A stretch of 64,000 bases of DNA from Raja brachyura (lineage: Eukaryota), in assembly GCA_963514005.1 (NCBI GenBank), contig OY740807.1:21018001-21082000 (forward strand), written 5' to 3'. The translations under genes were made by a program, and so were the position numbers. The number at the start of each line of letters is the position of its first letter. The stretch's first letter is position 1. This document shows positions 1 through 64,000 of this stretch, one piece after another. The notes beneath the pieces are model-generated. The model saw only the letters and a list, made by a program, of their open reading frames with translations, was not told the origin of the DNA and ran no database searches.

Positions 1-554
1 GGCCATTAATTTACAAGAATTAAACACCAAATTCCTTCCATTTGGCCTATAAATTCATGAAAATGAGATTTAAAAAATCATGTTATATTGTGAATTATTG
101 TGTGAATGTCATTTGGACACTTAGGCAATTAAAAAATGTTTATCTATTCTTAAGAAATGGATAGATGTTTAGATCTAGTAATTGAATTTTGTAATTAGCT
201 ACAATTAGGTAACTAACTAATTATATGCTTTAATTTCAGGTCATCCAAGTAATATTGTTTCATATTTGTTTCAGAATGCTTCAATCTATAATAACTGAAC
301 ATTTCATTGAGCTCCTCATTTTTAAGAACGTTATGGGCTTTTGACTGTCTTGGATCATAGTTTTTGTGTTAAGTCAATGGAAAGGCAATGGGGAACAAGA
401 TGCTAATTTCCGAGTATGAAAATGGCCATAACTTTTTTCATACTGAAGATATGAAAGTGAATTAGGTGTGAAATTAAACTTATTGTTATGCTTTATCTGA
501 TGGGATAAATTGCAGACTTGATTTTTTAAATCTCAAAATTTTGTAACATTGCTA
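1..554. mobile_element. Probable right end of an AT-rich non-autonomous DNA transposon (hAT-like terminus), truncated by the window start
   Basis: AT-rich non-coding block ending in ...gtaacattgcta (reverse complement TAGCAATGTTAC, a TAG-starting hAT-type end). The other end and the TSD are not visible. Confidence 0.3.
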
Positions 555-1533
555 CGTCTTGGTCACTAAAAAAATTTAAATGGGAATCTTGGAGAATAAA
601 GCAAGGGGAGATGTTCATATACATTGCTAGGAAGTAGGGAATACCAAGATATAATTTAAGGATGAGGATGATGCCATCAGCAATACTTAAACAGACCAAA
701 TGGCAGAAGCTTCATTACAGCAGATGTCATCAACTCTCATATTTCTATCAAGGCTAAGAAATCAATGCAATGTGATCAAAGTGCATTTGTTTCCTTCTCA
801 GTTCTGATGGAGTTTCCTTGACCTGAAATGTTACCTCCATTTGTCTTCCCATAGAATATTTCCAGTATTTTTCTGTATTTATTATACAATAGGATTCTGG
901 ATGAGCTCTTGGGGATTTTCCACAAAGGAATGTATGCCACAGAGCGAAATATTCAATCCATTGACAGAGTTAAAAATATCAGAGGTGGAAACTATTTGTG
1001 TAGCAGAAAGGGAATCAGCAAGTTCAGAACCCAGCAGACACGTGTGATGTGAAAACGAGGGAGAGAAGCTTTCCTCTAGATTTAACCACTCCATCTGATG
1101 TAATATTGCAGCTTTACCAATGCGGTAATAGTTCATTATTGTCATGTGTGCCGATATACAATTAATTCTATGTGGTGGTGAGTTCTGCATCGTCATAGCA
1201 TTGCATAGATACATTTCTCCCAAATGCCCCACAAACCATTTTTTTCTCTTCATAACCCAATTTCACCGAAAGGAGAACATTTAAAATAGATTAGAAACTT
1301 GAAGTGCACATTTGAACTGTTAACTTTTTTTAATTTTCAAATGATTTTTAGGTTGAATTACATTGTTGCTTTTAAAAATATATCCTTTTCTTAATTTCTG
1401 GGATAGTTAAGCTGCTTTAAAACATTTGGATGAGGCAGGGCTTTGTTCTTTGTTTACATTTCTCATTGGCCCCAGAGAAGAGCTCTTTGCTATCTCACCT
1501 TCCATTATTTGACCATAACAAGGGGTCACAGTT

Positions 1534-1832
1534 CCAGAACAAGGGGTCACAGTCTAAGGATAAGGGGGAATTCCTTTAGGACCGAAATGAGGAAAACATT
1601 CTTTACACAGAGAGTGGCGAGTCTCTGGAATTCTCTGCCACAGAAGGTAGTTGAGGCCAGTTCATTGGCTATATTTAAGAGGGCGTTAGATGTGGCACTT
1701 GTGGCTAAAGGGATCAGGGGGTATGGAGAGAAGGCAGGTACGGGATACTGAGTTGGATGATCAGCCATGATCACATTGAATGGCGGTGCAGGCTCGAAGG
1801 GCCGAATGGCCTACTCCTGCACCTATTTTCTA
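1534..1832 (+). mobile_element. Young CR1-clade (HER1-like) LINE, 5'-truncated 3' end
   Basis: Translation SRTRGHSLRIRGNSFRTEMRKTFFTQRVASLWNSLPQKVVEA is the CR1 ORF2 C-terminus, followed by the 3' tail ggctcgaagggccgaatggcctactcctgcacctattttcta. Near-identical to the copies at 22435 and 56565. Confidence 0.9.
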
Positions 1833-1954
1833 TACCTTGAAATTCAATGCAACTTAAAGATACAAAATTATTTTAGGTGAATTAACTGCTCAATCATATC
1901 TGCTGAAAACATTCTGTTGCAAAAAATAAAATTGATGCTAAGGAATGTACCTTT

Positions 1955-2170
1955 AGAAAGGAGATGAGGGTCACAGGGTAGTGAACCTGTGGAATTCATA
2001 GCCACAGAAGGCTGTGGAGTACAAATCAATGGATATTTTTAAGGAAGAGATTGATAGATTCTTGATTTGTACAAATCTCAGGGGTTATGGGAAGAAAGCA
2101 GGAGAATGGGGTCGATAGATCCACCATGGCATAGGTTTGTTGGGCCAAATGGCAAAATTCTTCTCCTATA
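1955..2170 (+). mobile_element. Older CR1 LINE 3' fragment
   Basis: Diverged gtgaacctgtggaattc...cagaaggctgtggag motif plus the CR1 tail. Confidence 0.7.
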
Positions 2171-2264
2171 ACTTTTGAAGTTACCCAGAAAAATGTGTGA
2201 AAATGCAAGTTATAAATTGTTCCACGACATTTGCTATCACACAACACAATTATCATAGAGGAAA

Positions 2265-2640
2265 AACAAGAAACTACAGATTCTGTTTTACAAAAAAAGA
2301 CACAAAGTGCTTGAATAACTCAGCCGCTCAAGCAGCATCTCTGCTCAACATAGATAGGTGACATTTCAGATTGGGACCCTTCTTTAGGCTGATTGCGGTG
2401 AGAAAGGGGGACGCTGGAAGAGAGGGAAACTGGAGAGGTGGAGGCAGAACAAAACCTGGAAAGTGATAGGTGGATACCGACAAGGGGGGTGGGGTTGACT
2501 AGCAAATGGTTGGACAATGGCAATAGACAAAAAGACAATTTGTGAGATAAGGATAGAAGAGGTGTGAATTGTGAAGCCAGAGGGGATACAGATGGAAGGG
2601 GAAATTGAGAAGTGGGTGCATAGAGGAGCATCTACATCCA
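2265..2640 (-). mobile_element. Penelope-like element 3' remnant
   Basis: Same terminal motif (acaaagtgct..taactcagc..agcagcatctctg) as the GIY-YIG-bearing copies, with a degenerate hammerhead core. Confidence 0.65.
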
Positions 2641-2859
2641 TTTAAGGAATGCAAAGGCTGCGGAAAGAGTCAGTCATTTGAGGTCAATTCAATAAAGTGC
2701 ATTATTTTTATAGTATTTACATTAGTGGTAAAGCTCTATGCACTGATGCACAGGCTGAAGGTAAATTATCTGATGTAATCTCATGGAAAGTGCCATTTAT
2801 CCTACAAGTTTGTATTTAATTTAGAGCAAATTAGACTTTTCAAGACTTTGTGCAATTTA

Positions 2860-3330
2860 ATGTCCAGCGAAGGGAGGCATGCATCAGTGTTCAAAGGCAT
2901 CAAAGATTATCCTGCACGTATACTGGGCTGTAATGCTTCAAGAGATAATAAGTTCTTCCTCATGTATCATTCAAAAACACCAGACAATGAAGGGGCTATC
3001 GAAGGACTATTTGTCTGTCATCTGGAAGTTGAACTGCAAGGCCTGAGTTACACGGACATTTTCCAGCATTCGTTCATATCTTACCTTTGCCCTGGAGTGA
3101 GAAGATACTACAAAGACAATGGCTTCAAAGAGAATGCATTGTTGATACATGATAACCCTCTAATAAGGTAAAAAAATAAACTTAAAATACCTCACTACCT
3201 GGAAATATTACATTCCCACTTTCAAACATGGCATCCTTCCTGCAGCCCATGGGACACGGCATCACTACCACTTTCGAATTATCAGGTACACTTTTGGCTA
3301 CCTAGTAAGCTCGCTAGAAGAACTTTTCTG
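2860..3330 (+). mobile_element. Decayed pogo/Tigger-type DDE transposase fragment
   Basis: Translations LGCNASRDNKFFLMYHSKTP, FQHSF..YLCPGVRRYY..ALLIHDN and LQPMGHGI correspond to the Tigger DDE_1 motifs GGNASG..LVYHSENP, LLLLDNAP and LQPMDQGI. Frameshifted and stop-ridden. Confidence 0.75.
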
Positions 3331-4523
3331 CATCCCTTCTACTGCTGTCGACAGATACTTCAGGAAAGAAGGATGATAGTAAGATAGAGAACACAAGATA
3401 CTTTCAAGAAATCATCAGATTTGCACGACAAGGCACGGATCCCAACAGGGGACCCAACATGTCCGATGCTCCCTGTGAGCAGCTCTTGGCATCCCATTGG
3501 GCACTGCTGCCAAATTGGAGCAAGAGTTAAACAGTGCAACAGAAGAGGTGGTCCACATAGCATGTGCTCCAAGAGCAGTCACAAGCAGTTTTATTTTGAC
3601 TTACATTACTGGTATTTCAAAGTGATTTGTAGGAAGGCACCCCTTTCAAAATGTGAGGTAGTGAAGTATTTACATTTTGGAAGTCTCCAAATGTTAATGC
3701 CATAATCTTACATTTTTAAGAACAATTGCTGCTATGTAAATTTGTGAGCAGTATACGCATATATAAAAACTTGACATTTTGAATCAACTGGTTTGTTCGC
3801 TAGTTTTTCTGAATATATTATAAATTATTTACTAAAATAATCAGAATGGTGTTAATCAAAAGCATAATTAATATGCAACATCATAACTCCTGTTATTTCT
3901 CCTCTCATTTTACAGTTTTACCCTTCTAAACAGCCATGAAATTAAATTTATTAACCTCATCTTTGCCAGCCCCTGCATCCCATCAATACTGCTTCTTCAT
4001 GTTTTGATATCTGGTCCGTTTTCTTCCCACATTCCAATAATGTGTGGGCTAATTGATTGATTGGTCATGTACATTTACCCCCCACCCCAATGTGTAGGTT
4101 AATGGCAGAATCTCCAATGAGAATAAAATAGGATGAGTGTAGGATTAATTTAACATGGGCAGCTGATGGTCAGCACAGACTCAGTCGAGGCAAGGACATG
4201 CTGTAGAGCTATGTGATCATCTGTAACTTGTTGAAAAGCTTGCACACAAGTGCAATGTGACATTGAATATACTGTTCATGCTCACAAACGAATGCTCCCT
4301 TGGGCAAGGAAAATTTTTTTTCCATTAAATTTAGGAAGAGCAGAACAGGATATAATTAATATTTAAAATGGCACAGTTGAAACTTGTCTCCTGTACTTCA
4401 ACAAATATCAGCACATTTCAATTTACGAAATAAAATACCAATTCATTGTCAGACAGTTATTTGGGTGCATTTAGAGAGCACTTTTTCGGTCAGCCACAGT
4501 TTTGATGGATGCATCTCTTGTCT

Positions 4524-4920
4524 TCATGCTTCTGGCGAGTAGAGCTTAACAAGATGCTGCAGTTCAGAAGGGTAGCCTGTAACAGGACATCGCTGGTGAT
4601 GCTTTACATAGTTATAAGCACATCGGTAACAGTAGACATACCCAGAGGTTGCCAAAGCTGTGTCGTTAGTCCGGATCTTGTTGCACAAAGGACATACAGT
4701 CTTCAGCCTCGGCAAAGCATCATTCGTCGATTTATCTAAGTGTACTGGTGGGGGAGGTGTCGGGAGGGAGGAGAGGGATTTAATTGTGTCCTGGTTTTCA
4801 GATGAGTACCACCATTCAAGAAACTGCAAGAAGAAGATGCCCACTGATACACCAGTTGAAAGGGAGACAGCTGCACCACCCAGTGCATTGGCAAAGAAGG
4901 AGGTTAGCTTTCCAACCAAA
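4524..4920 (-). CDS. PEX12: PEX12 coding exon 3 (last): C-terminal degenerate RING finger, stop TGA
   Basis: [11 protein letters not shown]...[10 protein letters not shown]...CPLC...[10 protein letters not shown]...CPVTGYP. Polypyrimidine tract plus AG acceptor at 4922-4921; phase matches exon 2 (AG|T = Ser). Confidence 0.97.
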
Positions 4921-5055
4921 CTACAAGAGGAAGAGAGAGAAAGAAAGATCAAAATACATACATAAAATTTAGAGGTGTTCTAAACCAATGCACAATGCCC
5001 TGAAGTCACAGTAATCTGTAATCCAACAGAAATATGATTTCCTAATCATGTCATG

Positions 5056-5335
5056 AATGCTGGAGAAACTCAGCGGGTGAGGCAGCATCTATGGAGAAAA
5101 GGAGTAGGCGATGTTTCAGGTCGAGACCCTGCTTCAGACTGATATCGGGGGTGGGGGGGGGGGGCAGGAAAAAGAGAGGAAGAGGCGGAGACACATAGCC
5201 TACTATCTCCGCCTCCTCTCTTCCCCCCCCCCCCGACATCAGTCTGAAGAAGGGTCTCGACCCGAAATGCCGCCTTCTCCTTTTCTCCATACATGCTGCC
5301 TCACTCGCTGAGTTTCTCCAGCATTTTTTGTCTAT
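5056..5335. mobile_element. Fold-back (inverted pair) Penelope-like terminal repeats in PEX12 intron 2
   Basis: Arm 5056-5160 is the reverse complement of about 5225-5325. Each arm has a ctgaag(a/c)agggtctcgacc(c/t)gaaa motif. Confidence 0.8.
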
Positions 5336-5927
5336 TTTCATGTTTCATATTAATCACTATTCATCATTTGCCAAAGTCATCAATTGAAAACATCAACTCA
5401 GTTCTCCCTCTACAGATGCTGCTTGACTTGCTCAGTATTTCTCCATTCTCCACATTTACTTCAGACTTACGGCATCTGCATTTGTTTTGCTTTTCAATTC
5501 AGCACCTCCCTCCCTCCCCCCTCCCCCCATCCCACCCACAATTTCATCTACCTCATGGAGAACAGCCAACATAATCAAGAACCATTAACAGCCTGGTCAT
5601 TCCCTCTTCTCCCTTCATTCATGAGGCAGAAGATACAAAATTAAAGACATCAAACTACTGATGGGTCCTCTCATAAGATAAGGGTTTAGTTCTGATCTCT
5701 CATTATGGCCCCTACACTTTTTTTAAAACTGCAGTTTTTCCATAGCTCTAATCCCATATTCAACACTCTGGTATTGTTCACTTTCCACTACCTGTTGTAT
5801 TCATTTACGACTTGATTGTATTCATGTACAGTATGATTTGATGGATAAGCCTCAAAGCTTTTCCACTATATCTTGGTAAACATGACAAAAATAACCAATA
5901 CCGTAGTTTCTCAAAGTTATTCCTTAC

Positions 5928-6472
5928 CTTGTACTGGTCGGAGTTTTGTTTCTGGAGGTAGATCTTTGTTCAATGCTCTGCAAATCGGCAGGGGTCAGGT
6001 TTCCCAAGCGGACCCCAGCTGCTCGCAGTAGTGGCGAATGATGTGGTGTTTTTCCAAAAATGTACAAGAGGCGATAGGTGAGGAACCACCCCTCCCAGCT
6101 CATGTTCATAAAAGGATAGGCTGCAAGGAAAGCCTTGTACAAGCGCTTCCAGGAAGATGCTGGAAGATGTATAGCATAGTCATCCTCCTCTCTCAATCTA
6201 GCAAACAGTCTGTCTAGTTTGACTTTTACATATGGAATAGCAATTATCATCAACAGCGATCTCCAATGTTGGGCTCTCGGGAGCCCATAGCTCGCCAGTC
6301 TCCATATCCGTGGACCCACTGGAATTCTTTTCAGACCATAAAAGTTTTCAGAGAAGGAGGCACTAGTTCGAGCCAAATAGTGACGCTGTAGCAGGAAGTC
6401 CATCACAGCGTAGAATTCATCAAACCATTTCCATAGAAACCCATAGCGAGCAGGGTTGGATTCCACAAGTAC
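5928..6472 (-). CDS. PEX12: PEX12 coding exon 2 (Pex2/Pex12 N-terminal domain)
   Basis: [20 protein letters not shown]...[20 protein letters not shown]. Acceptor tctttcag and donor gtaagg; 545 nt. Confidence 0.97.
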
Positions 6473-6541
6473 CTGAAAGAACAAGACAGTATCATCAGAT
6501 CAGCTGGATCAAACGACGTGCATCTTGGATAAAATCAGAAA

Positions 6542-8729
6542 TAGTGCAATCCATAATGTTTGGGACAAAGACCCACACCATTTATTTATTTGCCTCTGTA
6601 CTCCACAATTTGAGATTTGTAATAAAAAAAAAAATCACATGTGGTTAAAGTGCACATTATCAGAATTTAATAAAGACCATTTTTATACATTTTGGTTTCA
6701 CCATGTAGAAATTACAGCAATGTTTATACATAGTCTCCCCATTTCAGCACATCATAATGTTTGGGACACAGCAATGTCATGTAAATGAAAGTAGTCATGT
6801 TTAGTATTTTGTTGTATATCCTGTGCATGCAATAACTGCTTGAAGTCTGTGATTCATCAGTTGTTGGGTGTCTTCTCTGCTGCCAGGCCTGTATTGCAGT
6901 CATCTTTAGCTTATGCTTGTTTTGGGGGCTAGTCCCCTTCAGTTTTCTCTTCAGCATATAAAATACATGCTCAATTGGATTCAGATCAGGTGATTGACTT
7001 GGCCACTCAAGAATTTACAATTTTTTAGCTTTGAAAAACTCCTTTGTTGTTTTAGAAGTATGTTTGGGACCATTGTCTTGCTGTAAAATGAACTGCCGGC
7101 CAATGAGTTTTGAGGCATTTGTTTGAACTTAAGCAGATAGGATGTGTCTGTACACTTCAGAATTCATTATGTTACTACCGTCAGCAGTTTTATCATCAAT
7201 GAAGATAAGTGAGCCAGTACCTTCAGCAGCCATGCATGCCCAGGCCATAACACGCCCACCACCATGTTTCACAGATGAGGTGGTATGCTTTGGATCTTGG
7301 GCAGTTCCTTCTCTCCTCCATACTTTGCTCTTGCCATCACTCTGTTATAAGTAAATCTTCATCTCATCTGTCCACAAGACCTTTTTCCAGAACTGTGGTT
7401 GCTCTTTTAAGTATTTCTTGGAAAACTGTAACCTGGCCATCCTATTTTTGCGGCTAACCAGTGGTTTGCATCTTGCTGTGTAGCCTCTGTATTTCTGTTC
7501 ATGAAGTCTTCTGCAGACAGTGGTCAATGGCAAATCCACACCTGACTCCTGAAGAGTGTTTCTGATCTGTTGTTCAGGGGAAAATCCCCTGTTGTTTGGG
7601 GATGTTTCTTTATTACAAGAGAGAATTATTCTGTCATCAGCTGTGGAGGTCTTCCTTAACCTGCCAGTCCCTTTGCGATTAGTAAGCTCACCAGTGGTCT
7701 CTTTCTTCTTAATTATGTTCCAAACAGTTGATTTTGGTAAGTCTAAGGTTTGGCTCATGTCTCCAACAGTTGTATTCTTGTTTCTCAGTCTCATAATGGC
7801 TTCTTTGGCTTTCATTGCCACAACTTTGGTCCTCGTTGATAAACAGCAATAAAAGTTTCCAAATGTGTTGGAAAGACTAGGTGATGAGAGCTCTCTTATA
7901 CCTGCATTAAGGAGGCATTTAAACACACCTGAGCAATTACAAACACCTGTGAAGCCATGTGTCCCAAACATTATGGTGCCCTGAAATGGGGGGGGGGGGG
8001 GTGCGACAAATCTAAAGCTCGTCCTGACATTCTAAATGAAATCTTGGGTGTGTTTTCCAGAATTGGGTTTGCGTATAATATCACCTTTTGCTGGGTTCCT
8101 GGGCATGCTGGAGTGAGGGGGAATGAGCAGGTGGACCTCGTAGCAAAGGAAAGTTTAAAAAGAGAAATAGATATTCATGTATCATTGGGGAGAGTGGAAT
8201 TGAGAGAAATAATTAAAGAGGGCTTAATAAAAGAATGGCAGAGAGGATGGGAAAAGGAAGTCAGGGGTAGACATTACTTTTCTATTCAATCTGAAGTTAG
8301 GAAAATATGTTTCTGTACATCTCTGTCTCGTAGGGACTCAGTTAAATTGTGTAGGTTGAAATTGGGACACTGTGGGTTAAATTATTATTTGTACATTATC
8401 GGGAAACATGTTTCTGGCTTGTGTGAATGTGGGAGTGATGAGACAGTTAAGCATGTTTTCCTAGAATGTAAAAAGTATAGGGTAGAAAGAAAAGTATTGT
8501 TAATTAGACTGATGGGACTTGGTGTTGAGGCTTTTTCTGTATTATCTTTGTTTGGGCATAATGAGCAACATCAATTGATATCCAGGGCTGTTCTTCAATT
8601 CCTGCATGTGACAGGATTGAATGTAAGAATCTAGTTCAAACTCTGAACTGTGGAAGGCAGTAATACGCTTAGCAGCGTCTACACTGCCAGAACCCGGAAT
8701 AAAAGGAAAGGGGGGGTGCGACTATGTAT
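6542..8729 (-). mobile_element. Tc1-family DNA transposon (DD34E, IR/DR-type ends), defective, in PEX12 intron 1; its right TIR is interrupted by a LINE and truncated
   Basis: Transposase pseudogene at about 7840-6800: paired-like HTH (LDLPKSTVWNIIKK..GRLRKTS), [19 protein letters not shown]-(34 residues)-SPDLNPIE, with in-frame stops. The repeat cataatgtttgggaca occurs at 6552 and 6753, and inverted at 7958-7976. Confidence 0.93.
8008..8709 (+). mobile_element. 5'-truncated I-group (Nimb-like) LINE with RNase H and CCHC zinc knuckle; 13-bp TSD
   Basis: Open frame to 8634 with FCWVPGHAGVRGNEQVDLVAKE (RNase H) and CECG..ETVKHVFLEC. 3' stem ggcagt..actgcc and an A-rich tail. TSD gggggggtgcgac at 7995-8007 and 8710-8722. 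Confidence 0.9.
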
Positions 8730-8958
8730 CGCCCGTCCCCTGCATCCTATCCCCTGTCCCTACTGACACCGGAGACATCAAATTTTGAGAGGCATCGATA
8801 GGTTCTGACCATCTACACTACCTATATTGCAGGATGGAAATACTAAATACTTGAGGGCATAGTTTTAAGGTGAGAGGAGTAACATTTAAGGGAGATATAC
8901 GGTTCTTTTTTTTTAATATTCGCTGCCCGGCGGCCGGCCTGACATCCTATTTCCTCAC

Positions 8959-9060
8959 ATAGACACAAAACGCTGGAGTAGCTCAGCGGGACAGGCAGGG
9001 CAGCATCTCTGGATAGAAGGAATGGGTGACGTTTCGGGTCGAGACCGTCCGTTCTTCAGT
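8959..9060 (-). mobile_element. Short Penelope-like terminal repeat with hammerhead-like core; 12-bp TSD
   Basis: TSD ctatttcctcac at 8947-8958 and 9061-9072. Minus strand reads ctgaaga..ggtctcgacccgaaacgtc. Confidence 0.85.
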
Positions 9061-9072
9061 CTATTTCCTCAC

Positions 9073-9201
9073 CTTGCACAAGTGATGCATCGCCGGCCTG
9101 ACCGCTGACATCAAGGTGTCCTGGGCCACGACCTCGAAGATGGAGAGTCTGCCGGCACTCGCCGACAGCTCGGCTGTCAGATGGGCCCCGTGTTCCGCCA
9201 T
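9073..9201 (-). CDS. PEX12: PEX12 coding exon 1 (ATG at 9201)
   Basis: [43 protein letters not shown] matches the vertebrate PEX12 N-terminus; donor gtgagg. The three exons total 1071 nt = 356 aa plus stop. Confidence 0.97.
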
Positions 9202-9345
9202 GACTGCCCGCCGTCTCCCAGAACAACGCGCCTGCGCACCACGGCCAGCCCGGCTCCCTGGACCACAGACATGCACAACATGAAATACGGACTGGATTCC
9301 ACTGGAACTGAACCGAACCGCCGACTGGATTCCGATGGTTGGACG
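9202..9345 (-). promoter_or_regulatory. CpG-rich PEX12 5'UTR/proximal promoter
   Basis: CpG-dense patch (about 9085-9345) around the start codon in otherwise CpG-poor DNA. Confidence 0.6.
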
Positions 9346-9532
9346 CAAACAAAATGCGGCACTAAACAAGGGTCCCGCCCCGAGATGCCACCTATCCATT
9401 TCCCCCAGAAACGTTACCCGACCCGCTGAGTTACTCCAGCACTTTGTGTCTATCTTTGGCAAAAAACAGTATCTGTTTTATTTTTTTTATTACGGATTCC
9501 AATGCCACTTGAACACGGACTGGATTCTGTTA

Positions 9533-9905
9533 ATAGACACAAAATGCTGGAGTAACTCAGCGGGTCAGGCAGCATCTCTGGTAAAAAAAGGAATAGGTGA
9601 GGTTTCGGATCGAGACCCTTCTTCATACTGTCAGGGGGAAAGCAAAACGGGAGATATGGACGGTGGTATATAGAGAGATATGGAACAAATGAATGAAAGA
9701 CATGCAAAATGAAATGATGAGCAAGGAAAGGTGGAGCCCTCAATCGTCCATTGTTGGCTGTGGGCAAGGTTACACAGGCAGTTATACAGGAATGAAACTC
9801 AACAGGGCGACAGTGAAACTAATGCAATGACTACGGTGGTGGAGGGACGGAGAGATAGGGAAGGCAAGGGTTACTTGAAGTTAGAAAAATCAATATTAAA
9901 AGCTG
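9533..9905 (-). mobile_element. Penelope-like element 3' remnant upstream of PEX12
   Basis: Family terminal motif plus the end of the GIY-YIG ORF (aatattgatttttctaacttcaagtaa on the minus strand). Confidence 0.75.
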
Positions 9906-11446
9906 GATCGTGACAGAATTCCAATGGAACTGGATCTCGGACTTGTATCCACTAAATGGTATTTACATGGAATACCGAAATAAAAATAAACTCGGAGAGA
10001 CTCAGCAAGCCAGGCATTTTCCGTGGAAAGAAATTAATGTTTCAGGCTGTGACATCAGAAAGGACTTTGATCTGAAATGCTAACTCTCTCTTTCCACAGC
10101 TGCAGCCTGATCTGCTGACAATTTTACAATGTTTTCTGTTTTAGTTCAATTTTCCTGGGATTCTGTAGAAGAGTCTTCCATCTGAAATATTAACAATTTC
10201 TCTCACCACGGATGCTGCTGATTTTCTGAGTATTTCTAGTATTCTGTGTTCTCATTTAATCCCTGTAGGAATATATACCTTTTTACTGCCATTACTGCAC
10301 AGATATTTTACAATTCAATTGTCACATTGACTGAAGTTCATCTGTCTTTTCAAAATGCTACTGAAAATGATTTTGTAGCTTGTCTTAAGTATTGATCTGG
10401 AGACTATTGAAATGTGATCTGAAACACTTGGTTATATTTCATAGCCTTGGACATTGCTGCAACTCTGTAACAAAGACGGCAGTTATATCAGTTAGATGTA
10501 GTTTTTGAATTTCTCTCATTCTTTGTTGCTATTTTGGTTAACTCAGAAATTCTACATGTACATTTGAATGTAGATGGTTGCATAATCAACAGCTTTGACT
10601 GAATTATTCATCTGGCAGTGTTCACAAAAACATATGCTGTAAGACACGAACCCAAAAGATACCGATTGCAATGCAAGATTTAGTTCTTGAACCGAATGGT
10701 ATATTTTCTAATAGTCTTCTGGTTCTTTGTATGAAACTTGGGACATTTATAACAGCTTTTGATTATTAACAACTTTCAATTTCTGCATAACATCTTTAAC
10801 AAGATTTCTCATTTGCATGGTATCAAACATGCTGCCATGGTGCCATATTCTTCTGGCCCGATCAAGAGTATTTCTTTCTTACACTTGCATTTCATGACAT
10901 TCATGACATCATCTTCTTGTTCAGATGCTTGCATTTATTTTTGCAATGTAGGAGCTGTTTGGTCCTTGGGCTCAGCCATACAAACAGCCTCACTGCTATT
11001 ACACATTGATATGACTAAACTTGATGGCCAGTGATAATTCCTCACTGCTGTGCATGCTATTGTGGCTTGCTATGTTTCACCCAAAGGCATTCTACAAATG
11101 AAATCAAAATTCAAAATCAATATGATGCTACAAATTCAATTAAAGCATATCAAGCTAAAACCATTGGTGTAATGGTTTATTTGTGAGGCAACACTCTAAC
11201 AGTGTTTACAAGTAATACCACGATTGGTAACTACTTCTTCATCTAAAGTATCAACTGAATGGATACCTTAGATGACTGAACCAGAGAGCTGGCACCAACA
11301 CTCATAGCCTACTATGGCATTGGAGTGTGGAGTCTATATCAGTACAAACCATGCAGATGCCCACAATTGAAACTCATCTTCAATGTCGATTTCTGTTCTG
11401 TGCTCAATAATGTTAGTGTTCTTGGGTTTGGTATAACATGATGTAC

Positions 11447-11960
11447 ATTTAGAAAGGAGATGAGGATGAATTTCTTTACTGAGCGTGTGTCAAATCTGTG
11501 GAATTCATTGCCACAGATGGCTGTGGAGGCCAAGTCATTGGGTATTATTAAAGCAGAGATGGGCAGCTTTTTGATTAGTAAGGGTGTCAGGGGTTACGGG
11601 GAGAAGGCAGGAAAATGGGGTTGAGAGGAAAAGATAGATCAGTCGTGATTGAATATCTGAGTAGACTTGATGGGTTGAATGGCCTAATTTTGCTCCTATG
11701 ACTTACGGACATCAACTTTAGTGGCCTAAGAACATGAGAAACCGGAACAAGAGTAAACCATATGTCCTCTTGAGAATGTTTAGATTGCTGTCTGGCTTCA
11801 GTTCCACTTTCTAGGCAATACCCTTTAACCATTCACTCAACTGTAGACTAAACATGTATTTCTTGGACTTAAATATATTCACTTAAAGTGACTGCCTCCA
11901 CAGCTCTCTGGAGTAGAGAATTTCAGATTCACATATCTGTGGAAAGATTCCTCCTCCCTA
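11447..11960. mobile_element. Two older CR1 LINE 3' ends arranged tail-to-tail (11447-11710 plus, about 11730-11960 minus)
   Basis: aatctgtggaattcattgccacag..gctgtggaggc on the plus strand; gcctccacagctctctggagtagagaatttc on the minus strand. Confidence 0.7.
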
Positions 11961-12769
11961 GTTGAAGACCTGATGACTAGAGAGGCAAATAAGAGAATCC
12001 ATATTTAATCTTACGTTTTCTTGGCTATTTTAATTTTTCGTTTTAAGGATAGCACTTTCGTTGGATTTTTATCTTGGGCCGCCCAATGTCTCCCCCATAT
12101 GAGATTAAAAAAAACCTAAAAAGGCTGTGGTGCTGAACACTGTGTGACTGTGAAAGAAAATACAGATAGCTTGAATTCTGACAGTCAGTGGATAAGAGGG
12201 CTGCTGGATGCGCAGGAAGTCAATTACGAGTGCAAGTATGCTGGCGGTGAAAGTACACAAACATGCTGGAGAAACTCAGCGGGTGGAGCAGCTGCACCCG
12301 CTGGGTTTCTCCAGCATTTTTGTGATGCTGCTGCACCCGCTGAGTTTCTCCAGCATTTTTGTGTACCTTCGATTTTCCAGCATCTGCAGTTCCTTCTTAA
12401 CTGGTGGTGAAAGACTGCTCGAGGAGCCAAGTGGCTGCTGGAGATGCAGGATAGCTGGAGATGTTAAGAAGACTGCTGGAGATGGTGGTGTTGCAGCAAA
12501 ATAGGGGGAGGGGATGTTGCTGAAGGTATAGAATAGCTGCTGCAAGTTGTAAGAGTTGGTCGGGTGGGACAGGCGGCCAGGATATGTAAGGAAGCCGGCC
12601 AGAAGGGCATACCGGTTATTGGAGGCGAGGATAGTTGTTGGCGATACATGCAAGCTGGTTGGAGTTAGTGTGGCACAAGCCGTCTTCTGGAGGCGGAGGA
12701 TCACTGCTGGAATAGGGATAGGTTACTGGTAGTGATAGCTCGCTGTTGGAGGTGCGGGAGTGCTGCTGG

Positions 12770-13270
12770 AGCCGAAGATAAGCGCATAGCAGCGGGCAAA
12801 GAGCTCCTATAGTATCTTTGGCAGCGTGCGGGCGGGCGAGTGAGTGAGTGAGCTCCTCCAGCGCCGTTGCTTGGGCTTGTCCGGTGCCTGCGTCGGTCCC
12901 TCCCACTCCGCCGCCGCCGCCGCCGCCCACATCCGGCTCGGCCTCCCGGGGACCGCTTCGCCCAGGACACCGCGCTCCTCCTGCCCGGCTCCAGCACCTT
13001 TCTCCGTCTGTCCGGATCCCGGCTTCCACAGGTCGGTGTGGTGTCTCTCAAAACCTGCCTGTCTCCCCCAGCTCGGTACCCGCTTTCAGGCCCCAGCTGC
13101 CCGGAGGCCTCGCTGTTTCCTGCCGGGCTCCGCCCAGCCTCGGGCCGGCCGGCCGGATAGATAGATCTCCATTCTCCCCTGGCCGAGTCTTCCTTGCCAC
13201 CGTTCGGGCAACGTTAGCTCAGTCAGTGCGGCCTATACCCCCCGGGGCAGCCGTGCCATCGCTTCGCCTG
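12770..13270 (+). promoter_or_regulatory. CpG island; probable AP2B1 promoter and non-coding exon 1 (candidate donor cag|gtcggt after 13031)
   Basis: Very GC/CpG-rich, with (CCG)6 at 12908-12925. The ATG exon at 19391 has a strong acceptor, so an upstream exon is required, and vertebrate AP2B1 has a non-coding first exon. Confidence 0.7.
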
Positions 13271-14779
13271 CGGTGCCAGATTCACTCCCACTTCACGTTA
13301 TTGATGAATAACGACCGGCACATGAATGGCTTTCAACAGTTAATTTGTCCGAGTGGTGTTGATGCCACCATTTATTGTAATTTTAGTGGCGGGGAATCAC
13401 TTTGCCCCCATCCTTTCTTCTTGGTTGCAGCAAAGGGACGATGCTGAGTTGTCCAGATCACCCTCTGTTTAGCTGGAGGTTTAGGTGCCGGTGTCCTGTT
13501 GGCGGCATGTGTGATACTGGTGCAGTTTCCTGGGTGCATGTCAATTACAGCTGTTGCGAGGTCTTGTGGAAGTGTGATGAATGAGCAGAAAAACAGGGAC
13601 CACAAACTATTGCTCAACAGAGTTGATGTCAATACTCTGATGGTAAAATAATTGTTTCTTGGGTGTGCAATCTTCAGTGGTGCGATTGCAGGTTGAGTTG
13701 CGTGCTTGTGATAGGGCACTGCCGGCTATTGTCGTAACATTATTTCATAGTTAAATAGGTTCTAGGGATAATTAACCCACTCTGGTTCAAATTGTGAAAT
13801 AATCTGTGGGTGAAGAGCCCCCTTCCCTACAAATACAACCTAGTAGATAAAAGTACAGCAGTATGAAATGAAGAACACAATTTGAATGCCAAATTTGAGG
13901 TGTTAATTCGTTAAAAGTGTCACATATGGCTTATTCACATAGTTGACCACTATAGACGGGTAAAAAAAGAGATGAACATTGAACATTCTGAAGTTGAACA
14001 GTTTAGAAAGTTGGAATGGTCAATGGAGGGGAGGGGGGGGGGGCTTTGTACTTGGAAATGGTTATTAAGAAAGGGTTGTCATCTTCAGGAGACTTGTCAA
14101 TAAGTATGTATTAAAAGCTTTGTGAGGTCTAAAACACACAGAGTTTGCACTATTCCAGTATAATCACTGAAGCATTGGCAAAGCTGAATGAGTCAATGCC
14201 ATATTACAATGGTATTTACATCAGCTGCAAGATCAGTTTGCTTTAAACTGTTCAGGTCACCAGAGAGAGGTGATTTCAACTGCAGAACAACTGGTTGTTG
14301 GTCTTGCCCTTGATGCTGCTGGTGAGAGTCACTGAGAGTAAACTGAGATTCGCAGGACATCTTTACAATGTCGCATTATACCAAAACTACTAACTTGAGT
14401 CTACATTTATGTTGGCCTGAAGAAATAAGAATATCCCAAGTAGTTCTGTGAGAGTGCAAAAAAAACTGAAGATAGAAGATCCTTTGAGAAATATAGCACT
14501 CATTTGAGTTTACTATTTATTTCCTGCACTTGAATTGTAATTCCTTCATTATTGCCTGATCCCATGGTGAAATACAGTTGCAAGTAAAGGATCAATTTGT
14601 GTTTAAGTATTGAGAGTAAAATTATTGGTTTTGTGGCATACATCGGTTCACTTTTTAAAAGAGGTGATATTGCAGAAATTTGAGTACCTTTTTGCATAAG
14701 CAGTTTTGCATTGATGTTAATTGTGAATTGTCTAGCATGTTCAGCCTATTTGGATTATTGAGCAGTTTTTGCAAAAACT

Positions 14780-15610
14780 CTTTCATGCGGTGTGGATGGA
14801 AAAGTCAGCATTTGTTTACCAATCTCAAAGTCTGCCTGAACTCTGGAGACTGTTATGATTCAGCCACATTGGTGGACCTGGAGTCAAATATGGGCCACAT
14901 GAGGAGGTGATGTCAAATTTCCTTCCCTGAAGCACATTGGTGTAGTTTCATGATGTAGGTCATCATTACTGACCATAGATATTAATGCCGGATCTCTTCA
15001 ATTACTTGAACTTAAATTCCACAATTGTCAGATGAGATTTGAACTCTTTCCTCTGGTCGAGAACTCTGACTGCTAGTTCGATAACTTAATTACTCAGTTA
15101 CCATATTTATAAATGTCTTTAATATAAGGAGATAATGCTTATTATTTTTCTTCAGAAGCCTGCAAATAGAAATATTACCAGTTGTTTCTCCTTTGTGTTG
15201 ATTCCTTGAAAGAAATTCCTTCCTTCAGGTGTAGACCCCTTGTAGGCCTGGTAGAGAGGCCTGGTAGTCAGATTACTGGGCTAGCAATTGTAGTTCTGGG
15301 CTATTGATCCAGAAACATGAGTTCAATTCCCAGTATGACAGATAGGCTGCTTAGCTTCAAATTATTAACTAAATTTGAATCGGGTAAATGTAGATTCCTC
15401 AATAGTGACAACCAAAAATTAACTGCTTTCCAGTAAAAACCCACTTGTTTCACTAAGCCCTTTCGTTGAAGGAAAACTGATAAGCTCGCCTGGTCATTTG
15501 TGACTGCAAAACCAAAAATGTTGATGCTAAACTAGCTCTGCAGCTTAGGGGCAAATAAGAGTGGATGACAAATCTAATATTTGCTAGTAACAGCCACATC
15601 ACATGAACTA
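14780..15610. mobile_element. Two ancient chondrichthyan SINE copies head-to-head (about 14780-15105 minus, about 15265-15610 plus)
   Basis: tRNA-like B-box gagttcaattccc and its inverse gatttgaactc, plus the body motif atttccttccctgaag. Heavily diverged. Confidence 0.55.
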
Positions 15611-17149
15611 GTAAATAAAGAGAAAAGCTGATGATGATATAATGATCTATATGCCAATGAGCTGACTTCACTGGGTGAAGTTAGCCTCTTTTTAGTTGCA
15701 GTGGAGTGTAAACTGGCTATTAGTATTTTCGAGTACTGAAATATATTTCTCCTTATGGAGGCTCTAGTCTGGATCTTATAGATAGTTAAATTAACAAATG
15801 CTTATGAGGGAGCAAATTTCCACTGCACCGTATCGTAGGTGAATCCAGAGGTACCTTGCAATGGGACTGATCTTCTACGTACAGTAATAGTAATGAATAA
15901 TCTGGTAATAATGCTAAAGGCTGCAAAGTGAAGTTCCGAGGTGAGCAAGGGACCCACAGAATAAAATGTAGTATTACATCAAAGCAGCATTCATTTTTTT
16001 CCCCCAATATCCTGGAAATCAGAGATCATAATAGTAAGCCAGCAAAATGAGTCATATTTACATGTATTGTGACAGTTAAGTAAGTGAATTCTATCCTCCC
16101 AACCAACTGAAACATGCAGATTCCACTGTTCACCTTAGTGTTTTTCGCATCTGAAGGAACATTGTTTTGACAGAGGAGTAAAAAAGAGCAGATACATTAG
16201 AGCAAAAAACATAGTAGATTCATGGACTAGGCATCAGCCATAAGGTTTTGGAATAGGTGGATCACTACTGTGATGATTGTTTGATTGCACAAATGAATAA
16301 TCAGTCTTCATCTTGAACCATGCACTTTAATACTTCAGGAAAAAAAAAAATCTGCTGGAGGAGTACATTTGGCATCTGATGTAGAGTCGCAGGACAAAAC
16401 GTTAGCCATTTCTTTGCCTCCATGCCACGGTCTGAAAAATGGTCTGAAACGTTGCCTACTCCTTTTCTCCAGAGATGCTGTCTGACCGCTGAGTTATTCC
16501 AGCTTTTTGTGTCTATCTGCTGCCTGACCTGCTGGGTTTCTACAGTTTTTTTTTTTGCTCTGGTTTCCAGCATCTGCAGACTATTGTATGTTCAGCGTGA
16601 CATTTAGTTCTGATTCCTTGCATAAGCCCAGCCTTAGCTTTATGTGTTCTGAAAGGACTGCATCCCTTTTTGCGATGATCTAGATCTCCTCAAACCACCT
16701 GGAGTTTTTGATGATTGCAGATCATGTTGGAGCTGCAGTCTAGCATCAGAGATCCAGGTTAATTCTGCACTTGTAATTGAGTTTGGGATTCTAAAATAGC
16801 ATACAGAAACGTAATTGTATTGTGTTATACCTTACTTAAAGTATAAGTTCCTTCACTGCAAATATTCCATATTAATGTTTGGAATGAAATTTGTCTATGA
16901 AGCTGTTGATTATTGACATGATCCTTGCATCTGCACTATCTCATTTTGCACTACATTCCTGTCTCTTTGTTCTCCACTCAACATGGAAAATAATCTGTTT
17001 TAATCTTCTCTCTCCTCATAACACCTATCTAATTTTGCTCTGATCTTCACTAATGTAGGGATAGCCTTTACACTAGAACTGTTGCTTTGTTAAAATCTAG
17101 CTGGTTTACCGATGTGCTTCAATCTTGGGATCTGTTGCACTAATTCATA

Positions 17150-17465
17150 GTGTCATACAGCAAGGAACTTGTGGCCGATCGAGTCTATGCCCTTCATCAA
17201 CCACCCAATCCCACTTTTTCATTTCTCCCCCACATTCTCACCATCTCCCTCCAGATTCTACCACTCATATAAGCAGTAAGAGCAATTTACAGCAGCATGT
17301 TAACTTCTCAACCTGCATGCCTTTGTAGGAGAAAACTGGAGCTTAGGGAGGAAACCCGTGTGAGGGAACAGGAAAACGTGCAATCCCCACACAGGACCTG
17401 GGGTTCAATTGATCCAGGGTCCTGGTGCTGTGCGACAATGGCTTTACTACATGTGCCACTGTCCT
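17150..17465 (-). mobile_element. tRNA-derived HE1/V-SINE-type SINE
   Basis: Reverse complement of the family seen at 50695 (head gtggcac..gtag, V-domain ggtttcctcc). Confidence 0.65.
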
Positions 17466-18659
17466 GTCTGGTCTTGGCCTACTTGTATTTCACCAATCCA
17501 TGACTGACTCATTCCATCAGACATGGCCCAGCAAATCCCAGTAATGATAATTGCTACCTAAGAAGTTACTCCAACATTCCCTTCTCAGGGCAAGTCAGTA
17601 TGGGCACAAAAATATCTGTTGAAATCAGCCTCATCCCAAAAACATAAGCAGAAAATAAATTACATTGCAATGAGAGTAAAGTGAACATGTCTAGAGTTAT
17701 TTGAACAAACAATAGAAAATATCTAACTAAATATCTAATAGAAAAGTCTAACTGAGCTTAAACATCTGGCGTACGACAGCATGGGTCGTAAATATTTTAG
17801 ATGTTTTGGAAACGAGTGGGAGAGCAGGCAACACCTCCAAAAGACATAGGGGTTGACGAACAGTAAACTGATAGTTTACTGATCATGCCTACTATGTTCT
17901 GTTGTGCTGAAGCAAAGCAAGAATTTCATTGTCCTATCAAGGGCACATGACAATAAGCTCTCTTGAATCTAGTTATTAGATTTTTACAATATCTCAGAAT
18001 GCCTAACAGGAAGTTACGAAACAGCACACAAACAGCAACGCATTTTCAACCTTGCTCAGGGGAGTATTTTTAGGAATGAAACGGTGTGATCGGGTTCCAT
18101 TCGTGCCATCATGTGCATGCAAAATTCTTTGTTCATTGGTTTTGCATAGCCAAAAATATCACTCTTTCACAGTTCAGTTTGATAAATTAATAGCAGAAGA
18201 TGATTCATTGCAGTTACTTCAAAATCAGTTCTTATTTTTTTTAAAGAATCCTGGGGAAATACTTTGGGGAGCTTAAACACTATGAAATATGAGTGTGGAA
18301 TGATGGAACAGTATTTTTTGCAAACTCTGTGTCTTGTGAGTGGTGTCAAAATGCTCTCAAGCCAAGTCAGACACAGCATAACAAGCAGACGAGTCAGACT
18401 CCCTGTAGTAATGTTGGATATTTGTCTCGGCTGCAACAGAGCTGAAGGTTTCCCCCATCTGCTCTGTACCAGTGGGAAATGTAGAAAGCCGGCTTCCCAC
18501 CAACCACCATTCAGTTCTTTCAGTTGTCTGCTGTTGGTTTAGGATAAATAATTTAGATTTGGGGTGGGCTTTGCCACTGATCATTTTGCACCAATTGTAA
18601 TGGATTTAAGTCTGGCATTCCTTATAATATTTAAAAGCAGAAGCCATTTTTATTTATAG

Positions 18660-19170
18660 TATGTGTAGGAAAGAACTGCAGATGTTGGTTTAAATGAAGG
18701 TAGACACAAAATGCTGGTGTAACTCAGCGGGACAGGCAGCATCTCTGGAGAGAAGGAATGGTTGACGTTTCGGGTTCAGATCCTTCTTCAGACTGATGTC
18801 AGGGAGGGGGTGGGACAAATATAGGATGTAGTCGGAGACAGTAAGACTAGTGGGAGAACTGGGAAGGGGAGGGGATGGAGAGAGAAAACAAGGGCGATCT
18901 GAAGTTAGAGAAGTCAATGTTCATACCTTTGGGGTGTAAACTACTCAAGCAAAATATGAGGTGCTGTTCCTTGAATTTGCGCTGGGCCTCACTCTGACAA
19001 TGGAGGAGACCCAGGACAGAAAGGTCAGAATGGAAGGGGGAGCTGAAGATCTGAGCCACCGGGAGATCAGGTAGGTTAAGACGGACTGAGCGGAGGTGTC
19101 CGACCTGAAACGTCCTTCTCTCCAGAGGTGCTGCCTGTCCCGCTGAGTTACTCCAGCATTTTGCGTCTAT
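18660..19170 (-). mobile_element. Penelope-like element 3' part with inverted terminal repeat and hammerhead core
   Basis: Minus-strand ORF HSDLSVLGLLHCQSEAQRKFKEQHLIFCLSSLHPKGMNIDFSNF (GIY-YIG C-terminal part). Core ctgaagaaggatctgaacccgaaacgtc at 18791-18764; inverted repeat at 19100-19170. Confidence 0.85.
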
Positions 19171-19412
19171 CTTTTATTTATAGGATGTTGTGCAACAACA
19201 TTTGTCAATCTTTACAAAATTTGTCAATCTTTACACAATTAGTTTTTGCTGATATTGCTGAAATGCTCCTACATATTAAAATTGGTTGGAACTGCCCAAC
19301 ACTGATGCACTAGATAATAATTGTTTTAGAAAAATGTTGGAAAGGAAAGCAGTCCTAAAATGTATCTTTTCTTTCTTTTGTTCTTTGCAGGAAGCTTTCA
19401 AATACTCCCACC

Positions 19413-19449
19413 ATGACCGACTCCAAGTATTTCACAACAAATAAAAAAG
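19413..19449 (+). CDS. AP2B1: AP2B1 first coding exon (exon starts at 19391)
   Basis: ccaccATG Kozak context; MTDSKYFTTNKKG (beta2 has TTNKK where beta1 has TTTKK); 37 coding nt; donor gtgggt. Confidence 0.96.
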
Positions 19450-21236
19450 GTGGGTTTTCCTGCATGTACCTCCATGTTGGCTTATTGTGAGTGACACATG
19501 CAATGTGGTGAAATGCCAGCGCACATTGGTAACGGCTGTTATTAAGCTATGAAGTAGCCATATGCAACATGTATGTGTGTGTAGCATCATGGAGAGCTGA
19601 GGTACAGGTTATTAGTGTGATTCTCAGGGCAATCCGTTTCCATATCAACCAGACAATCAGTGAGGTGTAAGGGAATTGTAGAGTCGATGGAATTAACTTT
19701 CAAACTATTCAGGGTTGAGTGAGTAGAAAGAAGCACTGAAGAAGGTGAGTTTAAGGGTGAGTTTATGTCTTTGACATTTTAAAGTTTATAACAGTGAATA
19801 TGTAAAGATACAGGGTAGGGAGCACTTTTTGAGAAAGTCCATATCTCCAGCATGGGTTTAGATCAATTATTCAATGGAGTTTGATTCTAATGCATAGAGA
19901 TAACATTTGTTTTCCAAATATCAATGATGAAAATTGAGTCATGTTGAATGATATATTAAGGTGTTCATTGCCAATGAAAATCTTTGCAGTGCCCTGGAAC
20001 TTTATGATTATTAACTATAACCTCAAGTTTTATTAAAACTATATTGCCCCAGAGGCGCTTTTACTACTTTATCATAAGGGCTTTAGGAAACCGGTTTCTC
20101 AATATCATTGGGCTCTGGCCTTGTTTTTACAATACTGAATATTTATTAATAGTATATCAGCGTCATTAGTATATGACCGGGAAGAATGCACAGTATTGGT
20201 TTTCTGATTGAAAAGGAAATATGCCATGGTGTCAGGTACCATGCTGTCATGTTTGACCTTTGAGGATGTTGATGGTGCCCAATTACAAATCAATATTCGA
20301 CTTCCCGCAATGCATGTTTCAGGGAATGAATGTCTTCCTTGAGAGGATTTAACCTATTAATTACATTGAATTGTGTGACCATTGTTTAGTTCCCCATTAC
20401 TACATTTTTGAGCTATACCATTGAACATAAATACTATGCCCGCAAGAGCAGGCCATAGCCTGGGAATTTTGTGCCATATCTTGCCATATTGCGCGCAAAA
20501 GGATTTCCACTGTGTGTATAACAAAGGTCCAGAATAAAATGAAATGCTGTGCCCTGGTTGAATGCAACACTGACATCACTCGATGTGCAACACCTCAGTG
20601 ACAAAGTAGCTCACTTGATTGGTACCCAGTCCATCACCCATTCATTGTCTCCCATCACAGATGCACTGTGTACCATCTGCAATATCCACTGCAGTTACTT
20701 GTCAATGGTATTTAGACAGCACCACCTAAACCACTATCCCTTCCTTCCAAGAAAGACAAAGCAGCATCACGATGCGTATGCCAGCAGCTGCAATTTCCCC
20801 TCTAAAAGTTCCTTCATCAAATCTGGGTAAACATGAGCTCTCTACCCAAGGCACTATGGGAGAATCTTTACCAAAAGGCCCTAAATAATTCTAAAATGTA
20901 ACATTCTGCTCACTTTGAGGAGAATTGGGGAAGGTCAATAAATGTTGTCCCTTTGTGTATGCCCTCACCCTGCAAGTTAATAAAAAATTACAAATGGACT
21001 TTGGAGAGGAGTGTCATTTAAGACCAAGGTTTCTGCTCGATATGTGCTCAAGGACTGCTGCTCTATATTATTGCGGTTAGTTTGACAAGCTTGGCTGTGA
21101 AATTGCATAATAATTAGTTTATCATCTCTTCGACTGTCGTTTCTAGGTGTTGCTCATGCGGCTAAGAAAGAAAATAAAAAGCCTCTTCTTGCTGTGATCA
21201 AGAGGTTCAAAAAAAGCTTCTTCCCAAAAACCATCA

Positions 21237-21607
21237 AGGGCCTGTCCCACTTATGCGACTTTACAGGCGACTGCCGGCACCCGTGATAGGTCGCCAAAAT
21301 GTTCAACATGTTGAAAGTTCAGAGGCGACCAGAAAGACGCTACGACTATTTGGAGACCTCTCACGGCAATAGGAGACCTCTCACAACCATACAGGCGACC
21401 CCTGACGACATGTTGCGTGTGACCTCAAACGACCATAGACCATACAGCCAGTATGGTCGTGAGACGTCTCCTATGGTCGTGAGAGCTCTCCAAAGAGTCG
21501 TAGCGTCTTTCTGATCGCCGCTGAATTATCAACATGTTGAAAATTTCAGCGACCTATCACATGCGCCGGCAGTTGCCTGTATAGGTCGCGAAAGTGGGAC
21601 AGGCCCT
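21237..21607. mobile_element. PIF/Harbinger-type MITE, almost fully palindromic
   Basis: TIR agggcctgtcccactt..aagtgggacaggccct, with about 160-bp inverted arms and a 3-bp TSD-like flank tca/tta. Inserted in a LINE 3' remnant. Confidence 0.85.
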
Positions 21608-21869
21608 TTATGCTGTTGAACATGACACAACACTAACTGATGAACAATAGAATATCTTGGGTTGCATTAAGAACTTTGGGCTTTTTTTGCACTATTGCTG
21701 GAGTTCTTCATTTAGTTAAATGTTGTTTTTCATGTGTTTTCTATGTGTATTGTGTTACAAGCCTGTGATGGTGCCGTAAGTAAGAATTCCGTCGGCATGC
21801 ATATGACATTCTTGACTAAGCTATGATGTTAGCTGCTCTGGTTAATTCCTTTTATCTTCAATGTTGCAG

Positions 21870-21975
21870 GCGAGATATTCGAGTTGAAGGCTGAGCTTAA
21901 TAATGAGAAGAAGGAGAAAAGAAAGGAAGCAGTAAAGAAAGTTATTGCTGCTATGACTGTTGGCAAAGATGTGAG
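21870..21975 (+). CDS. AP2B1: AP2B1 coding exon 2
   Basis: [34 protein letters not shown]; 106 nt; AG/GT boundaries. Confidence 0.97.
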
Positions 21976-22434
21976 GTGAGGACATAGGAAAATATGGAGT
22001 CTTCAATGCACACTTTTGTTGGGTTCTCTGAAAAAAATTATGTTAACTGGGGTGAAGACATGTTAGATAAGTTATGCATTTCCTTATTTAATCAGAATGG
22101 GAAATGAGGAGAGAGGAAATTATGTAATTTGATTGTCAGCTTGATAGTCACTTCCTGTTCTACCAGCAGCCTTTCCTTCAGCTTTAATCTGAATATTTGC
22201 ACGGCTTATTCCACGGCAAAAGTCTGGGAGTTGTTTTTAAATTTCTGTGTCAATTTGAGTGTACTGTTAATTCATTGCAGTGTGTACATGCTGCTAAATT
22301 ATTTGTCAAAATTCTGAACTAAATTTCATTTTGCAGTCTCATCTTGCAGCAAGGGTCTGTTCATGCATACCTCGATTGGCAAGGTTTACAGGGAGATGGC
22401 CCAAACACAGGCAAATGGGATTAGCTCAGTTATC

Positions 22435-23053
22435 AGACTGGATAGACTCGGCTTGTACTCGCTAGAATATAGAAGATTGAGGGGGGATCTTATAGAAACG
22501 TACAAAATTCTTAAGGGGTTGGACAGGCTAGATGCAGGAAGATTGTTCCCGATGTTGGAGAAGTCCAAGACAAGGGGTCACAGTTTAAGGGTAAGGGGGA
22601 AATCTTTTAGGACTGAGATGAGAAAAACATTTTTCACACAGAGAGTGGTGAATCTGTGTAATTCTCTGCCACAGAAGGTAGTTGAGGCCATTTCATTGGC
22701 TATATTTAAGAGGGAGTTAGATGTGGCCCTTGTGGCTAAAGGGATCAAGGGGTATGGAGCGAAGGCAGGTACAGGATACTGTTGGACGATCAGCCATGAT
22801 CATATTGAATGGCGGTGCAGACTCGAAGGGCCGAATGGCCTACTGCACCTATTTTCTATGTTGAGGTGGAAAAGCTATTCAGGAGACAGAAAAGCCGGAA
22901 ATCTCCAAGACCGGATGATGTTTCCCCCTCTATCCTCAAGCTCTGTGCCGAACAACTGGCACCAGTCAACACAGACATTTTCAATCAGTCCCTGCAATCC
23001 TTAGGGTAGGCTCGAAGGGCCGAATGGCCTACTCCCATTTTCTATGTTTCTAT
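22435..23053 (+). mobile_element. Chimeric insertion: young CR1 3' end + Rex1/Babar-like RT fragment + second CR1 tail
   Basis: RLDRLGLYSLEYRRLRGDLIETYKIL.. to the tail at 22862. 22863-23000 encodes KSPRPDDVSPSILKLCAEQLAPVNTDIFNQSL. The tail is repeated at 23007-23053. Confidence 0.85.
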
Positions 23054-25445
23054 AAAAGCAGGCCATCAAGGACAAGTTGGGCCGAGGAGCCTATTTCAGT
23101 GTTCTGTCATCCTCTGACTGCTGCCCAAGGTACCAGCCTGCCCAGACATGGTCGTACTAGAGACAAAGGGCTGGATGGTCCTCTGCACTTATAAGGTGTG
23201 CTGGAGGCTGAGTAAGCTCCAAGCTGTGAGTAGGTTTTGCGTGGTGTACCATTGAGGCCATCTCTGCAATACCCTAACGTCTTTTGACAATTTACCGGCC
23301 AAATGCTTTTGAACTGTTTTTAATTGCTTCCGATTGTCAGAGACTTCAGGAGATCCTGAGGATACTGTCCCATGCCTTACCATTTTCGGTTGCTTCATCA
23401 ATAACCTTCTTCAGTCATAAGGTCAGAAGTAGAGATGTTTACTACTGATAGTGCAATGATCAACAACCCATTGGATAATGAAGGAGTCCACAACCAAATG
23501 CACCAAGAGCTGGGCTGATGGGTGACAAGTAACATTTGTCAAGCAATAATGATATCCAACAAGAGAAAATCCAGCTTCACTCCCTGACATTAAATGGCAT
23601 TACCAAACTGAGCACCTAATCCTGGTCATGAATTTGCGGAAATATATTGTCTCTTATCTCAGTATACATTTTTCTTCATTGCAAGGAGGTGGGCATATTT
23701 ATTAAATATTGTAAGGAGGTCCATATTTATTGTCAACCCGTTGCCTTAAGATGTGGTGGACAGGTTGCAGTGATATGATACAATTGAAAGGGTCACTAGG
23801 TCAATTCAAAGCATGATGGAGAGTCAACCATGAAAATATGGAGCTGGAACAGATGCTACTGCTTAATGGTGAATGGCTTAATTCCTTAAAGAATAACAAT
23901 GAACCTTTGGGGATTTTATGACCACCTGATAGCTCATGGCCACTGATGGATGTCAGCTGCTTTTTCACAGAATGTATTTTTCAAACTGTTTTTAAATTTG
24001 CCAGATTGATTATCAGCCAAAGTGTACATAACTATAATAGAAAATAAAATCCATTTTCTTTTTTGTAAGGGAGAAGGAATTTGCTTTGTGGTTTTGTATC
24101 ACCTGACAGGAAATATTTTGGATGCCTGTGGCCTCACTCAATTTGTAATAACTGACTCTGCCCAGGAGGGTCAGGGTGTGTGTTTTAAATAGAATTGCTT
24201 GCTGGAACAACTAAATACTTGGTTCCTGCCAGGTTATGTGAAGGTGCATAGATGTTGCAGCATGCAGCAAATTTGCTGTTTTATTTACATAATTAATCCT
24301 ATGGGTTGCCAAGTTAAATTCATGTCACGCCCTCATTGAGGTGAAAGGAAAGGATCCCACGGTGAGGATGTTCACGTGCTCGACCCTGCTTGCTGGTGAA
24401 TAGTTTATTGTAGATGGGTAGATGTAATGTTGTAATTGGTTTTCAAACTAAGATTACAATATACTTTTTACATGCTTAGATAAAATTTAAGCAAGTGAAA
24501 TTCACTTCTGCTAGGGTACTACAAGGGAAGAAGGACATAAGAATATTAAAAAAAAATAGGAGTAGTCTTTGACCCATCAAGCTTGTGGTACTATTCATCG
24601 AGATAATATTGATCTGCTGTATTATTCTCGTATTTCTTGATTTCCTTAATAACCAGAAATCTATCAACTATTTTGAATGATTTCAATGACGGAGCCTCTG
24701 TACGTCTCTGGAGAATTCCAAAGGCACTCTACTTTCTGAGTGGAGAAATTTCACATCTGCTCTAAACGGCATTCCCCTGATTCAGAGAATCTTACCCTGG
24801 GTTTTGTACTCTCCAACCTCCTCACGTCCACCCTGCCAACCTTTTCACAATTCGGGTAGACAACGGGGCATGACATCACATTGGCAATGATGCCGTGGGC
24901 AAGGGATCATATTAAGTTGTTGCCTAATTGGAGGAAGATGGACCCACTCTGACTGCATGGAAGCAATCTTGGGTTGTGCCCTTCACTTGACACCAAACCA
25001 GTCTCGGACTCTGATTAAGACCCGCTTTAGTATTCTTGCAGGCCTCCGGCTAGAATTTTGCAGGGCAATACGTAACAGATTTGTAAGCTATTTGATGACA
25101 CTCTGCACAACATTCTGCATGAGCTAGCGCATTACATACCCAGATCGCCCTGCAGCGCTTCATTATTTTAATTCCAGACTCATTAATAGAACTGGTGCAT
25201 GTCCAATAACATTAATATCCACAAAGATCAACACTACTAGGTTCAATAAATTCACAACATGAATTGCAGGTAAATATTTGCAGTTGCATAAGTCTTGCAT
25301 CCTCATAAATCTTGGCCTTCCACAAATTCACATGAAAGTTACATAAACATATTTTGGCCAGACAAAATATTAGTTTATTTTATTTTAAGCAAGGCGAAAC
25401 CATTTGATTTGCATCAGTAATTTGTTTCTTTTGTGTTTTGTATAG

Positions 25446-25581
25446 TTCGCTCTTCCCAGACGTGGTGAACTGCATGCAGACGGACAACCTGGAGCTGAAG
25501 AAACTTGTTTATCTCTACCTCATGAACTATGCTAAGAATCAGCCTGACATGGCCATCATGGCAGTGAATAGCTTTGTCAAG
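25446..25581 (+). CDS. AP2B1: AP2B1 coding exon 3
   Basis: [45 protein letters not shown] (NSFVK is beta2-type); 136 nt. Confidence 0.97.
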
Positions 25582-26479
25582 GTATAGTCATAAATCCTAA
25601 AAGATATTGTGCATAAAGATCTTTTCCAGATAGCACAAAGTAAGATGAATCAGAAAACGCATCTATTTCAGGATTAGATTAAAGAGTGGCATTGCGGTTA
25701 GTTTTAGCCTTCCTGTCTTAAGGATAGGATGGATGAATCGGTGTACGAGCAATAAACTACTATCCACTGATGTTTTCTGGTTAGGAAATACGACTGTCTG
25801 GATATCTGGTGAAGCCTTTATTGGGCTTTGTAGCTATTTGTGGCTTGAAGTCGCCATAATTTGTAATTATTCAGATGTGGTAATATGTTTTACGGATACT
25901 TATAATCTGACCCAAGATATCTTCTATTTGCTGATCACAGTGCCAGAGAAACATTTTGTTAGTCCTCATCCTGCTCTTTGCTGAACTCCTGTATTGCCTT
26001 TCCCCTCTCTAGTCCTGTTAGTGACTGTAAAATGATACACAATGTTATGTTTTTTGACTTCAGTTTCATAATGTGAGACAAATATCATTACACTGATAAC
26101 CACAAAGCCCTGACAGACCTGGTACTGAAGTATATTCATGGCAACAATGTGAGGTTCCACACTTATTGGAGTGCTTCTGTGCCAAAGTTTGCTGATGAGA
26201 ACCTTTCAAATGAATGTAACAGATGTAAGCAGGGGAAGAGTAATCTGTGCCACCCTCTATTATTAAGTGAGATGATAGCTGAAATTGTGCACTAACTCCA
26301 ATCTCCTGCACTATCCCTATATCTGTTTCCCTTAGTTCCCAGAAAACGACCACAATCAGCAATGGAATATATCAGCGGTATGTCCGTAGCATCTGTAGAA
26401 AATGTCAATGTTTCATACCCTCTAAATAAAGAAATAGTTTTATCCTCATCCAAAACAGTATAAGATGTGGGATCTGCCA

Positions 26480-27830
26480 ACATTACCATGCATGGGGCAG
26501 GATAGGTCTGGCAGGATGTGTGACTGGGTTGTTTGTGAGATGGCATGATCTTTCCACCACTTATGAGGGACGTCTACATGCAGCTGATGCATGAACGTGA
26601 GATTCTTGAAACTATCTTAAATGCTCTCTCTTTATTTAAATGGTCATGGGCTGCAAATTCTCAGAAGTCATTTTGAATGTTGTATTTATTCTTGGAGGTT
26701 TGTGCATATCCTGAATTGTATCCTTCTGTCAGACTGGGTAATCTCATCCCATTGTAGGGCTCGAATAGAGTCTGCTGTGGGTGTCTGATCTTAAGTGTCT
26801 GAAAATTGTGGCCTGCCCAACATAACTGACAGTATAACGAGAGCCCCAATGCTGGGGATGTTACCCTGCAAGATTTGCTTGGCCTTCCAGTGAAATTGGA
26901 GGATTTTGTGGAGACAACATTGGTGGTATCTTCCACTGCCTTGATGTTTCTTTTGAGGATCATATCCCTACATGGATGGAATCTGCACAACAACTTGGTA
27001 GCAGTCCAAATGTGGACCGTGTAATTGTGGATTTGTGATTGAAGTCTTTCACTGACAAATTTCAAAGCTATTTTCCTGAGTTATAGCTTTTTAAACTAAT
27101 TGTGGGGTGAGTTGTGGCAACAAGACTAAGTTAGAAATGCCCATGTGGAATGGAGTGAAGGATACTCTCACCAAGGACTTCAATTGAGCTGGTCTTGAAA
27201 GTGGCCCCCTCCAGACTGCTGCTCTGTTCCTAATGAGTTCACCTCCATCCTCTGCATTCATTAGGCGGGGCCTTCAGTATTTGTGCTGTTAGGTGCCTGC
27301 AGAGCTGTTTCCTTTCTTTTGATAAATTGCAGAGCTTTGAGTCCAGGAGAGCCATGTGCTTGAAGTAAATTATCCTTGATCTTCTGATTATACTCATCAA
27401 CCAGTTCCCGGTTCTTCTTGATAGAGAAGTTAAGAGTGTTTTTGTATTTCACAGCTTTGTTGGAGGTTAGGGCAGCCCATAAGCGGTGAACACTTTATGG
27501 TTACTGTAAATTAGGGGTTGATAGATTGTCTGTGAGGCACTGTCTGAAAAGGATAATCTTTGATGGGGTCATTCTGACTTCAACATTGATCTTCTAGCAG
27601 CAACTCTGATGTTTTGCTGCAGTTGATGAAGATAATAAGTGGATCAGGCAGCTAGCAGCTAGTCCAGCAGTCGTCATTACCTGACATGGCGCGAGTGATG
27701 AGGACACCATCATGGTCCCACGCTCAGATAATGTGTAATTTAACAGGTACTTGGCCTAAGACTGTTATTACGGCATCTTCTGGGAAACACAATGTAGATT
27801 ATGATAAACAGCTTTTCAAGAGAAATATTC
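26480..27830 (-). mobile_element. Old decayed RTE-clade LINE fragment
   Basis: Minus strand near 27760-27650 reads DGVLITRAMSGNDDCWT (RTE endonuclease end motif DVLITRAM..DCWTDH), with degenerate RT remnants downstream. Confidence 0.65.
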
Positions 27831-28989
27831 CTTTGGAGTTGCCCTTTGCTTTTACTTGCAGAGGATTGTGTTCCTTCCCAATCTTGCATGCACTCGTATC
27901 TTTCCAATAATGTGGCCATTAAAACTCTAGACAAATACTAAAATAATGCATATTACTAATTGCATACCTTTCTGGTATAATCTTGCAGTTCCTTTATTCA
28001 TGCTTTGGCGTAGAAAAGAACACACCCTGCATGCCTTTTTAAAAGTTCAGGTTATGCCCCTGTTCTGATGCCTTTAATGGTCCATTCGCAAACACTCTGG
28101 TCCTTAGATTTCTCCAATCTTCTCCATACCCTGCAATTTATTGTATCTATCTTTCTTGTGCATCCACTGACGCAGTAATTAGTTTGCTCTTCCCTGGATT
28201 AAATCCCACTTACCTATTGCAGCACAGAAATATTTTGCCCATTAGGACCATGTGAATTCCCAGTGCAGCAATCTCTTAGTACCATGCATCACCTTCCTTT
28301 CCTAGCACATTCTGTCATTTCCCCACTGTCTTTTTCACCATTTCCAGCCTTCCCTCTCCCACCCAACTACATCTGTCAATCAAAGTCACAAGTCAAAAGA
28401 GTTTATTGTCATGTGTCCCTGACAGGACAATGAAAATCTTTCTTTGCATAGCACAACAGGACATAGAAGGCATTGACTACAATTCTATACATAAATACAC
28501 CCATGACTTAATAAATTAATAAAGTGCAAATAACAGATGGAGGGATATTAATGATTAGAGTTCCGAGCCAGGTTTAATAGCCTGATGGCTGTGGGGAAGT
28601 AGCTATTCTTAAACCGGGTTGTTGCAGTCTTCAGGCTCTTCCGCATTGACCCTTCCGCATTGTTTACCAGCTTTTGCCCGACCCAGTCCCTTCACTTCTT
28701 CATAGTGGCTATTTCCCCTTTGCTCTTTCAGTCCAGATGAAGGATCCTGGCCTGAAATGTTGACTGTCCCCTTCTTGTCCCCGGCTTGGCCTGTCGAGTT
28801 CCTACAGCAGATTGTTTGTTACTCCAGATTCCAGCATCTGCAGTCTCTTTGATTTCCATGTCTTTATTAATAAATATAATAAAAAATAAAGAATCGAGTA
28901 TGATGCCTTTCGAACCACAGTGGGAAGAGGTTCTTATGCTCTATTCGCTGCCATTGAGCCCCAAAATAATCCAATTTGCCACTCCTTCT

Positions 28990-29700
28990 GACCCTATGGG
29001 CATTTTTCGCCAAGTTGCCATGTAGGACTTTGTCAAAAGCTTTGCTGAAACCTTGATTGATACTGCATTAATCACCCTCTTCAATAATTCTTCAGTATGT
29101 TTGTTCAAATTAGTCAGACATGACTTTCCCCAACCAAATCTAAGATGCTTCTTTTTGAAGGTTGATACTGTCTCTCAGAATCGATCCCAGTAACTTTTCC
29201 ACCATCGAGGTTAAACTAACAGATTCGTAATTACCTGGTTGATCTCTTGGTCCATTTTAAACAATGGTATAACCTTAGCAATTCTCGGTGTCTCTGATAC
29301 CACCCCTGTGGCCAGAGATGATTGAAAATTGTAATTGGAGCCTCTGCAATTCCTCCTTTGCTGGTTTTAGCCTTGTGTTATACATTCCATATGGGTAGTG
29401 ATTTATCTGCTTCCAAGAATTCCAAATGTTTTGAAATGGAGCTCATTCCATTTAATATTTCACACTAGTGCTCTTAAAAGGCAGTGTCCGCTTTATTCCC
29501 CACTATTTTAAAGACAGCTGCAAGGTGTGAGTGCTACCTGCACGTACATGTTCCCTTATTGCCCCTAATATTTTCTCAGTTATAATTTGTATTTTATGTA
29601 CTCATAAAAAAAATCCTTGCATTTTGTACAATTTTACTTGCCATCACTTTTTTTTCCTGACTCCTGTCTGCTTTCCTAATTTCCCCCCTTTTCCTTTCTA
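28990..29700 (-). mobile_element. Old CR1 LINE ORF2 fragment
   Basis: ggactttgtcaaaagctttgctgaaa and gttaaactaacag..gtaattacctgg are reverse complements of the CR1 RT motifs DFSKAFDKV and PGNYRPVSLT. Confidence 0.65.
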
Positions 29701-29884
29701 TATTCTTCACTGTTTTACACTGTATTGTGCTCTTGGTCTCTGATATAAATTTTCCCCTTTTTGTTTCATCTTGTCCTTTGTAGACCTCTTCATTTAGGGT
29801 GCTCCAAATGTGGTATCCATTTTCTCTTTATGGGAGTGCTTTTACCCTGAACTCTACTTATGGCTAGTCATTCTATCCTGTACC

Positions 29885-30412
29885 CCTCTCAGTCTGCCTG
29901 AACCTACCTGATCTCCCGGTTGCTAAACACCTTAATTCTCCTTCCCATACCCACAGAGACCTTTCTGTCCTAGGTCTCCTCCATTGTCAGAGTGAGGCTA
30001 AACGTAAATTGGAGGAACAGCATCTCATATTTCGCTTTGGGCAGCTTGCAATAATCAGTGGTATAAATATTTATTTCTCTAACTTGAGGTAGCGTCGGCA
30101 TTCCCTCTCTCTCTATCTCTTTTCCCCCCCCCCCATCCAAGTCGCACTAGCTTCTCGTTTTCACGCAACAAATAGCTAACAATGGCCTGTTTCCTTTATC
30201 ATCGTTACCGTTTTGCATATCTTTCATTCATTGTTCTTTATCTCTCTACATCATCGCCTATATCTCTCGTTTCCCTTATCCCTAACCAGTCTGAAGAAGG
30301 GTTTCGACCCGAAGCATCACCCACTCCTTCTCTTTGCCTGTCCCGTTGAGGTACTCCAGCTTTTTGTGTCTATCTTTGGTTTAAACCAGCATCTGCAGTT
30401 CCTTCCTACACT
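29885..30412 (+). mobile_element. Penelope-like element 3' part
   Basis: PVAKHLNSPSHTHRDLSVLGLLHCQSEAKRKLEEQHLIFR (GIY-YIG C-terminus), then the terminal repeat with ctgaagaagggtttcgacccgaag. Confidence 0.85.
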
Positions 30413-31333
30413 ACCCTGTACAGTGTCAATGCAAACATTGAGATGAATATCTTCCTCGACAGAAATTAACAAGTCTCTTATTGAAGAAGTTAATTTGTGG
30501 GTTTAGGAATTGTGAATGAGCTCAAATATAATTGAAGTCTCAGGGATTTGATAGTGCCTTGCCAGGTATAGGTAGCACTTCTGGGAGCCAGGCTTATCTT
30601 TAGCAACAATAAAGCAGGAAACAGGATTTGAGGTCGAAGACCCTTAATATGAACACTCTTTGCACAGATGTTGCCATTTTTGCTTTTTACTTTGTATTTC
30701 CAGGAGTTGCAATTTTTAAATCTTTACGTTCACCTTTTTTTGATTATGATAAATTTGCCTCTGTCTCTTGACTAAAAGATTGCTGTGAAATGAGTAGTCC
30801 TTCTGTTAATTTAATAATTAATCAGTAATGGGGCTGGGGGGAATTCACATTGGCATGGAAGCAGCTGTGCCGAGATTGCAGCAGTCTCAGCACAGCAGCA
30901 CTGCTATTAGTCGTCGTATAATTGGGCTTGTGGAACTTGCTTTCAATGCTATTAAAATGAAATAAAAATAGAAATCTGGCAACAGATAGCAGATCAGACA
31001 TCAGCCGTGGTGAGAGAAAAAAAAAACAAAGTGTAAGATTAGTGCATTTGATGATATGTAAGCGTTCTAATGTGAGTTTTGTTTTATCTGAAACATGTAC
31101 AGATTTTCTGTCTCCAGGTGCTATTGACCTGATGAGTGTGTTCAACATTTCTTGTGTAATTCAGATTTCCACCAGCGCCTGGATTTTGCCTTCAGGTCAC
31201 TAAAATGAATATGTTGCTCTCCTTATGTGCACCTCACAATAAAAGTGCTCAGTCATTTTTCATAATTTGTGATGTTCTCAAATTGACACATCATGCTAGT
31301 TTTGATCTTGATTTATATGTCCTGTCCTTGCAG

Positions 31334-31579
31334 GATTGTGAAGATCCAAATCCTTTGATCAGAGCTCTGGCAGTCCGTACAATGGGTTGCATCCGTGTCG
31401 ACAAAATAACCGAGTATCTGTGTGAGCCTCTTCGTAAGTGTCTGAAAGATGAGGACCCATACGTTCGTAAAACAGCAGCAGTCTGCGTGGCCAAACTGCA
31501 TGACATCAACGCCCAAATGGTAGAGGATCAAGGCTTCCTGGATTCTCTACGTGACCTGATTGCTGACTCAAACCCCATG
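31334..31579 (+). CDS. AP2B1: AP2B1 coding exon 4
   Basis: [55 protein letters not shown]...DSNPM; 246 nt. Confidence 0.97.
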
Positions 31580-32499
31580 GTATGAGACTTGTTCCTACTG
31601 TGTATGAATTAGATTTGATTTGATTTATTACGATTGTGTTCCTTTTTTCAGTAAAGGGCAAATATTAACAATTCACAAAGTTGTAATCCAGATCAATGTC
31701 TACTTAATCTTTTTCAGAAGGCAAGAGTATGATTTCTCCTTGGTTTGATGGATGTAGGATTCAATGTAATACATTTGTTTGCTCCCAGTTCAATAACTAC
31801 AGGTTCATAGTACTGATCAATAGATCTACAATTCTGCAGTACAAGTAGATTTGCTTAGACTCATGTTACCACTTGACTCAGCTACTCTCCTAATGGCATG
31901 CTCATTTCACAAGCCAAGATTTGCTCTTCAGAAGAAAGGTTTTCGACTTCTTGAGTCTTTGGCTGATGCAGGTTCTGAGTAAGAGTTGTCTACTGCTGTC
32001 TTGTATCATTTTTCAATACTTGAAGCGTCCCGTTTTAAATTACTTCATGACCTCTGTGGAAAAGCACAATACTCTAATATTACTCTTCAACTTCAGCTTC
32101 CTCTTTCATCCTTTTACTGCTAATTATTCACCAGTATGGAAACAATTCTTCATTCTTTATTTTGTAAGCAGGTTCTGAAATTGAAAAGATATTGTTTCCT
32201 GCTTTAATATTGTTCAATGATTTTACATTCATTTTTCTTCAAGTGTATAAACATTTGTTCGTCACACAGTTCTTGAGAATCTTTGATTTTCATTACAATA
32301 ATCCTTCCTATAATGCCCAGATATTCATTGGTGGCTTCAACAGTATCTATGTATTTCCCTAGTTGCTTTTACATTAATTGCTCCATGTTTCAGGCCCAGC
32401 GTCTTCCTAGCCACTTCAATGACTCTGTGCCCATTCAGTCCACTCTGGTTCTACTTTGAAAGAACTATCCTATTAGACGAGCAGTGGACTAGCAGAGAG

Positions 32500-32810
32500 G
32501 TCCTCTCTCTCTATCCCTCATTCACCCAAGTCGTTGTACTGGCTTCAAAGTCATCATGTTGAGTCTCATTGTCTGTAACACATTTTCACCTAGCCCACAG
32601 ATAATAATGGCCTGTTTCCTTTATCATCATTACTTTTATGCATATCATTCATTCAATTGTTCTATACCTCTCTATATCACCGTCTATATCTTTCATTTTC
32701 CTTTCCCCGACTCTCAGCCTGAGGCAGGGTCTCGACCCGAAAAGACACCCTTTCCTTTTCTCCAGAGATGCTGTCTGACCCACTGTTACTCCAGCCTTTT
32801 GTGTCTATCT
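32500..32810 (+). mobile_element. Penelope-like terminal remnant
   Basis: Same 3' UTR and terminal repeat as the copy at 29885-30412. Confidence 0.75.
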
Positions 32811-34374
32811 TAGCTTTAGGAAGGCTTCTGCACCGCTGCTGGGCTTCATGTGCAGTTGAGCAGCACAGCAGACTATTGGACTCGCTGTCCTTGTATTGTA
32901 CAACTTGCAAACGTCTCCCTTTCACATTTACATCACAAGAAAATAGGAGCTGGGGTAGACCAGCTGGCCTCTCAGGCCTGCCCATCATGCAGTATGATTC
33001 TGGCTGAACTATACTGGCCTCAATTTCTCCCTTGTACCAGTTCTCTTAGAAAGTCATCATTGATTAAACAGATTCAGAAACATTTTAAGGAAGCTTCAAA
33101 CTGGAAATGGCTAGAGTAAGTGATAAAGGCTAGAGGTGAAAAGGAAACAAAAAGGTGCCAGATAAGAAAGGAAGAGGATAGAAATGGAAAGCTGGAAGGA
33201 CGGAAATGGATGGAAGGAAACGGGGGAGGGGGAAGCGGGGGGTGGGGGAAAAGAGGGAAATTAGGAGCTTAGGGATGGGAGATGAGTGTACAAAGGAGGG
33301 GAAAGGAGCAGGATGACTGGGACAGTGGGAGAAATATGTGTGTATCAGGTTAGCGGGGGTGTAGGAGAAAGAAATGAGGGGATGGGGAGCTATTCCTTAA
33401 AAATGGAAACCCCTGCTCCATCTGCCTATATCTCTCCCTCTGGCATTATAGCTTCCTGTAGCCATTGTCAGTTGCACTAGATACCTGCCAATCAAATCCA
33501 CCTCATCTGTATCTGTTTGTTGTTGCCAGGTCTTGTCCCACCCCCACCTCTCTTTTCCAGCTTCCTCCCTCTATCCAACCATTCTGAAGCAAGGTCCTGA
33601 CCGGAAACGTGGTCTATCCATTCCCTTCACAGATGTGGCCTGACCCGCTGTGTTCCTGCCGCACTTTTTTTTTTTCGCAGAAGATTCCAGCATCTGAGAT
33701 TTATTGAGTCTCTATGGTCTCTTGAAAACTGTGCAGTTACTATTCTTCAAGTCAGCTTATTTGGAGACTGAGCCTGGATTTTCTTGTGCTTTATGGGCTA
33801 GTTGTGTGCAATGGTTTATTTACCCACTGAGCCTCTGTTGCACAGCAAACGAAATGCAAATCAACAAGAAATGTTGTCAAAATGTCTCTGCTCTGTATTG
33901 ATTACTGTAAACATGGCAGCCCCAGTGTTTAGTCGTACTTCTTCTTGAGCAGTCATGTTAACAATGACGCCTTTCAGTTGATTGCGTTCCTGCTTAACAC
34001 TTCCCACGTACACTCTTGAAAGATGAAAAATGGCTTGAAGCCAGGAGAGACCAGTAAGGACATTATGTGCTCTTCTTGATCAAAGCCGGTCGGTGTTTGT
34101 ACTGGCATTTAAACAAATGTGCTGCTACCTGTTCTAAAAAGGGAGTGCGCTTACACATTCAAGGATTTTAATCATTCAGCTTTCATATTGATTTTTAATG
34201 TTTATTGTACTGCTGAGACAGTACGTGTTGGGTGAGGGGGGATTGCTCCTGGCTGCCTTTACAGCTCATACTGGCCACGCAGTTAGGGTTGACATTGTGA
34301 GTTTTTGGTTAGTTCCTTTGAGTCTATTGTGGGTGGGTGCAAATTAGGGAATAAATTGTTCATGCATTTTTTTG

Positions 34375-34645
34375 TTTTAGTTTAATTTAGAGCTCCAGCC
34401 CACCGAGTCCGCGCCGACCAGCGATTCCTGCACGCTAACGCTATCCCACACATGCTAGGGACAATTTACAATTATACAAAGCCAATTAGCCTACAAACCT
34501 GTACGTCTGTGGAGTGTGGGAGGAGAAAACCCACGCAGGTCACGAGTAGAAGGTACAAACTCCGTACAGACCAAGCATCCGTAGTCAGGCTCGAACTCAG
34601 GGCTCTGGCACTGTAAGGCAGCAACTCTATTATTGCGCCACCATG
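34375..34645 (-). mobile_element. tRNA-derived HE1/V-SINE-type SINE
   Basis: Minus strand begins ggtggcgcaat..agagttgctgccttacag..gagttcgagcctgactac (A/B boxes), followed by the V-domain. Confidence 0.85.
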
Positions 34646-35314
34646 TTCAGGGTCAGCTGTTGGGTAACACTAGAGGGTAAATTAGGTCAGGGGTGATGGT
34701 CAATGATGCATGTCCCAAATCATTCAAATATCAGAGGTGGATGCTGTACATTTTGATTAGATAGTGTCAAGGAAATGTTTGTTGGTCAACTTAACACTCA
34801 CTGATGACTCACTCGCTATGGTTTCAATTAAGGTAACATATTGGCATAGATGGAACAATTGACTGACTCACAGAAAACAGAAGGCATTTAATTGAAACAG
34901 AAGATTCTGAGAGGTCTTGACAGGGCATTGGGGGTGAAGTTGGATCCTCTTCTGGGAGAATCTAAAATGAAGGGTCACTGTAAAGGGTTGATCATTTAAA
35001 ACAGTTGAGGTAAATTATCGGTCCATAATCTCACCATGGGTTGTGTCTTTGTACCTCTCTTTTTCACAGGACAGTGGATGCAGAGTCAATTAATATTTCT
35101 GAGGCAGATTCTTGACGAGCAAGGGGATGAAACTTCACTGGGTAGATGGAAATGCAGAGTTTAAGTTACAGTGACATTAGCCATGATAAAGTTGGCTTGA
35201 GGATCCAACTGGCTACTCCTTAATTGTATATTTATACAAATCCGGATATGCGCGTTCATACAGGAAACATAGAAAAATAGGTGCAGGAGTAGGCCCTTCG
35301 AACAAGCACCTGCT

Positions 35315-36469
35315 GCCCCTGGATTTTGGAATGTTCAAAATCTTTGGACGACATCCGGGCGTCTCCTCATGTCATGCGTCGTGTCACACGCTGACATATG
35401 CTGTCCTGCGGGTGACGCCCGGTTAGTGTTAAGGGTTTGGGCTTATAGGCTAGGGTTTCCTCCCGCACTCCAAAGGCGCACAGGTTTGTAGGTTGATAGG
35501 CTTGGTATAAGTATAAATTGTTCCTAGCGTGTGTGGTATAGTGTGCGTGGAATCGCTGGTCGGTGTGGACTCGATGGGCCGAAGGGCACTGTATCTCTGT
35601 GGCACAGGAGACCCAGAGGTTGGTCTCGAACCCACAATGTTCTGCCTGCTCCTCATGGGAACTAATCTGTTGGCCACGAGTTGTCCCAGAGGTAGATCTC
35701 TCTTCCAATGGTCCCTCCAAACCCCCAGAGGCAGCGGGCTTTTAAACTGGGTACAGGCAAAGTTGTCAATGTACCAGTGCCACCCACCTGCTCCGGTCAC
35801 TGAGTCTAAATACCCACCACCCATTTTGAAGCAAGGCGAGGGGGCGGAGGGGGATGTTGTTCCCAAAGTCTGCATTTATCCCATAGTCAATGTTACTAAA
35901 ACAGATGATGTGGCCTTTGTGCAGTACTATTAGTGGGATCTAGCTGTTACAGGCTGGGTCCACAAATGGGGGGCGTCGGGGAAAGTGGGGGGGGGGGGGG
36001 GGGCTGGAGAATGGGCGAAGGGAGAAGGGGATGGGAGGGGAAGAGTGGAGCGGGGGGGAAGTGAAGAAGAGGGGTAGGGGGAGTGGAGAAGGAGGGATGG
36101 GAGCGGGAGGAGGGAAAAGTGGGATGGAGGGAAGAGTGGAGTTCAGTCTACACTCACTGAATCCATCGCTGTGAAAAGGTAGAGACGGTGATTGGATTTG
36201 GAAGCGGACCAATACATCTGTAAATAAAACTCAGACTTCTTTTCATTTGCACAATTCATTTTATTGTATTAACTTTGATATATTAATGTTTAAAATCCAT
36301 GAATTGAAGGAAGAATATTTTACAGCTCATCGGTTGCCCCTAACCCTAACCGGGCATCACCCGCAGGACAGCATACGTCAGCGTGTACGTCGTACAACTT
36401 CACGGTTTTACGGGCGTCAGTCATTGACTCTCGCAGTCACGTAAAAAATCGCAAAGTGGGGCAGGCCCT
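35315..36469. mobile_element. Composite Harbinger-like non-autonomous element with internal inverted repeats
   Basis: Right TIR aagtggggcaggccct|tta resembles the 21237 MITE end. Inverted arms at 35386-35435 and 36338-36386; left TIR not seen. Confidence 0.55.
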
Positions 36470-36479
36470 TTACTTCAAA

Positions 36480-37130
36480 AAAACAAATCAAATTTATGAG
36501 ACGCAACCTTCTATACACAAAAATCATGTTCCTTAATCAATCTGTCTTCCCAAATGAATGTATGTCTCATCTGTCAGAAACCTTTCCAGCAACTTTCCTA
36601 ATCTCATCCCTCAAAATCCTCTCCAGTAATTTTTCTACCACAGATGTTAGACTTGTCAGTAATTCCCAATTTTTCTTTTTACGGTTCTTCTAAAATAGAG
36701 GCGCAACATTAGACATCCTCCAGTTTTCCATCACCTCACCTGTGCCGAATGACGATTCATATATCTGAGCCAGGACTCTTGCAATTTCTTATCTAGCTTC
36801 CCACAGCATCCTTGGATATACCAATCTGGCTTGGGAGATTGATCTACCGTCATACCCCTTAGGACATCCAGTGCCTCCTTAACTGTAATGCGAATTGTCC
36901 TCAAAACATCTCCATTAACTTTCCCAAGTTATCTAGTCTTCATGTCTTTCCCTGCAGTAAAAATAGAGGAGAAATATTAATTGAGGACCATGTCTATCTC
37001 ATCATACGTGACCACTTTGGTTTTCAAGGGAGCCTACTCTCTCTGGTTATCCTTTTCCCCTTAATATACATATAAGGGTTCTTCAAAATCACCTTAATCT
37101 CATCTGCCAGAGCTATCTCATGCCATCTGC
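36480..37130 (-). mobile_element. CR1 LINE ORF2 fragment
   Basis: Decayed RT-region motifs (VPLFKK..GNYRPVSLTSVVGKLLE-like) on the minus strand. Confidence 0.65.
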
Positions 37131-38149
37131 TGTGCCCAGATAGTCTGTTAGGAACCTGGGACGAATCCCAGAATGAATGGCCCACAGCTTGGTGGAGGGG
37201 GGACTTCAGTTGTGAGTTCAGGGCTACACGCTGGCCAAAATGCTGACATCATTCCAGCAATGGTGATTGTGCCATCAGCTACTGCAAGCCCTTACAGCTC
37301 TCCCTTTAAACTCCTCAATTAAGATAATCTGCTCTGACCAAACCATTGGGAACTCTTCCCACCATCTCCCACTTTGGCTTGGCATTGATTTCTGTATTTT
37401 TATTTACAGAAATGCTCAACACAACGAAGGATTGCCCTGCTGGGTATTTCCAGCACTTTTTTTATTTCAGTTTTCCAGCATGTGCAGTTGTTTTATTGTT
37501 TAATTGCTGCACTATTATTCCCGTGTGACGTGCTGGGATGTTTTTCCACAGCCAGTGTGTGATAGAAACACAAGCTGTTGTTCCTTAACAATTTTGATTT
37601 TGTTCTATATTTACATTGCTTATATAGATTAATTATGCTTTGATAGAATGATCACTAAATTGCTACACAGTTAGGTGTCACAATACTAGATATTGTGTGG
37701 GTTAGCTCGCGCTTACGTTGGCATGTTGTGAGATGTTACAATAATGATGTTTCAAGGATTGAGGAAAGGTCTGGTAATGCTGGGGAATTGTAAGTTAACT
37801 GTGAGCCGATTCAAATAATAATCGCTTCCTGAACCGAGGTATCAGCAAATGTTCATAATTCAAGTTTAGGGAAATTATTTTAAATATGTGGGAGCATATT
37901 TAGGCAAGCGGTTGGTTTAATTTCTTTGTATCCATCATCAAACCCATTGGTTAGAAATTAGAATAGTGATGGACATGCATGTGTAATTCCTACCTCCAGG
38001 TGGCACTGCTTTCCAGGTTATTCCTGCTGCTGTGATTCATCCATTAAGATAATTCATTGAGGCTGCTGATCATTGGGGCTACCTGCAGAGTGGCACCTCA
38101 AGGTGTCTTTCAAACCCTCCCCTTCCCCCTCCCCCTCCCCAAGTGGATG

Positions 38150-38655
38150 TGGAGCATTCTGGATGGTATTGTAGACCTGAAAGCGCAACATTGCACAGCA
38201 ATCCCATGTTAACAACAGACTAAGCTCAGACCAAGCCATTCACCCACCTACCCAGTCAGACCACAACTGTCACATCTGTGGAAGAGACCCCAACTGCCCC
38301 ATCTGTGGAAGAGTCCACTGTTCCCACACTATGCTCTTCAATCCTCTGGACTGCCGAAGAAGATGGAGGAAGGTCTTGGAAGATGCTGGTAGAGCTGCTG
38401 TCTCACAGCACCAGAGACCTGGCCTCGGATGCTGTCTGTGCGGCAGTTTGCACGTTTTCCCTGTGACTACATGGGATTCCTCGGGATGCTCGGGTTTCTC
38501 TCACATACCAAATACATTCAGGTTGTAGGTTAGTTAGCCTCTGTGTATAAGGAGTTGATGCCAAAGTGGAATAATATAGAATTGGTATGAATGGGTGCTC
38601 AATAGTCGGCGTTGAGTCAGTGGGATAAAGAGCCTTTTCCCAAGTTGCCTCTTTC
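38150..38655 (+). mobile_element. RTE 3' tail remnant (about 38150-38370) followed by an HE1-type SINE (about 38385-38655)
   Basis: tgtcacatctgtggaaga (CHICGR) plus a gaagaaga tail, then the SINE head ggtagagctgctgtctcacagcaccagagacc. Confidence 0.6.
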
Positions 38656-40189
38656 AATTTATCAAATATTTGGCGAGATTGTAATATACAGAAGTCTGGA
38701 CATGCTGTTGAATTTTCACCTCCAGATGGCAGTATATCCTCAGGTTATTCTGCTTCTGCAAACTGTGGGAATAATCTGCTTGAATTGCTGGAGGAACTCT
38801 GTGGGTCACGCAACATCTGCAGAGGGAATGGACAGATGATGTTTTGGGGGCAGATCCTTCAGATTGTTCCTGCTTGTTGAATTAATCGAGGGAGGGAAAT
38901 TTGAAGGCCCGGCTCTTCTGACGATCGGTGGGCCATTAATGGCTGCTGATTGCACTCTATTGCTCTCAGACAGATTGTTCTGAGGGGAGGCAGGTCCTCA
39001 TCTGGTTGAGAACCCACATGTAACATGACATTTCTGATCTGAAGAGACCGCGCTCACCCGTGAATGGACATATTTTTGTAAGGTGTCAAAGTTGGTATCC
39101 CTGATATTCATTAGTTCAATCCTGGAGTCTTACTGCAGGGCACTCCTCCCACTCTCCTTGTTGCGGGGAACCCTGTGCTACATGCCAGAGCCTGGATCAC
39201 AGATAGTAGAGGCCGTCTGTTAATGCAAGGGTTAGGAGATTCCACTGAGGCACATTGCACTGAAGCCTTGCTGGGTTGATGAGGAGCTGATTGATAGGGA
39301 GATTGACAACAGGTGCTCAAATCAGCTTGCCGCCTTCCAATAAGAAAAGCTTGTAAAGGTTACACTAATAACTACTGTCTAGCCTTTGGAAGAGATGCTG
39401 TAAAAGTTTCATAGTTCCTGGGCAAGAAGAACAAATGCTGATGGAAATTACTCTTTTTGATAGTAAATCAAAAAAACTATGCCCTGGAAATCTCAAACAG
39501 AAAATTCTCATAATAATCAGCAGCTCAGGCAGCAACCGTGGAGCGAGAAACAGTTAACACTTCAGATAAAAGACTGTGTATCTCTGAGCACAACTACTGC
39601 ACCAAGATATCCAAAGCATAGCCAGGTGAATAGACCATTGTCAGGCAGTGAGAGTATGTTTTTGAATGTGAGATATTATCAAAATACTGACTAAATGAAA
39701 ATTAGAGGTGATGGAGATTAGTATAGATTAGTCCTTGGCATGAACATGGTGGGCCAAAGGATCTGTTTTGGTACGGTATCACTCAGTGATGCTATGACGC
39801 CAAGAGTTGTTTTATCTCACAACCTCGTTGTTCAGCTATGAATGCCTGTCTGGTTTTAAGCATTAAGGTAGTCTTAGAACATTGAAGATTGTTCACTGTC
39901 TGTGATATGTGTGTCCTGTGGTCTCATAATTTTCCTTTAAATACCATGTCACTTATCTAGGACTCTCATTATCTGTTTCTATCAGCTGTCTACTTTTGGA
40001 ATGAACTGTGCATATAGGTTTCACAGGGCTTGTATAAATTGTATTGAACATTTCCCATCTCTGGGGAAGATGTTTAATAAAAACCATCAAATCTGGGTAA
40101 TTTTAAGTGTACTGGGAATGCAGTACTGTAGTTCAGATGATGAACAGAGCAGAGAATGGAATAGGAGAAGGAGTGGGAAAACTCATGAG

Positions 40190-41130
40190 CATTCTCCTTT
40201 GGATGCCTGCCATTTTGTAGATGTAGACCTGTCTGCCATGAAATTGCCATTACCTCAATTAAAGACCTTTATTAGTGGTCCATCCCTATTTCCCACAATG
40301 ATCTGAATATATGGTCAGTGTCTCCAAAGTGCTCTCCTACTGGCACTTCCCAGCTGCATTCCCCAAGATAAGGTCTATTATTATGTTTTCTCGTGTTGAT
40401 CTATCTACATACGGCTCTGCTGGGCACACTGCCAAAAGTTTCACCCCCTCTGTGCCTTTAACACTAATGGCATCCCAAATAATATTTGGAAAATTTAAAT
40501 CCCCCATTACGTTAACCCTACTTTTCTTCCATGTCTCAGATATCCCATCACATATCTTTTCCTTTATCTCTTGTTGATTCTTAGTCGGTCTGTAATACAT
40601 TCCCAGCAATGCGCCAACACTGTTTTGTTTTTTAATCGCTACAGTGTGACCTCGTTTGAGATCCTGCTTTTTATACAGTTACATAGCTCCTTAAACTCGT
40701 GTTGCAAGATCTCATCCCTTCTCCGACATGTCACTGGTACCAATATGTAGCATGACCTTTGGCCGCTCACCCTCTCATTTCATAATGTCCTGCAGCTGCT
40801 CCAAGGTACCCTTGACCCGAGCACCATGGAGGTAACATACCAACCCGCGTGTCTCTTGTGGCCAGAGAAATGTCTATCTGCCCCAACCTCCCTTTACGAT
40901 AGAATCACCTACCGCTACTGTTCTCCTAGTCCTGTTTTTTTTCTCCTTCCCACCCTTTTGTAGAGCATTGTGCCCATTGTGGTGCCATGAAATGGGCTGT
41001 TGTTATTGTTTGCCTTGGATTCCCATGCTCCCTGTGTCCAACACGGTATACTTGTGAAAGGCAATTACTACAGGAGACTCCTGCACTGCCTGACTGCCTT
41101 TCCTTGTGTTCACCCATCCCCTCGGTTTAA
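40190..41130 (-). mobile_element. Old CR1 LINE fragment (ORF1 esterase region and ORF2 endonuclease)
   Basis: LGMYYRPT..VNVMGDLNFPNIIW..TRENIIIDLILGN is an APE endonuclease segment; EGERPKVMLHIGTSDM is a CR1 ORF1 SGNH-like motif. Confidence 0.75.
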
Positions 41131-42944
41131 CATACCTGTGGAACTGTTATCTTTTATAATCTTGCAGCAAATTGTGCAAGCCATAACAATGGGGGATTTG
41201 GTGCCAGAAAGACATGGTTGGCTTCAGCTCTGCTCAGTTGCTTGTAACTGGTGCTTTCTGTTGATCAGTTCTCAAAGGGTAATGAGTGTTATCTAAACAA
41301 TACTGTGCACCATGATGGCAGGCAGACCCATGCACCCTGGCACTGGAGCTTTTGTCAGTTATCACCATGGCAAGAAGTATACGTTCACTTTATAAGAATC
41401 TTGAAGTGAAATGTTCTGCAGCTAAACTCGGTGATCTGATGTGTAGGGATATTGCTGATTATGTAAATAGATTATTTAAAATAATGGTGCATTACCTTTC
41501 ACACAATATTAGCTGGGATTCCATTCATTTTGGGGTCCCTGATTAGACATCCATAGCATGTACTTCCACTATTAATCGCCTACTTCATTCTTGCATCTTG
41601 ATTCAGTTATTTCGCTCTCCTCTAAGACTGACGACACTGCAATTCATCCTTAGTTACTGTGCATAACTTCATAGAAAATCCAGTAGATTTGAAAGATAAT
41701 TAGAGATGCAACATCAAAACAGGTTCTTTTGCCCACCGACCATCAACTGGCCATCAACTACCCAGCTGCACTAACCTAATTCAACTGTAATCCAACCTGC
41801 ACATCATTGGGATTTGGAGGGGAACCAAGGAAAACCCCTCCCTGTCACAGGGAGAACGTGTAAACGCCTTACAGCCAGCTCAAAATTAAAGACAATATTA
41901 GATGTGATTTATATATAATTTGATGTTTCTTCAACAAGTATGAATATTTTCTGGTATAAATTATGTTGGTGATGTAGGTAACTTGTGACACCTGCTGAGA
42001 GGATGTACCCTTGTTGTTCTGTGCAGGAGGTACAGAAGCCTGAAATCCCGCACCATGTTCAGGAACAGCTATTTTTCTACAACAATCTGGTTCTTGAACC
42101 AATGTGCACAATCATAATCTTACCTCTTGCACTCCCAGGGACTTGTTTTTCTAATTGTATACTTATGCACTAATGCCTTGTTTATTTTTGTTGTCTGCTC
42201 ATATGTGCCTATGATGCTGCTGCATCATTTCCATTATACCCCTACCTCACTGTAAGTATTTTAAAGAAAATATAGTTGGATTTAGATGGCAGCTTTTCTG
42301 ACATTAATATCTTTACTTTAACTAGTTACATATTTTTAAAGATGAATTATAGGGAAATATTCCGCACAAAACACCATGAGATAATTAATCACGTGACCTA
42401 TTATGAATTTTGATTGAGGGTTAAATATTGTGGATATTGGTAATGACTTCAGTACATTTATTTGAAATAGTTCACAAATTATTTTGCAACTGACAAGAGG
42501 TCGAAAGAGCTTGACTACTCGTCTGCTGCTTCAGCATCTATCAATACTTTGCTGGAATGCAGCTCCAGTCTTCGGAGTGCTGTAGAATGGGAATGCTAGT
42601 ACTGAGCCATAACTGGCATCTCTGCTTTGCGTTGCTGGATCAAAGAACTTCTCCTGCCTCTGCCTCAGATCCAGGCCAATGTTTGTTTTGCACACAGGAC
42701 AGTAATGTTTCATACAATGGGGCCTGATTCTCTGCTGAAAATGTAAGTGTAGAGGTATGGTTTTGTTACTGTAAAAGCTTCAATGAAATTCAACAAATTG
42801 TAAAGACGATGAAAGAATGTAGTAAGTTGCCATCTCTCATTGTCACTGTTCTGAAATATTCGCAATTGTAAACCAAGGAATTGAATCTGAAGCTTGTGTA
42901 TTAAATCAAATTTAAAATTCTATCCTTCTGATATCTTTTCACAG

Positions 42945-43135
42945 GTGGTTGCAAATGCTGTGGCTGCTCTATCTGAGATCAGTGAATCCCATCCAAACAG
43001 TAACCTGCTTGACCTCAATCCTCAGAACATTAATAAACTCATTACTGCTCTGAATGAGTGCACTGAATGGGGTCAGATCTTCATACTTGACTGTCTGTCA
43101 AACTACAATCCCAGAGATGAACGTGAGGCACAGAG
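42945..43135 (+). CDS. AP2B1: AP2B1 coding exon 5
   Basis: VVANAVAALSEISESHPNSNLLDLNPQNINKLITALNECTEWGQIFILDCLSNYNPRDEREAQ; 191 nt. Confidence 0.97.
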
Positions 43136-43269
43136 GTAAGCTCCTATGTAATGCTTGTGTCTTGAGCTCTGTGACAAGGTGGTGGTCAAGAAATGAGATG
43201 ATGGTTATTCAGATGGGTGGTAATAAGGGGGTCCAACAGTTTGTGTAGTTATATATACAGTGCCAATAA

Positions 43270-44420
43270 CATAGGAGATCCATCTCATGACAATAGTCGA
43301 ACCAATATTCAATGAATTTGATGTTGCACAGATAAAGGGGGTGTTAGGGAAAGTGCCAGTGAACTTGGCTCGAGTGGTAGGATTCAAGGAGTGTCTTAAA
43401 GGAGGAAAACAACTTAGAAATATTTAGTGCTGGACTTCGAAGGACATTGGCAATAAAAGTGCAGATGTCAACGGTGGATAAATTGAATTTGGGAATGAGC
43501 AGGCGACCAGAAATGGAGGAGTGTTTCTGAGTGCTGTGGGAAAATGTTATACTGGGAAGGACGAAACGATGAAGGAACAGATGTAGAGATAATATTTCAG
43601 CGCCTGCTTAAACAGATCGTCAAGCAGAGGGATGATAGGAGAATACGTCTTGGTGTAAAGCAGAAGCACCTGATGGTCGCATGATCCCGTGATTATGGAA
43701 TATGGAAAGGAGGAATCTCACACAACTGTTGGATAATCAAGTGTGGAGGTAATGACGGCATGAATTAGGGGTTCGGCAGTGGAGACAATGAAGAAGGGAG
43801 ATGGGGGCAGCGTTCAGTGGAGTAGGCTAAAGTGGATCTGTGGTCCAAAACCCCTCTTGGTGTCACATATTATATCCAGAACACAAACATTTACTTGGGA
43901 GAGGATTGAAAACAGCAGTTAGGGAACTGTAAGTGATGGGAATTAAAGGCCACAGATTCAAATTTCCTGACGTGTTTAGTTGAAAGAAATGTTTGCTCAC
44001 TCAGAACAAGATGTTGAACAGTCTGACAATTTTGAAAGATCTGAGATTCAAGACAGGAAGAGGTGGTAAGGCTGAGCGAGGTGCTATCTGTGGATATGTA
44101 GAAATTGACACTGTTTTCACCTGTGACATACTTGGAAAAATAAGAGAGAAAATATAAATCTTTGGGGAGATGGGTGTAACAGTGCAGGAGTTGGAAGTAC
44201 AGCTATGGCAATTGATTTTCAGGCATGGAATAAATGACTAAAAGTGAAAATCAGAGGATGATGACGTTGTCAGCTGCGTCAGGGACTACAAAAAATTAGA
44301 GGGCTCAAGGAGCGATAGTTAATCTTTTTGTACAGTGTTATTAGTGACTGATTCAAAGTATTTCAGCAATGTGGCAGTCGTGGAGTCCTGGTTGGAGGTT
44401 CTACTTGTAAGGCTATAAAT
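43270..44420 (-). mobile_element. Old L2-clade LINE fragment
   Basis: Purine-rich plus strand with the L2-type end (caaggagtgtcttaaaggagg) and RT remnant gttgtcagctgcgt (YADD-like on the minus strand). Confidence 0.5.
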
Positions 44421-44526
44421 TCAAATTCTAAAAATAATGACCTGCAATCTGTTCTGATTTTTGAGCTGCATATTCGCTTTCTTTACCACAAGGCAACACA
44501 TGTTTTAGTAATAAGGTAAATGATAA

Positions 44527-44691
44527 AGGTAGATACAAAATGCTGGAGTAACTCAGCAGTTGAAGCAGCATCTATGGAATTGACGATGTTTCGGGTCGAG
44601 ACCTTTCTTCTCACCCGAAACGTCGCCAATTCCTTCTCTCCATAGATGCTGCCTTACCGGCTGATTTACTCCAGCATTTTGTGTCTACCCC
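44527..44691. mobile_element. Fold-back Penelope-like terminal-repeat pair with TSD
   Basis: Inverted arms; flanking direct repeat aggtaaatga at 44514-44523 and 44692-44701. Confidence 0.8.
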
Positions 44692-44874
44692 AGGTAAATG
44701 ACAAGGTCCGTTATAGGGCCAGGAAAGGATTGGCATTGAAATACATGAACAGTGCATACTATCTTTACCACAGTTACACATTGCCATATTATGTTCCTGA
44801 AACCCTCATTTCTCCATCATTACTTAGAATTTCTTATGTTTTGACAATTAATGTATAGTGATGGCTGCACCTTG

Positions 44875-46080
44875 GTAAAGTTTATTTGGTATTGGTTTAT
44901 TTTTGTCACATGTACCGCGGTATTGTAAGAAACTTTGTGTGCATGCTATCTTGTCATATTAGACTATTAAGTGAGTACAGTCAACCCACCCACAAGTACA
45001 ACAGCCAGTGCAAAGGGAAAAATAACCAGATTGCAGAATAGTGCTAAGCTACAGAGAAAATGCAGGTTAAAAAAGAGCAAGGGCCGCAGTGAGGCAGGTT
45101 GAGATATTGGGACCACACCCTTAGCTTATTAGAGCTCTGATCATTCATCTGAATAGCAGGTAGAAGCTTTTCCTGAATCTGGTGGTATAGGCTTTCAAGC
45201 TTTTGTTTCTTCATCCCGATGGGAGAGGGGAAAAGAAGGAATGACGGGCGTGTGAATGACCTTGATTGTTTTGGCTACTTTCCCTTTCCTCTTTGCCACA
45301 AGGCAACACATGCGTTTGTAGGTGTATGGAGAGTAGGTGGAGTCGAAGTTGGGGAGGCTGGTTTGTGGGCTGTATCCATAACTCTGCAAGTTCCTGCAGT
45401 TTTGGGTAAAAGATTAATCAAACCATGATGGAACGCATCCCGATAGGATGCTTTCTACCATGTATCTATGGAGATTTGTTGGAGATATGCTGACTCTTCT
45501 TCATCTGTTGAGGAAGTAGTGATATTGTTGTGATTTCGTAGCTGTAACATCAATGTGGTTGGGCCGGAACAAATTTGTAATATTTACACACAGGAACCAG
45601 AGGCTCTTGACCATCCTCATTATGGCACATTGATGCTGACTGGGATTGTATACCACGCCATTTCCTGAAGTCAGTGACCAGTCGCACCCTGGCCACTCCC
45701 TCTTCTCCCCTCTCCCATCAGGCCAAAGGTATAGAAGTGTGAAAATGCACACCTCCAGATTCAGGGACTGTTTCTTCCCAGCTGTTATCAGGCAACTGAC
45801 CCATCCTATCACAATTAGAGAGCAGCACTAACAGACTTTTCTGTCTTCATCTTGCACTAAACGCTATTCCCTTATGTATCTCGTACACTGTGAATGGCTC
45901 GATAGTAATAATGTGTTGTCTTTCTGCTGGCTGGTTAGCACGCAACAAAAGCTTTTCACTGTACCTCGCTACACGTGACGATAAACTGAACTGAACTGAG
46001 CTCCTTTCATCTTGCCAACATTGAAGCTGTTGTCATTGAGGCTGTTGTCTTGACACCTTCCTATAAGTGTTCTCCATACA
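44875..46080. mobile_element. Rex1/Babar-like LINE 3' fragment (minus) with a second, younger Rex1 3' end (plus, about 45672-45998) nested inside
   Basis: DQSHPGHSLFSPLPSGQRYRSVKMHTSRFRDCFFPAVIRQL is the Rex1-type C-terminus; (actga)n tail. Confidence 0.75.
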
Positions 46081-46501
46081 TTGGCACTGACTTTTCAATT
46101 ATTGAAATAAGCAATATTTAATTGAAAAACATTTAATAATGTTTATCTGTCTAACAATTACAATATGGCTTTAGCTTTTCAAATTAGTCATTCATTTTGC
46201 TTATTAGTATGATTTAATTGTACACAAATCTACAAGCGTTTGTTTCAATTACTAAAGTTCCATTGAGGACACAAGGGAATTGTGATAGAAATTAATCTCT
46301 CGTTGCATGTAGCCAATGTACTATCAGACTCAGAATTAATTCAGATTGAACCAATCCTGGTTGAATATGGTCAAGAGTATTTTAGCCAAAGTTGCTTTTT
46401 TTTTCCTTGCTCCGAATTAGCTCTCTTCCCAGTCTGAATGGCAGACAATATGAAAAATATACGGGAAAGTTAACAAAGGTTTTCTTTTTTTTCTTTGCTA
46501 G

Positions 46502-46723
46502 TATCTGTGAGCGGGTGACACCACGACTTTCCCACGCTAACTCTGCAGTTGTCCTCTCGGCTGTGAAAGTGCTGATGAAGTTTATTGAGCTGCTTCCCAA
46601 GGATTCCGAATATTATAATACAATTCTGAAGAAGCTGGCTCCACCCCTTGTCACCTTGTTATCAGGGGAACCTGAGGTGCAGTATGTAGCTTTGAGGAAC
46701 ATCAACCTTATTGTACAGAAGAG
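46502..46723 (+). CDS. AP2B1: AP2B1 coding exon 6
   Basis: [27 protein letters not shown]...[29 protein letters not shown]; 222 nt. Confidence 0.97.
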
Positions 46724-46871
46724 GTGAGTCTGGGCGGGCTCGTGTTTTTCCTCAGTCATGTCAGTTTGTGTTTCTAACATCTTAGGTGTCATCTGGGACT
46801 GTATTTTTAAGTTTAGGCTTCAGGATTCCATGAACCACCGTTCCGCACAACTGAATCTCTCCTCTCTGATG

Positions 46872-47570
46872 TCATAAGGTCATATATGGTAGGAGTAGAA
46901 ATAGGCCATTCGGCCCATCAAGTCTACTCCGCCATTTGATCATGGCTGGACTATCTTTCCCTCCTAACTGCATTATCCTGCCTTCTCCCCATAATCTCTG
47001 ACACCTGTAATAATCAAAAATCTATATCTCTCTGCCTTAAACATAGCCACTGATTTGGCCTCTACAGCCTTCTGTGGCAAAGAATTCCACAGATTAACCA
47101 CCCTCTGACTAAAGAAATTTCTCCCCATCTTCCTATAAGAACGTCCTTTAATTCTCAGGCTATGACCTCTAATCCTAGACTCTCCCATTTGTGGAAACAT
47201 CCTCTCCACATCCACTCTATCCATGACTTTCCCTATTCTGCGTGTTTCAATGAGGTCCCCCCCTCATTCTTCTAAACTCCAGCGAGTACAGGCCCAGTGC
47301 CGACAAATGCTAATCACAGGTTAACTTGCTCATTCCTAGGATCATTCTTGTAAACCTCCCCTGGACCCTCTCCAGAGCCAGCACATCCTTCCTCAGATAT
47401 GGTGGACAAAATTGCTCTCTGTATTCCAAATGCGGCCTTATAGAGCCTCAACATTACATCCCTGTTTTTGTATACAAGCCCTCTTGAAATAAATGCGAGC
47501 ATTGAGTTTGCTTTCTTTACTACCAATTAATCTTGCAGATTAACTTTTTGGGAAAACTGCACCAACCCCG
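46872..47570 (-). mobile_element. CR1 LINE 3' portion
   Basis: VVKKANSMLAFISRGLVYKNRDVMLRLYK and RGHSLRIKGR..FFSQRVVNLWNSLP. Confidence 0.88.
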
Positions 47571-48844
47571 CCGATTTTTGGATTACTGGATTCTCTCCCT
47601 ATGTCAGTGGAATACCATATCTAAATCTCTTGTCTTGAGTTCTGCAGCACAATTGATCTCCTTGCTCTTTAAAACATTGCCGAACTGTGACAACCTGCGG
47701 CCATTGAGCAAACAGAAATATTGGCTCTCTAGCTCCTCGGTGCCCCAACCTATAGATTGCCACCCTGTTGTGCTGTTTTACGCTGCAGGCCATCTCTGTA
47801 CATCGTTAAAGATTAAGAAAAACTATCTAAGCTGTCTTGTGTACTGTTCAGCTATTTAACGATACATCTCTTCTTCCTCAAAAGTGTTATCAAATTTTTA
47901 ATTCAAACGTAAAAACAACTACTGAATATATTACAAGTGATGGACATAAACATTAATCCCATCCCAAAGTCTTTGTTTTACCAAGAATCCCACTGTCATA
48001 CCATGGTGAGATGTTATCACTCTGCAAAACACATTTTTTTGATCAGGGTGGTGGTAATTAATAGATTGAATCACAACAAAATTGCATTATAATCATATTG
48101 CTTTGTTATAGCTGCAACCAATTTTGGGAATAAATGCTGGTTACTTGCAGCTTGCTTACGATCTGAGACAGAAACATCCCTACACAATTCCTGAAATGAG
48201 AATTAAATATTTAATTAAACCTATTCTGTATTCACATCACGAAACACGTGTTCTCTCAAAAGAAAACAAGTCTGCTTTAACAGAATTGTACTGTGCCTTA
48301 ATGTTTAAAACTCCAGCTCTTATAAAGCAATACATTATTGTGAACCCTGCTCAGGTACATCAGTAGATGGAGTTGGCAAACTTTTTTTCAGATGTAAAAC
48401 AACTGTTAAATCAGTCTGACTCCATTACAAGTTAATTTGGCAATTTTATTGGTTGGGACGCTTGGTTAATGGTGATGGTTCAAAATTGTTTTTGGTAATG
48501 GACACTGAAGCCCCCTTCCCAAAATGTATGGTGTGAATACAGTATCGGTCTTGTATATTTAAAACCTATCAACGATTCATGACAAATGATCTTTACAACA
48601 AATTCCCTGCTGGAAACCAGCGATGCTGTAACTGATTATTTATTATTTTCTCTTCGCTCTCCTCGTTTTAGTGGTTGCATTGTTATCGACAGTGCTTCTT
48701 CCAAGCAGTACTCAGCAAGGAAGAGCGTTAATCCATCAACTGAGATGGATGAAAATCTGTAGATTTTCTTGCCCATATTTAACTGATACCAAGAATTTAC
48801 CATATAAGGCCTTCAGTTTTCTTTCACATCAATGACATCAATGA

Positions 48845-49440
48845 GTAGGGAGGAACTACAGATGCTGGTTTACACCGAAGATGGATGCAAAATGAGTAAC
48901 TCAGCGGGACAGGCAACATCTCTGGTTATAAGGAATGGGTGACATTTCAACTCCCCCCTCATATAAGGAATGCTGAACATTTCAACTCCCCCCTCCCATT
49001 TCCCACATTGACTTTTCTGTCCTGGGCCTCCTCCATTGTCAGATTGAGACCCAGCGCAAATTAGAGGAACAGCAAATCATATTTCATTTGGGCAGCTTAC
49101 ACCCCAGCGGTATGAATATTGACTTATCTAATTTCAAGTAACCCTTAGTTTCCCTCTCTCTCTATCCCTCCCTGTTCCCAGTTCTCTGACCAGACTGACT
49201 GTCCCCCTGATTACATAGTATCTCTGTTTGCTTTGTTGTCACCTTCTCCCAGCTAACAATGGTCTATTGTACATTTTCCTTGAGGTTCACCTTTGTTGTC
49301 CTACACTTCCTTGTCTCTGTAACTCCCTCTCCCCTGACGCTCATTCTGAAGAAAGGTCTCGACCCGAAACATCTCTCGTTCCTTCTATCCAGAGATGCTC
49401 CCTGTCCCGCTGAGTTACTCCATTTTGTGTCTACCTTCAA
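48845..49440 (+). mobile_element. Penelope-like element 3' part preceded by an inverted terminal repeat
   Basis: GIY-YIG C-terminal coding remnant, ctgaagaaaggtctcgacccgaaac core, and an inverted copy at 48850-48945. Confidence 0.85.
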
Positions 49441-50694
49441 AGACATCAATGAACTATTGTGTTAAAGAAGGAACTGCAGATGCTAGAAAATCGAGGGCAC
49501 ACAAAATGCTGGAGAAACTCAGCGGGTGCAGCAGCATCTATGGAGCGAAGGAGATAGGCAACATTTCGGGCCGAAACTCTTCTTCAGACAATGAACTAGT
49601 TGTGTGATTGACCTTCTAATAAGTTTCATGGTAATCATCAGAAGTACCAGCGTTTAAATTCTACATAATTAACCAAATTCATGAATTGCCACGCTGTGAC
49701 ATGAACTCATATTTTGGATTATTAATAGATTATAACTTTTAAATGTAACAAAACAGCACTTCCTACATTAAAACTAATCAGCAAACCATGACAGACGAAC
49801 CTGACAGCATATTTGACATTGCAACAGTCCACATTTATTTCTCTCATTATTTTCTTCTCACTCTCCCAGTTTCCGTTGTAACATCATGAACCTTGGTAGA
49901 GAAAAGCGAAGTTAACAGTTTGGGAATTAAATTGGAGACCTTTTTGGTCAATGTATTCTGCTGCAGACAATGGAAAATCACTTTGAATTGTAAACTGGGT
50001 TGTAGTTGCTGTTGCCATGTTGCTGTGCAGACTGAACACAGAATCACAAGAACTCTGACAATTCTCATCTTTCAGTGCACTTCACCTCTTGGGTAATAGA
50101 GCTTCACTCGACTGTTTTAAAGAAATACATTGTAAAGCATATTTTAAAATGTTTTCTTTCAAAAGTACTGGTTTATGCAGACCCTTTTAGGACCAGGTGA
50201 ATTCTCTGCTGACTATTTCAAACGCGGCCTGAGAAGCAATATTGTGCGTGATGAACATGGATGCTTTCTCTCTCTCTTTGCTTTACTTGCTTTCCATTCA
50301 AGCTTTGAGAATATTCAGAGCACAAAGAGCTAGTAGACTAGCTGACATTTCTGACATATTATGGTATCCCAGTTGTTCTAATCGGCTCTTTTAGCTGGAG
50401 TTTAGTGCAGTATATCCTCCAACTCTCCTCTCCAAATTTTCCTTAATTTTTTTACTATGGAGATTTGAGGCTCTTAGGAATAATGAATATAGTAAGCCTC
50501 CAATAACCTTCTATCCCATTGTTCAGAATTCCTTATGGTTCGGCATCCAGCTCACTGGTTGATGTTTCCAAACTCACTGGAGCCTTGTTTCCCAAGCTTC
50601 TTTTAGTCTTCCCCTGGTCCAATTTCCCATTTTCTCTTTAAACTTGGGTGTTCTCTGGAAAGTGTTAGTATAATTTGTTATGGGGTTTATTATG

Positions 50695-51005
50695 GAGTGG
50701 CACGGTGGCGCAGCGGTGGAGCTGCTGTCCAACAGAACTTGCAGACCCGGGTTTGATCCCGCCTACCGGAGCTGTCTACGGAGTTCATAGGTTCTCCCAG
50801 TGTTCGCATGGGTTTTCTACAAGATTTTCAGTTTCCTTCGCACTCCAAAGACGTGCAGATTTGTACGTAAATTGGCTTCGTATAAGTGTAAATTGTCCCT
50901 AATATGTCCCTAAGGATATATTAGGATAGTGTTAATATGCGGGGATCGCTGGTGGGTGCGGACTCGGTGGGCCTGTTTCTGCGCTGTATCTCTAGCCTAA
51001 ACTAT
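50695..51005 (+). mobile_element. tRNA-derived HE1/V-SINE-type SINE
   Basis: A box ggtggcgcagcgg, B box ggtttgatccc, V-domain ggtttc..cactccaaagacgtg. Confidence 0.85.
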
Positions 51006-51054
51006 ACTTCAGTGTAATATCTTAAAATATAGTAAATTAAAAGTATATTCAAAT

Positions 51055-51297
51055 AGACCCTGACCTCGGGAGGAGGAGGAGTGGATTTTTTGGTGCCTTC
51101 CCTCATAGTGGAAAGTGTTGATTCTGCTGTTGGGGAGATGTTCATGTTGAATCCTATAATGTGTTGTGCTTTTTTTCTTTTTTTTTAATTTTATATGGAT
51201 GTATGATCTAATGTTTTTTTTTTCTCTCTGTAAAGCACTTTGGCTTCAACATGACTTGATTTAAAACTGCTATATAAATAAAAATTACTTACTTACT
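51055..51297 (+). mobile_element. L2-type LINE/SINE 3' end
   Basis: tgtaaagcactttg..gctatataaataaa followed by a (ttac)3 tail. Confidence 0.6.
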
Positions 51298-51894
51298 AAT
51301 TACATGTATTAAAGGTGTAACATCCAATAATAATTGATGATTCAGCACCACCAAAGTCTCAAGGGTGCTGCATATATTTAACATCTCGTTTGAAAGATGG
51401 TGAATCCCTGGGTTAAAAACTCCACTGAGAGTTAAAAACTCCCTTCAAAACTTGAGAGTGAGCCACGATTCTGCATTTGAATCCTGGAATAAGCTTGATA
51501 TTGCAACCAGAGGCAAGTGTATCACTACCTTGGGCATGGTTGATACTTAATATTTTAAACTATTCTGCCAGCTCCTTTCTCTAACAGGCATTTGGGAGAA
51601 ATATGCAGAGCCTTACTCATTTATCCCTCATTTCTTTGAGGGAATACCTTTGCACAAAAGCAGCTGGAGTTGTGAACAGTCAGTTGCCCTACTTTTGAAA
51701 AGAATGGGAGGGCATGTAATTACAATAATTAATATGATTCATCACATCAGAGGCAGTGCCTTCAAGTTCCTTAAGGAAAATGTTAATGTCAAGATAACTT
51801 ACTGATAACAAAGGACACAACGTTTGACAGAACATGGGATGTATGAGAATGTTTTTTAACCATACAATAATCATGTCATTTTCTTATTTTTCAG

Positions 51895-52015
51895 GCCAGA
51901 AATCCTGAAACAAGAGATAAAGGTGTTCTTTGTGAAATACAACGACCCAATATATGTAAAACTGGAGAAACTAGACATCATGATTCGTCTTGCTTCTCAG
52001 GCAAACATCGCTCAG
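51895..52015 (+). CDS. AP2B1: AP2B1 coding exon 7 (ends at codon 353; later exons lie beyond the window)
   Basis: [40 protein letters not shown]; 121 nt; cumulative 1059 nt in frame. Confidence 0.97.
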
Positions 52016-52541
52016 GTCTGTACTCTACAATGCTGTAAGCAGCCATATTATTATTGTCTGTCTCGTAATGAAGGCAAGAGCTCAGGTTTAAAACTGGAGC
52101 ATTGCAAGTAAAGGGAGGTGTAACCTGAAATGTCCTATTCAAAGAAAGCATGCTTGAATTTTTTTGAAAACACTTATTTGTTTAGCATCTGAAATTTCAG
52201 AACAGTAGGATCTTGATTCAGAGCATAGCATCCAGTAGTCAGATGTTATTCATGCAGGTTGGTAATGTCCTACAGTTATACAGTTCCATATATTTCTCAA
52301 TTAACTCATTTCTCCAGTTACTTTGAGTGTGTTAACGCCACTTTATTGTTTATTATCTTTCATAACGGCTAATATTCACCATAGTGGTTTGTACTATCAT
52401 ATTCCATATATTCTGGTCCATCTCAGTGAGGACAGCCTTCGAATAGCCATTGTAATTCCAGCTAATGATTCACTTTTAATATACCCATAGTCCCTCTGAA
52501 ATGCTCTACTCATCTCCTGGATGTTGCTTAGTGATATTTTA

Positions 52542-52853
52542 CAGGCAGTCCCCTAGTTATGTAAAGATTCCGGAAGTACTTCATCTGATTTCTCCAAAGT
52601 CAGAAATGTTTGTTTTCTATAGTAATCCATACTGCATTGCTCTGCGTATAATTGCTATAATTTTATTTCATTGAATACACACCATAATACTAGCTATAAT
52701 TAAACTAATGGAATATATGCAGTATCTAATTATTAGTGAACACCATGAAACATTATTATTGCTATCTTGAAAAATGCTTTATAAATGTAGGAGGGAATTT
52801 GCATAAAATCAAATTTCCATGAGTCGGGTCATTCATGATCTGATGTGCTCCTG
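52542..52853. mobile_element. Decayed Tigger-type MITE
   Basis: ta|caggcagtcccc ... ctcctg|ta: Tigger-like termini with a TA TSD. Confidence 0.55.
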
Positions 52854-55800
52854 TATATAGATGTGAGTGAGGTCCTCTTCACACGTGTTCTCTGGTATGT
52901 CCGATTCAACTTTTATATATATTTTTTCAATCCATCAAAACAAGCATGTTATATATTTAAATTTGATGAATCAAAAGTTCATACAATTGGCTGAGGGAAG
53001 TTATAAAGACATCTCTATTTTCTACCTCTGCCAAAATCTTGACATCAATCCCCCGCTAATTCCTCACCTAGGTTGGACACATACACACAACTTGTTTATC
53101 TCAGCTGGATTACAACCTCCACATTCCATCCATTGTCAGAGCTGTTTACTTTATACAACATAGGCTGTATTCCAACATCTCCCTACACTATTGCTGAAGC
53201 CATTATCCATATTTTGATTAATCTTCTCGGCAGCTTTCTGTTTCGGCAACCCCCACTCTCCAACTTCCACCCATAAAGCTCAAGCTGCAAAATCCTGCTG
53301 CGCCTAGTGCTATACTGAGATCTGAAGAATGGTCTCGATCTGAAACGTCGCCTATCTCCTTCGCTCCTTAGATGCTGCTGCACCCGCTGAGTTTCTCCAG
53401 CCTTTTGTGTACCCACTGAGGTCTATGAGTTTGTTTTCACATTATTTTTCCATCTCCAAATATCATGTTTAAAATCGTCAGCTACAAATTCTTTGGTGCT
53501 TTTCCCCTACCGTTGCATTGCAACTGTTTTCTGGCTCTCTAGGCCCCTCTCACAATCCTCAAATTCGCGATACCGATGCAGGGTCTTGACCCAAAACATT
53601 GACTATCCCTTTGCCTTCATAATTGGTGCTTCATTTGCTGAGGTCGTCCAGCAGTTTTTTTTTTTTGCTCAAGTTTCAAATCCTCTGTATCCTTTCATAC
53701 ATTTTTCTTACAACCCCACTTCAATTTGTCAGTAGCAGAGCGTGCGATTGTTAGCAGCTTCATCGCCAGATTCTTACCCACCTCAAAATTCCTGGAAACC
53801 ATGTACGAAAATGTCATACTTGACAAAGTTGTGACCGTATGTCAGTATTCTGCCAAATGAGTAATGCTTAATGCAAGTTGTTTGGAAAAGTAGTCGTTCC
53901 AAATGTGCAGTGATTCATCTGATAATGGTCCAAGCAGAGTAGGCAGAGCATTAATGCTGGCAAGAGCTAAGTGATCCCCTTTCACCTTGAACTCTTCAAT
54001 CTGCTGTTTTCGATTTGTCTTGTGCTAATGCTGCACAGACATTTGAAGAATAAATAAACTCCGAAAGCAGGCCTTGATCTGGAATGTTTGCTGTGGCTTG
54101 CGTTTGCAGAGATTCTACATGCCCAGGCTTGTTGAGTGTGCCAATTACATACCATGCATTCCATACAGCAAATGCATCCTTGTCTCTTGTTGCAGGAACT
54201 TGAGATGTACTTAATAAAAGGATTATTTGTATTAGAAAAGTTATTCATGTGTGGAAATCACTTTTTATTGTAAAATTTGTTTTAATAAGTATTAGCTTGT
54301 TAGTCGCTGTTGTTTAATCTTTGAAGTGTGCTGGCAAGCTTTGCTGCCTGCAAAAAGCAATGTATGTTTAATACTCGTTTAAGGCTCAGAATTAAAGGTT
54401 AATACACAGAGATAAAACGTGTTAAGGGCAACCTTTGTTTTGTTTGGAGAATCATCTATTGAGTAATGTTATTTGCTGTTGATAGGCAATTTAAGAAAGC
54501 TTTATTTACTTGACACACAGTGTAAAATGACAATTATCACAGCAGGCTAACAAATTTCGTGACTGGTAATCCCAATTCATAAACAGCAACAGATTTCCCA
54601 ACCTATGCTTATGCAAAACTTGCATATCTTTAAAAACATGCCCTCTCACTGAATAACATGGAATGTTGTTGCTGCCAAACCCAAAACAGAAGCAGTGTAC
54701 AATATCCAGGGTGTGGAAATCTATTTGGTTGGGGATGATTGGCCCCGATGAAGAGTTTCTATCTAAAATATAGACCATTCCTTTTCTTCCACAGATGTTA
54801 GTCGACCCAATGAGTTCATCCAGCAGTTTGCTTTTTATTTAATTTGTTGTTGATATTTTAAACACCTCACGATAAAATGGAGGCGTTACCTCAGGTCAAA
54901 TTTTGGGCCCATCCATTTTCAGTTGCATCATCAATGATTTTCCTACCATTATCAGGTCAAAGACGGCTATATTTGCTGATTGTGCAAATCAATTCATTTG
55001 CAACTTGATGAAATGAAGCTGTCCATGTCCACACATAACAAAACTTTAGACAAATCCGTGGTCGAGCTGTTAAATGATGGGTACCATTTACATTACGTAT
55101 ATAAGGCAATGACTCTTTCCAGAAAAGAGAATCTAGCTACATTCATGTAGTGAAAAAAAACAGAATATAGTGTTACAGCGTTATCCTTGATACTCAATGA
55201 CATTGCCATTGCTGACTCTCTACCATCAATTGAGGGGGTCGTGGTGAGAGAGGAAACCAGCCATGTTTATATTTTGGCTCCAAAAGCAGGTCATAGGCAG
55301 GGTATCCTGCTCCAAATGACTCTCCTCCTGATGCTGCACGTGTAGCAAGATCAGCAGGTGCAAGGGGACGCCAGCTCTTGTTCGTACCGTGGCAAGGCGT
55401 GCACTTGACTTGGGAATATTTTGCTCATCATTCTTTGTGCCAGGCCTCAATCCTGTAACTTCTTATCTGCTAGATTTGGAGGTGCAACTTCACATGAAGG
55501 ATGGCAGTTGTTCATGAACCACCATTTCTCAAGGGTATTAGAAATGTTGGCTTTGCTGCATGGCCAATATTTTGAAAAACAAATAAAAAGTCTGCTTTCT
55601 GAGATAGATTGAGTATTATTGGTTTATTTTTGTCACGTGTACTAAGTTACAATTATTTTAAAACTATCAAGCCATCAGCAAGTACAACATGTTGTGAAAA
55701 GAGAAAAATACTAGAGTGCAGAATGTAGTGTTATAGTGTTATAGCATTACAGCCACAGAGAGACTGCAGATAAAACAAAAGAGCACGGGCTGCAATGCGG

Positions 55801-56564
55801 TAAATTGAGCTTTCGAGATTACATCCTTAGCTTTGACTTGTTTCATTTATGTCTGTCTTGTTTTTTGTTTTTTTCTTGTGCTCGCATGTTTGTAGCCTCT
55901 TCCAACTCTACAGCCTCAACATTAACATTGCTACAGCTCAGACTTCTGAAATATTCCTTGTCACCTTCAGCCCAAGCTCAATAAGACCCCAAACTCTAGG
56001 ATTTCCTGTTATGCGTTTTCTACTTAAAGATGCTACTTGACGTCTACACCTTTGTTTAGGAAATGCTAGAAATAGTTAGCAGGAAAAGTATCAACTTGAG
56101 AGGAGGGAGGGAGAGAGGGAGAGAGATGTATTGGCCTTCACTGAAAGGATGCACAATAGTAGCAAACAATTAAATGATGTCCTGAAGGCGATCAAAACTC
56201 TGATCCATCAGGAATTGCTGCCTTCACGAGAGAAGCTTTATAAAGTGGCAAGGTGGGTTTAAAAAATATTTTTTAAGGAACGTTACCTGAAAATTTCTTG
56301 TAGCATTTTATAATTTTATCATCTAATTGGAGAGTGCAGAACAGAATTGAAATTCGTGAGCAGCTTATATCGAAGCTGATAAGGAATTATACTTTGAACA
56401 AAAAAGAAACCAATATCTATTTGTTACACTATTTTTAATGATCTGTCATTCATTTTGAATAATATATTCAGATGTGTGTAACTCAAGAAGGCAGCATTGC
56501 ATCATTTGTGTTACTGTGCATCGTGTTTGTACTGAATATTGATATTATGCTGGGATCTGGATTT

Positions 56565-57170
56565 CATAGAAACATAGAAACTAGGTGCAGGAGTAGGCCA
56601 TTCGACCCTTCGAGCCTGCACAGCCATTCAATATGATCATGGCTGATCATCCAACTCAGTATCCTGTACCTGCCTTCTCTCCATACCCCCTGATCCCTTT
56701 AGCCACAAGGGACACATCTAACTCCCTCTTAAATATAGCCAATGAACTGGCCTCAACTACCTTCTGCGGCACAGAATTCCACAGATTCACCACTCTCTGT
56801 ATGAAAAATGATTTTCTCATCTCGGTCCTAAAAGACTTCCCCCTTATCCTTAAACTGTGACCCCTTGTTCTGGACTTCCCAACATCGGGAACAATCTTCC
56901 TGCATCTAGCCTGTCCAACCCCTTAAGAATTTTGTGTGTCTCTATAAGATCCCCCATCAGTCTTCTAAATTCCAGCGAGTACAAGCCGAGTCTATCCAGT
57001 CCTTCTTCATATGGAAGTTCTGCCATCTCAGGAATCAGTCTGGTGAACCTTCTCTGTACTCCCTCTATGGCAAGAATGTATTTCCTTGGATTAGGAGATC
57101 AAAACTGTACGCAATACTCCAGGTGTGGCCTCACCAAGACCCTGTACAACTGCAGTAGAACCTCCCTGCT
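56565..57170 (-). mobile_element. Young CR1 (HER1-like) LINE 3' end
   Basis: (catagaaa)2 tail; reverse complement of the 22435-22862 copy. Confidence 0.92.
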
Positions 57171-57787
57171 TCAATGTGGTTGCAGAGCCTTTGTGATCCA
57201 GTTCACTCAGTCACCCATGTACAGTGGCATGCTGCAAGTGGAAGATGTGCCTGAAGAGTTTGTGTAACAGAAGCTGGTTGTAGCAGTTTACATGAAGCAA
57301 ACATTGACAGGATTTTGGTTTCTCCCAGTTGTGTTAAGTATTGAGAGCTCTGCAACTTCTTTTCTGTGGTTGCCATTGTGCTGTATGTTGTCAGAGTGCT
57401 ACAGGTGAAGGGAAGAACTTTGCAGTGATGAAATCTCATGTAGCACTGACTATCAAGGTTCTGTATAAATCATTCTGATTTCAGTAGTACAGTTTAATCC
57501 TCTGATTTCACTAACTGTTTGCCCCCGATGCTTCTTCCTGCTCAAAAAGAAGCAATGAGGATTTTTTTTTTTTAATGTTCTCCAGAGCTACATCAAAGTT
57601 ACAAGAACCGCTACTTTACTGAAGTTATTTATGCTTCTCCCTGGCCTCTTTGCACTCAATTTCAAATTATTTTACTGTGGTTTTTCCACACAAACTAGCA
57701 TCTGTGCACCTATACAGTTACTAGAAACGGATGCTTCAGGCATTTTGGGGTTCTCCCTCTACTTCGCATCTTAATCCTGACCCTGTT

Positions 57788-58085
57788 AGGGCAGCACAGG
57801 GCTGCGGAGGTAGAGTTGCTGCCTCACACAGCCAGAGACCTGCATTCGATCCTGACTACAGGTGCTCTCTATGTGGACCGTACATTTTCCCTGTGGCCTC
57901 GTGGGTTTTCTCTAGGCGTTCCAAATTTCCTTGACGTGCAAGTTAATTGGCATCATTAAATTGCCCCTTGTGTGTATGATGCAAAGGTGGGACAACATAG
58001 ATCTAGTGAATGAGTGATTAATGGTCAGCTTGGAATCGGTGGGCTGAAAGACCTGTTTCCATGCTGCATCTCTAAACTAAACTGT
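57788..58085 (+). mobile_element. HE1/V-SINE-type SINE
   Basis: ggtagagttgctgcctcaca..ttcgatcctgactac head and (taaac)n tail. Confidence 0.8.
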
Positions 58086-61000
58086 AGCTCCACACTACCT
58101 ATCTGGTAATCTCAGTATTAATTTTAAAATAAACTATCCCATTCTACAGAATGGCTAATTTCTCTGGCCACTTTTTTTTAAATTCTAAGATTCGCACTTG
58201 CATTGAGATGGCCTGCCTGCCCACAGTCATTATCAAAAGTGAATCATACTTCTCCGCTTACATTCAATCCAATGCATTGCTTTTTCTCTGCCCCATTTTA
58301 AGTTTGCTTACATCATTGATAGGATAATCCCTCAAGGCAATTGTATTGATAAGAGGGCCAGAAGATCATGGACATTGTTCTTGGATCTGTGGACTGGATC
58401 AACCTCCTTATAAAGATGAGAATAATGCTGCATTTGGCACAATGTTGAAAACATGACTGAAATTGAGTACACATGGAAAAATGGGTGCTACAAATGCCAT
58501 ACTTTTATCAGCTGGTTTAACCTTGTTGATTTACTTGTGCCGTTGCACATTTGGCTCTGCTCATGTGTTTCCTTATTCGGTAGTCCAAAACCTGCGGAGG
58601 GATTCTTGAAGTTGGCGGCAAATTGAATCTGAATCTGAATCTGAAATCCAATAGTCAGCTGTGCTGCTCAACTCCACATGAAGCCCAGCAGCGGAGCAGA
58701 AACCTTCTGAAAGCTAATTGTTCCTGCAGCAAGTTAGACATGTCGCAGAGTTTGCACAGCCATTGGTTTCAATGGGAATTTCAGTGCTGCGCAGTGAAAA
58801 GGAGTGCAAAGTAAAAAAAAATCATTAAGCATTTCTGGATAACACTTTTTAATAAAGTTATTTGCTTTTTAAGCTGTTTATTCCAATTCTGATAGCTTCT
58901 AAATGATTTTGAAAGAATCATGTTTGAACCACCTTTTCTTGAGAGGTATCCAATAAATCCTTATGTTCGTCAAATTCTTGGCTTTTACACCTCAACGGAC
59001 GTTATGGAAGCAGTATAAAAGTTTGACAGCTGTTCGTAAATGGCTTGATGAAGCACTGATCAAATGCTGCATTGATTGCAGGGTGCTCGTATATAAAGTG
59101 TTTCGTCTGCACTTCAGTTAGGTCTACACTTTTTTAACTGCCCTTTATGACAGTTAACTCCTATTGAAAGATTTTTTTTTAAAGGTTAATATTTACTGTT
59201 ATTTTAAGTCATATAAAGTATATTTTGGATAGGAAATGTTTTTTACAAATTTAGCCCAATGTGGGATGCATCTGCTCCCTTACTATATGACTGAAATGTC
59301 AAAATAGATGACTGCAAATATTCATTAAAGTTTAAGTTATTAAGCGACGCACATTAATTGTTTGCGAGTTGCTTATGTTCGTCATATTATTGGCTTTTAC
59401 ACCTCAAATTGTAATTGGAGCCTGCAAACTATTACATCCAAACATTTCCTGTGCCCCATTGCGTCTTTGCTGAGATTTGTGACATTTTTATGGTTGAATA
59501 AATTAGTACTAAAGCAGCAGATGTAAGATGTCGTTTTTCTTTTACATAGCCTGTTATGATCTGCAATACACTGTGTGTAAAAGATAGTGGTGGAAGCAGA
59601 ATCTGTCATAGCTTTTGAAAGGAATTTGAATGCACAAGATTTGGAGATCTACAATGCACACGTAGGAACGTTAGATTTATTGCATACCTCTCAACATGAG
59701 TTGGTTCAAACATGATAGACTGAAAGCCTTTGTTGTATTGTTGTCAACATCACTGTGTAAACCAACTGAAAAATTAAAGAAAAACTTTTGGTGATGTAAA
59801 TCATAACTAAAATCTAAGCACTGGATGTACTCAAGGTTGGGCAGTACTGGTTTGAGAGAAACAGCTTGCGTTTCAGGTCAACATCCCTTCATCAGAACTA
59901 TCTATTGTAGCTCATGGAGGGAGAAGTTCATCTCTTAGTTGCCAGTGCTGAACACATACACAGCATTGCCCAGTGGTTGCTTTCCTTTATTGGCTTGTTT
60001 CTTTTCATTGACGTGCAATGGATCTGAATCTGCAGTTGAATTGGCAGCCAATACCCATGCACTTGTTTAGATCAAAACAAATGCCTCCGATTTGGACTCC
60101 TACTGGAACGGATGGTAGACACAAAATACTGGAGTAATTCAGCAGGGCAAGCAGCAACTCTGGAGAGATGCTGCCTGTCCTGCTGAGTTACTCCAGCATT
60201 TTGTGTCTATCTTCGATTTAAACCAGCAACTGCAGTTCTTTACTGCACTACAGGAATGGATGCTAGTTAAATATCTTTGGAACAGCTCTCCACTTATTCT
60301 GCCATTTGGTTAGACGAGTCGATCAGTATCCTTGTACTGCTCCCCAACAAGGCAATCAAAAATCACAAGAGACCACAGATGATGGAATCTTGAACAAAAC
60401 GCAGGTTGCTGGAGGAACTCGAGAGCAAGAGGTATTGAGTGCAATGAGATGCCTCATTGCAAGAGGCATCTGCAGAAGGAAATGGACAGATGTCATTTTG
60501 GATCACGACCCTTCTTCAGATTGATAGAGTGTATTCCATTTCCCTCCCTAGATGCTGCCTGACCCACTGGGTTTTTCAAGCAGTCTGTTTCGTGTAGCAA
60601 CATGTTATCTTATTTATTTGGCTGAAATGCAAATAAGTATAACCATTATAACCTGCAACCATTCCAAGACCAATACGTTCTCAGTAAGCTACAGTTACTG
60701 ATAAATTGTTTTTGTTTCACTATTATAATAGGTGCACTGTATGAAAATCTGAAAGTGCAGTGTAGGTTGCACTAGTTGTGCTGAACAATTATTTTGTGGC
60801 ATGCAATTTGGGTTTTCATCTGGTATTTTGAATCTGTTGATGGGTTCAGAATTGCAGTTTTGCAAATTTGTAGTTTAATTGGATCAACTGATGAGGATAA
60901 TTTGCTACGCTTTGACCTATGTTAGAAAGCTGCTTTTAGTCTGCATGAAATAGACAAGGTCAAGAATGTGTTTTGTTTTAACAATGATATAGAAATAGAC

Positions 61001-62180
61001 AGGTCAAGCACCCTTGACACTGTAAAATCAGCGCAAAGTATGTAGAGCTTAATCTGTATTTGTTGCTGGTTGTTTTACCTGTTCTTTACCTCCGAGAATT
61101 ATGCTTTCCTATACCTAGAGTAAGTGTGTGTGTATGTATATGTATAGATGTGACTTTTACCAAAACTGTGTTGATGTTTTACTATCCTCCATTTCCCATG
61201 CTTGCTTGTGAAGGTCAGTATCCGGAGGCTTATATTGATTTAATCTTTATGTAACAAAACCAAGACACGAAGTGGCAGGTTTCCATGAATCATCCCAATA
61301 TTTCATTTAATTCAAAACACACTCTATATGTACACCCTTTGGACTTGCATAGCATGATGCAGTGCACCAAACACATTTAAGAACCTTGCACAGGAGTCAA
61401 ATTAAAGTATTTATGTGAAGAGAGGTTTCAAACTGCAGTAAACTGCAGTCTCATCAATATCTTGTACTGCTATAATATAACCTCTCAACGCTTCTACACA
61501 AATTACATCGCATTGCTATGTTTTTACCCATTCATTCAGTCATAGCCACTCGATGTCTCTTTGCATTGTCTTTGCAGTTCACTGCGCCAACTAGCTTTGT
61601 GTCATTGGCATCATCTCAAAACATTACATTCTGTTCCTTCATCCAGAGGGCTTCATCCAGACATGGTGAAGGGCTTAATTCAACATGTCTAAAGAAGGGT
61701 CTCAACCCGAAACATCATCCGTTCCTTCTATCCAGAGATGCTACCTGGTCCACTGAGTTACTTCAGCATTTTGTGCCCATCTTATGATATCCCATGCAGT
61801 GTTCATTGAACTGGTGATTTTAGTTAATTTGTGACTTCAAAGAAATTTGCTGTATGTTAATTTATGTTTTGGTGTGACAGATCAATCTTAAAAGTAACTA
61901 AAACGTTATAGATCTCTGAAAAAATTTTGAGGGCTTTGCTATTTAACAATAAAGGAGTACTTATGCAAAGTAACATGTATGTGTAATTTTTAAGATCTGT
62001 TTGAACCATGATGAGATGAGAGTTCAAATTCGATTATGGTAGCTGAAGAATTGATATTCTTAATTTTATTAATTGAATTTAAGTTTAAAAATAAGCTTTC
62101 TCAGTAATGGTGCTGATGAAATTACCAGGACATCATAATAACTCAGTTTGTTCATTAGTTATCTCCAGTGAAGAAAATGT

Positions 62181-63157
62181 CCTCTCCTGGACTGCAACCT
62201 TGACGTGGAGGAGTGGCTTGTGTACTTCAGTGATCCTGAGAGCTATGCCGGATGGGATTTCATATCCCTGGCAGGTTCAACCAAATGGACAGGTCTTGGG
62301 GGACGAGGCAGACGAAGCAGTCCCTGGTCCTCCACTTTGGGGGTTGGGCATGGGGTTAACTACCCCACCCTGGAAAAAAGTGTGAGTTACAGAAACTTTG
62401 ACGAATGAAAAACAATTTACATACTTGGTTGATGAAGTTGCCCCAGGGATGGGGAACGTGACGCTCCCCAGTTAAACCCGCAAGGGAGCTGGGAAGCTCT
62501 CACATCTTCTGACGCCAAATAAATCCATCCTTGTGGGGACATGGAACATCCGAACCATGTCCCCACAATGATGGATTTATTTGGCGTCAGAAGTGCACCA
62601 TTTGGCTGGCAAGGCTGCTACAATTGCCATCAAAATGGTGCACCAAAATCTCTTAGCCCTGGGCTTGGCTGAAACAAGATGGACACAATCAGGGGAGATC
62701 AAATTGGTCAGCGGGGGCAATACATTGCTACTCCGGACAGAAAGAGGATGGAGCGAAGCATACAGAGGGAGTGGCCATCATGATGACGAACGACACATTA
62801 ACACCCGACTTGGGAGAATACTAAACATCTGGTGGAGAGACAAAGTAAGCAATGTGGACCTGTGGAAAAGAACATTTCAGGAGCACATTGACTTCCAAAT
62901 TTCAAGGAGAAAATGGAGTTGGATTGGACAGCATCAGGAAACCTGCCACAAACATCACCAGGCAAACTGGGTGATGGAACCTCCAAGGAAAAGAGGTCGC
63001 CCCAGGAACAGCTGGAGACGAGGTGTCCAGACAGAGATGTGTGAGAGTGGGCTCAACTGGGGAGATCTCGAAAGAACTGCCAACAACCGAGTGAGGTGGA
63101 GGACATTTGTCAATGGCCTATGCTCCCTAGAGGAGCAAATGGCTTGAGAAGAAGAAG
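62181..63157 (+). mobile_element. Internally deleted (bipartite) RTE retroelement with both ends retained; 14-bp TSD
   Basis: TSD agtgaagaaaatgt at 62167-62180 and 63158-63171. Endonuclease start LVGTWNIRTM..LGLAETRWTQSG is fused near 62790 to the RTE C-terminus RILNIWW..RRKWSWIG..RGRPRNSWRR..WRTFVNGLCS; (gaa)n tail; no RT domain. Confidence 0.92.
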
Positions 63158-63339
63158 AGTGAAGAAAATGTGCTGGTTTTACTTTCCAAAAATGTTGTGA
63201 TGGACTCTCAATTGTTCTCTGAAATAACAAACTGTTCAGTTGTGCTAATAATACTACATAAGGAGTTCCTCGTATTAACCCTGGACTTTCTGAGATCTCA
63301 TAGCATTAATTGGAACATGGACAAGGAAAGGAGAGGGGG

Positions 63340-63780
63340 TGTAGGTGGGTATTAATTGAAATTGAAAAATTCAATGTTCATACCGTTTGGTCGCAGGATA
63401 GCCAAATTGATTATGTTGCTGTTGTTACGGTTTGTGTGTGTGTGTGTGGCCTCACGCTGGCAATTGAGGAGGCCAAGGACAGAAACGTTCGTAAGGCATT
63501 GGGAAGGGGAATTAAATGGTTAGCAAACTGAACTCCTACAGTTCCCTAGTGTACGCTTGCACTCACTGATGTAAAGGAGGCCAAATCGGGAGCACCAAAT
63601 GCAATAAACAAGATTGGGAGAGATGCAAGTGTAACGCTATCTCACCTGGAAGGGTTGCTGGAATCCTTGGATGGAAGTGAGACAGGAGGTGCAGGGACGG
63701 GTGATATATCTCCTGCAGTTGCAGGGGAAAGTGCCTGGGGAGGGGGCAAGTTGGATGGCTAGAGATGAGATGACAGAACA
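63340..63780 (-). mobile_element. Penelope-like element fragment containing the GIY-YIG motif
   Basis: Minus strand translates QPFQVR*RYTCISPNLVYCIWCSRFGLLYISECKRTLG (LIYC...LYIGET GIY-YIG signature). Confidence 0.8.
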
Positions 63781-64000
63781 TGGATTTGGATTATTTTTCT
63801 CTCTGTGCACGTACTGCCAGATCTGTTATATATTTCTATTAATTACTATTATTATTTCAGTTTTACAGTATTTTGGTATACGCAGTAAAGTTTGCAAGCA
63901 GGAAAGGAAATAAAAAAACATAGTCAAGCTGTTTGGTGATGGTGTTTGTGAATGAATGTTGGTCTGTAATTCATTGAATGAATTATTTACTGTTATGGAG

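Follow-up and report, generated by a model that had tools for sequence, protein, structure and literature searches.

The retrotransposon copy and its boundaries

The window, by which we mean the whole stretch of 64,000 nucleotides of contig OY740807.1 of Raja brachyura that was analysed, holds near its 3' end a copy of a non-LTR retrotransposon (Table 1). In tblastn the element corresponded to residues 1-135 and then to about 901-1031 of the 1036-aa APE+RT protein P0002, and by this comparison it is an internally deleted copy. A homology search with the APE piece of a sibling copy gave 75-79% identity to proteins with PF03372 and PF00078, while the short APE remnants themselves had no match in Pfam. 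The traits of the RTE clade that were seen are the single APE+RT frame of the homologues, the target-site duplication and the 3' microsatellite tail; the clade name is suggested on the basis of 5' sequence common to Repbase RTE and BovB entries.

Table 1. Positions in the window of the element, its 5' leader and its coding remnants
Feature	Positions	Strand	Details
Left target-site duplication	62167..62180	+	14 bp; repeated at 63158-63171
RTE-clade non-LTR retrotransposon copy	62181..63157	+	977 bp, internally deleted, (AAG)n tail
P1 5' strand	62181..62187	+	pairs with 62210-62216; predicted cleavage site 5' of C62181
P2 5' strand (helix A)	62189..62195	+	7/7 with 62317-62323
P3 and L3	62197..62209	+	P3 62197-62199/62207-62209; 7-nt L3 62200-62206 with the U20, C24 and G25 equivalents
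P1 3' strand	62210..62216	+	private A>T at 62214 gives a U.U mismatch
P1.1 3' side	62217..62218	+	C62217 with G62202; U62218 opposite U62201 or opening P4
Large P4 domain	62218..62311	+	about 95 nt
K-turn-like loop of P4			bulge 62229-62231; G62232.A62303; A62233.G62302
Hairpins of the P4 junction	62254-62268 and 62274-62282		
J4/2	62312..62316	+	cytosine at the catalytic position, C62313, then G-A-A
P2 3' strand (A')	62317..62323	+	7/7 with 62189-62195
Strand B'	62327..62343	+	possible partners: local hairpin 62329-62343, ribozyme core 62205-62212, element 3' end 63097-63104
Bulged hairpin with anticodon-like loop	62346..62370	+	7-nt loop 62356-62362
Stop and pseudoknot strand	62383..62391	+	in-frame stop 62383-62385, strand 62385-62388, next codon 62389-62391
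APE endonuclease N-terminus remnant	62386..62795	+	starts V-T-E-T; broken in the window copy; first in-frame ATG 62449; GTWNIRTM motif from 62536
Private inverted duplication	62561..62603	+	43 nt; makes long hairpin 62502-62594; skipped by other copies
3' end of RT reading frame, to its stop	62796..63147	+	
Right target-site duplication	63158..63171	+	repeat of 62167-62180

A DNA search of the 2.7-Gb genome to which the window belongs (G000) was carried out, in which 40 of 114 candidates were scored, at 88-93% identity, and 30 were fetched. These 30 copies (family 1) are the best-scoring among the 114 candidates and are therefore biased toward 5'-complete ones. Positions +1 to +8 are identical in 26-30 of the 30 copies, positions -1 to -6 are mixed and the upstream flanks are unrelated; contigs from public runs likewise diverge into mixed flanks at 62181. 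The first-pass annotation had placed the 5' boundary of the element at 62181, and the 14-bp target-site duplication together with this sharp break across 30 copies confirms it.

The copies of the family have many different internal deletion breakpoints. About two-thirds of the 5'-complete family-1 copies in G000 (L002-L030) are internally deleted, with breakpoints that cluster 450-590 nt from the 5' end and about 110-430 nt from the 3' end, which suggests a recurrent jump of the RT and not one short master. Since there are so many different deletions, and since the window copy carries 11 private changes against the family majority in its first 215 nt, the copy is decaying, and the proposal that its structure was kept despite the loss of RT is not supported. 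The 43-nt inverted duplication, which looks like a fold-back template switch, turns what is naturally a short hairpin into a 40-bp stem that is almost perfect (62502-62603), and it explains the miRNA-like Rfam matches below threshold, which were rejected for this reason. Short repeats at 61680-61790 and about 60130-60250 share the phrase 'gctgagttac..cagca' in the ORF listings and are probably SINE or LINE tail fragments.

A fold of HDV topology at the first base of the element

The first-pass annotation had described two long crossing helices, and in the window copy both of them are there and cross: GGACTGC/GCAGTCC, here helix A, pairs 7/7 (62189-62323), GTGGAGGA/TCCTCCAC, here helix B, pairs 8/8 (62205-62335) and the extension of B pairs 6/6. 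Six further nested or 3' stems pair fully where they were placed or expected, which makes nine of the ten listed stems in all; the tenth, CCTG/CAGG, pairs 4/4 but was scored at the first CCTG (62186), whereas the one that was probably meant lies at 62235. Crossing Watson-Crick helices of at least 7 bp occur in 135 of 1000 dinucleotide shuffles of 62181-62370, and the crossing of A and B by itself is weak evidence that does not go beyond chance. The z-score of single-sequence folding (-0.56) was uninformative. In an Rfam scan no ribozyme or IRES family matched at E up to 10 across 61500-63200, nor in seven related loci; the twister and hammerhead models, too, had no match in the window interval.

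The first-pass annotation had seen no canonical HDV core, and here the result is the opposite. Helix A is P2 of a fold with HDV topology and core, so that a different catalytic class need not be invoked. The fold opens with P1 at base 1 of the element and not, as was thought, 8 nt further in. What had been missed are P1, P3, L3, P1.1 and C62313, and P1 was overlooked in part because a private change breaks it in the window copy. Bases are numbered as in HDV, also beyond U20, G25 and C75. The first base of P1 coincides with the insertion boundary at 62181, and the order of the strands is that of HDV-like ribozymes in the descriptions given in PMC4908430 and PMC13635239, as far as these were available. 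The L3 loop reads U-U-R-N-C-G-U in the window, and among the 30 copies, which were found without a pattern, U20 is kept in 30 and G25 in 25; a role of G25 in a U.G pair at the metal site is described in the available part of PMC13635239. P1 pairs 7/7 in 22 of the 30 family-1 copies and 6/7 in the window copy, and 26 of the 30 have C at the catalytic position. On this sequence evidence we propose, with a probability of roughly 0.85, that 62181-62323 is a worn HDV-like nested double pseudoknot at the first base of the RTE, likely self-cleaving to free the element RNA from read-through host transcripts. The first-pass annotation was therefore right in that a conserved, pseudoknotted RNA marks where the RTE begins and that it is a candidate for self-processing.

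Conservation of the core in related loci

Of the fold, the search patterns prescribed P3, L3 and some of the P1 3' strand and nothing else, so that the P1 5' side was left free. Because these bases were fixed, the conservation of P3, L3 and that part of P1 in the loci found is not independent evidence. In G000 the pattern search gave three more families, with 126 matches against 5 in the control, of which 56 were counted beside the first 30 copies, and it also gave at least 118 metagenomic loci and one viral contig. Four of the 207 matches lay too close to a contig end, leaving 203 usable. P1 is 7/7 in 143 of the 203, while swapping of the P1 3' strands between sequence types gave 7/7 in a mean of 17 and a maximum of 29 loci (300 trials); an all-Watson-Crick P1 is present in 107 loci against a swap mean of 1. 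Where P1 is at least 6/7, it opens with C-G in 61 of 67 loci of the own genome and in 102 of 109 from metagenomes. P1.1 covaries between G-C and A-U; in 116 metagenomic loci it is G-C in 96, A-U in 13, G-U in 3 and mismatched in 4.

The loci with a long P4 form 12 sequence groups, namely the four own-genome families and eight metagenomic groups, six of them single loci. P1 is 7/7 in 10 of the 12 groups and 4/7 in the other two, and P1.1 is paired in all 12 (G-C 7, A-U 4, G-U 1). J4/2, which was in no search pattern, is C-N-A-A in 12/12. P3, the bases of which were fixed by the patterns, is paired in 35 of 36 cells and complete (3/3) in 11 groups; the sole exception is the A.A outer pair of the window family. 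P2 is 7/7 in its best register in 7 of the 12 groups with altered sequence and below 7/7 in the other 5, partly through mis-anchoring, and it covaries between families. Alone P2 is a weak test, for a partner of at least 6/7 was found in 86 of 86 G000 loci. Among the 113 loci in which P1 and P2 are both 7/7, J4/2 starts with C in 64 of the 76 from metagenomes and in 23 of the 37 from G000; 18 lack the A-A before P2 and 8 have another base for C. The ribozyme motif also lies upstream of APE-RT frames in L154, L146, L104 and L070.

When the outer P3 pair was set to G-C in the pattern, 87 viral loci were found, with P1 7/7 in 50, of which 49 open with C-G; many of the 87, which are phage loci, carry the exact L3 of the window and have no P4. 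The pattern search for this variant had no match in G000. In the Repbase fragments of the PMC5786205 supplement, which was seen in part and read by eye, crocodile and coelacanth RTEs have the same core at nt 20-24, several BovB entries have the same P4 end and J4/2, the elephant RTE1-N1_LA has the full fold with an altered P3 (A-U/G-C/U-A), and the horse SINE2-1_EC (head upstream) keeps P4 and the downstream knot described below, with L3 and P1 damaged.

The elements that carry this core are of several kinds. Families 2 and 3 (L034-L059, L069-L096) are RTE families with the same ribozyme and a different downstream leader, family 2 being about 430 bp long, and family 4 (L062-L068, L220-L249) is an ORF-less element of about 300 bp made of the ribozyme, the knot, a few codons and an RTE 3' end. 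Among L102-L219, groups of 41 and 29 loci are metagenomic repeats of about 300-350 bp headed by the same core; they have a shorter P4, still with the k-turn-like loop, and a pentanucleotide tail. L104 has two tandem ribozyme units (805-985), 158 nt apart, before its APE frame. The viral contigs L061 and L420-L506 hold minimal HDV-type RNAs that have the same L3 and open P1 with C-G, and phage contigs of about 140 kb account for many of them; a tRNA gene was near one of the 14 viral loci scanned, and L061 was undetected by Rfam.

The P4 domain

P4 consists of a short closing helix, an internal loop, a helix with a G.G mismatch and a three-way junction. The internal loop we take to be k-turn-like by its pattern of a 3-nt bulge followed by G.A and A.G between two helices. 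In an alignment of 11 real copies the 33 named pairs are 90% paired and 19 of the 33 show two-sided change, compared with 31-56% pairing for slid partners, and none of 500 shuffles reached this level of covariation; the structure was derived from the same groups that were scored, and the counts ignore relatedness. RNAalifold, unaided, recovers most of the P4 helices. Over the 12 groups the first pair of the k-turn-like loop is G.A in 9 and A.A in 3 and the second is A.G in 4 and A.U in 8, and both flanking helices covary. Among the stems listed by the first-pass annotation, GGGAT/ATCCC is kept, with 5/5 pairs in 10 of 12 groups; CTTGT/ACGAG, CTTCAG/TTGGGG and GAGCT/GGTTC are not kept across the groups, and TGCCGG/CTGGCA, with 2-6 of its 6 pairs, is a partial competitor of a better-covarying P4 helix.

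The size of P4 among the matches ranges from nothing to about 95 nt, so that P4 is peripheral. Since some relatives combine this core with a very small P4 or none, we infer that the large P4 would be a protein-binding module and not belong to the active site.

Helix B and the strand B'

The two crossing helices differ in their conservation: A, which is P2, covaries between families, but B shows no two-sided change over its 8 pairs. B reaches 7/8 in the window family; the two relatives with a common B' have 5/8 and 6/8, the other nine groups 0-4/8, and its eighth pair in the window is owed to a private change at 62335. Furthermore, B cannot coexist with the ribozyme because it occupies strands of L3, P3 and P1. 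That A-B-A'-B' is the functional pseudoknot is thus not supported. It might still be argued that A and B, both of which pair fully in the window copy, build a new catalytic or structural class, as first proposed; the fold with B lies 1-7 kcal/mol below a fold with P1 and P3 forced in 5 of 5 family-1 copies, with pseudoknots unscored, and Rfam gave no match. However, among the loci tested Rfam also fails to detect minimal HDV-type RNAs, and 13.5% of shuffles contain crossing helices. A helix that is unconserved, is completed by a private change and uses the strands of P3, L3 and P1 makes such a class highly improbable, and the covariation contradicts it.

Helix B could instead be an attenuator like that of L1Tc, an analogy drawn from the report that downstream sequence refolds the L1Tc ribozyme RNA (PMC3185411, seen in part). 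Because transcription reaches B' only when the whole ribozyme has been made, B' could refold the cut RNA. None of the three partners of B' has a compensatory change. With the 3' end of the element B' forms 8-9 bp in families 1 and 4, which in typical copies does not exceed chance (74, 46, 12, 14 and 21 of 200 shuffles) and in the window copy is above chance (1 of 200) owing to private changes. Family 2 has a different, perfect 10-bp pairing between leader and 3' end, above chance (1 of 200).

Proposed cleavage and the state of the window copy

In the proposed pathway, transcription that reads through from the host would cross the element, and the ribozyme would fold and cut co-transcriptionally 5' of C62181, with C62313 as the putative general acid and Mg2+ presumably held at the U.G pair of L3. 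The compact folded 5'-OH end would be stable and resist 5' exonucleases, as the available part of PMC11331408 leads one to expect. The RNA might then be translated without a cap, more speculatively by way of the downstream knot, and RT would copy it through to its first base. That the folded 5'-OH end is protected and fully copied by RT would explain why the copies have a common first base although their flanks are unrelated.

The 5' ends of the copies are sharp, and the window copy is a decayed product. Its P1 duplex has -7.1 kcal/mol against -11.5 in a typical copy, and the U.U mismatch in P1 and the broken P4 pairs indicate that it is probably a slower or dead ribozyme. Leftover read depth in two runs was consistent with a single-copy contig that carries the change at 62214. 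All five core features tested are intact in 14 of 30 family copies, as expected for old insertions. In family 1, A.A takes the place of the outer P3 pair in 30 of 30 copies, the pair that closes P2 on P3, present in most groups, is missing, and one unpaired A stands before P3. The fold could therefore be real in a family that no longer cleaves. An internal promoter firing at +1, or descent from a parent that still cleaved, would then determine the 5' end, and the pseudoknot would serve only as a nuclease-resistant, protein-binding cap. There are precedents for both halves of this in the sources, seen in part: the first 77 nt of L1Tc (Pr77) are promoter and ribozyme (PMC3185411), so that such a boundary could also come from a promoter inside the element, and a stable HDV-like fold improves the use of R2 templates, which was credited to 5' protection (PMC11331408). 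But the family majority keeps U20, G25, P1.1, C75 and the two adenines, the close relative L050 has an A-U outer P3 pair, and P3 is full in 11 of 12 groups, so that we regard a family-wide loss of cleavage as unlikely.

An anticodon-like knot downstream of the ribozyme

The 3' hairpin of the first-pass annotation is contained in a bulged hairpin with a 7-nt loop. AAC of the loop (62358-62360) pairs with the triplet GTT (62386-62388), and the pairing as a whole joins 62358-62361 to 62385-62388. The paired triplet is the opening codon of a frame that continues into the endonuclease motif; the codon just before it is, in family 1, an in-frame stop. L154, which is 36-46% identical to P0002, keeps this relation of triplet and frame with a different spacing, and by eye the stem of the knot covaries between family 1, family 4 and L154. 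When the pattern prescribed no bases for loop or partner, 44 of the 53 matches in G000 had the triplet paired, as did L154, compared with 3 of 84 chance matches in viral contigs. V-T-E-T occurs near the start of P0002, P0003 and P0008. The pattern of the knot gave 502 matches in G000 against 13 in the control, and these are mostly family 4 among the 100 matches listed. Patterns for further lineages found nothing in G000 beyond families 1 and 4 with mutated copies of these, and only chance matches in viral contigs (84 and 57), and protein-led scans for such lineages gave two distant loci in genome contigs and none in viral contigs.

By analogy with PKI of dicistroviruses, the knot may mimic a tRNA anticodon-codon pair and let the RTE protein begin at a non-AUG codon, a tentative reading that is additional to the ribozyme and not exclusive. 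The loop has the form Y-U-NNN-N-A, and its positions 3-6 pair with a strand that ends right before ACN GAA ACN; PKI of IAPV has the same layout of C-U and then five pairs (PMC4132737, seen in part). The two-sided changes among the three lineages with the chance control, the stop before the paired triplet with the frame entering the endonuclease motif, which L154 shares in its relation, and the recurrence of V-T-E-T in three homologous proteins all point the same way. Against this, the knot is found in three DNA lineages only, which are related to each other, and in 0 of 23 other ribozyme-bearing loci scanned, where three loose descriptor matches had no T-E-T. In-frame AUGs lie 21 and 17 codons downstream, and P0008 is annotated with Met before V-T-E-T. 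By eye, the BovB fragments of the PMC5786205 supplement, seen in part, have the paired triplet out of the ORF frame and an AUG four codons on. PKII and PKIII were not found, and the upstream domain folds as nested P4 helices with no IRES match in Rfam. The earlier suggestion of a translation-initiating RNA thus receives some support, from the pseudoknot at 62346-62391.

Family 4 and SINE2-1_EC, which are non-coding, have retained the knot, and this fits recognition by a protein equally well. P4 and the knot could be recognition sites for the RTE protein, or for a host protein of the L7Ae type, that act in packaging or in formation of the 5' junction and are not translation signals; from the sequences we judge this a reasonable possibility at somewhat less than even odds, again additional and not exclusive. 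Both structures persist in ORF-less elements, the family 4 of about 300 bp and the horse SINE2-1_EC (the latter by eye from the part of the PMC5786205 supplement that was seen), and the R2 protein binds a 5' pseudoknot according to the available part of PMC6765202. However, families with a short P4 spread without the large one, and the presence of P4 and the knot in SINEs may be mere inheritance.

If the analogy with PKI is followed, RTEs of the window lineage, and BovB in altered form, might carry a leader of two parts: an HDV-type ribozyme with a large P4 that contains a k-turn as a dock for protein or ribosome, and an anticodon-mimic knot that would start the single protein of the uncapped RNA at a non-AUG codon. 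Such a leader would be a counterpart, in cellular genomes, of PKI of the dicistrovirus IRES; we put it forward with reserve, as the less probable outcome. For translation of uncapped ribozyme-cut retrotransposon RNAs an IGR-type IRES is raised as a possibility only in the available part of PMC3894237, and the anticodon-like knot makes the translation of such RTE RNA directly testable.

Relation to known ribozymes and leaders

It is already known that HDV-like ribozymes occur at RTE 5' ends, that such RNAs can start with C1-G and that RTEs can be bipartite. RTE elements, together with R2, R4 and Baggins, are reported to carry HDV-like 5' ribozymes (PMC6765202 and PMC5786205, citing Ruminski et al. 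2011; both seen in part). In the portions of the full-text literature covered we found no description of this P4 domain, of a BovB ribozyme or of an RTE leader pseudoknot, and an earlier description is possible. What the present analysis gives is a testable 5'-end secondary structure, missed by Rfam, for a large animal RTE group to which BovB and RTE-derived portions of several SINEs apparently belong. As RTE UTRs serve as gene-writing templates and have been optimised empirically (PMC13708176, seen in part), knowing where ribozyme, P4 and pseudoknot lie is also of practical use.

With the ribozymes of R2, R4, RTE and Baggins, as the citing papers describe them in the parts seen, the window shares the exact position at the 5' end, the nested double pseudoknot and the proposed release from host co-transcripts with help in translation; in the window P1 opens with C-G and P4 is a covarying domain of about 95 nt with a k-turn-like loop and a three-way junction, a form that some of the reported RTE ribozymes may also have. 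The C1 start and a P1.1 of one pair plus U.U or C.U are known in fast ribozymes (PMC13635239, in part). HDV variants (Weinberg et al. 2015; PMC13635239, in part) likewise include a C1 start in a C. briggsae RNA, a P1.1 of one canonical pair with U.U or C.U and the catalytic C first in J4/2, and the phage RNAs found here, which have the exact L3 of the window, resemble the theta and minimal ribozymes of phages (PMC10879173, in part). In these variants and phage ribozymes, however, P4 is small or absent and the parts of the sources seen describe no tie to RTE; with a tRNA gene at one of 14 viral loci, identity of the phage RNAs with theta is not established. The Perere-3 twister variants of Schistosoma (PMC8501958, in part) also belong to the RTE clade and have a ribozyme at the 5' junction next to the target-site duplication, but they are of a different ribozyme class, and the window has no twister match.

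The downstream knot is like PKI of the dicistrovirus IGR IRES (PMC4132737, in part) in its bulged hairpin, its anticodon-like loop and a pseudoknot of 4-5 bp that ends right before the open frame. The window differs from it in having no PKII or PKIII, in the downstream in-frame AUG that is available and in the frame misfit of BovB, and its function is putative.

A further parallel is L1TcRz of the Trypanosoma cruzi L1Tc and NARTc elements, an active ribozyme that in the parts of PMC3185411 and PMC4035085 seen has a C1 start with G37, a P3 of 3 bp, a P1.1 of 1-2 bp, a downstream sequence that refolds and inhibits it and short bipartite derivatives, all of which have likenesses here. L1TcRz belongs to the Ingi clade, is 77 nt long with a small P4, is also a promoter and has been shown to be active, whereas the activity of the window RNA is predicted. 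Finally, the element as a whole resembles Bov-A, RTESINE and RTE-N (Kojima 2018, PMC5786205, in part), in which a 5' end is joined to a 3' end with the middle deleted; unlike these, the window family is a swarm of deletions with different breakpoints and not the progeny of one short master.
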